IMG/VR virus record: IMGVR_UViG_3300022912_000011
Coordinates: 1 to 54,461 of that record
Length of the DNA: 54,461 nucleotides
Source: a virus
Taxonomy: Duplodnaviria > Caudoviricetes
Strand: one strand, 5' to 3'
Made by a program: the position numbers and the translations under genes. The notes beneath the pieces were generated by a model that saw only the letters and a list, made by a program, of their open reading frames with translations, was not told the origin of the DNA and made no database searches. Shown here piece after piece: positions 1 through 54,461 of this stretch; position 1 is the first letter of the stretch; each line of letters starts with the position of its first letter.

Positions 1-256
1 ATCTTCTCCAATTGTGGAACATCACATCTACATCTGTCTGCTTCTGAATGTTACTGCCTGTGGCTACATCAAGTCCTGCTTTCTTTAACGAGTTACGCAC
101 TATATGTCCCGAACTGCTCAAGAATAATCTACCTGTTGCATCCTCTTGCTGTTGAACAGTTCGCCCTATCACTAGGATTTCTTTTTCAAACTTTCCTTGT
201 GGTCGCATCCTAGGATTGATTAGCGTATCTACTTGTTCGTGACAGGCACACTTCAT
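1..256 (-). CDS. Partial CDS (runs off the window edge): family-4 uracil-DNA glycosylase-like N-terminal domain, possibly of an SPO1-type DNA polymerase
   Basis: Not in ORF track. ATG at 256 overlaps the upstream stop (ATGA). Translation MKCACHEQ...GKFEKEILVIGRTVQQQEDATGRLFLSSSGHIVRNSLKKAGLD resembles the UDG-F4 pattern G..a.i.lIGEaPG..ED..GrpFvG.aG.ll...L...Gl. Confidence 0.6.
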   Translation of the reverse strand, partial: MKCACHEQVDTLINPRMRPQGKFEKEILVIGRTVQQQEDATGRLFLSSSGHIVRNSLKKAGLDVATGSNIQKQTDVDVMFHNWRR

Positions 257-750
257 CGTAACGTCCCCCGCGCAGTGTCATATACGGCAGGTTCTGATCT
301 AGCTTCTTCAGTCTCGTCCATCCATGCTGTACCAAATTCAAGCGGGGCAATAGGTTGAGGAATAGCCTCTCTTGCTCTAGCGGCTCTCTCATTCATATTC
401 CTTGTTGGCCTAGTTGTCCTCATTATCGTTTCTGCTTGCTGAAGGTTATGAGGCAGAGTAGCTACTGCTCTGGCAACCTGTCCAGTCTCCGTGCCAGAAG
501 GCTCCTCACTACATAAACGAAACGGCAACCCTCCTACAAACTGACTCACAATTTGGTAACTCAAGTCAGAGTGTAACAAGGGATGGTTGTCGGGGTCTTC
601 TGTCATTACCCTCCATAGCCTTTCACATTTCTTAGTCCTACACTTGTACACAAGCTTGCCAATAACATTTGCTTCCGGGTAAACTATTGAGTCGAAAACT
701 AAGCTGTAGTTCTTACACTTTTCACACCAGATTACTAATTGACTATCCAC
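253..750 (-). CDS. Hypothetical Zn-ribbon protein
   Basis: ORF 253-792. More likely start is GTG at 750 after an AGGAGG SD, because the ATG at 792 lies inside the promoter. CEKC...CRTKKC motifs. Confidence 0.65.
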   Translation of the reverse strand: MDSQLVIWCEKCKNYSLVFDSIVYPEANVIGKLVYKCRTKKCERLWRVMTEDPDNHPLLHSDLSYQIVSQFVGGLPFRLCSEEPSGTETGQVARAVATLPHNLQQAETIMRTTRPTRNMNERAARAREAIPQPIAPLEFGTAWMDETEEARSEPAVYDTARGTLR

Positions 751-780
751 GTTTCCTCCTTGTTGGTTGAGTGGGAGCAT

Positions 781-809
781 AGTATAATACATTCGGGTGG
801 GTTTGTCAA
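781..809 (-). promoter_or_regulatory. Sigma70-type promoter (leftward)
   Basis: TTGACA (809-804), 17 nt, TATACT (786-781). Confidence 0.8.
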
Positions 810-996
810 GGTTTATTTTTTCGGGTGGTGTCCCTTACTTATAACTTAGTTACTTAGTTAATTAATAAAGACCGATAGAGTATATACGAAGTATATACGA
901 AAGAGGTATATAGGTTCTTAAGGTTTATCTTAGTTACGTAAAGGGCAGTGCATTATAATGCATCACATATAGGTCAATAATAAACCTTGACAAACC
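800..996. repeat. 18-bp perfect inverted repeat flanking an AT-rich core with short repeats
   Basis: GGTTTGTCAAGGTTTATT (800-817) / AATAAACCTTGACAAACC (979-996). Inside: CTTAGTTA and GTATATA repeats, palindrome TGCATTATAATGCA (949-962). Confidence 0.85.
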
Positions 997-1015
997 TAGG
1001 CAAGTGTGTTATCTT
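987..1015 (+). promoter_or_regulatory. Sigma70-type promoter (rightward) for the helicase operon
   Basis: TTGACA (987-992), 17 nt ending TGTGT, TATCTT (1010-1015). Confidence 0.75.
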
Positions 1016-1099
1016 GTTAGCCACGTTACATCACAGCAGCAATCGTATTGAGATTAATGCTTTCTAACTACAGAAATGCCAACACGAAAGGAGATTTAG

Positions 1100-1576
1100 A
1101 TGGGAGCCGCAAGAGACAGAATCAAGAAGGAGACACGGAAGAAAGCTCGACAGGAAGAGGCCGCTAAAATAGAGGCTCAACCTGCTGAAGTCAAAGAAGT
1201 TACAATCGCTGGCGAGGAACTACAGGAGAAGAAGATTGAAATCTTTGACAAACTTGAAGAGATTAAAACAACCACGCAGTCCACCGGGAATGTTTACAGT
1301 TCATCGGGCATGGCTCTGGATGCGTTGTTTGATTTGTGTGAGGCATTGGAAGGATTCTTCGAAGACATATCCTCAATGATTATTGCACTGGATGAGAAGA
1401 TAGGTAAGGTGCAGAATGAAAACGCAAAGAGAAATAAAGCAAGCGGCAAGCAAGCAGGGCAGGGAGACAAAGCTAAGAGCAAGGCGACAAGCGAGAAAGA
1501 CAGTAAAGGCAAGCAACGAGACAGCAAGGAAGCACCGAAAAATAGTGAAGAAGAAAACCAAAAGGACACGGACTAA
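1100..1576 (+). CDS. Hypothetical coiled-coil protein with charged low-complexity tail
   Basis: 158-aa ORF with GAAAGGAG SD, first gene after the promoter. Confidence 0.75.
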   Translation: MGAARDRIKKETRKKARQEEAAKIEAQPAEVKEVTIAGEELQEKKIEIFDKLEEIKTTTQSTGNVYSSSGMALDALFDLCEALEGFFEDISSMIIALDEKIGKVQNENAKRNKASGKQAGQGDKAKSKATSEKDSKGKQRDSKEAPKNSEEENQKDTD

Positions 1577-1597
1577 GCAAAAGTGAAAGGAGCGTAA

Positions 1598-2983
1598 ATG
1601 CCAGAACAAAAGAGGTTGGCCTTATCAGGATTCGTAACAGATTACATCGTGTACACTGCCATTCATGATGATGAGTTTCTCAAGTCAGTGAGGCAGATAC
1701 TCCCGGCAAGAGTGTTTGACAGTTCAGCAGTAGAGCATTGTGTCACAATCTGTTATGACTTCTTTGATAAGTACCAACGTGCGCCAAAGGACGTATTCAT
1801 TGAGTTGGTTAAAGACCGTAAGGCTAAGATGGATGAGACTGAATTTAATTTGTTGAAGATGTATCTTAAACAGTTGGCTACTAAGGATATGTCGGAACAT
1901 GACCGAGAGTATGTCATGGATAGGTTGAACAAGGAACTTGTTGACCTTACCTTCTGCCGTAACATAGACAGCATCAGAGACTTGGCTAACGATGGGAAGA
2001 TAGAAGAAGCTAAGTCAGTAGCACTTGGTTCGTTCCGCTCCGTACTGCCTACATCATCGGGAGCAATGGACTACTTTGAAGATTTCTCCGTAGCATTGGA
2101 TAGGAATTTTGAGGAAGACTTTATGATGCCAACCGGACATCTTGAACTGGATAAGCTTATTGGTGGGTTCAAGAAACAGAATTTCATCTGCTGGTTTGGC
2201 CCATACAAGGGGGGCAAGACATGGTGTCTACAGCACATGGCTAAGACAGCATTGATGCATGGCCTCAACGTGTACCATGCCAGTTTTGAAGTTCCACAGG
2301 GAGAGATGCAGTTAAGATATGATCAGATGTTTGGGCGATTGGTTAACGCACCATCTAAGAGAGAGATAGAAATGGTAGTGCAGGATGATCATAGGCGGCC
2401 TATCATAGTACAGAAGGAGATGCCATCAGTCTATGACAGGGCAGAGTGGACAAAGGCAAGAGAGAAGATGTCCAAGTACGGTGGAAAGCTAATGATTGAG
2501 AAGTTCCCGCCATACACAGGAGCCAGTATCCTTGACATAGAAGACAGGATAGTTTATTATGAGCAAGCACATGGCATTAAGTTTGATATTGTGATAACAG
2601 ATTATGCAGACTTGATGAAGCCTATAGATGGACGGAAGGACACAAGAGATCAGCTTAACATAACCTATATGCTTCACAAGATGTTAGCAGACAAGTACAA
2701 TATGACGGTGTTCACAGTCTCGCAGGTACAGAGGGGAGCTATTGAAGCTCCAATCATCAAGATGAATAACCTTGCGGAAGACATTAGGAAAGCGGCTAAT
2801 GCTGATGCCTGTATAGCTATCTGCCGTTCAGCAGAGGACAAGGCCAGACACTTCAAGCGACTGTTCGTAGCTGGTGGTAGAGGGTTCGCTGATGGTGTAG
2901 GGTGTGGAGCATACGACAACTTAGGCATAGGGCAATGGTCAGAGTGGTCAGTGCCATTTTCGTTTGCGGGGGATGATGATTAG
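1598..2983 (+). CDS. Replicative DNA helicase, DnaB-like (SF4)
   Basis: Walker A GPYKGGKT, H1a SFE, Walker B IVITDYADLM, H3 VSQVQR, H4 ANAD. Confidence 0.9.
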   Translation: MPEQKRLALSGFVTDYIVYTAIHDDEFLKSVRQILPARVFDSSAVEHCVTICYDFFDKYQRAPKDVFIELVKDRKAKMDETEFNLLKMYLKQLATKDMSEHDREYVMDRLNKELVDLTFCRNIDSIRDLANDGKIEEAKSVALGSFRSVLPTSSGAMDYFEDFSVALDRNFEEDFMMPTGHLELDKLIGGFKKQNFICWFGPYKGGKTWCLQHMAKTALMHGLNVYHASFEVPQGEMQLRYDQMFGRLVNAPSKREIEMVVQDDHRRPIIVQKEMPSVYDRAEWTKAREKMSKYGGKLMIEKFPPYTGASILDIEDRIVYYEQAHGIKFDIVITDYADLMKPIDGRKDTRDQLNITYMLHKMLADKYNMTVFTVSQVQRGAIEAPIIKMNNLAEDIRKAANADACIAICRSAEDKARHFKRLFVAGGRGFADGVGCGAYDNLGIGQWSEWSVPFSFAGDDD

Positions 2984-4439
2984 TAGTTATGACTATAAGG
3001 CACTGAGTCCAGAGGATACAGACAAGTTGTTAGGCAAGATGTCTAAGAGGTTCACTACCAAGCCCATGCATCATCAGTCAGTGGCAATGCTATTCGCCAT
3101 TGACCGTGATGCTGTAGGTTTGTTCTTTGACATTGGAGTAGGTAAGTCCTTGACAGCACTGTACATATCTAAGTACATATGGAAGGCCAAACGAATTTTA
3201 GTGGTATGTCCTAACTATTCCATCATGAAAACTTGGGAAGAGCAGACACGAGAACATACCTCGTATAACGTCCATATCTTAGATATGAGCAACGAACGTA
3301 GGAAAAAGGCACTGAGGGATACCCGGAGAGAAGAAGGTGTGTGGGTACTTACTTATAGCGGAGCTAGGAGTATTTTCACACAGAAGCAGGTAGTAAATGG
3401 TAAGTCTTTGCTATATATTGATGAAGACTTTATAGATTCTTTAGGGTTTGATGCTGTAGTGTATGACGAGTCACATCATATCAAGAACCATGATACAGAT
3501 CAGACGATAGCATGTTGCAATCTTGCAGTACGGATTCCTAAAGCCATAGTAATGAGTGGCACACCAGCTTCGGAGAACTATCTTAACCTATGGTCACAGA
3601 TATATTGTCTTGATGGCGGTCAACGATTGGGTAGGAACTTCTTTGGGTTCAGATATAAATATTTCTATGAGGCATTTCACAAGTGGAAGATGAAGGCAGG
3701 GGCAGGGAAGCAGATACTTAATAAGATAGACGACATAGTATTATCCTATGCTCAAGAGGAATGCTTTGACCTACCTGACTTGGTATTTGAGAAGAGGCAT
3801 ACTCTCATAAGCAATGAGCAGAGAGAGAAGTATGATGAAGCCCATGAGGGATTAGTCAAGCTTATGCATGGTGGACAGGTACGGATTGATACCATGCTCA
3901 AACTCATATCTAAAATGAGTCAGATAAGTAATGGCTTTATATATGATGATAAGAAAGAGCCAGAATATTATAACGATATTCCTAAAGCTAAAGAGCTTCG
4001 CAAGGTAGTGGAAGAGTGCTGGCATAGGGGTGGTAAGATCATAGTGTACCATCGGTTCCATGCTGATAGGGAGATAATCAGGAAGTCATTGAAGGGACTG
4101 AAGGGAGTGGAGTATGTAGAGTCTAGTGCAGACTTGGCTAAGAAGTGGGATAAGATACAGAAGAATAAGATGCCAAAGGTAGTAGTCACTACCCCTAATG
4201 TGTTTGGAGAGGGAGTTAATTTTACTGTGGCTGATACGATAATCTTCTATTCACAGGATTATTCGGGAGAGAAAAGGAGTCAGGCCATAGGCAGGATACA
4301 TCGGAAGGGACAAGAAAAAAAATGCCTCGTCATTGATATGCTCAACGAACATACCATTGACGAGGACATTTTGCACATAGCTATGGGAAAACTAGGTACA
4401 ATTCAGGAAATCAAAGACTATTTTATAACTGAGTTCTAG
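2973..4439 (+). CDS. SNF2-family (SF2) helicase/translocase
   Basis: DIGVGKS, VVCP, DESHHIKN, MSGTP, GEGVNF, QAIGRIHRKGQ. Start could be 2964, 2973 or 2976. Confidence 0.9.
   Translation: MMISSYDYKALSPEDTDKLLGKMSKRFTTKPMHHQSVAMLFAIDRDAVGLFFDIGVGKSLTALYISKYIWKAKRILVVCPNYSIMKTWEEQTREHTSYNVHILDMSNERRKKALRDTRREEGVWVLTYSGARSIFTQKQVVNGKSLLYIDEDFIDSLGFDAVVYDESHHIKNHDTDQTIACCNLAVRIPKAIVMSGTPASENYLNLWSQIYCLDGGQRLGRNFFGFRYKYFYEAFHKWKMKAGAGKQILNKIDDIVLSYAQEECFDLPDLVFEKRHTLISNEQREKYDEAHEGLVKLMHGGQVRIDTMLKLISKMSQISNGFIYDDKKEPEYYNDIPKAKELRKVVEECWHRGGKIIVYHRFHADREIIRKSLKGLKGVEYVESSADLAKKWDKIQKNKMPKVVVTTPNVFGEGVNFTVADTIIFYSQDYSGEKRSQAIGRIHRKGQEKKCLVIDMLNEHTIDEDILHIAMGKLGTIQEIKDYFITEF
4315..4372 (-). terminator. 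Long intrinsic terminator for minus-strand transcript, embedded in the SNF2 coding sequence
   Basis: Minus strand AAAATGTCCTCGTCAATGGTATGTTC-gtt-GAGCATATCAATGACGAGGCATTTTTTTT; G-U pairs form on the minus strand; 8-U tail. Confidence 0.6.
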
Positions 4440-4507
4440 CTACATCCTCTCCTCAAGTGTGGTCATAACAGCATCAAGGTTCTCGTTCAAAATTGTCTCC
4501 TAGAAAA

Positions 4508-4834
4508 TTATTCTTCCACGATGATAATTGTTTCAGGAGAAACGTAGAAGGTATCGACAATGACAGGAGCAGGGTATTTGCTCAACTCCTTTTCCATGTC
4601 CTGTATCTTTAGCATAAGCTCTTTGTTTTTGGAAGCAAGGGCGTCCCTATCTGCTACTCTGTCTTGAATGCTGTCTGCTGCCACTGCCATTAGCAGACAG
4701 AAGAAGGCTATAGCCAGGATTAATGGCACAAGTTTCCAGCTTTCAGTTTCACACATCACGGCAAAGCCAATGAAAATAGCAATGCCAGCTAGTATCGTCA
4801 TTACTATTTGAGCGTTACAAAAGAATTCTGCCAT
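4508..4834 (-). CDS. Two-TM membrane protein with C-terminal coiled coil
   Basis: Two hydrophobic helices; AAGGAG SD before ATG 4834. Confidence 0.7.
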   Translation of the reverse strand: MAEFFCNAQIVMTILAGIAIFIGFAVMCETESWKLVPLILAIAFFCLLMAVAADSIQDRVADRDALASKNKELMLKIQDMEKELSKYPAPVIVDTFYVSPETIIIVEE

Positions 4835-4873
4835 GTTAGGCTCTTTATAGTTGGTACTCGTGTTCAAGATAGT

Positions 4874-5311
4874 TTAGTAGCATCCTGCTTCTATAGCTTG
4901 GAGCAGGGGACAGTCAGCCGGAACTCCCACAACATCGGAAGGTGGTGTCCTTATAGAGTCTGTCAGATGGGCGAGGGTGGCCTCTTCAGTGAGATTGAGG
5001 CCAAGTATCTTGATATAAGCCCCCTCTCTCTTGTAGCACACCTTACAGAAATCTCCTGCTTCGGATGAATTGCAGTAGAAGATAGTGCCACACTCAGGAC
5101 AGTAGAGCAGTCGAGTCTGGCAGATGGTTTGCTTTTCCATCTTCGCCAGTATCTTGTTAAAATGAGCGGCACTGGCATTTTTCCTTTCATTGGCTGTTTT
5201 GGTAAAAGCTGCATGACATTCATGGCATATGTTCATCTTGCCAAACGGATATGAGGGATCGGCAAAGTAAATCTTGGTATTGCAGATGGGACAGATTTCA
5301 TACGGAGGCAT
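4874..5311 (-). CDS. Hypothetical double Zn-finger protein
   Basis: CPIC/CHEC and CPEC/CKVC pairs; GGGAG SD. Confidence 0.75.
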   Translation of the reverse strand: MPPYEICPICNTKIYFADPSYPFGKMNICHECHAAFTKTANERKNASAAHFNKILAKMEKQTICQTRLLYCPECGTIFYCNSSEAGDFCKVCYKREGAYIKILGLNLTEEATLAHLTDSIRTPPSDVVGVPADCPLLQAIEAGCY

Positions 5312-5338
5312 AGGTGTAACTCCCTTGTTGTTGGGGTA

Positions 5339-6052
5339 CTACGATAATTGAAGAGCGTCCACTAGTCCTTCATTCTGTTTATTGTTTTCTTTCCTTTCTT
5401 GAGCTTCCATTTGTTCAAGATGTTCAAAATCTTTGGCTTTGAGTTTCCATCTAATCCTGTGACCTCTAGCATTAAACAGATGAGGACAACTGGTAGCTAC
5501 AATTCCTTCAGCTTTTTTATTCTTATCCTCAGAAATACTGCTACAGAAAAGAGATTTGGCCTCTTCTATTGCATCGTCAGTAGACATGACTCCAATCCAA
5601 GGCACACATTTTATGTGCAGAGTTTTAGCCATAGTCATAACATCTTCACACGGAAGCCAGTAATCGTGGTTCCAATTATACACATCGAAGAGGATAAAGT
5701 CTTGATCTTCCTTAATATATCCTCCCCCCTTCTGTATCCCTGCTCCGTATCCTTCTCCAAATAAGGTAAGCTTATCCAATCCAAGCTGAGATGCCATGTG
5801 AGGATAGTTGAACTGAGCATGTAAAGACTTCATCAGATTGACAGGCATTTGCGCTCGGTCAGTCCTTCCATTAAATGTGACTTTCTCTTCTTTATGGTCA
5901 TATATAACTCTGACATTCATGCCGTCAATCTTTTCGGTAACGTTCCAATGATTAATGGAACCAAACTCAGGCATGGAAAGTTCACCGGGAATGATAATTC
6001 CCTTCTTGCTCATGTCTCTTTTCCAAAGAGATTGTATTTTAGGGTAGAACAA
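5339..6052 (-). CDS. RNA ligase (Rnl2-like nucleotidyltransferase)
   Basis: Motif I TEKIDG, III LFGEGYG, IIIa FILFDV, IV EGIV, V KLKAKDF; no OB domain; TTG start after AGGAG. Confidence 0.85.
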   Translation of the reverse strand: MFYPKIQSLWKRDMSKKGIIIPGELSMPEFGSINHWNVTEKIDGMNVRVIYDHKEEKVTFNGRTDRAQMPVNLMKSLHAQFNYPHMASQLGLDKLTLFGEGYGAGIQKGGGYIKEDQDFILFDVYNWNHDYWLPCEDVMTMAKTLHIKCVPWIGVMSTDDAIEEAKSLFCSSISEDKNKKAEGIVATSCPHLFNARGHRIRWKLKAKDFEHLEQMEAQERKENNKQNEGLVDALQLS

Positions 6053-6120
6053 ATCAGTCTCCTATTTTGGAAAGTTTTCTTCGATAAATAAGCGAGCCTC
6101 TGTAAAGAGGGCTTTCACAA

Positions 6121-6282
6121 TTAGGTAGTCTCCTGATATTTTTCTGTGCATTTCAGTTGGTTAACGTTTTGAATGATTTGAATTTGTGTAGCAATCTCTT
6201 CCAAATCTTCAATCGCCATTTGATTGTAGTCTGCTTCTAGTATTACTTGGGTAAACTCTGCTCTTAGTTTTTCCTCGTCCAT
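6121..6282 (-). CDS. Small hypothetical protein (53 aa)
   Basis: Not in ORF track: MDEEKLRAEFTQVILEADYNQMAIEDLEEIATQIQ...; follows primase stop, AAGGTAGG SD-like. Confidence 0.55.
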   Translation of the reverse strand: MDEEKLRAEFTQVILEADYNQMAIEDLEEIATQIQIIQNVNQLKCTEKYQETT

Positions 6283-6286
6283 CTGC

Positions 6287-7393
6287 CTACCTTTCTAGTT
6301 TGGTAACATCTTCAATTGCCTTCCATCCATCGTAGAAGTCGAGTAAAGCACAGCTAATCCCATCATCCTTGTTGTGTGTCATGTAATCATTTGGGTCTGG
6401 CACTCCTTGAGGCCACTTGACAGGGAACACTTTAACTTTGTCAGGGAGAATCAATCTCAATGAGCTTACTATCTTCACATTCTCATCGTACTTATCCCTG
6501 TCTAAAGCTACAGGCACAAAGATAGGGGAACGCTTACCCTGATTTGTATCCAGTAAAGCAGTAATGATTACGCCTAACTGAAGCTGCTGCTGATCTGACA
6601 TATGACTGCCGCCAATGCCAAGAGGACATACAACAGTATCAATAAGGGAATCTCCATAAGGCTCACATAAAGAAAGAACATCAAACATTCCTTCTACTAT
6701 GGGAATAATGATGCCTTCAGAATATTCATCTGTTTCTGGATTAGTGAATAGATATTTATGAAGGAAAGACAGACCAATAAATCCTTTGGTCATTTGAGTT
6801 CCTTCTTCATATAGATACTTTCTTTTCTCATCATTGGTTGATCTTCCTACTGCCCCAACATCAATGACTTGTCCATCCTTGAACTGCTCTATTGGAGCAG
6901 ATATTCTTCCTTCCCAGTTTGCCCCAGTGCCAATGAAGAGGTTATATCTGTGTACTGCTATCATTGTATCGTCCAAATTATCTCCCGGTTCAATAATCTT
7001 TCTTAGTTCGAGATAAGCTTTAAGCTTTGCCATTGCCATAGGTGGAACAGGATGTGTTCCCGGTATTAATCGTAAAGCCGTTCTCCTTTCTTTGCTTTCT
7101 TTATTGTATTTGCTTTTGATCTCATCTCTTGATATGATGAATGGCTCAAAGGATTGTCGAATTAATTGTAGCTCATCTTCAGCTACCCCAAACTTTTCCA
7201 TCAGTTTAGCTATCCAGCCCTTCTCTCCACACACCCAACACTTGAATCCACCTGACTTTAAGTTAATCCCTAAATGATAGTCAGGCTTTTGACAATAGGG
7301 ACATCTCCATGCCCCTACCCATCCTTCTGTCTGGTTAGGATGATTATGCTCATACCTGACATGATATCTGTTTAATATCTGAAGTACATTCAT
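6287..7393 (-). CDS. DNA primase (Zn-binding domain + TOPRIM)
   Basis: CPYC...CWVC zinc domain, IVEGMFD, ALDRD, DPNDY. Confidence 0.88.
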   Translation of the reverse strand: MNVLQILNRYHVRYEHNHPNQTEGWVGAWRCPYCQKPDYHLGINLKSGGFKCWVCGEKGWIAKLMEKFGVAEDELQLIRQSFEPFIISRDEIKSKYNKESKERRTALRLIPGTHPVPPMAMAKLKAYLELRKIIEPGDNLDDTMIAVHRYNLFIGTGANWEGRISAPIEQFKDGQVIDVGAVGRSTNDEKRKYLYEEGTQMTKGFIGLSFLHKYLFTNPETDEYSEGIIIPIVEGMFDVLSLCEPYGDSLIDTVVCPLGIGGSHMSDQQQLQLGVIITALLDTNQGKRSPIFVPVALDRDKYDENVKIVSSLRLILPDKVKVFPVKWPQGVPDPNDYMTHNKDDGISCALLDFYDGWKAIEDVTKLER

Positions 7394-7674
7394 GTGTCAT
7401 ACTTTCGAAAGCTGGGCGGAACAGTAGGAGCAACCTTGCCTCTGCTAAAGTTACCGGGAACTATTTGTTTAGGTGCTATCCTAGCTAGGATAGTGACTTT
7501 ACTTCCTTCCAAAGTACGCAGAATGAATCTGTCAGGATGTTTTTTAATCTCTTCGTAGACTGCTTGAATAGATGTGCCTTCGTAATTAGAAAGTCCTACT
7601 ATAGTCTTCCAATCAGTACTGGATTTCTTAATCTCTTCTACAGAAATCTCTCTGTACCGTGTGTGTTTTCCCAT
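7390..7674 (-). CDS. Hypothetical protein
   Basis: 94-aa ORF, AGGAG SD, ATGA overlap with primase. Confidence 0.65.
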   Translation of the reverse strand: MGKHTRYREISVEEIKKSSTDWKTIVGLSNYEGTSIQAVYEEIKKHPDRFILRTLEGSKVTILARIAPKQIVPGNFSRGKVAPTVPPSFRKYDT

Positions 7675-7896
7675 TTAGTTTCTCCTTCCTGAAAATAAAT
7701 CAAACTCTTCTTCAGCATTCTCTTTTGAAATCTGTTCTGGAAACACAAACTCATCCATAAATCGTGTTTTTACAAATTTATAATAATCTGTTTGTGTTTC
7801 TGATTCCTTTAGCATATATAGAAAGTTAATTAACTCTGATGTTTGTATATGACTGATCATACCTTTTTCTTGTTTGATTATTAAATCAGGTTTCAT
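7675..7896 (-). CDS. Hypothetical protein
   Basis: 73-aa ORF with AAGGA SD, abutting next gene. Confidence 0.6.
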   Translation of the reverse strand: MKPDLIIKQEKGMISHIQTSELINFLYMLKESETQTDYYKFVKTRFMDEFVFPEQISKENAEEEFDLFSGRRN

Positions 7897-7923
7897 ATGA
7901 AGTCCTTGGCTTGGTATATTTTA

Positions 7924-8048
7924 AAAAGGGGAGCGTCCAATAACTGAGTGCAAATAAGAATAACACAAGAATAACCATAAACTTGTGGGTGTTCAGTTAT
8001 ATAGCTAGAAGTGAGCAACTACTAGTAAGTAGAGGACGCTCCCCTTTT
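7924..8048. ncRNA. Candidate structured RNA or multibranched terminator downstream of the Ubl gene
   Basis: 15-bp perfect closing stem AAAAGGGGAGCGTCC/GGACGCTCCCCTTTT; internal stems ATAACTGA/TCAGTTAT, CACAAG/CTTGTG, CTACT/AGTAG. Confidence 0.55.
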
Positions 8049-8079
8049 ATCTCATGCTATAGGCATGTGCCTTTCTTAG

Positions 8080-8526
8080 TTAGTTATTGCCTTTTGCATT
8101 GAAGGCGAACAGGATTTCATCCCCTGCCTTGATTATGGTAGAGAGTTTGGAATCCTCGTTGTTCACGCAGACATTCATTCCTTCCATGTCCTTTGCGCGA
8201 ACTTCCGCCAGTTTCGCCACATCCTCCACTGTAAAGGCTCCATCCTTTACACCAGCGAGGGGCAGCATGACCGTGGTTCCGTCCCCCGGCACTTTCGATA
8301 CCTTGATAGCAACCTGTTCAGCATTGCCCTTGGCATCATCGGCTACCGATATAGCATCCCCATCCTCGACAGGGGCATCCAGATCGGTATCGTTACCATT
8401 AAGCTGGACATCCTGACCGTCAACCTCAAGCTGTCCTTTCTTCAGGACATCAGCCACGGAAGCTCCTTCAGCAACAGTAACGTCCAACACATCACCGGGA
8501 ACCATGATCAGGGTAATCTTTGCCAT
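8080..8526 (-). CDS. Tandem di-ubiquitin-like (ThiS/MoaD beta-grasp) protein
   Basis: Two repeats of xxVPGD...(S/T)VxDV...VxxN...L...(D/A)GDxI...AKGN, a typical ThiS/MoaD/Ubl pattern; next to E1 and JAB. Confidence 0.85.
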   Translation of the reverse strand: MAKITLIMVPGDVLDVTVAEGASVADVLKKGQLEVDGQDVQLNGNDTDLDAPVEDGDAISVADDAKGNAEQVAIKVSKVPGDGTTVMLPLAGVKDGAFTVEDVAKLAEVRAKDMEGMNVCVNNEDSKLSTIIKAGDEILFAFNAKGNN

Positions 8527-8596
8527 AATAGTTTAAACCTTTCGTTATGTTTCGGCACTACATTAATCCAACAATGTACATACATCTGACCTTGAC

Positions 8597-9325
8597 TTAT
8601 GCTCCGTATTTTGAGGTCAGGATAATATGTGGACGGAGCGAAAATTGCAACTTGTTAATTTCAGGCAGTTTGTCGTTAGGCAGTATCTCCTTTCTGGTAG
8701 TGCCGTACAAGAAATTAGCACAATAGATGAATGACCAGATAGCATATCCAGACAAAATATCTGCTGTACTACCTATTGAAAGTGGAGTCCCACATGGACT
8801 TGCGGGAACATCCTCATCCTTTACATCTAACGTTCCATCATACTTCTCTACTATCTTCGGTATAGTCATGGGAATAGAGTACACAATCCCATGTAGAACG
8901 TCCATTCGGGTTTCGATTACCCACTTGGTATCAAACCCTTCTTGAATTATGTTTCTGAATATATCCCTTCTCGAATCAAAAGAGTCAGTCAGAAGGAATA
9001 CTACTCCATCAAAAGTATTGGGGTCGTGTTCAGCAGAATTCACTCTCATGTTGTAAGTGTGAATCCTCTTTTGTTCCAGATCGGCACATATTTTACTCAG
9101 AGCGTCAACCTTATACTCTCCTATATCATTGTTGGTATAAGGCTGATTCCCTATATTATGCCTTTCTACTTTATCAAAATCATACACATGAAGCTGTTGT
9201 GGAGGCAGTCCCATCTTGATAAGACTAATTGCTACCCTCGCACCAGTAGCTCCTGCGCCTACTACATGTACATTGTCTTTAAACTTGGTAGGATTAAAGA
9301 CATCATTACTTCTAGTTATGTCCAA
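8597..9325 (-). CDS. ThiF/MoeB-family E1-like adenylyltransferase
   Basis: VVGAGATG, YDFDKVERHNIGNQ, KVDAL, TDSFDSR, ETRM; candidate catalytic Cys in ASPCG; TTG start with AAGGAG. Confidence 0.92.
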   Translation of the reverse strand: MDITRSNDVFNPTKFKDNVHVVGAGATGARVAISLIKMGLPPQQLHVYDFDKVERHNIGNQPYTNNDIGEYKVDALSKICADLEQKRIHTYNMRVNSAEHDPNTFDGVVFLLTDSFDSRRDIFRNIIQEGFDTKWVIETRMDVLHGIVYSIPMTIPKIVEKYDGTLDVKDEDVPASPCGTPLSIGSTADILSGYAIWSFIYCANFLYGTTRKEILPNDKLPEINKLQFSLRPHIILTSKYGA

Positions 9326-9337
9326 ACGTATTGCTCC

Positions 9338-9718
9338 TTATAATGTTACTGATGCTTCAGAGGATTCCGCCCCGGCCTTCCATTGATCAAGAATTGTCCT
9401 GTAATACTTAGGACTACAGCCGTAATTCATAAACTCATCGGGAGGAATGCAAAGGTACATGGTTAAATATTTGTATAACGGAAGAGAGTCCATGTAACAT
9501 ATAGCAGATTCTTTACTATAGACAGGAGTTATATCACATATCTCTTGCTTACTCTCTGTCATATGTTTCTCTATAATGAAGGCAGGAAGCCCCATAGCGA
9601 AAAGGTCTTTTGGATATTTCAGCAGATTCGCCATGAGTATATCTTTTATGTATTCTCCCTGCTCTTCTTCTGCAAACCTTGTGGCTTCGTCAAGATCGAT
9701 CAACGATTCCGAATTCAA
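9338..9718 (-). CDS. Hypothetical protein within the Ubl operon
   Basis: 126-aa ORF filling the gap between JAB and E1; start uncertain. Confidence 0.55.
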   Translation of the reverse strand: MNSESLIDLDEATRFAEEEQGEYIKDILMANLLKYPKDLFAMGLPAFIIEKHMTESKQEICDITPVYSKESAICYMDSLPLYKYLTMYLCIPPDEFMNYGCSPKYYRTILDQWKAGAESSEASVTL

Positions 9719-10571
9719 ACTGGTCTTGTGTTCCGTACTGGCTTTCCCACCATGCGACGTCTGCTGCCCCGACCCCTGTGTCTGTAGAAAGCCGAACCGA
9801 CCTCCGATCAGAGGAATTTGTATGCGTTTTGAATACCTGAACTTTTTCCAGATACTCCTGAATTAATGGGTCATTGTCCATGACTACGGCTTCGGGAACC
9901 CAATTTAGATTCTTAATTATGATTCCCTTTTTATAATGCCACATGTCAATGATAACTTTACCATTCTTGTTGAATATTCCCCTGAACATATAAGAAGGAG
10001 CAAGTTTCCCTCCTTGTCCAAAGGTCTTCATCTGTGCATTATCCTGCGAAGAGGGTTCAACTCCCATATTTACATGACTATGCCCCCAAAAGCGCAATTC
10101 CCTTATAATCTTGATAGCATTTGCTTTTGGGGTCATATTTTTCAGTAAGTCTGTGACTATGCGATTGATTCCCTTGCCGGAAGCATCAGTCTCTCCACCA
10201 GATACTCTTTGCTCTGGTAGAAATATATCGTACAATCGAAACACATCAGACTTTACTTTCTCGACTGCTCCGAACCAACTTATCTCATGCCCTGCAATTG
10301 AGACAAGAGTCTGTTGTTTAGATAAAGCCTCTTGAGATATAATCATTTTTGGATTAAAGCTCACAGTGAATTCTGGCTTACCCTTATCTGTCCTGAACGG
10401 TAAGGCCAAGTCAGTTGAGACTTCAGACTTATAAAGACTTATTTTCTTTTCCTTGCCATCTTCCGAGATGATCTTAGTCTCTATATATCCAGAGTTATTC
10501 TCTGCTTCTTTCTTCTTGTTCTTGCCTTTCTTTGCATTTTTTTCGCTCTTCGTTAGTTTCTTTCTCACCAT
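9690..10571 (-). CDS. JAB/JAMM (MPN+) metallopeptidase, Ubl-processing/deconjugating
   Basis: N-terminal catalytic E in HEISWFG and JAMM motif WGHSHVNMGVEPSSQD (HxH-x7-S-x2-D). Confidence 0.88.
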   Translation of the reverse strand: MVRKKLTKSEKNAKKGKNKKKEAENNSGYIETKIISEDGKEKKISLYKSEVSTDLALPFRTDKGKPEFTVSFNPKMIISQEALSKQQTLVSIAGHEISWFGAVEKVKSDVFRLYDIFLPEQRVSGGETDASGKGINRIVTDLLKNMTPKANAIKIIRELRFWGHSHVNMGVEPSSQDNAQMKTFGQGGKLAPSYMFRGIFNKNGKVIIDMWHYKKGIIIKNLNWVPEAVVMDNDPLIQEYLEKVQVFKTHTNSSDRRSVRLSTDTGVGAADVAWWESQYGTQDQFEFGIVDRS

Positions 10572-10619
10572 GCTTCAATTCCTTTCAAAAGGATAGGCAC
10601 TACAGTTATTAAGAGAGAA

Positions 10620-12776
10620 TTACGCTCCTACATGAGTCATAAGCATTTCTTCTGATTCTCCAAGCACTTTCTTAGAGTACTTGGTCAAGTATTTAGGTTC
10701 AAGGATTCTGAGTTGCCTCATATAATAGAAGTAGTTACCTTGCAAAACCTCCTTGAGATTAAAGTTGTTATCAGCCAAATACTTAACAAACTCTCCTTCT
10801 GTAGCTCCTTTTTCAAATCCTTTGATGAAAGTTTTATTATTTTCATCAATCCAAGGCCAACTATGGACACCTTTACCCCATGTATCTTTGACATTAGCGG
10901 ATTGTAGGTAAGATATAATCCTACCCACAGCTTCCGCATATCTATTCTCTCCTATAAGCTGAGTCAGTACTGCTCCTACATTACCATAGCAAGGCCCACC
11001 ACTAATAGGCACATGTGGAGCAATATGCCTTCTCTTAGTTCTGCCTAAACAATTAAGTACATCCAATGGCTTATACTTGATGAATGACATGTTCTTATTC
11101 ATTGGCAGTGTTATCTGAATTTTACCTATCAGATGCAATATTCCTGATCGACTGTCTCTGCAAAATAAAGGCTTTGTGCCTATATACAGAGTAGAAGTCT
11201 TTTCATTAGATATCACTTGATCTACTTTTGATAAAGAAAGTAGATTCTCCCATTGTTTTTCTATCGTGTTGGAGGTTTTGATAGCTAAAGTAGTTTCAAT
11301 CTGCTCTTGTTTGTCATGAATTATTTCTATATCTGAAGACGATTTCATAAGTTGAGTTAGAAGATGTTCATGTCTTTCTCTCAAACTCTTTTCCGTTTTG
11401 GTTAACTTATCTTTCTCTGTTCGAAATTGGATTAAACAATTATCTACATACTGTTTCTTTGCTATTTCCATCTTTTGTTTCGGAGTAAGGCGTTTTTCTT
11501 TCTTCTTTTTAGTGAATTCATTCAGAAGCGATGGGTCTGCTTCTATTATAGAATTGATTTCATCAAAAGCCCACTCTAAGTATTTAAAAGCAAGAGCGTT
11601 TTTACTAGTTGGAGTATATGGCTCTCTTTTTATGTTAATAAATATTCCTTTTTTGGGAACAATTCCTCCCAATTCAAAATCAAATTCCTTTACAAAAGGT
11701 ACAGCATCGTCTGTATTGCTTTTCTCTTCTGCCCTGATTGAAATCTTTGCAGAATGATGTTTAAGTCCATCTTGTATGGCATGACTTTGCACGATATGAG
11801 TCAATTGTTTAAAAGTTTCATATTTTTCTACATCGGCTTGCTTAGACAAATCCAAATCCAAGAGAATTTTATCTGGATTTGATTTTGATCTTACAGTTAC
11901 TTTTCCTATTCTTGGCCTATCTATCTCTCTTTCTATATATTGAGCGATATTTCTATACATGCCATGCCCATAAGTAGCTTCAAAAGAAAAGGCAAATATA
12001 GATATACTCTCATTGTTTTTTACAAAGGTATATCCTCCATAACCATGAGAGCAATTTGAATGTAAATCCATTATATCCATGCCACAGAGCATAGCTACAT
12101 GTTGGTTTTTAAGCCATTTCTTTCTGAAAGCTTCACAATGTGCTTCTCTTTTCATATGCATCATATGTGAGGTATGTGAGGAAGCAGATACTACTCTTGG
12201 AGTAGTGGACAGGCAAGAATAAGGAGCAGAGTAGAAGTAGCTATTCTCATACTGAGAGGAAGAATACTCTTGCTTCTTTCTCTTCCTTACTCCTGTCGTC
12301 ATGTATTCAAAATTAAAGGCTTCCTGTGAAAATGGTCTGAACATAGAAGCCTCATTCAGATTCAAGAAGGCAATAAACTCATTTGTACTCAAAAGAAAGA
12401 ATGCATTTTTACCTATTCCATTCAAGTGTGGATATCTTTTGAAATAACTATTTTGCATTTCTGTTGAGATATCACTATATTTTCTGAGAGGAATTCTTCC
12501 CATTTTCATATTTTTAAAAGGGAAAGAAGGGGAAGGGCATATGAGAACAGGGCTAAATCCCTGCTCAAGTGAATTTATAAGAGAAAGTTCAAAACCTTCT
12601 TTTATTTTGGCAGTAGCAGTTAAAGAAGGATATTTCTTTTCGGAAATATCTATACGTTCAGTCTTGTAAACCTTTTGCTTTATCAACGACTCCGCTATAG
12701 CGGCATGTGCTTTATCGGCAGTACTTCTGCGGTCTACAGCAACAGGAGTTTCAGTAACAAGAGTAGCCTTATTCAT
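10620..12776 (-). CDS. Large protein with coiled coil and C-terminal prokaryotic E2 (UBC-like) domain
   Basis: Coiled coil ~aa 425-510, then beta-strands and HIAPHVPISGGPCYGN resembling the E2 HP(N/H)x..G.xC.G site; operonic with JAB/E1/Ubl. Confidence 0.7.
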   Translation of the reverse strand: MNKATLVTETPVAVDRRSTADKAHAAIAESLIKQKVYKTERIDISEKKYPSLTATAKIKEGFELSLINSLEQGFSPVLICPSPSFPFKNMKMGRIPLRKYSDISTEMQNSYFKRYPHLNGIGKNAFFLLSTNEFIAFLNLNEASMFRPFSQEAFNFEYMTTGVRKRKKQEYSSSQYENSYFYSAPYSCLSTTPRVVSASSHTSHMMHMKREAHCEAFRKKWLKNQHVAMLCGMDIMDLHSNCSHGYGGYTFVKNNESISIFAFSFEATYGHGMYRNIAQYIEREIDRPRIGKVTVRSKSNPDKILLDLDLSKQADVEKYETFKQLTHIVQSHAIQDGLKHHSAKISIRAEEKSNTDDAVPFVKEFDFELGGIVPKKGIFINIKREPYTPTSKNALAFKYLEWAFDEINSIIEADPSLLNEFTKKKKEKRLTPKQKMEIAKKQYVDNCLIQFRTEKDKLTKTEKSLRERHEHLLTQLMKSSSDIEIIHDKQEQIETTLAIKTSNTIEKQWENLLSLSKVDQVISNEKTSTLYIGTKPLFCRDSRSGILHLIGKIQITLPMNKNMSFIKYKPLDVLNCLGRTKRRHIAPHVPISGGPCYGNVGAVLTQLIGENRYAEAVGRIISYLQSANVKDTWGKGVHSWPWIDENNKTFIKGFEKGATEGEFVKYLADNNFNLKEVLQGNYFYYMRQLRILEPKYLTKYSKKVLGESEEMLMTHVGA

Positions 12777-13057
12777 TTGCTCTCCAATATGATAGTAATC
12801 GAATCACCAATAATAACAGAGTCAGATACTAGAAACCTGATAGAAGCTTTGAGATCATTGACATAAACTATGCCTTTGCTACTAATAATTTCTCTCATCA
12901 CTTCTACGCAGGAATCTTGTTTAGTTTCTACGATATGATGCCAAATTGATTCAATCAACCTCTCCTTTTTTATTGGCTTAAAGATTATAGTTCTCTTTGG
13001 AGGAATACACCACAAAGGAACCCATATCAGTAGGCAAACTACAATAAGCTTTTTCAT
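12773..13057 (-). CDS. Small exported or membrane-anchored protein
   Basis: MKKLIVVCLLIWVPLWC signal-like N-terminus; GAGG SD. Confidence 0.6.
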   Translation of the reverse strand: MKKLIVVCLLIWVPLWCIPPKRTIIFKPIKKERLIESIWHHIVETKQDSCVEVMREIISSKGIVYVNDLKASIRFLVSDSVIIGDSITIILESK

Positions 13058-13058
13058 C

Positions 13059-13229
13059 CTATTCCTCTTTGATTGCGTCACAGATTAATTGCAGCCTCAG
13101 TTCAGTATCCTTGTTATTATCTAACAAGGGCAAGAAAACAGTAGCTCCTTCCTTTGGCTTTGCTCTTACCACCGTAACTGCTTTATCATCAATGATTAAC
13201 GTAAAATGATCAAGACGAGGGTCTGTCAT
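13059..13229 (-). CDS. Hypothetical protein
   Basis: Start MTDPR at 13229 after GAGG. Confidence 0.5.
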   Translation of the reverse strand: MTDPRLDHFTLIIDDKAVTVVRAKPKEGATVFLPLLDNNKDTELRLQLICDAIKEE

Positions 13230-13452
13230 TATCGCCTCGTTGTTATAAGAGACACACAAAGACAGACAAAAAGACAGGATACTACAATTGCTGGCATTTG
13301 GTAGGCTACTTCCCCTACCTTTAGAAAAGTGTACATATCATACATATCGATCTCCCTAAAATATAAACTTGTCCTGCCCCCCACCAGAATTTCACTGGTC
13401 TTCGATTGTGGTTTGACGTCTACCCCACTCAGGCAGGACAAGTTTATTGCTT

Positions 13453-13695
13453 TTATATTTCAGTTACATTAGAAGCAAAGAGTTCTGGCCTTCTCAGCAA
13501 TTCATCATCCAGATAGTCATACTTTCCACGTTTCTTAGCGGCAGTAAATCGTTCCCAACAATCATCTTCCTGCACCTTCTTCAGCATTGCAGCTTTGGAA
13601 AATTCTTGTTTCTTTTCTTTTGCTCGTACATTTTTCTTTGCAGCAGCAGGGTCAATAGAAGCTTGGAGTGCTGCAAACGAATTAAACTTTTTCAT
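13453..13695 (-). CDS. Hypothetical protein
   Basis: 80-aa ORF with AAGGGAG SD. Confidence 0.65.
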   Translation of the reverse strand: MKKFNSFAALQASIDPAAAKKNVRAKEKKQEFSKAAMLKKVQEDDCWERFTAAKKRGKYDYLDDELLRRPELFASNVTEI

Positions 13696-13754
13696 TGCTT
13701 TCTCCCTTATCTAATGGTTAGAGTAAAGTTATTGCTATTACTATGTAGTGAAGC

Positions 13755-14042
13755 TCATTTCTTAAATACCTTTCCCCCTATATATAGGGTATGAGTAATA
13801 AGAATTGTATCAAAGATGTACGCCATCTTGCCCATAGATTGAAGCAAAGATATCTGCTTGTCATTATAGATAATAAACTTCCTTCCTTCTACTATATCCA
13901 TAAGCAATTCAGGAGAACGCATCTCCATCATACAATACTCATAGATATATGTGAATAAGACCTTGCTAGGGTCTAGCTCATATTCTGCTTTCTTCTGTCC
14001 CAACTGCATGACAGATACTATTGGTTCAGATGGCGGCATCAT
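13755..14042 (-). CDS. Hypothetical protein
   Basis: 95-aa ORF with AAGGAG SD. Confidence 0.65.
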   Translation of the reverse strand: MMPPSEPIVSVMQLGQKKAEYELDPSKVLFTYIYEYCMMEMRSPELLMDIVEGRKFIIYNDKQISLLQSMGKMAYIFDTILITHTLYIGGKVFKK

Positions 14043-14048
14043 TTCTCC

Positions 14049-14240
14049 TTAAAACATGTTGAGCATAGATTCAGGATATAATCCTAAAATAACAAAGACT
14101 AAAGTAATTGTGCCAAGGATGAGATACGTCATAACTATAAAAGCTGCAATAAAAAATAACATCATGCAGATTCCAGAAATTACTGTTATCCACTCACGGC
14201 TCCATATAAAATCTGATAGTTTTCTTTTTATAGCTTTCAT
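14049..14240 (-). CDS. Small membrane protein
   Basis: 63 aa with long hydrophobic stretch. Confidence 0.6.
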   Translation of the reverse strand: MKAIKRKLSDFIWSREWITVISGICMMLFFIAAFIVMTYLILGTITLVFVILGLYPESMLNMF

Positions 14241-14371
14241 TCATTATCCCCTTTAGAACATTTGCAACATTTATCTTTTCTTAGGATAGATTCACAATCA
14301 TTGTAACTTGTATATTCTTTTTCACATTTAGCGCATTTAAGTCCATAAGGATAGTTGTGTCCGTTTACCAT
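14237..14371 (-). CDS. Small Cys-rich protein (44 aa)
   Basis: Not in ORF track: MVNGHNYPYGLKCAKCEKEYTSYNDCESILRKDKCCKCSKGDNE; GAGGG SD; ATGA overlap. Confidence 0.5.
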   Translation of the reverse strand: MVNGHNYPYGLKCAKCEKEYTSYNDCESILRKDKCCKCSKGDNE

Positions 14372-14416
14372 TATAGCCCTCGTTTTCTATCCTTTTCTAA
14401 TCAAGATACAAGAAAA

Positions 14417-14450
14417 CCCCTCTCACTCTATTATTCTAGAGTGAGAGGGG
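14417..14450 (-). terminator. Intrinsic terminator
   Basis: 14-bp stem CCCCTCTCACTCTA/TAGAGTGAGAGGGG, then TTTTCTT on minus strand. Confidence 0.8.
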
Positions 14451-14456
14451 AATAGA

Positions 14457-14672
14457 TTATAACCTGTCAGCTTCCCGCCTTATTCTTACAACAGCTAACT
14501 TGATCATTCTGCCAACAGGCCATACGATAAACGCACTGGTATTGATAGCTTCGAGATAGTCAGCTATGCTATTAAGCTCGCATTTAATCATTTTGAGCTT
14601 TTTAATGCATTCATCCAATACAGCGTCTATCTCTGCTGATGTCATTTTCAACTGCTCGTCTTTGTCTACCAT
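14457..14672 (-). CDS. Hypothetical protein
   Basis: 71-aa ORF, AAAGGA SD. Confidence 0.6.
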   Translation of the reverse strand: MVDKDEQLKMTSAEIDAVLDECIKKLKMIKCELNSIADYLEAINTSAFIVWPVGRMIKLAVVRIRREADRL

Positions 14673-14735
14673 CCGAATTTATCCTTTGTTATAAGGTAAA
14701 AGAGAATTGTAATGATTACTATCAGTATTGCAATA

Positions 14736-14984
14736 CTAAGCATTGGCTTTCTCCAATATGTCAAGTTTAGCTACATCTATTTCATTGATCAACTCAGATG
14801 CAAAGCTAAAGAACCCCCGTTGAGGATTCTTTTTATCTTCCGCAAGCCACACATTACCAGTGATAAGATACCACTGCATGCCACCATGAAAGATGTCTAA
14901 TTCAATTTGTATTTCTGTATCGCCAGTGATATAGTTATTCTTGAATATATCTCTAGCTTCAGCTTCAGGCAATATCCCTCGCAT
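14736..14984 (-). CDS. Hypothetical protein
   Basis: Start MRGIL at 14984 after AGGAG. Confidence 0.6.
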   Translation of the reverse strand: MRGILPEAEARDIFKNNYITGDTEIQIELDIFHGGMQWYLITGNVWLAEDKKNPQRGFFSFASELINEIDVAKLDILEKANA

Positions 14985-15098
14985 AATCTCTCCTATGCTT
15001 TGCGGAATAATACCACTGCTATTATACAAAGACACACAAACGCCAAAGCATGCAGGTTAGTACTGGCGTATATATATCCTTGAGCAGCAATAAGAAAT

Positions 15099-15127
15099 AA
15101 TATAACACAGCTAAATCTTTGAGCGAG
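15099..15127 (-). promoter_or_regulatory. Extended -10 promoter (leftward)
   Basis: TGTGTTATATT (15109-15099), identical to the -10 region of promoters at 17.49 and 52.33 kb; weak -35. Confidence 0.5.
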
Positions 15128-15129
15128 TT

Positions 15130-15372
15130 TCATTTAACTATCTCCTTGCCGGGCCATTTCAAAAGCATAGCCGCAAAGATAAGTTTTTCAGCATGATGTT
15201 GTCTCACATCCTGCGTGAGTTGAAGAGGATTGCCAATAAAAGTACAGCCATCCATCCTTCTGAAACTCTTCTCCTTTTTAACAATGTGCGCTCCTATTCG
15301 TGATAGACATTTATCTCGACTCCAATAACCAGTTGTACCTTGCTTCCTTTGAATCTGTTTAATAATGTTCAT
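15130..15372 (-). CDS. Hypothetical protein
   Basis: 80-aa ORF, GGGAGG SD. Confidence 0.65.
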   Translation of the reverse strand: MNIIKQIQRKQGTTGYWSRDKCLSRIGAHIVKKEKSFRRMDGCTFIGNPLQLTQDVRQHHAEKLIFAAMLLKWPGKEIVK

Positions 15373-15405
15373 GCTATCCTCCCAACTAAATAGGAAAGAA
15401 CTTTG

Positions 15406-15606
15406 TTAATCTCTAAAAAACCTAAACATAGGCTCGTGATCATCTATTGCTAATTCCATTTCTTTTATAGTATTGATTGCCATTCTTATTTTTGTCATAA
15501 TATTTAATTTTGTATCCTGTGAAATATAATTTCCTTTTATATAGCTATCATGCATACTTTCTATAACACTTTGTAATTCTTCAATAGCTATATCTTTCTT
15601 GCTCAT
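15406..15606 (-). CDS. Hypothetical protein
   Basis: 66-aa ORF, GAGAGGA SD. Confidence 0.65.
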   Translation of the reverse strand: MSKKDIAIEELQSVIESMHDSYIKGNYISQDTKLNIMTKIRMAINTIKEMELAIDDHEPMFRFFRD

Positions 15607-15735
15607 ATTATCCTCTCATTTGGTTATCTCTTAGGTTTCTAATAGTACAGCACCCTGTTCGTGCCATATATTGCATTACATTGCATTATATTTATACAAG
15701 ACTTTTTTATCTTCTTTTATTTAGTTTTATAAACA

Positions 15736-15771
15736 CTGATACCCCTGTTACTTTCGTAACAGGGGTATCAG
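15736..15771 (-). terminator. Strong hairpin (terminator or RNA-processing site)
   Basis: 16-bp perfect stem CTGATACCCCTGTTAC/GTAACAGGGGTATCAG with GAAA tetraloop on minus strand, 23 nt after the stop. Confidence 0.75.
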
Positions 15772-15794
15772 TTAACTGTTGATGGTGCAATTAC

Positions 15795-16592
15795 TTAACT
15801 GGCTAACAGCTTGTTGAAAGCCTCGCAGCTATCAGGGCAAACAACCTTGACGCTCTGCTTACGAATGTGCGTTCCGGTTCTGATAGCCTTTGCAAGAGGT
15901 TCACCTTCTTTAATCGGCTTTGCATGCTGGAAGTACTTCGCCAGTATTGCATTGTCTCCGCTAAACAGATTATTCTTGATACCACGTTTGAATATCCGCT
16001 CAGTGCCATCCGTGTACTTGGCGAAATTGTACCCCTCTTTTGTGGCTAACAAATGCCACAAGGTTTGACCGTGTTGATACGCCAGTTGCAATTCGTTATC
16101 CTCCAACCAGCTTGCATGCGCCTTGTTCTTGTCGTTGTAACGCTCACAGAGCTTGTCCGCCGAAGGATAAATGCGCCCCTCACTATCTTTGTAGGCTTTG
16201 GCTTCTTTGTCGCTGTGAAACAGTTGCAACTGCTCAGGACTCGCCGCATCGAACAGATCGTTGATAGTCACTTCGGTAGGGTCATCGCCAGAGATATCGA
16301 TGAATAAAGCCATACTCCGCTTTATCATCATTATCTCTACTTTATCCAGAGGGGTAAGGGATTCGATTTTGTCAGCATCGGTAAAGAACACAAAAGGCTC
16401 ACCTTTGTGTTCCGAACCTGCCAACAAATGCCACAAGTCAACATCGTAGGAGCCAGTAGGAGAATTAACAAAACCATCCCCGCCTTGTTCCTGAGTGATA
16501 ATAACGTGACTTCCCTTTTCCAGACTGATGCCCTGCTCTACTGTGCTTTTCATCTTGTTAACTCTGCGAAGCTTGCTATTCAGCTTAGACAT
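15795..16592 (-). CDS. Hypothetical early protein (first gene of the leftward unit)
   Basis: ORF 15795-16862; likely start MSKLNSK at 16592 after GAAAGG. Confidence 0.7.
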   Translation of the reverse strand: MSKLNSKLRRVNKMKSTVEQGISLEKGSHVIITQEQGGDGFVNSPTGSYDVDLWHLLAGSEHKGEPFVFFTDADKIESLTPLDKVEIMMIKRSMALFIDISGDDPTEVTINDLFDAASPEQLQLFHSDKEAKAYKDSEGRIYPSADKLCERYNDKNKAHASWLEDNELQLAYQHGQTLWHLLATKEGYNFAKYTDGTERIFKRGIKNNLFSGDNAILAKYFQHAKPIKEGEPLAKAIRTGTHIRKQSVKVVCPDSCEAFNKLLAS

Positions 16593-16910
16593 TTTAAAAC
16601 CTTTCAACTGTGTCCCTTGTGATTGTTTGCCGAAATCATACCTTGTAACGTCCATAGGACAACCACAAGGGACGATTAAACTGCAATCAGTAGGGAGACA
16701 ACCATAACCATAATCAACTCCGTAATGACTGCCCTTACAGTCACTAAGGGATAAGTGGTTTACAGCTTTATCTCTCTCTATATCACGTCCCACAAATATC
16801 AGTGGTACGTTTTTAGATATTTTTGTACTAAATTCAGCAGATTTTTTAAATTCTTTCTGCATCCTGCATCTAGCCTTTTTGAATTGTAAAACACTTGTCC
16901 AACCAGAGAC

Positions 16911-16939
16911 AAGTTAACACCTTTAGACCCATAAAGCAA
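16911..16939 (-). promoter_or_regulatory. Sigma70-type promoter (leftward, early)
   Basis: TTGCTT, 17 nt ending GGTGT, TAACTT; A-rich UP-like element. Confidence 0.55.
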
Positions 16940-17075
16940 GACTTTTATCTACCTATATATAAAGAGTTACAGAGCTATTAGAATGATAATCACTATCAGG
17001 GGGAAGTCTTTTCTTTTATAGTACTTAGCAAGCTAAGTCCTTAAAAGAAGTAAGACTTGAAAGGCATAAGCAAAT

Positions 17076-17164
17076 GCTATCAAAGCGAAAACCAAAAGCT
17101 TCTAAAGCTATAAGCAACAACTATCTAAGCAGAAGCAACGGCTATCAAAGCAGAAGCATCTAAG
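17076..17164 (+). repeat. Imperfect tandem repeats CTATC(A/T)AAGC(AGAAGCA)
   Basis: GCTATCAAAGC 17076, GCTATAAGCA 17107, CTATCTAAGCAGAAGCA 17121, GCTATCAAAGCAGAAGCA 17141. Confidence 0.7.
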
Positions 17165-17466
17165 ATATACCCCTAGTATCAATCATAAGGGGTAGACCCC
17201 ACCCCTCCCCTATCATTATTTCAGTTCTCTTTAAGTAATATCCCCCACGTATCTCATCCATTTTACAACATCTTATTCTCAAACTACCCCATTCTTATTC
17301 TCAATCTCTCTAAAACACCCCTGTACACAAGCGTTAAAAAAACTCCATAACTCCATCCCCATCAAAGCACTATGTCCACTTTGAGAATGACTTTGAGAAA
17401 GCACACAGGGGGGTCTTCGCCCCCCACCCCCTTCAAGGTTAAAGGTACTTAGAGTGAATTTTTTCC

Positions 17467-17495
17467 TTGACAAATCGACATAAATGTGTTATATT
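17467..17495 (+). promoter_or_regulatory. Sigma70-type promoter (rightward)
   Basis: TTGACA, 17 nt ending TGTGT, TATATT. Confidence 0.8.
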
Positions 17496-17555
17496 ACAGG
17501 CCAGTAGATTGCTATACACATATGTCACTGTAAGGCACATTAACCAGGAGATGAG

Positions 17556-17714
17556 ATGAAGTCTATCGAAGAAGTTTTGCTGAAGCTGGTAGAGGACTCC
17601 GACTTGGTAGAAGTGGTAAGCTGTCTGGATATATTCATAGCCCCGAAAGATAAATGCCGGGTGAAACTGTATGATGAAGACGGAGAGCAGGTCTATCCTG
17701 TGGAGGGAGCATGA
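17556..17714 (+). CDS. Small hypothetical protein (52 aa)
   Basis: Not in ORF track: MKSIEEVLLKLVEDSDLVEVV...; AGGAG SD. Confidence 0.55.
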   Translation: MKSIEEVLLKLVEDSDLVEVVSCLDIFIAPKDKCRVKLYDEDGEQVYPVEGA

Positions 17715-17819
17715 CAGTTCCCGAAGTAGATGTGAATGACCTGATAGATGAGTATGTAAGATTCAGAGATCAATCCATGTACATGATATGGAAACCGGGA
17801 GGGATACTTGAAGTCTTTA

Positions 17820-18425
17820 ATGCAGAAGTGGGATGAGGTATATAGACAGAAAGTAGTAGAGCGGTTTATAAATCACAAAGTAGCAGAATGTCTCAAGTGT
17901 AATGGCAAGGGATGGTATGAAGTAGGCAAGATAGAGAACTTGTGGATGATTGATAACCGAATTAAAAAACTCTGCTCATGTAGGGCAGAAGCCAAACGGG
18001 AGGTACTCATGGCATTAACACCATTAAGAAAAGATTTTCAGCAGTTGACGAATGATGAATTTCTGCACTTGAAGCGTTTAGGAATGCTGTATGAACTCTA
18101 CCCCGAATATGTAGAGACAATAGATACCAGAGGAAAAAAGATTAAAGCAGAAGAAAAGGCCAAAGGAAAATATGAGAAGTATGAACACCACAAGAAAGAA
18201 GTGTGGGTGAAGAAAGAACTCAAGGGAACTCACAGGGAATGCTGCCTGTGTTTCGATTGTGAGAACTTCCACCCGTTTGAGATTACGAATTGTCACATAG
18301 CACAGGCGAACTTTGAACTGTGTAAGAAGTTCAACACTGTACAACCTGTTTTTGAATGTCCTGAATTTAAGGAGAAGTTTAATGCCAAGACCCCAACAAC
18401 TCAAACGACTGAGAAATCTGACTGA
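17820..18425 (+). CDS. Cys-rich hypothetical protein (CxxCxGxG Zn finger plus C-terminal Cys cluster)
   Basis: CLKCNGKG...CSC; CCLCFDC..C..C..C; internal GGAGG+ATG at 18009 could be a second start. Confidence 0.6.
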   Translation: MQKWDEVYRQKVVERFINHKVAECLKCNGKGWYEVGKIENLWMIDNRIKKLCSCRAEAKREVLMALTPLRKDFQQLTNDEFLHLKRLGMLYELYPEYVETIDTRGKKIKAEEKAKGKYEKYEHHKKEVWVKKELKGTHRECCLCFDCENFHPFEITNCHIAQANFELCKKFNTVQPVFECPEFKEKFNAKTPTTQTTEKSD

Positions 18426-18691
18426 AGCTGAAATGCAAAGACGAGAGGGAGAACTTATCCCATATAGAGCAGAGCCGATGAAGTGGTATTGGAAGCTGGC
18501 AGGATTCGCAGCAGTAGTGATAACATTCATAGCAGCTATGGGAGGATGTTAATGACGGAACGAAGGAATCTATCACAAGGAGCCATCTGGCAATCGGGAG
18601 CGGTAGACTTCTGCAAGTGTGGAGGACTGATACACCGGGATGGCAAATGCACTATGAACTGTAAAAAGCCCACAAAGAAAACGGAGAAGAA

Positions 18692-19102
18692 GTGAAAGAA
18701 CAGTCTTTCTTAATCAAGCACAAAGGAAGCCCTGCTCTCCCCATCACCATACGGGAAGAGATCAAGACCGTGATAGATATGGGAGAATGCTGTGCATTGT
18801 TTGAGCAACACGGAGAGATGGATGATAATGCCAGAATGAACCTTCTGGCTAAAGTAGTGTCAGATATGGTCAACTCTTTTATACCCCTGAAGGTTAAACG
18901 TGGCGTGACGGCTGGCTGTGGAAGCCATAGGAAGGGCGTAGCGAGCTTATTCTATATAGACAATACAACTCTTAGCCATCTGAACGAATGGCCTAAAGAC
19001 AACAATGCAAGAATCCAAATCATTGTAGACTGTTGGAAAGACATACAGGATGTGCTGGACGCATTCGGAATAACTGTGGAGGCTAGGAATGACGCTAGAT
19101 AA
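18692..19102 (+). CDS. Hypothetical protein
   Basis: 136-aa ORF, GTG start with GGAG. Confidence 0.6.
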   Translation: MKEQSFLIKHKGSPALPITIREEIKTVIDMGECCALFEQHGEMDDNARMNLLAKVVSDMVNSFIPLKVKRGVTAGCGSHRKGVASLFYIDNTTLSHLNEWPKDNNARIQIIVDCWKDIQDVLDAFGITVEARNDAR

Positions 19103-19310
19103 AATACATATAAGAGAGAACTACGACGACAAGTACTCGTTCTGTGGGAAAGCTTCTGATAACTTCCAGACGAAGGAAGAGGTCAGGAAGAATGTGAATC
19201 ATGGAGAAACCCACCCCGATCACTTCTGTAAGACATGCTGGATTAAATGGATGCAGTGGTACAGCTTTACACGGAAGGGACTAGACATTCCAGAAAGTGA
19301 GAAACTCTAA
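19089..19310 (+). CDS. Hypothetical Zn-binding protein
   Basis: H...FCG...CKTC; GGAGG SD. Confidence 0.6.
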   Translation: MTLDKIHIRENYDDKYSFCGKASDNFQTKEEVRKNVNHGETHPDHFCKTCWIKWMQWYSFTRKGLDIPESEKL

Positions 19311-19591
19311 TGGCTAAAAAGAAACGTCGCAGTATGATGGATGAAATGGCTGATATGGAACGAGAGATGTCAGACAGCACTAGAGCTAGGAAAGGTAAAA
19401 CAAATCCTAGGGTCTTGGCTGGTCTTAAAGAATTGGCTAAAAGAGTAAGTAAGAAAGGCAAGACAGTTTCTAGCGTTAAATCAAAGTCTGCTACTAAGCA
19501 GAGAAAGAAAGCTGTCAGTAAAGCGAGAAAGACTATGAACCATATTGACCCTAGAAGTGGAACATCAGGCAGAGCTAGGGACGGGAGGTAG
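19310..19591 (+). CDS. Very basic small protein
   Basis: 93 aa, K/R-rich, coupled to upstream stop. Confidence 0.65.
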   Translation: MAKKKRRSMMDEMADMEREMSDSTRARKGKTNPRVLAGLKELAKRVSKKGKTVSSVKSKSATKQRKKAVSKARKTMNHIDPRSGTSGRARDGR

Positions 19592-19592
19592 C

Positions 19593-19712
19593 ATGCCTAG
19601 ACCAAGCACAAGACGGAAAACTTCTTCTACATCTAAGAGCAAACCTCACAGGAGAAAGAAGATCAAAGGCCCGATTGATTCACGGACGGGCAAACCGAAG
19701 AGGAAACAATAA
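19593..19712 (+). CDS. Protamine-like basic peptide (39 aa)
   Basis: Not in ORF track: MPRPSTRRKTSSTSKSKPHRRKKIKGPIDSRTGKPKRKQ; GGGAGG SD. Confidence 0.6.
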   Translation: MPRPSTRRKTSSTSKSKPHRRKKIKGPIDSRTGKPKRKQ

Positions 19713-19912
19713 TGGCTATTAAGAAACAGTGTGCTAACTGTATGTGCATTAATGAGATACATAACTTGACATGCATCATGTGTGGGAATGAACTTGCTGT
19801 AGCCCGACTGCCAAAAGGCTATACCAAGAACGAGAAGATACTTCCCTCCCTTTTAGATCACAAACGCATACGACATCTGACGAAAGATGAATTCCCGACA
19901 AGGATGATATAA
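19712..19912 (+). CDS. Small Zn-ribbon protein
   Basis: CANC...CIMCG. Confidence 0.6.
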   Translation: MAIKKQCANCMCINEIHNLTCIMCGNELAVARLPKGYTKNEKILPSLLDHKRIRHLTKDEFPTRMI

Positions 19913-20190
19913 TGGAAGCTTTTTTTGATATGCTAGCTTGGCGCACTTTGCTGCATTTCATAGGTGGATTTATTATAGGCTTTGTGTCGGCAGGGTTTAC
20001 TAGGTGGCTTATAATAGCAGTAGTGCTTGGAGTATTGACAATAAAAGAATTTTTTATAGACCCACATCCTAGTGATCTGTATTGGGTAAAATCAATTATG
20101 GATATAGGAGTGTGGAGTATAGCTATGGCACTCGGATATTTCGGGTACATGTATTGCAAAGGAGATAACAATGAAAGAACAGTCAAGTGA
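19912..20190 (+). CDS. Three-TM membrane protein (H...KE..D...D pattern, VanZ/YfiM-like)
   Basis: LLHFIGG, IKEFFID, SIMDIG in hydrophobic helices. Confidence 0.55.
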   Translation: MEAFFDMLAWRTLLHFIGGFIIGFVSAGFTRWLIIAVVLGVLTIKEFFIDPHPSDLYWVKSIMDIGVWSIAMALGYFGYMYCKGDNNERTVK

Positions 20191-20341
20191 AACTAACAAC
20201 GGTAGCATGACCTTGAGGAACGCCAGAGATACTGGCCCTGCAAAACGTAAGATGAAGGGTTCACATACTGCGTATGATCCTCGTGATCGTGGTGCAAGCC
20301 CGAAAGGGAACCCTGCTGGCAAATGTGGACTTAGAGGCTAA
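20171..20341 (+). CDS. Small basic hypothetical protein (56 aa)
   Basis: Not in ORF track: MKEQSSETNNG...YDPRDRGASPKGNPAGKCGLRG; AAGGAG SD. Confidence 0.5.
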   Translation: MKEQSSETNNGSMTLRNARDTGPAKRKMKGSHTAYDPRDRGASPKGNPAGKCGLRG

Positions 20342-20353
20342 CAAGGAGATACA

Positions 20354-20827
20354 ATGGCTGTACCTAGGAGAAAGAAATCATTTGAGGCGAAACTATTTGA
20401 AGAGTTTGATGATAAGAAACTTCTTGAAGCTGCCAAGCTTATTTCCACAGGCAACCTCAAGAACGTACCTCAGTTGAACTTCATCCAAGGACTTATCAAT
20501 AGAAAGCTGGAAAAAGAGAAGACGGAAGGACATGTAGATATTGATTACATGTCCTTGCTTCAAGTCGGATGGGAAGCTTGTCGTGACGATGGATTGATGG
20601 AGCCGTTGACAAAAGCCCTTATGAACAAACAGCGAATGCAAAGAGGGGAGAATATAGAATCCCCCAAGAACTTTAAAGAACTTGAAGAAGTTGTTAAAAG
20701 GGTCGCTGAAGTCGAAGGGACTACTCAGGCTGATATCAAAGAAGGAGCCAAGCATTTTTTGAATGGAGATTTTGATAAGGAATTGGAGGAAGGTGAGGAT
20801 GTCGAACACAAAGCTGACCTTGAATGA
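20354..20827 (+). CDS. Hypothetical protein (terminase small subunit candidate)
   Basis: 157 aa, helical, AAGGAG SD; candidate by position only. Confidence 0.55.
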   Translation: MAVPRRKKSFEAKLFEEFDDKKLLEAAKLISTGNLKNVPQLNFIQGLINRKLEKEKTEGHVDIDYMSLLQVGWEACRDDGLMEPLTKALMNKQRMQRGENIESPKNFKELEEVVKRVAEVEGTTQADIKEGAKHFLNGDFDKELEEGEDVEHKADLE

Positions 20828-21119
20828 ACCTGACCTGAACATCTTTAATAACGCAGAGGAAATGGATGTCCATATGAGTTCTAAAAAGCAGAAGATTAAG
20901 TTGCAGATTGAGAGGGCCAAGAAGCTGCCTAAAGAGGGAAGTACAGTCTCAGAGGTAGCAGAGGCTCTTGAAATGACTGACGATGAGATTGAGGCGAACC
21001 TGTCAGTGGGAGTTATCGTGACAAAGTTCACCAAGGGAAAACGGCTGGTAACAAACGAGTCCTTACTATGGGCCGTCAGAAACCAGAAACTGAAAGCATA
21101 TGAAGTCGAAAAAGACTAA
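20799..21119 (+). CDS. HTH DNA-binding protein (excisionase/MerR-like winged HTH)
   Basis: STVSEVAEALEMTDDEI...GKRLVTNESL. Confidence 0.6.
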   Translation: MSNTKLTLNEPDLNIFNNAEEMDVHMSSKKQKIKLQIERAKKLPKEGSTVSEVAEALEMTDDEIEANLSVGVIVTKFTKGKRLVTNESLLWAVRNQKLKAYEVEKD

Positions 21120-21131
21120 AGGAGAAGCAAG

Positions 21132-22076
21132 ATGGCTAGTGATTTCTTAGAGAAGGCTGCTGCTGTATCACCAGCAGATGAGGATGAAGCTCGGTACGAA
21201 AGAGAATACCAAAGGATTGATTCTGGATTGGATGAAATAGAAGACGCTATGGGTGACGATGATGAAGCTCTGGAACTCGCAGAGGAAGAACGAGAAGAGT
21301 TTACTGAGTTCATCGAAGAGACAGACAACAATGAACCTAGAGAAGAGCGTGTAGTTGAGTTGCAGGAGCATGACCCTGAGAACGATGATGTAGACCACAA
21401 GGACAGGTGGAATAAGTTTGCCCAACAGAAGGGCTATCACGAGAGGGTTGTAGCAGAGCGCAAGGAACAGACAGGACACGGAGTAGTTGTACCTAATCCA
21501 GAAGAAGTAGTAATGATCGAAGAGAGTAGACTGAGAGCCAATCGTAAGAAAGAGATTGAGAAGGAGCGTAAGGTGACTCAGGCTACTATCGTAGATAAGG
21601 CCGGGAATGAGTTGAAGACACATGTGCCGAAGAGGGTGCATGAGTTGTCGAAGGAAATTAAGGTTCCTTCAAAAGAGATCATAGCTATACTTGGGCTGAA
21701 GTCGCATCTGACCAAGGTTACACTTGAGCAGGAGAAAGCACTGACAGCCGCTTTAGCAAAACAGAAAACGAAGAAGAAAGAAAAGAAGCCCATCAAGATG
21801 AAGAACAGGGACAAGCAGGTTCAGGCTGAACTGAGCAAGTCCCGTAAGGAAATGTTCGAAGCTGACCCATCAAGGATTGATTGGGTTCCCACAGACGTAG
21901 TAGATAATGTTGGCATGCATCCTGCAATGTGGAGGGCATACCTGCTTTGGTTCCGTGACATGCGTAAAATGAAGCCGGGACTTACTTACGAGGAAGCGAA
22001 AGGGTCGTTGTCCAGAATGGGACACCCTATGCGCTATAGGGCGAGGATGGCACAGAGACAGCAAGCGAGGATTTAA
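21132..22076 (+). CDS. Acidic protein containing an IF2 N-terminal-like domain
   Basis: KRVHELSKEIKVPSKEIIAILGLKSHLTKV resembles IF2_N (RVyELAKEl.v.sKell..L....KSH.s.l). Confidence 0.7.
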   Translation: MASDFLEKAAAVSPADEDEARYEREYQRIDSGLDEIEDAMGDDDEALELAEEEREEFTEFIEETDNNEPREERVVELQEHDPENDDVDHKDRWNKFAQQKGYHERVVAERKEQTGHGVVVPNPEEVVMIEESRLRANRKKEIEKERKVTQATIVDKAGNELKTHVPKRVHELSKEIKVPSKEIIAILGLKSHLTKVTLEQEKALTAALAKQKTKKKEKKPIKMKNRDKQVQAELSKSRKEMFEADPSRIDWVPTDVVDNVGMHPAMWRAYLLWFRDMRKMKPGLTYEEAKGSLSRMGHPMRYRARMAQRQQARI

Positions 22077-23641
22077 TGGCAGACAAGCAAATAGATTTCG
22101 CTGCCGCAAATGCCTTTTCTTCTTTCGAGTGTTTGCTGCAAGATAAGCGAATGACTAAAAGACGTTACCGTATGCTAGGGATGTTGTACTTAGCTTGGTT
22201 GAAGAATAGAATCGCAATGTATCCGCTTCTATGTCTTCCGCATACAATCCCGTTTCACTCTTCCTATAAGAAGATGAAAGCGTTGTTCGGTGGAAACAGA
22301 AGCAGTAAGACGTTTTCTACTGCGGCTGAGATGGTAATGATTGCAACGGGTCAGCATTTTTGGAGACACCCTGCCTCATTACCGAAGCCTCCCTTTCAGA
22401 TGTGGGTGTTGACGGAAGACTTTAAAACCGCATGGGATGTACAGTTACAGGCATTGCTCTACTGGATGCCTCCTAACATGGTATATCCCTTAGACGAACA
22501 TCTTAGATGGTCGGGTAGTACACATGAACTGATAGTGACTCGACCTGAAGGGGATGTTACAATACAGTTTCGCTCATGGACGCAGGGATTCAAAAGACAG
22601 AGAGGCCGCTATGTGGCTGAAGTCTGGTTCGACGAAGAGCCTGAAGATGAGGACGTTTTTAGAGAGATGGAGTTTCGTACTTTGGGTGCTGGTGTCGGTA
22701 GCACTGTTATCTCTGCTACGCCTCAGTCTGGCGCAATGTCCTATCTCTATGATAGAATTATTGAGAACAAGCGTAACGACCCTGAAGTGGAATACTGGCT
22801 TCTGAACAGTTACGATAATTTCTATCTTGATCAGAAGGCTCTGAAGAGGCTGGATGATATGAGCATAGGCGAGGATGAAGCGGAACGTGACATGCGTATT
22901 AAAGGCTTGTTCGCTGTCCGTACAGGGAAAGTGTATAAATGTTATAGGGATGAATACTATGACAGCGATCTAAACCAGAAGGGTTGTCTGGTTAAGGGCA
23001 ACTTCGAGATACCTAGATGGTGGAACAAGTACATGGCTCTAGACCCCGGCTACACAGTATGCGCTGTAGGATGGTATGCAGTTGACCCGTCCAATGGTGA
23101 CATCTACAAGTACCGGGACATGAGGTTTGAGAACGAAGCCATGAGTGAGATAGCCAGAAAGGTACGAGTAGTTAATGGTGACGAAAGAATAGAGTTCTGC
23201 GTAGTGGATGGAAGTGAGCCTAACGCAGCAGTGGAGTTACGAGCTTTTGGGATTAAAGCTGTTCTTGATAGGGACTTCGCCAAGAATCTCAAAGATTTTT
23301 CTGATAGAGGTAGAAAATGGGCTGGTATTGAAAGGACGAGAGGATATCTGACAGGGGCTTATGGGCCTAGACTTTTTATCCTTGACACCTGTGACAATAC
23401 CAGACGAGAGTTTCAGCGTTATGCATACACTGAAGCTGGCGAACCTCAGAAAGAGAACGATCATTTTATGGATGAGACACGTTACGTTATATCATCCAGA
23501 CCAAAAGGAGAGACTCCTAGTTTGCTGAGAACGGGGCCAGTACCTACTATGGAGCAGATGATTTACGAAATGGAACAAAAGAGACAACATCCATATAACG
23601 TTATCGGAGGATTAGATGTCCCGCAAAGAACTGAATTTTAA
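22076..23641 (+). CDS. terL: Terminase large subunit
   Basis: Walker A GGNRSSKT, Walker B VWFDEEP, SATP coupling motif, nuclease ALDPG and DHFMDETRY. Confidence 0.92.
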   Translation: MADKQIDFAAANAFSSFECLLQDKRMTKRRYRMLGMLYLAWLKNRIAMYPLLCLPHTIPFHSSYKKMKALFGGNRSSKTFSTAAEMVMIATGQHFWRHPASLPKPPFQMWVLTEDFKTAWDVQLQALLYWMPPNMVYPLDEHLRWSGSTHELIVTRPEGDVTIQFRSWTQGFKRQRGRYVAEVWFDEEPEDEDVFREMEFRTLGAGVGSTVISATPQSGAMSYLYDRIIENKRNDPEVEYWLLNSYDNFYLDQKALKRLDDMSIGEDEAERDMRIKGLFAVRTGKVYKCYRDEYYDSDLNQKGCLVKGNFEIPRWWNKYMALDPGYTVCAVGWYAVDPSNGDIYKYRDMRFENEAMSEIARKVRVVNGDERIEFCVVDGSEPNAAVELRAFGIKAVLDRDFAKNLKDFSDRGRKWAGIERTRGYLTGAYGPRLFILDTCDNTRREFQRYAYTEAGEPQKENDHFMDETRYVISSRPKGETPSLLRTGPVPTMEQMIYEMEQKRQHPYNVIGGLDVPQRTEF

Positions 23642-23652
23642 CAGGAGGAAAC

Positions 23653-24654
23653 ATGATCAAAAAAATTCTCACATGCGTCATAGCCTTGCTGATCACTTTT
23701 GCGGGGATAGGTAACGCACAAAATTCTACGACTATTCCTACTACTTTTGAGTTTGCTGTCCCTGATGGGCTGGCAAACATGTTTGGTAGGGCTGGTACGC
23801 CGAAGACATTTAAGATTAATAATGTAGGAGATGTCCTTTCAACTGCTACATCTGAAACAGAATATGCTAATTTAGGGCAGATATCGGGAATGGATATTAC
23901 TATTGAGGTTGTAGAAAAACTTTCTCTTCCACAGTCGGGAGGGAAGACTGTTGTGCTGGAATATATAATAGAGCATAACACGGCTGGACAGTTTCCTACA
24001 AATCAATATACATGGCGAGACACAGTACAGCCGAGTACTCAACAGTACATTCCTGAATTGCCGACTGATGTAGGTGGAGAAGTTGTAGACTCTTTGTTTA
24101 CAGTAGTTTACAATTCAAATGCTAACTTGGCAAAGGGGGATAAGGTTACTCTTGGGTTTACCCATAACGTAGCTATTAACACTACTGATAATGGAGAGCT
24201 TACTACTGTAGCCAAGACAAGAGAAGAAGCTTTAGTTGGACTTGGAGTTTTATATATCTGTGGATTTGATTCTATTGTAGGAAATACAAATACTATTCAA
24301 ATGGGAATCTTTCCTGCAAGCAGCAACATGGATACTTACATCTATGTGCAGGGAACTGGTGCTTATCGAGTGCAACTATTTGAGGCTCCTACAGATAGTA
24401 TCTTTGGAGATACTCTGACTGTTCAAAATATGAATAGGGATACTGATAAGACATCCAGTGTTACTTTTACAAAAAATCTGATTCCTAAAGTAAATGGAGA
24501 TGGAACTGAATTGATACCGTGGCGAGGCGCAGGAATTATAGGCGGTTTCACAGGAAACAACTTTTGGAGACTTGATTCTGCTTTTAAATATTATTTGAAG
24601 GTTTCATCTGGTGCTGCCACTAATGGTATTTCCATTCAGGTACTTTATAACTAA
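23653..24654 (+). CDS. Signal-peptide-bearing beta-rich protein (paralog A)
   Basis: MIKKILTCVIALLITFAGIGNA|Q; shares FEAPTDSxxGDTLTxxNxNR..FTKN with next gene. Confidence 0.8.
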   Translation: MIKKILTCVIALLITFAGIGNAQNSTTIPTTFEFAVPDGLANMFGRAGTPKTFKINNVGDVLSTATSETEYANLGQISGMDITIEVVEKLSLPQSGGKTVVLEYIIEHNTAGQFPTNQYTWRDTVQPSTQQYIPELPTDVGGEVVDSLFTVVYNSNANLAKGDKVTLGFTHNVAINTTDNGELTTVAKTREEALVGLGVLYICGFDSIVGNTNTIQMGIFPASSNMDTYIYVQGTGAYRVQLFEAPTDSIFGDTLTVQNMNRDTDKTSSVTFTKNLIPKVNGDGTELIPWRGAGIIGGFTGNNFWRLDSAFKYYLKVSSGAATNGISIQVLYN

Positions 24655-24664
24655 TGGAGGATGC

Positions 24665-25663
24665 ATGAGAAAGATATTTATTGTTATGTTTGCTTTCTTG
24701 CTATCCTTCACAGGTATAGCTGAAGCTCAGAATACTAATGCATCTAACGTGAACTACGCAACACAGGAATGGTCTGCAAGTCCGAATCTATTTGCTTTTA
24801 CTACAGATGCTCAGATATATAAAGCAGATAAGCAGGGTTCGGATATGATTGAAACGTTCTGGAATCAGAATGATATAGCTGATCTTGACACACTTCAGAG
24901 TATGCGAATAAGTATTGAAGTAACCAAGAAGATAGCATATAACAGGGCTGTACTTAAGTACACATTAGCTACTCTACTTGGTAGGCAGTGGACTCAGAAC
25001 ACGGCTTCATGGCTGGATACAGTCTACACTACTCCGAATGGGTATTGGGTTCCTGAGACTGAACAGACTACTTATGGAGCATTGAAGGTTGACTCCCTGT
25101 TCTATGTTGAGTATAAGGATACACTGAATGTAGGAGATAAGGTAGAGATTGGGTTCTCTCATCACATTGCTCTGAGGACTAATCAGAAGGGTGAGTTGAA
25201 GACAGAATCTTACACACATATCCAGTCGAAGGTAGAAGCTGGCGAACAGTTCCATACTTTCTTGGACACTACTTTGGCTACGAATGAATTTGTTACGTTT
25301 AGGATTAATCCTGAATATGCTATTCATACTGATTTCTCTGTTCAGGCTTCTGATGGATTTAAGGTAGAAATATTTGAAGCTCCAACGGATAGTGTGATTG
25401 GTGATACTTTGACTTTACTCAATAAGAATCGAGCTAGTGATAGAGTTACTGGAACTGTTTTTACTAAGAACTTTATCAGTACTGTTGGTGGGCCGGGACT
25501 CACAATAGATGTGTATCGCAGTGGAAGAAACAATGTGATTGGCGATGTAATCACTGGTTATTGGGTTTTTGATAAAACTAAAAACTATGTGTTTAAAATT
25601 ACTTCAGTAGCTAATTCTAACAACGTAAATGCACAGCTTCAGTTTCACTCAGAGGGGTATTAG
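24665..25663 (+). CDS. Signal-peptide-bearing beta-rich protein (paralog B)
   Basis: MRKIFIVMFAFLLSFTGIAEA|Q after GGAGG SD; paralogous to 23653-24654. Confidence 0.8.
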   Translation: MRKIFIVMFAFLLSFTGIAEAQNTNASNVNYATQEWSASPNLFAFTTDAQIYKADKQGSDMIETFWNQNDIADLDTLQSMRISIEVTKKIAYNRAVLKYTLATLLGRQWTQNTASWLDTVYTTPNGYWVPETEQTTYGALKVDSLFYVEYKDTLNVGDKVEIGFSHHIALRTNQKGELKTESYTHIQSKVEAGEQFHTFLDTTLATNEFVTFRINPEYAIHTDFSVQASDGFKVEIFEAPTDSVIGDTLTLLNKNRASDRVTGTVFTKNFISTVGGPGLTIDVYRSGRNNVIGDVITGYWVFDKTKNYVFKITSVANSNNVNAQLQFHSEGY

Positions 25664-25664
25664 T

Positions 25665-27788
25665 ATGGCAAAAAAACTGAACAATGAGGAAAAATCGTCA
25701 CGGTACTCCCAATGGATTCAGCTAGGTGAAGACTTCTTGGACTCCTACAGTGTTGATTGGGAACGCTGGCAAACGTATTGGGACACCCCCCACGTTGCCA
25801 CTTCCGTAGAGGAATCGACACTAAGTCACGACGGAAGGGGGTTCAAGATGCCGTATAATATTATATGGCTGAACTGGAAGAACCTGACCGCAGTGCTTAC
25901 AGGCGGAGAGTATCTGCCTGTGGTGTCCCCGATGGAAGCTGATAAAGACAGGTCTGCCAAGTTGTTAGAGTCGGTCATGGCTCACTTCTTGAAAGTCAAC
26001 AACACTAAGCTTGAGATCAAGATGCTGATTCAGGATGTGCTGACCTACAACTTGGCATACATGCAACAGGGGTACTTCTCAGAGTTTAATCAGGCTACTG
26101 GAAAGAAGGGGCCGGATGAAGCTTTGAGACAGGCGGTACGAGATGGCGATATAGAGAAAGAAAAGCTTGACAAGAAAGTGCTGAAGTCTATTGATGATTA
26201 TGACGACAGTGCTGAACTGATGCTTGAAGAGATTCCAGATTCAGAGACATGGTACGCTAAACGGCTTGACCCTGCTCTCGTGCTGGTTCCTCCGACAGCC
26301 AAGTATAATCTTGACGAAGCTCCGTGGCTGATCAAGAAGATATACAAGATCACCTACGAAGCAGTCCAGAGCTTCCCGTCAATCAAAGACTTGAAGCCTA
26401 CATATAGTAAGAACTTCGGGACTGAGGAACATCCTGTTGAAGTAGACATGTTTGAAATCTACGAGATATGGGATAAGGCAGACCCGAATGATAAAAAGAT
26501 TGTTTATGTTGTAGCTCACGAAGATACAGAGGATAGAGAACATGCGGGTGGAACTAGAGTAGCGTATGAGAAATTGGTAGAGGTTCCGTGGCCTACTGGC
26601 CTCAAGGGATTTCCAATCTCAAGGCTGTCCATGAACCTGTCGCCAAGGAAGTACTACTTGCCACCGGATGTGTACATGTACGAACATATAGCACAGGCTC
26701 TCTCAGAGCTTCTCAGCACGCAGTTAGGTTCGCATCGTAGGCATCGTAGGCGTTATGGGTATATCACTGGTGAGATCGAACCGGAAGAGCTTGATAAGAT
26801 CGCATACGGAGAAGATGGGATATACTTCTCTGCTAACAGTCAAGACTCTGTATGGGAATTCAATCAGTCCATGCCGCAGTTGGACTTTGGATTCTACAAC
26901 ATGCTTCAAAGAATAATTGGAGAGTTTGCAGGAGTGGATGAGTTTAACAGGGGAAGTTCAAGCAGGGTAGAGACTGCAACTGAAGCTTCGTTTGTGAAGG
27001 GTGGAAGTCGTACAAGAGTCGATGATATGATTAGCATGATCATGATGTTTATGGATGAATTCTTCACTAAGATGGGGGGAATCATACAATCTCATGCATC
27101 AGGTGATGTTATGGTTAAAGTTGACCCTGACACGATGAAAGCTCTAGGCGAAGAGTCGCCTTGGATAAACGTTCCTCCTGAAGAAGTTGAAGGAAGATTC
27201 TTCTACACTATCAAGGCTGGCTCGGTAGCCAGAGAGACTAGTGAAGAGAAGAAACGGAAGTTCTTTGAGTTCTACAATATGGCTGCTCAAGACCCACACT
27301 TTGATGAGATCACTCTTAGGAGATTGCTCATTGAGAGATGGCTTGAGGAACCTGACCCTGATGATTTACTGAAGGTCGGCATGAGTGGACAAATCCAACA
27401 GGCTATCATGCTTGAACATATGATGGCTATGAAGGGCATACCTATTCCCTCTCCCAACCCACAGGAAGATCATGCTATGCATGCTGAAGCTCACGAGGAA
27501 GCCTTGGAGAATCCTCCTGAAGAATTGAAGCAGAGGATGGCTCAGATGCAGAACGCAGGAGATCAGGCTGACCCCGCCCAAGCTCAAGCTTTAGAGGGTG
27601 AAGTGGGGAATTACCAACAGCTTATACAGGCTCACCTTGAGGAAACAAGACAGTACTTGAATCCCGGTGGAGTCCCACAGAACCATAACATGAATGAAGC
27701 TGCAATGGCAGAGGGCGCAGAATCGCCTGACACGCCTCGACAGCCACAGACAACTGTTGAATTAGGTGCTGGCGAAATTCAACAATAG
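25665..27788 (+). CDS. Portal protein
   Basis: ~707 aa, after terL; P22/N4-like features including ETATEAS, long helical C-terminus. Confidence 0.85.
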   Translation: MAKKLNNEEKSSRYSQWIQLGEDFLDSYSVDWERWQTYWDTPHVATSVEESTLSHDGRGFKMPYNIIWLNWKNLTAVLTGGEYLPVVSPMEADKDRSAKLLESVMAHFLKVNNTKLEIKMLIQDVLTYNLAYMQQGYFSEFNQATGKKGPDEALRQAVRDGDIEKEKLDKKVLKSIDDYDDSAELMLEEIPDSETWYAKRLDPALVLVPPTAKYNLDEAPWLIKKIYKITYEAVQSFPSIKDLKPTYSKNFGTEEHPVEVDMFEIYEIWDKADPNDKKIVYVVAHEDTEDREHAGGTRVAYEKLVEVPWPTGLKGFPISRLSMNLSPRKYYLPPDVYMYEHIAQALSELLSTQLGSHRRHRRRYGYITGEIEPEELDKIAYGEDGIYFSANSQDSVWEFNQSMPQLDFGFYNMLQRIIGEFAGVDEFNRGSSSRVETATEASFVKGGSRTRVDDMISMIMMFMDEFFTKMGGIIQSHASGDVMVKVDPDTMKALGEESPWINVPPEEVEGRFFYTIKAGSVARETSEEKKRKFFEFYNMAAQDPHFDEITLRRLLIERWLEEPDPDDLLKVGMSGQIQQAIMLEHMMAMKGIPIPSPNPQEDHAMHAEAHEEALENPPEELKQRMAQMQNAGDQADPAQAQALEGEVGNYQQLIQAHLEETRQYLNPGGVPQNHNMNEAAMAEGAESPDTPRQPQTTVELGAGEIQQ

Positions 27789-27798
27789 GAGATTCACA

Positions 27799-28170
27799 AT
27801 GCCGATATATGATTATAAGTGTGTTCATTGTGATGTAGTCGAAGAAAGATTCGTATGGCCCTCAGAGGCAGACGAACAATCTTGCGAAGAGTGCAAGGAG
27901 AAAATGAAGCGGTTACTAAATGTTCATCGTGTAAACTTTAGAGCCTTTCCCGATCAGATTATAGAAGCTCTTGATTACAATAAGCCGATAACAGGCTATC
28001 GAGACATGAGGCGAAAGGCTCGGTCATGGGAGAACGATGAAGAAAGGAAACTGCTCGTGGATAACTTGCCCACGGCAAAGGAGCGGAAATGTAAAATTGA
28101 AACAAACAAAGCTCGAAACCGTGAAAACCAATTGAAGGAAAAGACCGGGGGAAACTTGGTCGAAATTTAA
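27799..28170 (+). CDS. FmdB-family Zn-ribbon protein
   Basis: MPIYDYKCVHC...CEEC..MKRL; AGGAG SD. Confidence 0.85.
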   Translation: MPIYDYKCVHCDVVEERFVWPSEADEQSCEECKEKMKRLLNVHRVNFRAFPDQIIEALDYNKPITGYRDMRRKARSWENDEERKLLVDNLPTAKERKCKIETNKARNRENQLKEKTGGNLVEI

Positions 28171-28182
28171 GGAGGCTTTACA

Positions 28183-29061
28183 ATGGCAGCAGATGGACAC
28201 TTAGGTATGGACACGATTACGATTGAAGGTTTGGACGAAGTGTTGGATAGGGAGGAAGATTATATCTACCCTGAAGATGAAGATGAAGGAGAAGATTATG
28301 GAGAGGATGGGATTGACCCCGAAGAAGAAGAGGGCGAAGACGAGGCGTTTGCACGGACGGACACCGTAGACCCTAAGATTGCTCAACTTGAATCACAGGT
28401 AGCACAGCTTACAAATATCCTTGCTGGCAAGAGCGACGATAGAGAAGAAGTAAAAGAGTATGACCCAACAGATGATACCACTGAGATCATCGGAGCATAC
28501 AAAGAAGTATTGGATGAGATGGCTGATGATGATAAACTTTCGACACAACAGGCTAAAGCCCTATCAGCGCAGATAGGGGAGAACTTGATTCCTGCTCTGT
28601 TGAAAACTGTAGAGAAGAAATACGGGAAGAAACTAGATGATCTGGAAGGCGAGTATCAAAAAGTCAAGCACAACTTTACAGAGTCCGAGAGGACTAGAGC
28701 GGTTAATGTGTTCTTCAAAAAGCACTCTGCCGCCAACAACAGTAAGGTAATAGAAGCCCTTGATGCAGACCTCAAAGCAGACCCAGTATGGAAGAATCTC
28801 TTGGAAAATCCCAACGAGGAAAAGATGTATAATCATCTGATTAAAACCTTTTCTCCTTATGCCGAGAAAGCAAAAGCCCTGCAAAAGCGGGTTGAAAGGG
28901 CTAAGAAGAATAAGACGAGTCGTCAGAATAGAGTTACCTCTACTGCTGTAAGGGATTTGGGGGACGACACCAATGTTGCAACTGCGGCAACTCAAAAACG
29001 CAAACCGTCTATGGCGCAAGTCATGGAAGCTGAATTTCGTAAACAATTAAGAAAACGCTAG
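28183..29061 (+). CDS. Capsid scaffolding protein (putative)
   Basis: Acidic N-terminus, helical, directly before the capsid gene. Confidence 0.7.
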   Translation: MAADGHLGMDTITIEGLDEVLDREEDYIYPEDEDEGEDYGEDGIDPEEEEGEDEAFARTDTVDPKIAQLESQVAQLTNILAGKSDDREEVKEYDPTDDTTEIIGAYKEVLDEMADDDKLSTQQAKALSAQIGENLIPALLKTVEKKYGKKLDDLEGEYQKVKHNFTESERTRAVNVFFKKHSAANNSKVIEALDADLKADPVWKNLLENPNEEKMYNHLIKTFSPYAEKAKALQKRVERAKKNKTSRQNRVTSTAVRDLGDDTNVATAATQKRKPSMAQVMEAEFRKQLRKR

Positions 29062-29095
29062 GAGGCGTTGAGAAGTAAAGTATTTGGAGGTACAC

Positions 29096-30118
29096 ATGTC
29101 TCAGATTAGAACTGAGGTCTTTGACAAAGTACTGTCCAGTACCCTGTATAAGTTCCGTGATGAAATCGTTAATGCGACATTCGCAGATAACGTACTTCTG
29201 TGGTATTTGAATCAGAAGGATAAAGTCGAGGAAGTTGATGGTGGTGCTGGTTTCAGGGAACATGTCATGCTTAATGAGGCCACTATGGAGCCTTCTTTCG
29301 AGGGGCTTGACCCTTTTACTGCTGTTGATGAGCAGCCGTTTGAGGAAGCTTTCTTCCCTTGGAAGTTTTATCGTGCGCCAATTATCATATCGGATACGGA
29401 AGAGCAACAGAACCAAGGTGTGTCCCGTATTGCTAATCTGCTTGAGGCCAAGATTGATCAGGTCACACAGACTCTTAGCAAGCGTTTGAACACACATCTG
29501 TATCAGGATGGTACTGGCAACAAAGGCAAGAACCTGTGGGGTCTTCAGAAAGTTGTAGACCTGAATAGCTACACGACTGACAGCTATGCTGGTTTCAGCC
29601 GTAGTACTTATAGTAACTGGCAGCCCACCGTTAAATCGAGTGTGGGCAAAGCTTTCAACCTGACCACTGGTTATGAAGCTCTGGTTACTGCTGTAAGAAA
29701 CATCATGAACACGACTAGCAATGTTGCTAAAGGTCGTGCGGATATCATCATCGGTACTCAGAACTTCTTCGAATGGTTTGAGTTCTGTATGTATGATCTT
29801 CGCTGGATTCCTGATGAGAAGTTTGTGGATGCCTCGTTTGAGGGTATGCGTTATGGTAGTGCTACTATTACCTACGACCCGAATTTCCAGAAGCAGACTA
29901 CTACTTCTGGTGAAGAGGAAGCCTATGTCTTGAACTCGAATCACATTTCGATGAAGATCAAGAAAGGGCGTAACTTCACGAACCTGCCGTTTGCTCCGAC
30001 TTACATTACTGGTGTGGTTGCCAAGCTTGCGCTGATTCTGTCGTACTTGAATCTGTGTGTTGATAACTGCCAGAGTGTCGGTCTTGTTACAGGTGTAACT
30101 GCACCTGCTACTGCATAA
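29096..30118 (+). CDS. Major capsid protein
   Basis: 340 aa, HK97-type pattern (LY.DGTG...K.L.GL, YxNWQ, AYVLNS); GGAGG SD. Confidence 0.88.
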   Translation: MSQIRTEVFDKVLSSTLYKFRDEIVNATFADNVLLWYLNQKDKVEEVDGGAGFREHVMLNEATMEPSFEGLDPFTAVDEQPFEEAFFPWKFYRAPIIISDTEEQQNQGVSRIANLLEAKIDQVTQTLSKRLNTHLYQDGTGNKGKNLWGLQKVVDLNSYTTDSYAGFSRSTYSNWQPTVKSSVGKAFNLTTGYEALVTAVRNIMNTTSNVAKGRADIIIGTQNFFEWFEFCMYDLRWIPDEKFVDASFEGMRYGSATITYDPNFQKQTTTSGEEEAYVLNSNHISMKIKKGRNFTNLPFAPTYITGVVAKLALILSYLNLCVDNCQSVGLVTGVTAPATA

Positions 30119-30134
30119 GAGAGGAAGGACAATT

Positions 30135-30890
30135 ATGTTTACTACTAATATTCAACCCGCCTCTCTCTATTCTAACAGTGCGAAACCGATTGAAGGGCTT
30201 GATACGGGGCTTGTTTTCAATGCTCTGCATCCCCTCGGTTTCTCTGGTGATTTCCGAGTGATGCACATTCAGGCTTCTGAAACCATTGGCGGTTGCGGTC
30301 TTGTACTGCGACAGGAATTTGGCGTACAGGGAGATGAAGCTATGGATGCGGCTACTGGTGGAAGCTTGAACTCCATCGTAGATACCACTCATGGTATTGC
30401 TACTACTCTGATCGACGATGATTCTAGGGGATTCTTCTATTACATCGACGATGCGGTAGCTGGTACTGCTGATATCGGAACTCCTGAAATTGGAGAGGTT
30501 AAAGCCATTGAGGATGCTGACACCATCCGTCTAGTAGATGATGCTGCTGACGCTGTTGCTAACGCAGACAACTACCAGATTTGGCGACCCGGACGTATGA
30601 AGCTGGCTGACGACGATGCTACCATTCCTAATTGGGGTGTGTCGTGCCGTAGCCTGACAGACGAATACTATGGTTTTATGGTTATTGCTGGTTACTGGAT
30701 GGCGCAGACTAGTGCTTCAGCTGGTGATGCGTTTGCTGCTGGTGATGTGGTTGTTTCTGATGCCACTGCTGGTAAGATTCAGAAGGTGACTGCTGGTACT
30801 AGCGACAGTCTGGCTATTGGTCAGGCAGTGGTTGGTTCTGCTGCGGATGATGATTATGTACCTATCATTGTGCGTGGATGGCATGCATAA
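30135..30890 (+). CDS. Capsid decoration/cement protein (putative)
   Basis: A/G/D-rich, YYGF and AAGDVV..AG...AIG.A C-terminus, between capsid gene and terminator. Confidence 0.6.
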   Translation: MFTTNIQPASLYSNSAKPIEGLDTGLVFNALHPLGFSGDFRVMHIQASETIGGCGLVLRQEFGVQGDEAMDAATGGSLNSIVDTTHGIATTLIDDDSRGFFYYIDDAVAGTADIGTPEIGEVKAIEDADTIRLVDDAADAVANADNYQIWRPGRMKLADDDATIPNWGVSCRSLTDEYYGFMVIAGYWMAQTSASAGDAFAAGDVVVSDATAGKIQKVTAGTSDSLAIGQAVVGSAADDDYVPIIVRGWHA

Positions 30891-30900
30891 GCTGAACATA

Positions 30901-30933
30901 GAGGGGGGATTAACCTCCCCCCTCTTTTATTTA
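30901..30933 (+). terminator. Intrinsic terminator after capsid genes
   Basis: GAGGGGGA/TCCCCCTC-type GC stem followed by TTTTATTT. Confidence 0.8.
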
Positions 30934-30947
30934 TCCACGGAGGTCTA

Positions 30948-32192
30948 ATGGCAGTACAAGGAAATTTTTATTGGCTGTACTATGGAGCCGCTAGAAAGTG
31001 CAAGATAGCAATGGACTCTAACGCTATTATAGAAGCCAAAGATGCTGCCAATGACGCTATCGAAGAAATGGCTGATATTCGAAACTGGCACTTTCTGAAC
31101 GATATGTGGCATATGCAGACAAATCAGTATAGGTACACATATCCTCTTCCCGCTCATTGTGATAAGATAATCAGTATGTTTTCGACTGAGAGGGATGTTC
31201 CTATATATGAGATAGATAACAAAAGACACTCTTACTATGACCCTAATCCTAGCAACGAGGGCGACCCCTACTTTTATATGCAGAGAGGATATGGAGTACA
31301 AAGACAGCCTCATTCAAAGCTTACTATCAAGAGTGACGATGCTTCCGATACAGGAGAATTATATATCAGGGGCTTTAGCTATGGAAGAGAAGTCAGTGAA
31401 ACGATTACCTTAAACGGAACTACAGGAGTTGAAAGCCTTTATGAATATTCCCTTTACTCAAAGGTGGAGCCAGCTACGGATGGATACACTGGAAATGTTA
31501 CAGGCACTTGTTTTTCTGATGTCATTACTGTTTTCACTGTCACTGCTGGCAATGATGATGATATTACGAGCTTTACTCAACCTACCACTGTGGTTACTTT
31601 TACCAGTGCTGCTGGTGCTAGCGATGCTGGTGTAGCTGTAGTCATAGAGGGAGTTACCTCAGACACAGAGACAAATGTCAAGGAAGCAGGGGTGCTTGAT
31701 GCAAGCGGAGCGTACACTACTACCGCAAGCTTCAATAAGATATATCCTCCTTCCAAGCAGGATTCGACAGGAGTTATCACGGCTACCGATTCAGATGGGA
31801 ATACTTTATGGTCGGCTGGCCCTACTGATAACAGTGTAGAATACCTACAGATAGCTTTCCTGAATCCTCCTGACAGCACAGACACAATACGACTTACGTT
31901 TAAAAGAAAGACTACAAGGCTGGTGAATGACTATGACCCACTGCCAATCCCGACAAAGTACAGTACTTATCTCAGGGCGTTGGTGATGGCAAAGCTGTAT
32001 GACTACATGGGGCATCAGGATAATAAAGCTAGAGATGCCTACAGGAAATACGAGATGGGACTAAAGAAGATGAAGAAGGAAGATGATGCCAACAGGAAGG
32101 CATGGATTCAGCAGGGTAGAAACGAACCACCTACAGAGATAAACAGACTTCAGTACCCTTACGGTGGGTACTCTATTATATCAGGAGATTAA
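30948..32192 (+). CDS. Head-tail adaptor (tail tubular protein A-like) with inserted beta domains
   Basis: N-terminal NDAIEE..WHFL..YPLP and C-terminal DPLPIP..Y..L..KLY..KA..Y typical of podovirus adaptors. Confidence 0.7.
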   Translation: MAVQGNFYWLYYGAARKCKIAMDSNAIIEAKDAANDAIEEMADIRNWHFLNDMWHMQTNQYRYTYPLPAHCDKIISMFSTERDVPIYEIDNKRHSYYDPNPSNEGDPYFYMQRGYGVQRQPHSKLTIKSDDASDTGELYIRGFSYGREVSETITLNGTTGVESLYEYSLYSKVEPATDGYTGNVTGTCFSDVITVFTVTAGNDDDITSFTQPTTVVTFTSAAGASDAGVAVVIEGVTSDTETNVKEAGVLDASGAYTTTASFNKIYPPSKQDSTGVITATDSDGNTLWSAGPTDNSVEYLQIAFLNPPDSTDTIRLTFKRKTTRLVNDYDPLPIPTKYSTYLRALVMAKLYDYMGHQDNKARDAYRKYEMGLKKMKKEDDANRKAWIQQGRNEPPTEINRLQYPYGGYSIISGD

Positions 32193-32196
32193 GCCT

Positions 32197-33804
32197 ATGA
32201 GAGAAGCTTTAATAAAAGGAATGCCCTATGGTCTTAGTAACCGGGGCAACACCACCATGCTCTCTCAATATGAAATGTCTGATTGTCTGAACATAGATTT
32301 GACCAGATATGGATTGCCCACTACGAGAGGGGGAAGTTCAAAGCTGTATGGAACCCCTCTTGAGAGTGGGGCTATGATAAATGGTGGCACAGAGTTTAAA
32401 GATTATGATGGGTTCTATCATATAGTGGTAGCATGTAACGGCAAACTGTTCTACGATCAGTCGATAGACAGAGATACTATAGATATAGGTTTCGCTCAGT
32501 TAGGGGCTGGCCTTACGCTGGATAGTGATAAGGATACTTTCTTTAGCTGGACTACTGCTACAGAGAATAACTACAGTCCTATATTAATAGGCACTGATGG
32601 AGAGAATGAGTTATTTGGATGGAAGGGTAAAGTTGATGGAGTCTATACTGATGTAGAAGAGATTGTCAGTCCAGTGTCAGGAGCCAGAGCAGTAGAGTGG
32701 TTTAATAACTACCTGCTGGTTGGCAATTACAAGATAGATGGCATAAGATATGCCAGTAGGTTATGTTGGAGTGACTTAAGATCACCTACTACTATCTCAG
32801 GACAGGACGATATTTTTGTAGGAAGTGCAGACGACCCCATAGTTGTTATGACTAAAGCTCTGAGGTACATTGCTATACTGAAAGAAGATTCGCTTTGGAG
32901 ATTGGAGATTAACCGTGGAGCAACTTCAACCTATACCCCTGCTGACACTGACCCTGTGCCTTTTGTCCTTGAGCATATCGCTAGTGGCGTTGGTTGTGTC
33001 GCACCTAACGGTGCTGCGGTGTACGAGAACTTCGTTTATTTTCAGGCAAAAGATGGGCTTTATAGATGGGATGTAAGAGGTACTGATGAAGATTCAGTAC
33101 AGAAGATAGACACAAAGATTGACATAGATAACATTGATTGGGATCAAGTAAATCGGGTTGCAGCAGTAGCTTACCCACGAAAAGGGCAGATAAGGTTCTG
33201 GATTCCTGAAGAGTGGGATGATGTAGCTGATAAAGAAAAGAGTTGGTTCTACTCAATACATCATCACCTGAACGATGATAGGCGCAGACCCATGCTCCCT
33301 TCATTCACTAGGAACAAGCTTAAGGCTAATGTGTGCTGGCAGGGAAGGGACATAATAGCTAGGAACAGACTGCCTGTAGAACTTCCTATGATCTTTGGAG
33401 ACAATGACAACACTCCGTATTTATTTGTAGGAACATATGATGGCTATGTGCTGAAGGTGGATACTCCGTGGTATAATGATTATGGAGAAGCCTATGAATC
33501 GTATGTAACTACAGGAGATTTAAATTTAAACACCAGTAGAAGAAAGACAATGAACCAAGCTCATGTCACTGCCGGGTGTCCGATACATCAGAATTGCGAT
33601 ATGACGATTACTCAGTACACTGACTTTGGGAACATTGCTTCTGCTGAAGCCACTTTCGATTTCACTAACAGTGGAAACAACAAGACTGTTGATATGATCT
33701 TAGGTGGTCACGATAGATATACTAAGTTAAAATTCTACACCTATGAAGCTTCCCACGGCTTCAGCCTAAGTTCGTTTGTAGTAGGCTTTGATATTACCGC
33801 ATAA
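32197..33804 (+). CDS. Tail nozzle / stabilization protein (P22 gp10 / tubular protein B-like)
   Basis: N-terminal GL..N.D...G...R.G, RLCWSD, GVGCVAP beta-propeller pattern; position. Confidence 0.75.
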   Translation: MREALIKGMPYGLSNRGNTTMLSQYEMSDCLNIDLTRYGLPTTRGGSSKLYGTPLESGAMINGGTEFKDYDGFYHIVVACNGKLFYDQSIDRDTIDIGFAQLGAGLTLDSDKDTFFSWTTATENNYSPILIGTDGENELFGWKGKVDGVYTDVEEIVSPVSGARAVEWFNNYLLVGNYKIDGIRYASRLCWSDLRSPTTISGQDDIFVGSADDPIVVMTKALRYIAILKEDSLWRLEINRGATSTYTPADTDPVPFVLEHIASGVGCVAPNGAAVYENFVYFQAKDGLYRWDVRGTDEDSVQKIDTKIDIDNIDWDQVNRVAAVAYPRKGQIRFWIPEEWDDVADKEKSWFYSIHHHLNDDRRRPMLPSFTRNKLKANVCWQGRDIIARNRLPVELPMIFGDNDNTPYLFVGTYDGYVLKVDTPWYNDYGEAYESYVTTGDLNLNTSRRKTMNQAHVTAGCPIHQNCDMTITQYTDFGNIASAEATFDFTNSGNNKTVDMILGGHDRYTKLKFYTYEASHGFSLSSFVVGFDITA

Positions 33805-33813
33805 GGAGGTTGC

Positions 33814-34362
33814 ATGGGACTCATTGCTAGATTAACAACTTGGACAGAGGGGAGTGAGCTTTCCCATACGAACCTTAATGCTGAGTTTGATAATATCCAT
33901 GATGAGATAAACGGATTTCTGGATGAGAATAACTTTGACCCTACGGCTCAATTGCCAGATAGTATTCTTGCTCCGATAACTTCATCGGGCATGGTAACAG
34001 ACCCGGCACTGTCGGAGAGTGCTTCTGGAATTCTCAGGTCACAATCTGGAATAGACACAACTGCTGGAAAAGTATGGAAGTATGATGGGACTACAGCTAC
34101 ACTGGCTGATCCTACAGACCCATTGCTCTTGGACTATTTTATCTCTGTAGCTAACGGTATTGCAGGAGAAGGTAATTATCAAGGGGTGGTGGCAGGAACA
34201 TTTACAAAAGGATTGAAGTACCTTGGCACTGCCGGAGCATTGGTAGATAATATTGATGGACTTGCTTCAGGGAGTTGGATTATTCAGATTGGCTTTGCTC
34301 CGACTACAGGCAAGCTGGTGGTAATGAATCCTAATGGTCGTTCATTCGGCAAGAAACGATAG
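33814..34362 (+). CDS. Tail fibre/spike-associated protein (putative)
   Basis: N-terminal LNAEFDNI typical of fibre attachment segments; C-terminal Q.IG.A. Confidence 0.55.
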   Translation: MGLIARLTTWTEGSELSHTNLNAEFDNIHDEINGFLDENNFDPTAQLPDSILAPITSSGMVTDPALSESASGILRSQSGIDTTAGKVWKYDGTTATLADPTDPLLLDYFISVANGIAGEGNYQGVVAGTFTKGLKYLGTAGALVDNIDGLASGSWIIQIGFAPTTGKLVVMNPNGRSFGKKR

Positions 34363-34370
34363 GAGATGAA

Positions 34371-35234
34371 ATGAAGTTTAAAGACATTTGTAAAATAGGT
34401 GGAGCTATACTTCTTCCATTGATGATCTGGACAGCCGCTATTGTGGACACAGGAATAGCTGCCACTTATAGTAACCTGATGAAGAATGATTCTACATATG
34501 TAGACACTCTTGTTCCTCCACTGGATAGTGCGGCTGTGTATGACAGTCTTGCAGCCAAAGCTTCTGTCGCTCAGTTTGAAGCTGATAGTTCTGCTATGGA
34601 TGATAGCCTTGCAGCTAAAGCTTCATTAGCACAGTTTCTTGCGGATAGTGCTGAAACAATGGACAGTATTGCTCTTAAGTTAGCAATTGATAGATGGCTT
34701 GCTGATTCTGCTAATGTATGGGATTCTCTTGCTGTCCATCGGCAGGACATCAATGACCTTGATCCTCTTGGAGTTCTGCCTGTATTGGATACTGCTAGAG
34801 TAGCTTTAGATTCAGCTCAGCAAGCAGCAGATTCAGCTAACTTAGCTTTGTTACAGATTGATAGTTTAAAATATTATTATGGAGAAGCTGCTGATACTAC
34901 TAGCCCCGGTAAGTTTTATTATTATAATCAGGCTGATAGCTTGTGGCACAGGGCTGGAACAAGTTCATCTATAACTGCTCTTGGGGTTGCTGTTGATTCT
35001 GTTCCTCTTGGGGAGATTTGCAGATACCAGTATACAGGACTCTTCAGTGATGCGGATTATGATAATATTATTCATCCCGGCAAGAAGGTAGTCAACGACT
35101 CTGTTACTGCTGGACTTGTTGCTGTGGTAGACTCTAATCGAACAAACACAAAGAAAATGCAAGGATATGGTGTGGCTCGTGATAGTATAACTATCATGCT
35201 GAACATTGATTCTTGGGTTTGGGTATGGGAGTAA
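34371..35234 (+). CDS. Signal-peptide-bearing fibre-like protein, very rich in D-S/T
   Basis: Hydrophobic N-terminus; helical repeats DSLAAKAS(V/L)AQF.ADS; C-terminal beta domain. Confidence 0.75.
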   Translation: MKFKDICKIGGAILLPLMIWTAAIVDTGIAATYSNLMKNDSTYVDTLVPPLDSAAVYDSLAAKASVAQFEADSSAMDDSLAAKASLAQFLADSAETMDSIALKLAIDRWLADSANVWDSLAVHRQDINDLDPLGVLPVLDTARVALDSAQQAADSANLALLQIDSLKYYYGEAADTTSPGKFYYYNQADSLWHRAGTSSSITALGVAVDSVPLGEICRYQYTGLFSDADYDNIIHPGKKVVNDSVTAGLVAVVDSNRTNTKKMQGYGVARDSITIMLNIDSWVWVWE

Positions 35235-35236
35235 AA

Positions 35237-36901
35237 ATGAAAAAACTGCGGATAATGTTAATTCTGATGGTCTTAACTCTATTGCCCACATTGTCATTTG
35301 GGGCAGACTCAAAGGTTGATGCCGATGTGGTTTTGTATAAGCAGCCACTAAATACAATTGATCGTGTGTCTATGCGTACTAAGAACAGTGCGCATTTTGA
35401 AAAAGATTCAATTGGCAGTAAATCATTTATGGTAAATGTAGGTTTGGCTCCTATGCATTGGGATTCTGTTGGTACATGGAAGAGATTTAATTTTGAAAAG
35501 AAAGCTACTGAGAGCGCATTAGCTGCCAAGACTGATAGTAAGGTTGCAGTGGAGTTTGACGAGAAGATAGAACCCGGCCCATTTAAGATAGAATATCAGA
35601 AAGACAAGCCGGGCAGGAATAAGTACACTAAACGTGGCACAAGCATTGAGTTTTTCCCTGCCGACAATATAGCTGATCTGCCTACTACCTTGACTGTTAG
35701 TAGCACAGGGGCAAAAGAAGTTGTAAAGCTGGATTCTGAATCTCCGACACGAGTGGTATGGGGCTATAAATTGGTGGGACATGACACTAAGAGACAGCTT
35801 GCTGAAAACCAACCGATATATGGCTCTGATGGTAAAACAATTAACGGCTATTTTCCTGCTTTGACCGCAGTAGATCAAGATGATGATCCTGTATCTTTGA
35901 CTACTACTATCACGGCTGATAGTATAATTGTGCAGATGGGAGCTTTTACAGAATTTGCTTTGCTTGATCCTACTGTGCATGATACAGTAGTTACTGGTAA
36001 TGCCAGTGCAGAGCATGTTAGAAATACTGTTGGTACAGGGTTTGATCAAACAAGAAATGTGGCCTCTGGTGATGACAACCAGCCAATTAGTTTAGCTGGT
36101 ACTCAGTTTGGATCAAGTACAACAGCCTTTTATCGACAATTTCTAACCTTTGCGCTTGATCAGATGGATGAGATTGTGATACTGGACTCGGCAAAGTTGC
36201 AGTTCAGTATCAGTGATCTTGGTACAGGTGACTCTGCCTTGCATGTTGTTATGGTACGGGGAACATATACTGGCACAAGACATAATGATTGGTTCAATGA
36301 CTTTGATGGTTGGGCAGCTTCAGGAGCTTATGATGTAACTGAGTATGGTTCGGCACATTGGACAACTCATGTTGCTGGTGAAAACTATATCAGCTTTAAC
36401 GCTGAGGGTATAGATTCACTAAAAGAGTACATCAATTCTGATAGCCTTCGTTTGGCTATTTTAACCCAAGATGATGTCAACGGGACATACACAGTTCCTC
36501 AATCTTGTGGGCATGGTACTGCGTTTTATCAAAGGATTGAATTCTTTTATACCGAACCAACTGCCCCCACAATTGCTGCTGTGGAGGGAGACACTACACG
36601 TTTTGTAGATCAGGAAGTGCATGCTGATCTCACAGACAATGGTGGATTTACTTATGAAAGAGGATTCCAATTCTTTATCTACCAAAACAATGAAGATACT
36701 TTAACAAGTTCCAATGTGGGGGATTTCTCCACAGGAGTATTTTCTGATACTCTGGAAGGTCTTGTGATAGATACCAAATATGTTTATCGTCCTTATGTGT
36801 TTGGTTATGAGGATTCGGCTGTTGGGGGTTGGGACACATTGTCCACTGTTAGTGGTGGTGTATTAACAATTGACGGACGTTCTGTCAATACAGCTAAATA
36901 A
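35237..36901 (+). CDS. Signal-peptide-bearing multidomain beta protein (DNRLRE-like and FN3-like regions)
   Basis: MKKLRIMLILMVLTLLPTLSFGA; YRQFLTF...ILDSAKLQF; GLVIDTKYVYRPYV. Confidence 0.7.
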   Translation: MKKLRIMLILMVLTLLPTLSFGADSKVDADVVLYKQPLNTIDRVSMRTKNSAHFEKDSIGSKSFMVNVGLAPMHWDSVGTWKRFNFEKKATESALAAKTDSKVAVEFDEKIEPGPFKIEYQKDKPGRNKYTKRGTSIEFFPADNIADLPTTLTVSSTGAKEVVKLDSESPTRVVWGYKLVGHDTKRQLAENQPIYGSDGKTINGYFPALTAVDQDDDPVSLTTTITADSIIVQMGAFTEFALLDPTVHDTVVTGNASAEHVRNTVGTGFDQTRNVASGDDNQPISLAGTQFGSSTTAFYRQFLTFALDQMDEIVILDSAKLQFSISDLGTGDSALHVVMVRGTYTGTRHNDWFNDFDGWAASGAYDVTEYGSAHWTTHVAGENYISFNAEGIDSLKEYINSDSLRLAILTQDDVNGTYTVPQSCGHGTAFYQRIEFFYTEPTAPTIAAVEGDTTRFVDQEVHADLTDNGGFTYERGFQFFIYQNNEDTLTSSNVGDFSTGVFSDTLEGLVIDTKYVYRPYVFGYEDSAVGGWDTLSTVSGGVLTIDGRSVNTAK

Positions 36902-36911
36902 TGGAGATACT

Positions 36912-37250
36912 ATGGGAGCAGATAAAGATCGTAGGCATGGGGACTTAGAGATGGCTAGACAGCTAGGAGAGATATGCACATCTGTCTCATACATCAAGGA
37001 AAAGGTGGATGAGACAGATGGCAAAGTTGATAAGTTGGTAGCTGATACTGCTGTGCAAGGCAGTCAGATTGAAGCCCATGAGAAACGTATGGATGCTGTA
37101 GAGCATAAGTGTGCGGCTGTGCAGCAAAGTAAAGTAAGTAGTGGAAGTGCTATTGATTGGATGAGCAAGTATAGAAATACACTCGCAGCCGCTACTCTGT
37201 CTGTAACTACGATTGCGGCTGCTATAGTAGCAGTAGTTAAAATATTTTAA
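36912..37250 (+). CDS. Coiled-coil protein with C-terminal TM (XhlA/holin-like, putative)
   Basis: DRR N-terminus, heptads, C-terminal hydrophobic helix; GGAG SD. Confidence 0.55.
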   Translation: MGADKDRRHGDLEMARQLGEICTSVSYIKEKVDETDGKVDKLVADTAVQGSQIEAHEKRMDAVEHKCAAVQQSKVSSGSAIDWMSKYRNTLAAATLSVTTIAAAIVAVVKIF

Positions 37251-37252
37251 CC

Positions 37253-37281
37253 TTGACTTTTCGAGGGTAAAGTGTTATATT
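37253..37281 (+). promoter_or_regulatory. Internal sigma70-type promoter
   Basis: TTGACT, 17 nt ending AGTGT, TATATT. Confidence 0.75.
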
Positions 37282-37323
37282 GCATAAATTTACTTGCAAG
37301 ACCAATACAACTAGGAGGCGTAT

Positions 37324-38190
37324 TTGATAGTAAAAGAATATGTAATCCCTTATCGGTATGGGGAGACAGTTGACTTTGGGTTCTTGGGCGATATTCATTA
37401 CGATGCTATCAACTGTAAACGCACTAAAGTAAAGCAAGATATTCAGTACTTGGTAGAAAAACAGATAAAGGTGTTTGGTATGGGAGATTATTGGGAGGCT
37501 ATGACTCCTGATGATTTCAGATATAATACTGAGAACTTTCAACCTCAATATAGACACATCAATCCAGATAGGGCTGTGTCTCTTATGATCAGAGAAATGA
37601 AGAACCTGCTCAATCCTTTGGGAGATAATCTCTTAGGATTGCTGACAGGGAACCATGAGAATACTCTGAAGCAGAGGCATAAGATAGATATGCAATGGCA
37701 ATTATGTAACGCATTGCAGGAGCAGGACGAGGACGAGATTAAGGAGAGACACCCGCTTGATCTTGGCTACAACTGTGCTTGTCGTATGAAGTTTGTGCAA
37801 GTAGATGAAAGTGGTAATCGGCAGAAGACAAATGTTATGACGTTTAAATTATGGCATGGTGCTGCTTGTCCTGCTACTAGAGAGACAAGAATGACCAAGC
37901 TAATTAAGCATTCAAAGCATTTCCTTTCTGACCTTCATGTAGTTGGTCACTGGCACGATCTTCATTTTGATGACAGGCTTGATCACTTGTACCTACAGAA
38001 TCGTGGAGCGTTGAAGCTTCGCACTACTCGCAGGTACTATGGAATGTCTGGAAGTTATTACCTAGGACACATGGAAGGCGTAGATGGATACGTTGATCAG
38101 AAGGATTATTCTCCTGCTGAACTAGGAATGCTGATGATCAGGGTGAACCCTGAAACACGAGAAATGGAAAGAATAAAAAAGGAGAAGTAA
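37324..38190 (+). CDS. Calcineurin-like metallophosphoesterase
   Basis: GDIH, MGD, GNHE, WHG, GHWH motifs; TTG start after AGGAGG. Confidence 0.88.
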   Translation: MIVKEYVIPYRYGETVDFGFLGDIHYDAINCKRTKVKQDIQYLVEKQIKVFGMGDYWEAMTPDDFRYNTENFQPQYRHINPDRAVSLMIREMKNLLNPLGDNLLGLLTGNHENTLKQRHKIDMQWQLCNALQEQDEDEIKERHPLDLGYNCACRMKFVQVDESGNRQKTNVMTFKLWHGAACPATRETRMTKLIKHSKHFLSDLHVVGHWHDLHFDDRLDHLYLQNRGALKLRTTRRYYGMSGSYYLGHMEGVDGYVDQKDYSPAELGMLMIRVNPETREMERIKKEK

Positions 38191-38817
38191 ATGAAACGCA
38201 AGAGACTGAGTATTGATAACTTAGTCGTAATGACTTGGCCTAGCCTTGCAGAACACGGAGATCAATACACCACTAGAGTTTTTGATTCCTTGTATGTGCA
38301 AAATGCAACAAACTTTAATTTTCTGTATCAGAAGAAACTAGTGTCAGATATTGGCACAAAGGGAATTGTCCCACATGATACTTCCTACGACACATGGGCG
38401 AAAGCTCCGCAAGCTTCATACACAGTATTCGAGAAGAGATTGGATAAAGAAAAGAAAGAATACCTCTATCCGATTGCTGTAGCAACAATATGTGATATAG
38501 ATTTGATTAATAGAGTAGGTGAGATCAAGTTCGTTATTAAGCCTTCCTTGTATGGAAAAGGATATACAAGGCTGGTAGCATCAATGATAATAAATGTAGC
38601 GTTTCAGCATATGCTTTTAAACAACGTACTTATTAAAGTTCTTAAAGATAAGTCTGCTTACAAAACAACCAACTCTCTGCTGAAGATACCGGGATGCAGG
38701 AAGGTGGGAGTTATATTCAGCGTGATCGAAGCTGACAAGCAGTTAAGGTCTGTATATCTCTTTCAATGTTCTGAGGAATTCCACAGGAGAGCGAAAGAGG
38801 AAAAGGACAAGAAATAA
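38191..38817 (+). CDS. GNAT acetyltransferase (RimJ/RimL-like)
   Basis: DIDLINRVGEIKFVIKPSLYGKGY...AF..L; precedes ejection genes as in many podoviruses. Confidence 0.7.
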   Translation: MKRKRLSIDNLVVMTWPSLAEHGDQYTTRVFDSLYVQNATNFNFLYQKKLVSDIGTKGIVPHDTSYDTWAKAPQASYTVFEKRLDKEKKEYLYPIAVATICDIDLINRVGEIKFVIKPSLYGKGYTRLVASMIINVAFQHMLLNNVLIKVLKDKSAYKTTNSLLKIPGCRKVGVIFSVIEADKQLRSVYLFQCSEEFHRRAKEEKDKK

Positions 38818-38830
38818 TTTGGAGGTATGA

Positions 38831-40825
38831 ATGGCAGAATATAATTGGGAAAAAGCTCTAGCTAGGGAGGGATTGTCTGGCACTGGCATTAATTATGAAC
38901 ATGATGCGATGAATTGGGATGTGCCTTATAACCTGACTGACATAGCTGGTGAGTCCATCAATAAGAGAAACTTGGGGGCTGAACAGCTTGGGGGAACATC
39001 CTTAAAGGATGCTCCTATGGAATTCTTAGGGGATGTAAAAAGGACTACAGATCAAGGAGTTCCGGCCTCTTCTCTTGGAGCCACTTCATCCTCAATACAA
39101 ACAGGAGTAGATAACAGGGCTGCTGCATATGACGATAAGTTACAAGACTTTGCTGGTGGAGATGCTGGCATAGCTGGTGTAGGACAGGGAACTCAGGCAT
39201 TGACAGATCAGTTTGGTGGGGAACTCTCTCAGAGGGCGAACCTTGGGGCTGTTGCCGCTCCCCTTCCTCCGCAGATACAAACTATGCTGAATTCTCCAAA
39301 TCCCGCAATCCGTAAAGTAGCTCAGAAAGTTGCTGCTAATATTCAGGCTAATCCTGCTAATCAAGCTCAGACAAGAGTAACAGCAGGGAATCAGGAAGTA
39401 GGCACAGGACAGTTAACTAATCTTGCTGCTCAAGCTTCTCAAGACCCTAATCAACAGATCAGAGATGTAGGAGTGCAGGGACAGGATGCTGCTCGTCAGG
39501 ATGTTTCTGGACTCATGGAAAGAGGCAATGTAGCGGCTGGTGCTTCTGAACAGGCTGCTGCTGCTAACTTTGCTTCCGCTAATATAGGTCAGGATTCTTT
39601 ATATACTTCTGCTAAAGGAGCATTAGAGAGATCACTGCAAGATGTTGGTGGACAAGGAGATGCTCTTTCTGGACTGAGAGATACTGCGGTACAAGGAGCG
39701 CAAGGACTTGACGCTGGTGGAGTTAGCCCACAAGAACAGGAATTAGCCTATAGCTTAGCCACACGAGGTATGGACGAAGAGACTGCACGACATCAAAAGA
39801 ATCTTCAGACATATATGAATTCCATGAATCTTGGAGGTTCGGCTTCGGAACGTGGTGGTATGGGCAACATTATGGAAGAGGATATGAGACAGCGAGAAGG
39901 CATTCGCAGTCAGATAGCCTTAGACGCACTTCGTAGGTCTGGTGAAGAGGGCAGGGCTAATCTTGCTACTCAGAGTCAGATGTATAATAGTATGGCTGGT
40001 CTGGATAGGAGTACTGCACTGCAAGCTGCTGGTGCATCTGCTGACCTTCTTGGCACTAAGTCTCAGGCAGAGCTTGGGGCTGGTCAGGGCTTTGCTGGAA
40101 TGGCTGAAGCACAAGGACAGAGATTTAATCAGCAAGCCGGAATCACCAGTGATCTCGAACAGGGAATACAGGGACGAGAGTTACAGGCTGACATGGCTAA
40201 TCAGGGTGCAGACCAATTCGATAGAGGACTTGAATATCAGAGAGGACAAGACCTTGTAAGCAATATGTCTGATATAAGGAAAATCTCTGATTCAAGGGAG
40301 ATAGCTGCGGCTCAACAGAACCTTGCTACAGGAGCGGCAGAAGAACAGGCTTCACTGGCTAGGAAGCAGTTGCTTGGAACCCTTACTACTCAGTCTGATC
40401 AATTGGCACAACAGGCCGCAGTTGAGAACGAAAGAGCCACTCTTGGTAGAAGGCAGCTTGGTGCTGACTCTGCCGCATCTGCTACTGCTGCTGCATCTAG
40501 GATTATGGAAGTCGAAAACGATGCACAACAGCAGGAATTTAATCAGATACTTCAGTCTGCTAGCTTTGAGAATCAAGCGTATCAGCAGGGACTTGAGAAC
40601 CAGAAACAAGTACTCGGTGCTGCCGATGCGTTGGATACTAGGTATCTCAGAGAAGGTCTGGCGATTGATCAGAGTATACGGAACCAGATGGCTAGCACTC
40701 AAGCACAGGCTATGAATAGAAACCAGATGAAGGAAAGTACTGGATTCTTGGCTGATCTTAATTCAGTGAGTAGCTCTATGAAGAATTTTGGACAAGCTGC
40801 TGGAGCTATGCTGCACGGAGACTAA
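38831..40825 (+). CDS. Internal virion / DNA ejection protein (Q/A/G-rich)
   Basis: 664 aa, helical low-complexity, NLGGS motif; position. Confidence 0.65.
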   Translation: MAEYNWEKALAREGLSGTGINYEHDAMNWDVPYNLTDIAGESINKRNLGAEQLGGTSLKDAPMEFLGDVKRTTDQGVPASSLGATSSSIQTGVDNRAAAYDDKLQDFAGGDAGIAGVGQGTQALTDQFGGELSQRANLGAVAAPLPPQIQTMLNSPNPAIRKVAQKVAANIQANPANQAQTRVTAGNQEVGTGQLTNLAAQASQDPNQQIRDVGVQGQDAARQDVSGLMERGNVAAGASEQAAAANFASANIGQDSLYTSAKGALERSLQDVGGQGDALSGLRDTAVQGAQGLDAGGVSPQEQELAYSLATRGMDEETARHQKNLQTYMNSMNLGGSASERGGMGNIMEEDMRQREGIRSQIALDALRRSGEEGRANLATQSQMYNSMAGLDRSTALQAAGASADLLGTKSQAELGAGQGFAGMAEAQGQRFNQQAGITSDLEQGIQGRELQADMANQGADQFDRGLEYQRGQDLVSNMSDIRKISDSREIAAAQQNLATGAAEEQASLARKQLLGTLTTQSDQLAQQAAVENERATLGRRQLGADSAASATAAASRIMEVENDAQQQEFNQILQSASFENQAYQQGLENQKQVLGAADALDTRYLREGLAIDQSIRNQMASTQAQAMNRNQMKESTGFLADLNSVSSSMKNFGQAAGAMLHGD

Positions 40826-40834
40826 GGAGAGACT

Positions 40835-43000
40835 ATGGCTGTTATAAGAAAATGGAACTATGATTTACAAGACTATGAGTACATAGATGATGAAAATCCC
40901 TCTCCTAAAGAGACAGATGAAGATAAATCTTTTCTTCGAACTGCGGGAGAGATGGGTGGTAAGACCATTAAAGGTATTTCCAAACTTCCTGAACTAGTAG
41001 GCAAGGGGAACGTCACTGCTCCCCTTACTACTGTATTCAAAGCCTATCAAGGCTTGAAGGAAGGTGCAGAAGAAGTTGTGTCTGGCGCAAAGGAAGGCTT
41101 CACAGGCAAGCATGATTACAGTGATGATGGTCGTCCTCTGACAGATTTAGATGGGCATGTTCTGTCTGCTGACGCTGCCGGTAATAGACAGCAGGGTGGG
41201 TCAGTTACTCTTGATATGGTAGATGCAGGAATCAAGGACACCAGTGAGCCTTTCCAAGAAGAGGAAGAGGAAGAGACAGAGCAGGAAGCTGTCTTGGCTG
41301 ATGGTGGGGATGGGATGATGTCTAAGCTTGGGTTCAACAGGCCAAAATCTAATAAGCCTGAGATGGCTGACTCTCCTGTAGTGAACTATGCTGAAGGAGT
41401 CGATGGTGTTGATCTGGATAAGGATGAAGTAGATGGATTTCCTATCCTCACGGCACAGCAGATGAGACAGCAGAACTTAGATCAACTGTCAGGAGAAGAG
41501 GGCTATGATCCTACTATTCCTTCTCTGAGTGAAGACTCTTTGATTACTGAAGCTGACTTTCCTCAGACGGGAGATGCTGAAGGGGCGGCAGAGGATAGAG
41601 AATGGTACACTAGCCTCGGCATGGGAATTGGAAGAGCAGCTTTAGAACTCACAAGGACTTTCTTCCGTCCCATAGTAGACCCAATTGAAGAGGGAATTCT
41701 GGCGTATGGTTTCGGCATTGACGATCCATACAACTCCTTCACTCAGAGGCGTTTAGCGCAGCAGAGGGAAGTGAAGAGGAATCTCAGGGAGAGAGAAGAA
41801 GCTACTATCAAGAACAAACTGGCTTTGGCTAACATTGCAAATGCCATGACCAACACCGACATGCAGGGAATATATGCACAGTCTCACATGATGAAGATGG
41901 GAGCCAATGCTGTACTGCACAAGGCACGTTTGGGAGAAGAGATCACCAAGGAAGATCAAAAGGTATTTGGTACTGTATATGGAACCACACTTCAGAAGTA
42001 TCTCGAACTTGAGACTTTTGATGAGAACGTCAAGAGGATGCAGTTGGGTAAAGAAGCCTTGGCATATGAGGTTCTTGAGTATGAATACCAGAAGAATCGT
42101 ACCTTGAGTGTGATGCTTGGTGGACAGACTATGGAGCAGATGCAGTTTGGTGTGGCTATAATGGACAGGATATCTAAGGCCATTCCCGGTAGCAAGCAGA
42201 TGTCTTACTACATTGGGATGATCAATAGAATATCTCCTGAAGCTGATATGACTATGGAAGAAGGAAACAGGGTAGCTGCTGCGTATCAGACAGCTAATAG
42301 TACTGCTTCCAACGTATTCAATAACACTATTCCTTATGCCAAGGATGCTGCCGCTCAGATAGATAAGAATGTGAATGAGCAGATGAAAGCTTTGGAAGAA
42401 GCTGTCAGGCTTGGAAGCATTGAGATTCCTGAAGGAACTACACAGGATGAATATCTTAACTCTGAAAGAGATAGAATATTTAGAGAAGAACTGAAGAACA
42501 ATAAAGAATACCAGACTATATATTCGTATGCAAATGCAGGAGCAAGAGTGGGAAGTATCCCTGCTACACTAGCTCTGGCTATGTTCAACGATGCTGGTAT
42601 GTCTTCAACAAGTTTTAGACAAGGACTCGATGCCCTTATGATTGGAGGGGGGCCGGGTGCTTCGCCAAGACCTAGAGAACTTACAAAGGAAACCTTCAAC
42701 AAATTCGCATCCAACAAATCTTGGACTCCATTGGTAAAGGATACTATCCCTGCTATTATGAATGGCTTGGGTATAACCGATGCCGCTAAGAGAGAAACGT
42801 TGGGAGCCGATATTGGTTTCATCGGGGCTACTGCTCGTGATCCACGGACAGGCAAGCTGATTATGCAATTACTGATGGAAGCTGAAGCTGAAGGTCAGAA
42901 GGTAGATTTTAAAAAAGAATGGATGCCTATAATGACTGCACAAATTCACGCATGGCTTAAAAAGAATAATATGGCTGTTCCTAGTGAGGGAGGTATATAA
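40835..43000 (+). CDS. Internal virion / DNA ejection protein
   Basis: 721 aa, acidic N-terminus, helical C-terminus; position. Confidence 0.6.
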   Translation: MAVIRKWNYDLQDYEYIDDENPSPKETDEDKSFLRTAGEMGGKTIKGISKLPELVGKGNVTAPLTTVFKAYQGLKEGAEEVVSGAKEGFTGKHDYSDDGRPLTDLDGHVLSADAAGNRQQGGSVTLDMVDAGIKDTSEPFQEEEEEETEQEAVLADGGDGMMSKLGFNRPKSNKPEMADSPVVNYAEGVDGVDLDKDEVDGFPILTAQQMRQQNLDQLSGEEGYDPTIPSLSEDSLITEADFPQTGDAEGAAEDREWYTSLGMGIGRAALELTRTFFRPIVDPIEEGILAYGFGIDDPYNSFTQRRLAQQREVKRNLREREEATIKNKLALANIANAMTNTDMQGIYAQSHMMKMGANAVLHKARLGEEITKEDQKVFGTVYGTTLQKYLELETFDENVKRMQLGKEALAYEVLEYEYQKNRTLSVMLGGQTMEQMQFGVAIMDRISKAIPGSKQMSYYIGMINRISPEADMTMEEGNRVAAAYQTANSTASNVFNNTIPYAKDAAAQIDKNVNEQMKALEEAVRLGSIEIPEGTTQDEYLNSERDRIFREELKNNKEYQTIYSYANAGARVGSIPATLALAMFNDAGMSSTSFRQGLDALMIGGGPGASPRPRELTKETFNKFASNKSWTPLVKDTIPAIMNGLGITDAAKRETLGADIGFIGATARDPRTGKLIMQLLMEAEAEGQKVDFKKEWMPIMTAQIHAWLKKNNMAVPSEGGI

Positions 43001-46000
43001 TGCCTAAGAGCATGATGCCTCTTTCTTCACTGGATGATTACAATAAGAAGCTCCGCAACATGATGATGGAAGGACTCTCGTATGATCAGGCTCAAGCCTC
43101 ACTCCACACGGATTCAGGGCAGCACGAGCCGGGAGATTTTGCGATTGATACTGCCGATCTCATGGCAGGGGATGAAGTACATATTCAGCAGGGAGAGAAC
43201 AAACATAGATTCCCTCTAGTACAGAGGGAAGATGGTGATGGCTTTACCGTGTACAATGAAGGAGAAGAAGTCCCTATCCAGCAGTTCGTTCAGAACAATG
43301 TTTTGGATGGGGGAATCTCTTTTCATCGTTCTAATACTGTACGCAATCTGCACTCGCAGGAACCTCCTGTAACTGACGATGAATTCCAAGGTCACATGGG
43401 ACAGAGTGTAGGTGGGTTTGATCAATCTCTAAATGATCTTGACTTTACCAGCATGACCTCAGAAGATTTAGCTAAGATCAGGAGTGGCATGGACAGAGAG
43501 AAGATGCCGTGGGGTCTGGACTATATGATAAATGGTACTGAAGATCAGGAGTATTCTGACTTTCTAAAAGCCAACGGAGTAGAACTTCCTTTCTCTGAGA
43601 GTGCTGCCGCTATCCAAGAAGATATTGGAAATACTGTGGTGCATGGTGGAGATTGGGCAGGTACGTTTGCCAAAGAAGTAGGGCGCAGAGTATCTAGCCT
43701 TTTCGACGGAGTAAGTGGAGATCAGGCCGTAGCACTACAACAGTTTTGGGAGGAAAAGCCCGGTGAAGAAGATTGGATGGAAAAGAAGCAAGGTCTTGAT
43801 ACTGGTGGAATATGGGGTAGCTTCGCTGCCGGGGCTATGCGTTCCGTTGGAGTGCGTGAGCCTCTTCACGAGTTTGAGCCTGTCACTCCTGTAGAGCAGA
43901 TCACTGGTTTGCTAGGTGAAGTTTTTGGTTGGGGGGCTGGATGGCTAGCTCTCAGGGGTGCAGGTAAAGCAATAGCTAAACCCTTGATAGAGAAGTCTTT
44001 AGCTTCTACTTCCACAAAACTGCTTCCTAGAATCCTTAGAGAATCAGCCGCCAAAGGAGAGAAATACTTTACTGGCAAAGCTCTCACTAGATTGCAACAG
44101 ACTAATGGTAAGGAATTCATTAAGCTGCTGCATAACCCTAATATTGAAGTAGGGCTGGCTAAAGCTTCAAAGGATATCAGGGCTGGTGTGAAGATGCAGC
44201 TTGTAAAGAAAGGAACTCAGAAGCTTGCGAAACAAGAGGGAGCTACTGAACTTCTGGAACATGTAACCACGTTGGGTGCTGGACAGTTGTATGAACAGGT
44301 TATCGAAGTGGTGGATGCATTTACAGGGGGACAGTGGAATCCTGCCCTTGCCGCAGGTATTGGCTTGACCTATATGATTGATATTCCTTTTGATAGGAAG
44401 GGTAGAATCAAGAAGACATTTGATCAGGCTTATGTAGGCAAACAGTCATTGAAGAAGTATAAAGAAGAGTGGATTTCCCTTGCCAGAAAGAACAACGAAC
44501 TTGGCTTGGTAGACCCAATGCTTCTGGATAGATTGGAAAAGATGAAGCCTCAAGCATGGCTTGATCTAGCCCGTCCCCTTGGAGTGCATATTAAAAAGAA
44601 TATGGCTCATGTCCTTAACCTGAATGATCTGGATAACGCTTTGATAGAAGCACAATCTGGCGCACAGATATACAGGGACTTGGGCAAGGGTATAGGCATG
44701 ACAGTTAAAGAGATGGACGAGGGCATGAACTATGATCAGTACTTGCCTGACCCTGTAGTTGACTTCCTTAAGAGGGAAATCCCTGAGTCTCAGATGCCTG
44801 TAAACGGCATGACGGGGTATGACAGGAAGGCTAAGTCCGTTGAATATCTGGTTATGCAGATGAACAGGCTGAAAGATACCAACAAGAAGAACGGATTTGA
44901 GCATGTAAAGAAGGGTGAGGATTTACGACAGGAAATGATTCAGGCCATGAAGAATGGTGAACTGACTCCTAACGGAAACAGGTATGTGAATAACACACTG
45001 AAGCATAACCCTATAGACATGTACTATCAGCCTGATGATGCAGCTTTGGCTTGGAAGGGAATCAAGCAGGGCTTCACTGGAACTATGGTAGAAGGCGATA
45101 ACCCAATGTTCAAGGCTAGGTACACCATCTTATCTCAAGATACTAGACAGGCCGGAACTGCTATCTTAGGAGCGTTTGCTCAGAAGATTGGTAAGAGACA
45201 GGCTGAAGTACAAGAGAGCCAAGGTATTCCTGCTCATACTTCCATACTAGAAGATAAGGTTATATATGATGAAGGACAGGCTGTAAGAGTCCGTACCATA
45301 CAAGATCATATCTCTGGCGAAAGAAAGGTACATGAACAGGCTATAGGCACTGAGAAGGCTCACAGGAAATCTGTCAAGGATAAACTGAAGAAGACCAACA
45401 AGAGTGCAACTAAACATGCAGAGGGGATGGATGAATCTCACAGGATGGATACTGAATCTCTGCCTAGTAATATCCTTAACTCAGGCAAAGAGCATGGAAC
45501 CTTGATGGACAATTACTACAATCTGGTTACTGATCAGTGGGTAAGGATGATGGAAACAATGGAAGCCTTACGTCCTAACAAGAAGGGCAACCTTCTCTCT
45601 AGGGTAATGGGTGTGGTAGACCCTGCTACTGATTCACAGACGCAGCTTAATGACATCATGGCTGGAATCAAGAATGTATTTGGTGAACATGCAGATGGGG
45701 AACTCATTGATGTAGATGGATTTACGAAGCGGGTGATGGAGAAGTTCTTTAATGGCACTCCTGAAGCAGACTTCCTCAATACAATGGAAGCTCTGGAACT
45801 GCAACTGCATGATCTCTTGGCAAAGCACACTGTCCGTAACATGGACGATGTGGCTAGGGGAATGCTCTCAGGTCTTCCTGCACATGAGCTTGCGTACATG
45901 AGTTTCGATGGCAGGTTGGGAGATGTGAGTAACAATGCCAAGTTTATTAATCAGGTCAAGGATGATTGGTCTGTGTATAAAAGATTTATGGAAGAGAAGT

Positions 46001-49000
46001 TACATAACATAGCTCCCGAAGAGCTTCCAAAGCTGGACGAGTTGGATGCTATAATGAAGTCAGAGGAACTTACGATCAATCACATTCTTCATGTCAAGAA
46101 CAAGTTTATGAATCCGACTGAAGATGCGAAGATGATCTCCCTTGACCTTATTCATGCAAAGCGTAAGCATGCCAAGCACGGCAAGCTGGCAGAGCCGGGT
46201 GGAGTCACAGACAGACAGATGATAGAGCAACAGGCCAGAGAAGGATACACCGACTTAATTCCCGGTGTTACCATAAAGGGAACTTCTTCTGACTTGACAA
46301 TGGAACAGCACCTTCAGCAGAGGGTACACGACTTCTATGCCAAGCATGGCCCTGATGCTAATATCGAAGCCCATATAGTAGAAGAAGGACAGGAGCCTGT
46401 GAATGCTCTTCAGAAATTCATTGATGAAGTGCTTATCAGTGGAAGCAATGGAGAGACTTCAGAGAAAGGAAAATTCTGGCCTAAAGCTGCACCGGGTTCT
46501 CCCGGCTATAAGGAATGGTCTGAACTGTTCAAGAAGAAGGCCAAGACAAAAGGATTTGTCAAAGACCATATGAGCGGGCATGATGTTGTGCCTACTGATG
46601 TGGGAGTAAATGGCATGGGGGAAGAGATTACACTGATACAAGTCTTGAAGGCAGGAAAGGATAAGAATGGGGTTGACAAGTTTGATATAATTCAGATATC
46701 ATTAGACCCTAGCACTAGTCCCATGTATCAGATAGATGGAAACATAATCCCGCTAAAGGATAGAATCAAACGCAATTCCAACGGTGAACCTATTGCCGAG
46801 AGGATATACGGAAAGACCGAAGAAAGCATTAATGCTATGAGGCAACAAGCAGAAAATGGTCAAATGGGAATGCGTATGTTGGACGCTGAATCAAACTCTG
46901 GTGGCAGAGGTATAGTCAAGAGAAAAGGCAAAATGACCAAAGAGGAAACTGCTTTAAATCAATCTCTTGAAGATGTACACAATAGGACAAGCAGTACTAG
47001 CTCAAATAAAGCAGAAGTTGACGCAAAAGGTAAGCTAGTCCTTAAGCCACAAGAGAAAACAATAGAGTCTATTCTATATAATGAATTGCCTATGGATGTA
47101 ACTATGGTGATTAACTTGGGCGATCTCAAGAAAGCCGCTACAGCATTGGCAAAGAGTGGGAATAAGAATATAGTAGATTACCTCACTGATACTTTGAGGC
47201 ACGCTCACAAGGAAAAGATGTTTGGAAACAAGTGGGTGCTTGATCGTATGGCATTAGAGAATATAGCTCGTGAGGCCGGAAAGCAGGGTAAGCCGAAGGC
47301 AGTGTTTGAACAGCTACGAGACTTTGGCATTATCACTCAGCTTGTAGATCACGCTGATGGTAGTTCTTACACACGACACATGGGCAAAGGTAAACTTAAA
47401 TCTGTAGGAAAGGGAGCCAAGGAAGGTCAGTCCCTCACTCAGCAGAAGCTCTTTGGTAAGGATAAGAAGAAGGCCGCAGCTAAAGTTGAAGGCAAGAAGA
47501 GAGCTTTGAGTAAAGCAGAGAAGACTGAATATGAGCAACTCACTTCCAAGCATAGCATGCATGGTGAGAAAGCTATGTCTAAGAAAGAGATAGCTAAATT
47601 CAAGAAGTATGAGGAAATCTCTGTAGGTGAGATGGGAGTGAGAAATGATCACACTTACATCTTCAGGCAGGGCAATGCAGAAGCAATTCGTTTAGCTAAT
47701 GAAACTGTGTTGGATGCTACTTCCAATCCTTACCTAGCTTTATATGAGGACGGTTCTATCCCTGATGCTCTGAAAGTCAATGCGTGGTTCAAGCGAATTG
47801 GAGATAAGAATTGGGGTTCCAGAACAGATGATGAACTGATTAAGATTATGACTGAAGCACATAACTTGCCTGATGCAGAGCAGATAGACTTCGATGAGGA
47901 CTTCGTTAAGTTCCTCTTTGAAATGTCTCAGGATATGGATATGGAGATAGTGTTCGCTGAAGGAGCAGACTTCCAGATGCGAGTAAGGAATGAACTTGTT
48001 CGATTGAATGAAGTTCAGAACCTCTCCAAAGCTGAGATACTTCACAGGAAGAGAATGCTTGCCGCCCTGCCGTATATCCGTGCAGTGCAGCATCACAAGG
48101 TAGGTGGAGTTCCTCACGAGGAATGGTACAGGAAAGCTCTAGGACTTATGGCTATCCCTGCTGCCTTCTCGTTTGTAGCTCCTACTGTAGCCCATGCCGC
48201 AGGACAGGTGGGTGCAGGACAAGGTGTGGATATAGTCTATGATGATTCCTACAGTGGATGGGGATGGGGAATGCTGGCTGCTGGTGTAGGCACTTACGCT
48301 GCACTCAGGTATGGCAAAGGCAAGGGACTGTCTCAGTATGTAGGACGTAGTCTAAAGAATAAGGTGAGTGAGATTAAGAAGGCTCATAAGATGGAGAAGA
48401 AGGTTGTAAGCATCAAGGAGCTTTCTGAGACACAGGCACAGGAGTTGACCTACCTCAACGATGCACTTCAGTTCAATGCTGAGATCAAGGCACTGGACGA
48501 TGCGTACTCCAAAGCAAAGCATGTGGATACGCCTGAATTCCAAGAACTGAAGAAGAGGTACACCGAACTGATCGGAGTAGACCCCGACAACGTAAGCATG
48601 AATGAGGTCTATCAGACATTTGGCAACATCTCCAAGATGTATGCGGCTCATAGTGGAAAGCCTCTGAAGGCTAACGCAAAGGACATGGGAGTTTACATAG
48701 AGAATATCTATACTCCGTGGCTGGTAGCGAAGGTTCATCCAGAAGTATTCCCTTATGTTGCGGCTAATATGTCAAGGACTGTGACGGAGAACCGTTGGTT
48801 GGCTGAGATGTTTTCTCAGTTGCCTACTGTCTTTTCAATCACTCATAAGAAACATGGTCTGGACAAAACAACCATGCAACATATTGATAACGCTATATAT
48901 AAATATGTGAATGGAAATGAATGGAACAATGCTACTCAGGAGAAGGTCAGGAAGTTTCTGATGGAGAGAGATATTTCTGCTTCCAATCCGCTAGACAAAG

Positions 49001-51801
49001 CCGGATATGTGCCCGATGAAGCCAACGTTGACTTAGCTATGCAAGCTATAGATGAGATGGTTGGCGTGCTTAACGGTAAGGTGGAAGCCCTGAAACAGAG
49101 TAGGATGAAGCCTGAGTTCAGAGCTAAGTATAGTAAGCGTAAGGGCAATACTGTTTACTTTCCAGAAGATCGTGGTAAGGGAGACTACATCATGTTCCTC
49201 TATGACGATCCTGCTATGACACAAGCTGTAAGGGAAACTGGCGCACCCACAGGAGAGAAAGGATTACTCTACTGGCGCAGGTTTGAGAAGCCTCCTAGTG
49301 CTGAAGAAAAGAAGAAAGCATTTAGGGCTGCCAAAGCTGAGTGGAGAGCAAATGGAACCGAGAAGGGACAGGCGAACTATGCCGCTATGGAGAAGATGCA
49401 TGAGATAGAGGATTTCTCCACTGTTAATGTCAAGTCTAGTAGGGACATTATGAACAATGACACTAATGCAGTGATCTCTAACCTTATACATATATCCGAG
49501 GAAAAGGCTAGGGGAGCCGCAGACGCAGCTAGGAATTTAAAGAGAGCTTCTTCTATTGATGGAATGAATAAGAAATCTGAGGACTTCAAAGCCTCTGCTG
49601 CCCAACTTAAAGAGTGGGCTAACAGTGATATAGGAGTACACACTATCTCTGCGGCAGACGGCAAGAACTATCAGATTGATTGGCGGGAATTGACAGACAT
49701 TCCCGGCTTTGAGCATGTGAATGCTATTGAGAACTTCATCAAGAATGCTAGAGGTAATGCTGCTGCTACTGCCCGTAAAGCGCAGATAGATATGTACAAG
49801 AAAGCAGACGATGTGTTTCTGATGTCTGCTGCTAGGAATAATAATAATACTGCGAACTGGCTGAAGAAGCACAAGAAGTTTGCACTGTATGGCCCTGACA
49901 GTCACAGGACTGCTAAGTGGGTAGGACGTTTGAAGTACTTGTTCTACATGACTCAGCTTTCCCTGAACGTGGCTAGCCCTATCATTAACATGACAGGTAT
50001 AGGCACAATCGTACCACAGGAGCTTACAAAGAGAGCAAGGGCAATGGGAGTCCATGATAGGTTTGTCTCCACGAGATTACTTGGAGCGGCTATCAAAGAC
50101 CTCGGAGCTAATATAAAGACAGTGGCTAGGCTAGGGAAAGATCAACCGCTTCCTAATTGGGAGCATAGTTCTTTCGTAACAGATGAGAAGAATCTACTGC
50201 AACGTCTTGCTGTTGAAGGACATACAGGACAGACACTTGCTACAGAGTTCTCACCTGATATAGCTGAAGTAGCTGTTGGTCAAGGAAGATGGACTGCTAA
50301 CACAGACCAAGGGTTCTTCAAGGATAAGCTTGCTGCCTTAGATTTCTATGGCACATGGTTATTCAGTAAGTCAGAAGAAACCGTGCGTAATGCTTCGTCA
50401 CTGGCGGCATGGAGATTAGAGAAGAAAGCTAATCCTGCTCTGGTGTCTGAGATCAAGACAGGTAAATGGGGGCCACAACAGGAAGGTGCTTATCAGCGTG
50501 TGGTTGGAATGAACACGAATGTAAACATTGATTACAATCCGTGGAACAGGCCGGGTGGAGCCGCTAGTCTTAGTGGTATCTTCAGCCCTATCTTTACTTT
50601 TAGAAGCTTCATGCTCAACTACTTACACACACTGGCTCTCCATTTTGATGAGGCTATCAAGATTGGAGCGGCAGGTAGGAAGTTAGAGCCTTCTACCATG
50701 AGTGCGCCAGCGTACCATGCCAAGAAGGTAGGAGCGGCTGTTGAGTCTCTCGGAAGCAAGGAGTACAGAAAGCAGTTCATGGCTAATATGAAACCTGTGG
50801 CACAGATGCTTATGGGTGTAACCTTGTTTGGTGGTATGCAAGCCTTACCGGGAGCCGACTATATAGAAGAAGCTGTGGCACAAGACCATGTCCCTACTCC
50901 GTGGGGAATGCCAGATATTCCGATACCTGCCCTGAGTGCAATACTGCCGGGAGGTTCTGGAATCAGACCTTCACAAGCGGCTGACATGTGGTTGACTGAT
51001 GCACTTGGAGAGTCTGGACACTGGATATCTGAAGCCTTGACTAAGGGAGTGCCGGGATTGTTGGGAGCAGTAGGGATAGATAACTTCCCTGTAATGACCA
51101 ACGCTCTCAGGATTGAAACTCCTATGTCTGCTACTGACTTACTTGGAATGACAGGCACATATGCTGAACAGATAAGTGATTGGAAGCAGAACGCTTCTAC
51201 CACAATGAGACAGGCTATTAGGAATCCCGGTATGTATCACCCGATGGAAAATCCTAAAGCTTGGGCTGATCTTCTGATTCAGTCTAATCCTGTAGTACCA
51301 AGGGGTGTCAAGAAGGGCTTAGGGTTTGGAGCCAGAGCCGTAGAGAAAGCAATAACAGGCTCTTCTCCTGAACTGACTAAGGGTGGCAGTATTCGTACTG
51401 GCCCTGATGGTAGGCCGATTGACCCCACACTTGGAGAACTGATTACTAGCGCATTTGCTTTTAATCCTTACACTAAGAACAAGAGGATAGAACAGAGGAC
51501 ACTGAGATATGATCTAGAGAAGTGGAAGAAGGGTGTAAGGCAACCGATCATTGATGATTATCAGAAGGCGGCTGCCAAGAGAGACACTAAGAAACTACGC
51601 TACATCAGAAGTAAGATGATTCCAGACTACAACAGAATGATCAATGACATGTCGAAGAAGCGCAAGTTGCGTAGCTTCAATACGTTGCAGATCACTCAGA
51701 GGAATCTGGATGCGGCTCTCAAGAACAATCAGTGGACGAAGGATATATCCGCACTGGCAAGAGAAGTGGACAGGAGAAGGTATAATGACAAGGGTAGATA
51801 A
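43000..51801 (+). CDS. Giant internal virion (ejection) protein, large polyvalent-type
   Basis: 2933 aa; C-terminal N.DY...NRP...F.F..F and G..ALPG motifs seen in large podovirus ejection proteins. Confidence 0.75.
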   Translation: MPKSMMPLSSLDDYNKKLRNMMMEGLSYDQAQASLHTDSGQHEPGDFAIDTADLMAGDEVHIQQGENKHRFPLVQREDGDGFTVYNEGEEVPIQQFVQNNVLDGGISFHRSNTVRNLHSQEPPVTDDEFQGHMGQSVGGFDQSLNDLDFTSMTSEDLAKIRSGMDREKMPWGLDYMINGTEDQEYSDFLKANGVELPFSESAAAIQEDIGNTVVHGGDWAGTFAKEVGRRVSSLFDGVSGDQAVALQQFWEEKPGEEDWMEKKQGLDTGGIWGSFAAGAMRSVGVREPLHEFEPVTPVEQITGLLGEVFGWGAGWLALRGAGKAIAKPLIEKSLASTSTKLLPRILRESAAKGEKYFTGKALTRLQQTNGKEFIKLLHNPNIEVGLAKASKDIRAGVKMQLVKKGTQKLAKQEGATELLEHVTTLGAGQLYEQVIEVVDAFTGGQWNPALAAGIGLTYMIDIPFDRKGRIKKTFDQAYVGKQSLKKYKEEWISLARKNNELGLVDPMLLDRLEKMKPQAWLDLARPLGVHIKKNMAHVLNLNDLDNALIEAQSGAQIYRDLGKGIGMTVKEMDEGMNYDQYLPDPVVDFLKREIPESQMPVNGMTGYDRKAKSVEYLVMQMNRLKDTNKKNGFEHVKKGEDLRQEMIQAMKNGELTPNGNRYVNNTLKHNPIDMYYQPDDAALAWKGIKQGFTGTMVEGDNPMFKARYTILSQDTRQAGTAILGAFAQKIGKRQAEVQESQGIPAHTSILEDKVIYDEGQAVRVRTIQDHISGERKVHEQAIGTEKAHRKSVKDKLKKTNKSATKHAEGMDESHRMDTESLPSNILNSGKEHGTLMDNYYNLVTDQWVRMMETMEALRPNKKGNLLSRVMGVVDPATDSQTQLNDIMAGIKNVFGEHADGELIDVDGFTKRVMEKFFNGTPEADFLNTMEALELQLHDLLAKHTVRNMDDVARGMLSGLPAHELAYMSFDGRLGDVSNNAKFINQVKDDWSVYKRFMEEKLHNIAPEELPKLDELDAIMKSEELTINHILHVKNKFMNPTEDAKMISLDLIHAKRKHAKHGKLAEPGGVTDRQMIEQQAREGYTDLIPGVTIKGTSSDLTMEQHLQQRVHDFYAKHGPDANIEAHIVEEGQEPVNALQKFIDEVLISGSNGETSEKGKFWPKAAPGSPGYKEWSELFKKKAKTKGFVKDHMSGHDVVPTDVGVNGMGEEITLIQVLKAGKDKNGVDKFDIIQISLDPSTSPMYQIDGNIIPLKDRIKRNSNGEPIAERIYGKTEESINAMRQQAENGQMGMRMLDAESNSGGRGIVKRKGKMTKEETALNQSLEDVHNRTSSTSSNKAEVDAKGKLVLKPQEKTIESILYNELPMDVTMVINLGDLKKAATALAKSGNKNIVDYLTDTLRHAHKEKMFGNKWVLDRMALENIAREAGKQGKPKAVFEQLRDFGIITQLVDHADGSSYTRHMGKGKLKSVGKGAKEGQSLTQQKLFGKDKKKAAAKVEGKKRALSKAEKTEYEQLTSKHSMHGEKAMSKKEIAKFKKYEEISVGEMGVRNDHTYIFRQGNAEAIRLANETVLDATSNPYLALYEDGSIPDALKVNAWFKRIGDKNWGSRTDDELIKIMTEAHNLPDAEQIDFDEDFVKFLFEMSQDMDMEIVFAEGADFQMRVRNELVRLNEVQNLSKAEILHRKRMLAALPYIRAVQHHKVGGVPHEEWYRKALGLMAIPAAFSFVAPTVAHAAGQVGAGQGVDIVYDDSYSGWGWGMLAAGVGTYAALRYGKGKGLSQYVGRSLKNKVSEIKKAHKMEKKVVSIKELSETQAQELTYLNDALQFNAEIKALDDAYSKAKHVDTPEFQELKKRYTELIGVDPDNVSMNEVYQTFGNISKMYAAHSGKPLKANAKDMGVYIENIYTPWLVAKVHPEVFPYVAANMSRTVTENRWLAEMFSQLPTVFSITHKKHGLDKTTMQHIDNAIYKYVNGNEWNNATQEKVRKFLMERDISASNPLDKAGYVPDEANVDLAMQAIDEMVGVLNGKVEALKQSRMKPEFRAKYSKRKGNTVYFPEDRGKGDYIMFLYDDPAMTQAVRETGAPTGEKGLLYWRRFEKPPSAEEKKKAFRAAKAEWRANGTEKGQANYAAMEKMHEIEDFSTVNVKSSRDIMNNDTNAVISNLIHISEEKARGAADAARNLKRASSIDGMNKKSEDFKASAAQLKEWANSDIGVHTISAADGKNYQIDWRELTDIPGFEHVNAIENFIKNARGNAAATARKAQIDMYKKADDVFLMSAARNNNNTANWLKKHKKFALYGPDSHRTAKWVGRLKYLFYMTQLSLNVASPIINMTGIGTIVPQELTKRARAMGVHDRFVSTRLLGAAIKDLGANIKTVARLGKDQPLPNWEHSSFVTDEKNLLQRLAVEGHTGQTLATEFSPDIAEVAVGQGRWTANTDQGFFKDKLAALDFYGTWLFSKSEETVRNASSLAAWRLEKKANPALVSEIKTGKWGPQQEGAYQRVVGMNTNVNIDYNPWNRPGGAASLSGIFSPIFTFRSFMLNYLHTLALHFDEAIKIGAAGRKLEPSTMSAPAYHAKKVGAAVESLGSKEYRKQFMANMKPVAQMLMGVTLFGGMQALPGADYIEEAVAQDHVPTPWGMPDIPIPALSAILPGGSGIRPSQAADMWLTDALGESGHWISEALTKGVPGLLGAVGIDNFPVMTNALRIETPMSATDLLGMTGTYAEQISDWKQNASTTMRQAIRNPGMYHPMENPKAWADLLIQSNPVVPRGVKKGLGFGARAVEKAITGSSPELTKGGSIRTGPDGRPIDPTLGELITSAFAFNPYTKNKRIEQRTLRYDLEKWKKGVRQPIIDDYQKAAAKRDTKKLRYIRSKMIPDYNRMINDMSKKRKLRSFNTLQITQRNLDAALKNNQWTKDISALAREVDRRRYNDKGR

Positions 51802-51866
51802 TATGGATGTGGATGGTGAATACTTTTCGCATGAGAAGATGATAAGGACGAAAGGAAGGAAACCTT

Positions 51867-52316
51867 ATGCAGTTACAAAACGTGTTCGTACCTCTAAAGA
51901 TAAGGAAAGGAAAAAATTACGAGAGGATAAAACGAGAGCTAGAGAGTGGTAATCTGCACCCAAAGGTTATGTTGATGTTGTATGACGTAGGCTATTGGGT
52001 CTGGCGTAAACACCACAAAGCTATCTATGTAACTCATGCTTACCGATCTCAGAAAAAGCAGGAAGAGATATACGGTAAGGGGACTTCGAAGAAGAGTTCT
52101 CATATGTATTGGAGGGCGGTGGACATTATAGTGGACGGGGCTGATGATGCTCTGTACCGTGAGATGGAAGCTTACCTTGATGGAAGGTATCCGTATCATG
52201 GGAGTGAGGGGTATTCAACTTCAGACCCACACGATGTAGGACTTGGAATGCATTTGCATATTCAGGTAGGATACAATGAGCCTTTCAATAAAGGCTTCTT
52301 TGAAAAAAGGTCTTGA
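51867..52316 (+). CDS. Endolysin, peptidase M15-like (Zn D-Ala-D-Ala peptidase fold)
   Basis: VTHAYRS..Q, SSHMYWRAVD, HLHIQ. Confidence 0.85.
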   Translation: MQLQNVFVPLKIRKGKNYERIKRELESGNLHPKVMLMLYDVGYWVWRKHHKAIYVTHAYRSQKKQEEIYGKGTSKKSSHMYWRAVDIIVDGADDALYREMEAYLDGRYPYHGSEGYSTSDPHDVGLGMHLHIQVGYNEPFNKGFFEKRS

Positions 52317-52341
52317 CATTTCTATAACAATGTGTTATATT
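52313..52341 (+). promoter_or_regulatory. Sigma70-type promoter
   Basis: TTGACA, 17 nt ending TGTGT, TATATT. Confidence 0.8.
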
Positions 52342-52364
52342 GCATCCCTCATAAGGAGAGTATT

Positions 52365-52481
52365 ATGTTTAAGATTTTTAAGTATATCTGGATAGGTATT
52401 ACCTATGCACCAACCGTGATCAGGGCTATAGGCCAGATCAAATCCGCAGCAAAAGAATTAACTGACAAGGAGGAAGAATGA
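52365..52481 (+). CDS. Small amphipathic peptide (38 aa)
   Basis: Not in ORF track: MFKIFKYIWIGITYAPTVIRAIGQIKSAAKELTDKEEE; TAAGGAG SD. Confidence 0.65.
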   Translation: MFKIFKYIWIGITYAPTVIRAIGQIKSAAKELTDKEEE

Positions 52482-52672
52482 ACTGGATTGACATTATGAA
52501 GTTCCTTTCGCAGTTTGATATGAAAGAGGTATCGAAGCTGGCAAAGGAAGTGAAGGATGTCGTAGCCGTAGTCGAGAAGCTGAAAGCACCGGGAGGCACT
52601 AAGAAGGAAACAGTGGAACTCTTGCGTGAACTTTCACAGGCATTGAACGCTACAGCAGACGTACTGGACTAA
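52478..52672 (+). CDS. Small amphipathic helical protein
   Basis: 64 aa, AAGGAGG SD, ATGA overlap. Confidence 0.7.
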   Translation: MNWIDIMKFLSQFDMKEVSKLAKEVKDVVAVVEKLKAPGGTKKETVELLRELSQALNATADVLD

Positions 52673-52674
52673 AC

Positions 52675-52719
52675 AAAAAAAGGTAGCTCCTATTAATCTA
52701 GGAGCTACCTTTTTTTTTT
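52675..52719. terminator. Bidirectional intrinsic terminator
   Basis: A-run + AGGTAGCTCCTA / TAGGAGCTACCT + T-run between convergent genes. Confidence 0.9.
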
Positions 52720-52957
52720 ATGCTTTTAAACTTCTTAAAGATTTCTTTATTAATCCCCACAAGTATCCTTTCCGATAATGATCTAAAACTACTCCTGCTT
52801 TTTTAAAACAGCCTTCTCCTTTTTCAACCTGAACCTTGTAATGTCCATAATAAGGACTATTCTTGTGGTTGCCTGTATTGGTAATAGTCATAACATCTAG
52901 AACTTCTTTCTTCTCTTCATTTCCAAAAGGCACAAGTTCAATCGTTACTCTTAGCAT
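52718..52957 (-). CDS. Hypothetical protein
   Basis: 79 aa, GAGGGA SD. Confidence 0.7.
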   Translation of the reverse strand: MLRVTIELVPFGNEEKKEVLDVMTITNTGNHKNSPYYGHYKVQVEKGEGCFKKAGVVLDHYRKGYLWGLIKKSLRSLKA

Positions 52958-53132
52958 TTCTTCCCTCTTTCAATTTAACAGTAACAGGTTCTTTCTTTAA
53001 AGGACACTCCCCCGGACTTCCTCCTTCTCGACTATATGGGTATTTTCCGGGATGTAGTTTAGGTTTTGCCTTGCATTGGATAGTGTCATAATCAAAAGGA
53101 CAATTAACACATCCTACTATTTCTATAATCAT
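52938..53132 (-). CDS. Small Cys-rich protein
   Basis: CVNCPF...C...CPLK; GGAGG SD. Confidence 0.65.
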   Translation of the reverse strand: MIIEIVGCVNCPFDYDTIQCKAKPKLHPGKYPYSREGGSPGECPLKKEPVTVKLKEGRNAKSND

Positions 53133-53308
53133 TTTCTTTCCTCCAAAATCTCCTGCCCTATCCGCATCAGTTCCATGATTATATTCCCTAACTCATCATA
53201 ATCGAATATGTATTCTGTCGCATGATAGCCATCATCTGTTGTTATAGCAATTTTATCTTCTTTCCTGTCTATTGTCATGCCATAATTAACACTTCCAAAA
53301 TTTTTCAT
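53129..53308 (-). CDS. Hypothetical protein
   Basis: Start MKNFG after GGAGGGG. Confidence 0.6.
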   Translation of the reverse strand: MKNFGSVNYGMTIDRKEDKIAITTDDGYHATEYIFDYDELGNIIMELMRIGQEILEERK

Positions 53309-53429
53309 ATCCCCTCCAATATTTGTCCTCATCACAGGCTTGTCATTAAACGATCAGTATGTCCCCTATGGTTGGGGTAGGGTAAAGAACGATCTCTTTG
53401 TCACGAGCTTCCAGTAAAGCCCTGTGGCA

Positions 53430-54017
53430 TTATAGCTTCACAAGTACGTCTGCCTCTCGTGCAATCAGTACATTATGGGTATTTATCCAGAATTGTACAT
53501 GAAATGTCTCTGACAAGTACTTCAAGAACTCCATCATCTGAGGAATTCTCTTTCCATGTACACCGGAGAAAGGCTCATCTAAAACAATCAGTGCATCTGT
53601 TGGTTCGTGTTGGATGAGCCAGAAGGAAATCCTAAAGGCAAATCCAATTGCTTCCAAGAATCCATCTCCCGTATCATCGGTGAGACTGAACGATTCGTTA
53701 TTGACTTGTAGTACAGTAGCAAGGTTTGGCTTACCGTAAGATGTCCCCGGCACAAGTTCAAAATGCAAGTCTTCTCCATCGGTTCTAAAGAATTGTAAAG
53801 CCTTTTCGACCAACGATGAGAGGGAATTGATCTTATCAGACTTTCTACTTTCAATGATCGCATTTGTAATCTCCCTCATTTGTTTAAAAGATTTCTGTTG
53901 ATGCTCTAAAGACTTTCTTAATCTTGCAACTTCTTTCAAATCTTGTTTAGCTTTCTTAGCTAATGCTGCGTTGAGAGAATGTTTATCTACTATCTCTCTA
54001 ATTCTCGATGATGTCAT
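53430..54017 (-). CDS. SbcC/Rad50-like ABC ATPase, C-terminal half
   Basis: Coiled coil, signature-like TGDG, Walker B/D-loop LIVLDEPFSGV, H-loop INTH; no Walker A. Confidence 0.82.
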   Translation of the reverse strand: MTSSRIREIVDKHSLNAALAKKAKQDLKEVARLRKSLEHQQKSFKQMREITNAIIESRKSDKINSLSSLVEKALQFFRTDGEDLHFELVPGTSYGKPNLATVLQVNNESFSLTDDTGDGFLEAIGFAFRISFWLIQHEPTDALIVLDEPFSGVHGKRIPQMMEFLKYLSETFHVQFWINTHNVLIAREADVLVKL

Positions 54018-54138
54018 TTGTTTTAGCAATGAAGTCCTCCAACTCTTCAGATAGGCGGCTGATCACTCCATCTGTCTTGGCCTTCAGTTTGTGCAGTTCC
54101 AATAGTCTAGCCTCTGCCTTCTCTGCTATATCTGTCAT
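53998..54138 (-). CDS. Small coiled-coil protein
   Basis: 46 aa from MTDIAE; GGAG SD-like. Confidence 0.5.
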   Translation of the reverse strand: MTDIAEKAEARLLELHKLKAKTDGVISRLSEELEDFIAKTNDIIEN

Positions 54139-54461
54139 GTTCTCATCTTCTCCAATTCTTCTAGTTTGTTCCACAGCCATGAGTAGGCCATGCCATCCAT
54201 ATCAGATTTTACTAACTCCATCTTCTCTCTGAGTAGTTTGATAACAGATTCGTTGGAGTTATCTTTCACTTGCTCCTTGACTCCCTCTGCTATCTTCTTC
54301 ATCTCTTTATCTTCTTTAAGCTTCTCCCAATGAGCCATCTTGATATTCATCTTACTTTCCAAGAAGTGCCTGTTCCATATCATAGTCTCCGTATCTACTA
54401 TAACTACATGTGGTCTATGGTCTTTAGCACTGATGCCAGTACGAACCAGTGGCCCTGTGTT
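54135..54461 (-). CDS. Partial SbcD/Mre11-like nuclease (C-terminal part)
   Basis: Frame open to the window edge: NTGPLVRTGISAKDHRPHVVIVDT resembles the NPGS..R.....H.P motif; adjacent to Rad50-like gene. Confidence 0.65.
   Translation of the reverse strand, partial: NTGPLVRTGISAKDHRPHVVIVDTETMIWNRHFLESKMNIKMAHWEKLKEDKEMKKIAEGVKEQVKDNSNESVIKLLREKMELVKSDMDGMAYSWLWNKLEELEKMRT

Follow-up and report, generated by a model that had tools for sequence, protein, structure and literature searches.

A putative phage polyubiquitin-like precursor with Gly-Asn tails in an E1/E2-like/JAMM cassette

The - strand ORF at positions 8080..8526 of the window, the whole 54,461-base stretch analyzed here (an uncultivated virus record with an estimated completeness of 58%), is read with moderate confidence as a phage polyubiquitin-like precursor within an E1/E2-like/JAMM cassette, one that would be cut at each junction after an Asn and then conjugated. 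To judge from its phmmer relatives among 1.84 billion representative proteins, the ORF is a real gene. It has no internal stops and encodes a 148-aa protein (P0001) with the following features.

8080..8526, - strand: poly-Ubl gene P0001, 148 aa; two beta-grasp units, a one-residue cap and a stop codon
8323..8526, - strand: poly-Ubl unit 1, residues 1-68, with an A-K-G-N end (KGN = residues 66-68, 8331..8323)
8086..8322, - strand: poly-Ubl unit 2, residues 69-147, with an A-K-G-N end (KGN = residues 145-147, 8094..8086)
8085..8083, - strand: cap Asn148 after unit 2, then TAA at 8082..8080

The presence of two Ubl domains that both end in AKGN, as in the original prediction, was borne out by the ORF, by a repeat alignment and by a curated family model. 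The two halves of P0001 (residues 1-68 and 69-148) aligned end to end with a local BLOSUM62 score of 81, as compared with 27.5 +/- 5.2 for shuffled controls, and 0/2000 shuffles reached 81. Identity between the two units is ~30%, and a PGD lies near the start of each half (residues 10 and 80). In the curated-model test for the ubiquitin-like beta-grasp superfamily (ThiS/MoaD/SAMP2), P0001 scored above the Pfam ThiS threshold in two stretches (8.5e-7, 29.9 bits, cut-off 22.5). A single-sequence AlphaFold model of P0001 was too low in confidence for use (pLDDT 33); in the Atlas model (pLDDT 0.65), residues 2-67 aligned to a 68-aa ThiS cluster with a TM of 0.88.

At E<=1e-3 the phmmer search returned 119 matches, of which 17 reached E<=1e-10. 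P0090 and P0115, which are unrelated surface proteins by Pfam, were removed, leaving a family of 117 proteins. Units were counted with a 69-position profile seeded on 113 units whose ends had been set at [KR]GN; the tail counts therefore lean slightly toward this motif, and the raw listing of the relatives shows the same [KR]GN picture. One unit was found in 28 proteins, two in 63, three in 20 and four in 6. All 227 complete units (238 units in total) carried a tail Gly, which in alignment A1 corresponds to G67 and G146; it was preceded by Lys in 191 units and by Arg in 15, and followed by Asn in 201, Gly in 16, Ala in 9 and no residue in 1. As in polyubiquitin, the units stand head to tail, each with a conjugation tail, but that tail is Gly-Asn in 201/227 units and the Gly-Gly of polyubiquitin in only 16/227. 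Against solved structures, the family profile matched SAMP2 (1.4e-6, 5.8e-6 and 8.9e-6), polyubiquitin (2.3e-5) and ThiS (6.4e-3), and several of the poly-Ubl relatives were matched by Pfam SAMP2.

A tail of Gly followed by Asn, Gly or Ala was present at 142/142 internal junctions (129 GN, 8 GG and 5 GA), including 47/47 between neighboring units less than 60% identical. The internal KGN is therefore under selection, and the check in homologues that the original prediction had named as able to refute it came out in its favor. Among multi-unit proteins, 136/185 units most resembled another unit of their own protein, and by this comparison most arrays appear to evolve in concert, like polyubiquitin genes. 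P0001 is an exception. Its unit 1 best matched unit 1 of P0049 and of P0004, its unit 2 best matched unit 2 of P0004, and P0004 unit 1 in turn paired with P0001 unit 1; this pairing of first with first and second with second suggests that the units of P0001 are an old, position-specific pair.

Such a pair, old and kept together, would suit an ISG15- or BilA-like di-Ubl, in which the domains stay joined, the end is trimmed and the internal AKGN is a duplication relic or a linker. The parts of PMC11601603 that were covered describe type I Bil Ubls with two beta-grasp domains and Bub and type II Bil Ubls with up to three, and have the multi-domain Ubls of both systems working whole. However, a relic or linker would have to account for a tail at every junction, even between divergent neighbors, for a copy number that varies from one to four within one cassette type, for the concerted evolution of most arrays and for cargo fusions with a KGN at the joint. 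The di-Ubl is thus improbable. The conserved internal tails, together with cassettes whose Ubl has a single unit, favor double processing over an obligate ISG15-like di-Ubl, as the original prediction had also judged.

The cargo fusions consist of two KGN-ended units and a domain of ~100-150 aa of no known family (P0019, P0031, P0033, P0043, P0046, P0054, P0056, P0057, P0080, P0099, P0102 and P0112; loci L019-L022), a layout reminiscent of ubiquitin-fusion proteins. Their cargo domains carry a CxCxxCxC motif, end in a helical region that resembles a coiled coil, and matched only one another; these fusions, too, reside in the X-JAB-E1 cassette. In the three-unit relative P0058, spacers of ~37 aa, each beginning directly after RGN, separate the units, and the C-terminal overhang HKETV is similar to the spacer starts.

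In the window, the order of the cassette along the - strand is X, JAMM peptidase, 126-aa ORF, E1 and poly-Ubl. The genes other than the poly-Ubl are as follows.

10620..12776, - strand: protein X, 718 aa; variable N-terminal part, helical stretch and conserved C-terminal E2/UBC-like domain
10806..11234, - strand: E2-like domain of X, residues 515-657, with candidate catalytic Cys596 at nt 10991..10989
9690..10571, - strand: JAMM/JAB metallopeptidase, 293 aa (PADLOC JAB 1.6e-3; motif at nt 10082..10041)
9338..9718, - strand: 126-aa ORF between the JAB and E1 genes, with a 29-nt overlap with the JAB gene end
8597..9325, - strand: minimal E1-like adenylating enzyme, 242 aa (Pfam ThiF 1.6e-17; alignment A6)

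The cassette is flanked by genes for DnaB-like and SNF2-type helicases, an RNA ligase and a primase, and its position is among early/replication genes, not in the tail module. The large + strand ORFs that fill 21-52 kb are putative structural genes; a 2933-aa ORF (window 43000-51801, +) ends this run. Just downstream of the Ubl gene lies a perfect 15-nt inverted repeat (AAAAGGGGAGCGTCC / GGACGCTCCCCTTTT, window 7924-7938 and 8034-8048, arms 95 nt apart), a motif that occurs nowhere else in the window. Rfam models detected nothing at gathering scores over the whole window, and promoter and terminator scans around the cassette gave no more hits than were obtained in shuffles.

Searches with family alignments recovered 19 related loci (10 viral contigs, 5 MAG contigs and 4 further viral contigs), which make up the whole context sample for the family and include several near-duplicates of one another. 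X, JAB, E1 and Ubl were all present in 18/19; the exception, L010, is only 3089 bases long and holds the Ubl and the start of X. A unit-profile scan of 15 loci (L002-L016) found a Ubl with one unit in 9, two in 5 and three in 1. Every unit complete at its C-terminal end finished in KGN; L014 and L016 each have a degenerate second unit without the tail. The 126-aa ORF matched no family in four libraries, nor did any of the first ten related loci contain an equivalent, and it is therefore probably outside the cassette core. In several relatives the gene after E1 carries a MIB_HERC2-like domain (best 4.7e-8; L005:11504-12613, L004:3851-4699 and L008:5513-6448), a domain that occurs in eukaryotic E3 ligases; no equivalent of this gene was found in the window. 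A word-index protein search for close relatives returned the query itself only, and a word search with X residues 500-718 gave no matches. Viral contigs searched with the single Ubl, E1 and JAB proteins yielded no related loci, and in cultured phages there were no matches by blastn of the cassette or tblastn of the Ubl.

An 'HSH' JAB and an E1, both implied in the original prediction, are present beside the Ubl gene. The JAMM peptidase has an intact E...HSHx7SxxD motif, given in alignment A5 by E96 and W162-G-H-S-H-V-x-M-x3-P-S-x-Q-D177, and the JAMM/MPN+ metal site E...HxHx7SxxD was invariant in 8/8 aligned sequences. By blastp it matched cassette-neighbor JABs at 1e-18 to 1e-30; the JAB profile had no match at E<=1 among PDB sequences. 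The JAB gene of L007, like that of L006, is split by a group I intron (L007:6417-6671; Rfam RF00028, 58.9 bits, E 4e-14), which lies within the HxH codons: exon 1 closes with ...LWGH, and the reading frame continues in exon 2 with ...SHISGGVGPSGQD. Group I introns tend toward conserved, essential sites.

The E1, recognized by its Pfam ThiF match, has a GAGATG, and its glycine loop, D114, R119 and S176-x-C178-G are invariant. Its profile matched PaaA (2e-9) and MccB (3.7e-8) in the PDB, and also UBA5, ThiF and Cap2; the PaaA and MccB matches cover the nucleotide-binding part only (positions 12-93) and are no better than that of UBA5. CBASS E1-E2 models were matched over the nucleotide-binding part only, and the PHROGs label for the E1 family is 'unknown function'. 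No matches were obtained by tblastn of the E1 against plasmids. Among cultured phages, 34 records matched the E1 at ~30% identity (Flavobacterium FpV4-like phages and Xanthomonas/Erwinia phages of 227 kb). Flavobacterium phage FpV4 (L017) and Xanthomonas phage PhiXhv-12 (L018) were considered as cassette members and rejected, since in neither did a search at E<=1 reveal a KGN unit less than 6 kb away and the sole JAB signal was a faint Prok-JAB hit (0.0076) in the FpV4 gene that precedes the E1 homologue.

By sequence, the profile of the protein X C-terminal domain reached E2 W at an E of only 0.58. The C-terminal motif of X, P587-H588-x4-G593-x2-C596-x-G598, was invariant in 9/9 sequences (alignments A3 and A4) and places an invariant Cys after a His-containing loop, as in E2/UBC enzymes. 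A model of the domain from nine sequences had a pLDDT of 74 and a pTM of 0.71. In a wide structural search with this model, independent of Foldseek, the top 13 rows were all E2 enzymes, one of them a CBASS E2, at middling scores (Z 5.8-5.3, below 8; rmsd 3.1-3.8 A over 97-114/143 residues), and the Foldseek list was likewise mostly E2 enzymes, but at E >= 0.15. Matches of the E2-like profile to DARPin/ankyrin proteins (E 0.009-1) were set aside as a motif resemblance, L..aNv.D..G, over one helix-loop. The C-terminal domain of X likely has the E2/UBC fold, and Cys596 is a candidate active site. Complex prediction for the E1 (A6) with the E2-like domain (A4) scored 0.00, which speaks neither for nor against binding. 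With a likely E2 fold and a candidate Cys in X, the cassette would hold all four kinds of Ubl-conjugation parts. The original prediction was right in kind, with a polyubiquitin-like precursor beside a JAB and an E1 and a conserved internal tail.

Alternatively, P0001 could act without modifying proteins, either as a ThiS/MoaD-type sulfur carrier with its adenylating enzyme or as an assembly chaperone of the kind known from lambda, whose Ubl tail assembly protein I works with a JAB peptidase. Pfam ThiS and ThiF are the only family names above threshold here, phage records name the distant E1 homologues ThiF or 'thiamine biosynthesis protein', and a phage Ubl and JAB pair without conjugation is discussed in the covered parts of PMC1779556. 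However, no match to a thiazole or molybdopterin synthase was found among the cassette genes and the scanned neighbors, the cassette always comes with an E2-like protein that bears an invariant Cys, tandem arrays and caps would be senseless for a sulfur carrier, and the cassette lies in the replication module rather than the tail module. A role of this non-modifier kind is therefore highly improbable.

Where the precursor is cut was judged from its ends. Among the 85 ORFs whose last unit is at the C-terminus, 33 stop directly after the N/G/A residue and 1 stops at the Gly, 33 carry one extra residue and 18 carry two to seven; in a minority the end is ...KGG (two ORFs) or ...KGA (one). The KGG subfamily comprises P0048, P0063, P0068, P0079, P0092, P0097 and P0107, and the KGA subfamily P0026, P0037 and P0106. 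The family profile puts KGN on the IKGG that ends Haloferax SAMP2, up to the last residue of that chain, and sets ...kiKGn-ad-v.v on ...LRGG-MQ-IFV of polyubiquitin, with the next unit beginning at the Met1 position. Together, the ORF stops, the KGG and KGA variants and the register against SAMP2 and polyubiquitin indicate that the mature end is more likely the Asn, which would be the counterpart of ubiquitin Gly76. The single extra last residue was Lys in 10/33 ORFs, and Lys occurred in 0/116 cases at the matching position of internal junctions; common at the end and absent internally, it looks like a selected cap.

The original prediction had instead placed the scissile bond between Gly and Asn, in which case the JAMM peptidase would expose ...KG for the E1, the Asn would be a P1' residue or cap only, and double processing would be kept. 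Gly is the sole invariant tail residue (227/227 complete units), all ORFs but one carry at least one residue past it, as if all needed trimming, and a strict P1' Asn peptidase would give the same tail counts. In the parts of the cited sources that were covered, known Ubl systems conjugate through Gly; E1s of ubiquitin-type systems normally require a C-terminal Gly and BilA ORFs mostly end at the conjugating Gly, a few with short overhangs (10.1101/2023.09.04.556158), so that an Asn end would be unusual. On the other hand, a peptidase that also cuts Lys isopeptide bonds would presumably not need a strictly conserved P1' residue, and the bond before the Asn leaves aside that 33/85 ORFs end exactly at the N/G/A residue, that G or A can replace N, the two KGG-ended ORFs having the classical mature end, and that in the register N coincides with the final Gly of both SAMP2 and ubiquitin. 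A cut between Gly and Asn is accordingly rather unlikely. We lean clearly, if not decisively, toward the cut after KGN, and the scissile bond probably lies one residue further than originally proposed.

With the cut after KGN, the pathway would run as follows. The JAMM peptidase would cut at each junction and trim cap Asn148, giving two different single-domain Ubls. The E1 would adenylate the C-terminal carboxylate so freed, with Cys178 as a possible holding site for the Ubl. The Ubl would then pass to Cys596 of the E2-like protein X, whose variable N-terminal part would pick the target, and would finally be joined to target lysines. E1-like MccB adenylates a C-terminal Asn, and so an E1 fold can activate Asn; by analogy with MccB, the route of an Asn-attached phage modifier may include a cyclic imide. 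A Pup-like deamidation of this last Asn was rejected, since the variants at this position are Gly and Ala, never Asp. The location of the cassette in the replication region and the rapid change in the N-terminal part of X suggest that it may tag host or competing-phage proteins; its site of action is probably the infected cell, with proteins of the host or of rival phages as targets. The full proposal, a phage Ubl system whose modifier is activated and attached through its C-terminal Asn and which tags such proteins, is put forward tentatively.

The closest kin of the cassette is polyubiquitin in design, archaeal SAMP2 in sequence and BilABCD in parts list. Like polyubiquitin of the UBB/UBC/UBI4 type, the family has head-to-tail units with no real linker, a shared basic-Gly-x tail, arrays that mostly evolve in concert and, often, a short extra residue that caps the last unit; yeast UBI4 ends in an extra Asn. 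Unlike polyubiquitin, the family has a KGN rather than an RGG tail, SAMP2/ThiS-like units and a phage-borne gene, the adjacent predicted processing enzyme is a JAMM peptidase, and the units of the window are only ~30% identical. Archaeal SAMP2 is the best solved relative by profile, of equal length and with ...IKGG where the family has ...IKGN. However, SAMP2, which is not known to use an E2 for conjugation, is a single unit with a Gly-Gly end, whereas the family has arrays, an Asn end and an E2-like protein.

In Bil systems, as far as the covered parts of the sources describe them, the peptidase pre-processes the Ubl and two-domain Ubls occur (10.1101/2023.09.26.559546, 10.1101/2023.09.04.556158 and PMC11601603). 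As in BilABCD, the Ubl, E2, JAB and E1 of the cassette are separate genes in one operon, the E2 here being a predicted one. By contrast, Bil is a bacterial anti-phage system and the cassette is carried by phages; BilA, in the parts of the sources covered, ends in an invariant Gly, whereas the last conserved residue here is Asn; and the cassette has its E2-like domain at the end of a protein of 370-720 aa and an E1 that is a bare adenylation domain of 220-240 aa. PADLOC hits of the cassette named no Bil model. In Bub/6E systems, a Ubl consists of one to three beta-grasp repeats, and the active Ubl is released from a fusion by a peptidase, according to parts of PMC1779556 and PMC11601596; parts of the latter also describe JAB-E1 or E2-E1 fusions, a DUF6527 serine protease and oxyesters for Bub. 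The cassette differs in that its genes are separate and that the E1 and the E2-like domain each have an invariant Cys. DUF6527, by which Bub/6E is recognized, was not found by Pfam, and the E1 profile matched BubCD at only 6.6e-5.

MccB (microcin C) and PaaA resemble the cassette E1 as E1-like adenylating enzymes among the best PDB matches of its profile, but they act on short peptides and yield a nucleotide antibiotic instead of a protein conjugate. The link to PRTRC systems that had been drawn for the Ubl was not supported: among the NCBIfam PRTRC models (A, B, C and ThiF), only the E1 gave a match, to PRTRC_ThiF, scoring 36.7 bits where the cut-off is 144.75, and the Ubl, JAB and X gave none. 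Phage Ubl and JAB tail-assembly pairs and five types of bacterial operon are described in the covered parts of Iyer et al. 2006 (PMC1779556), from which this cassette type is absent. In the full texts of the literature searched, neither a phage E1/E2/JAB/poly-Ubl cassette nor a Gly-Asn tail was described.

To our knowledge, prokaryotic Ubl conjugation has so far been described as bacterial anti-phage defense (Bil, type II CBASS and probably Bub). A conserved and seemingly complete E1/E2-like/JAMM/poly-Ubl cassette carried by phages would give viruses the same chemistry. The polyubiquitin design, with arrays of near-identical units, a cap residue and cargo fusions, would thereby have an example in a prokaryotic virus as well, and the Gly-Asn tail bears on the assumption that a C-terminal Gly is obligatory in Ubls. 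The family is recognizable by its [KR]-G-N ends, and its E1 homologues are now annotated as thiamine biosynthesis proteins.
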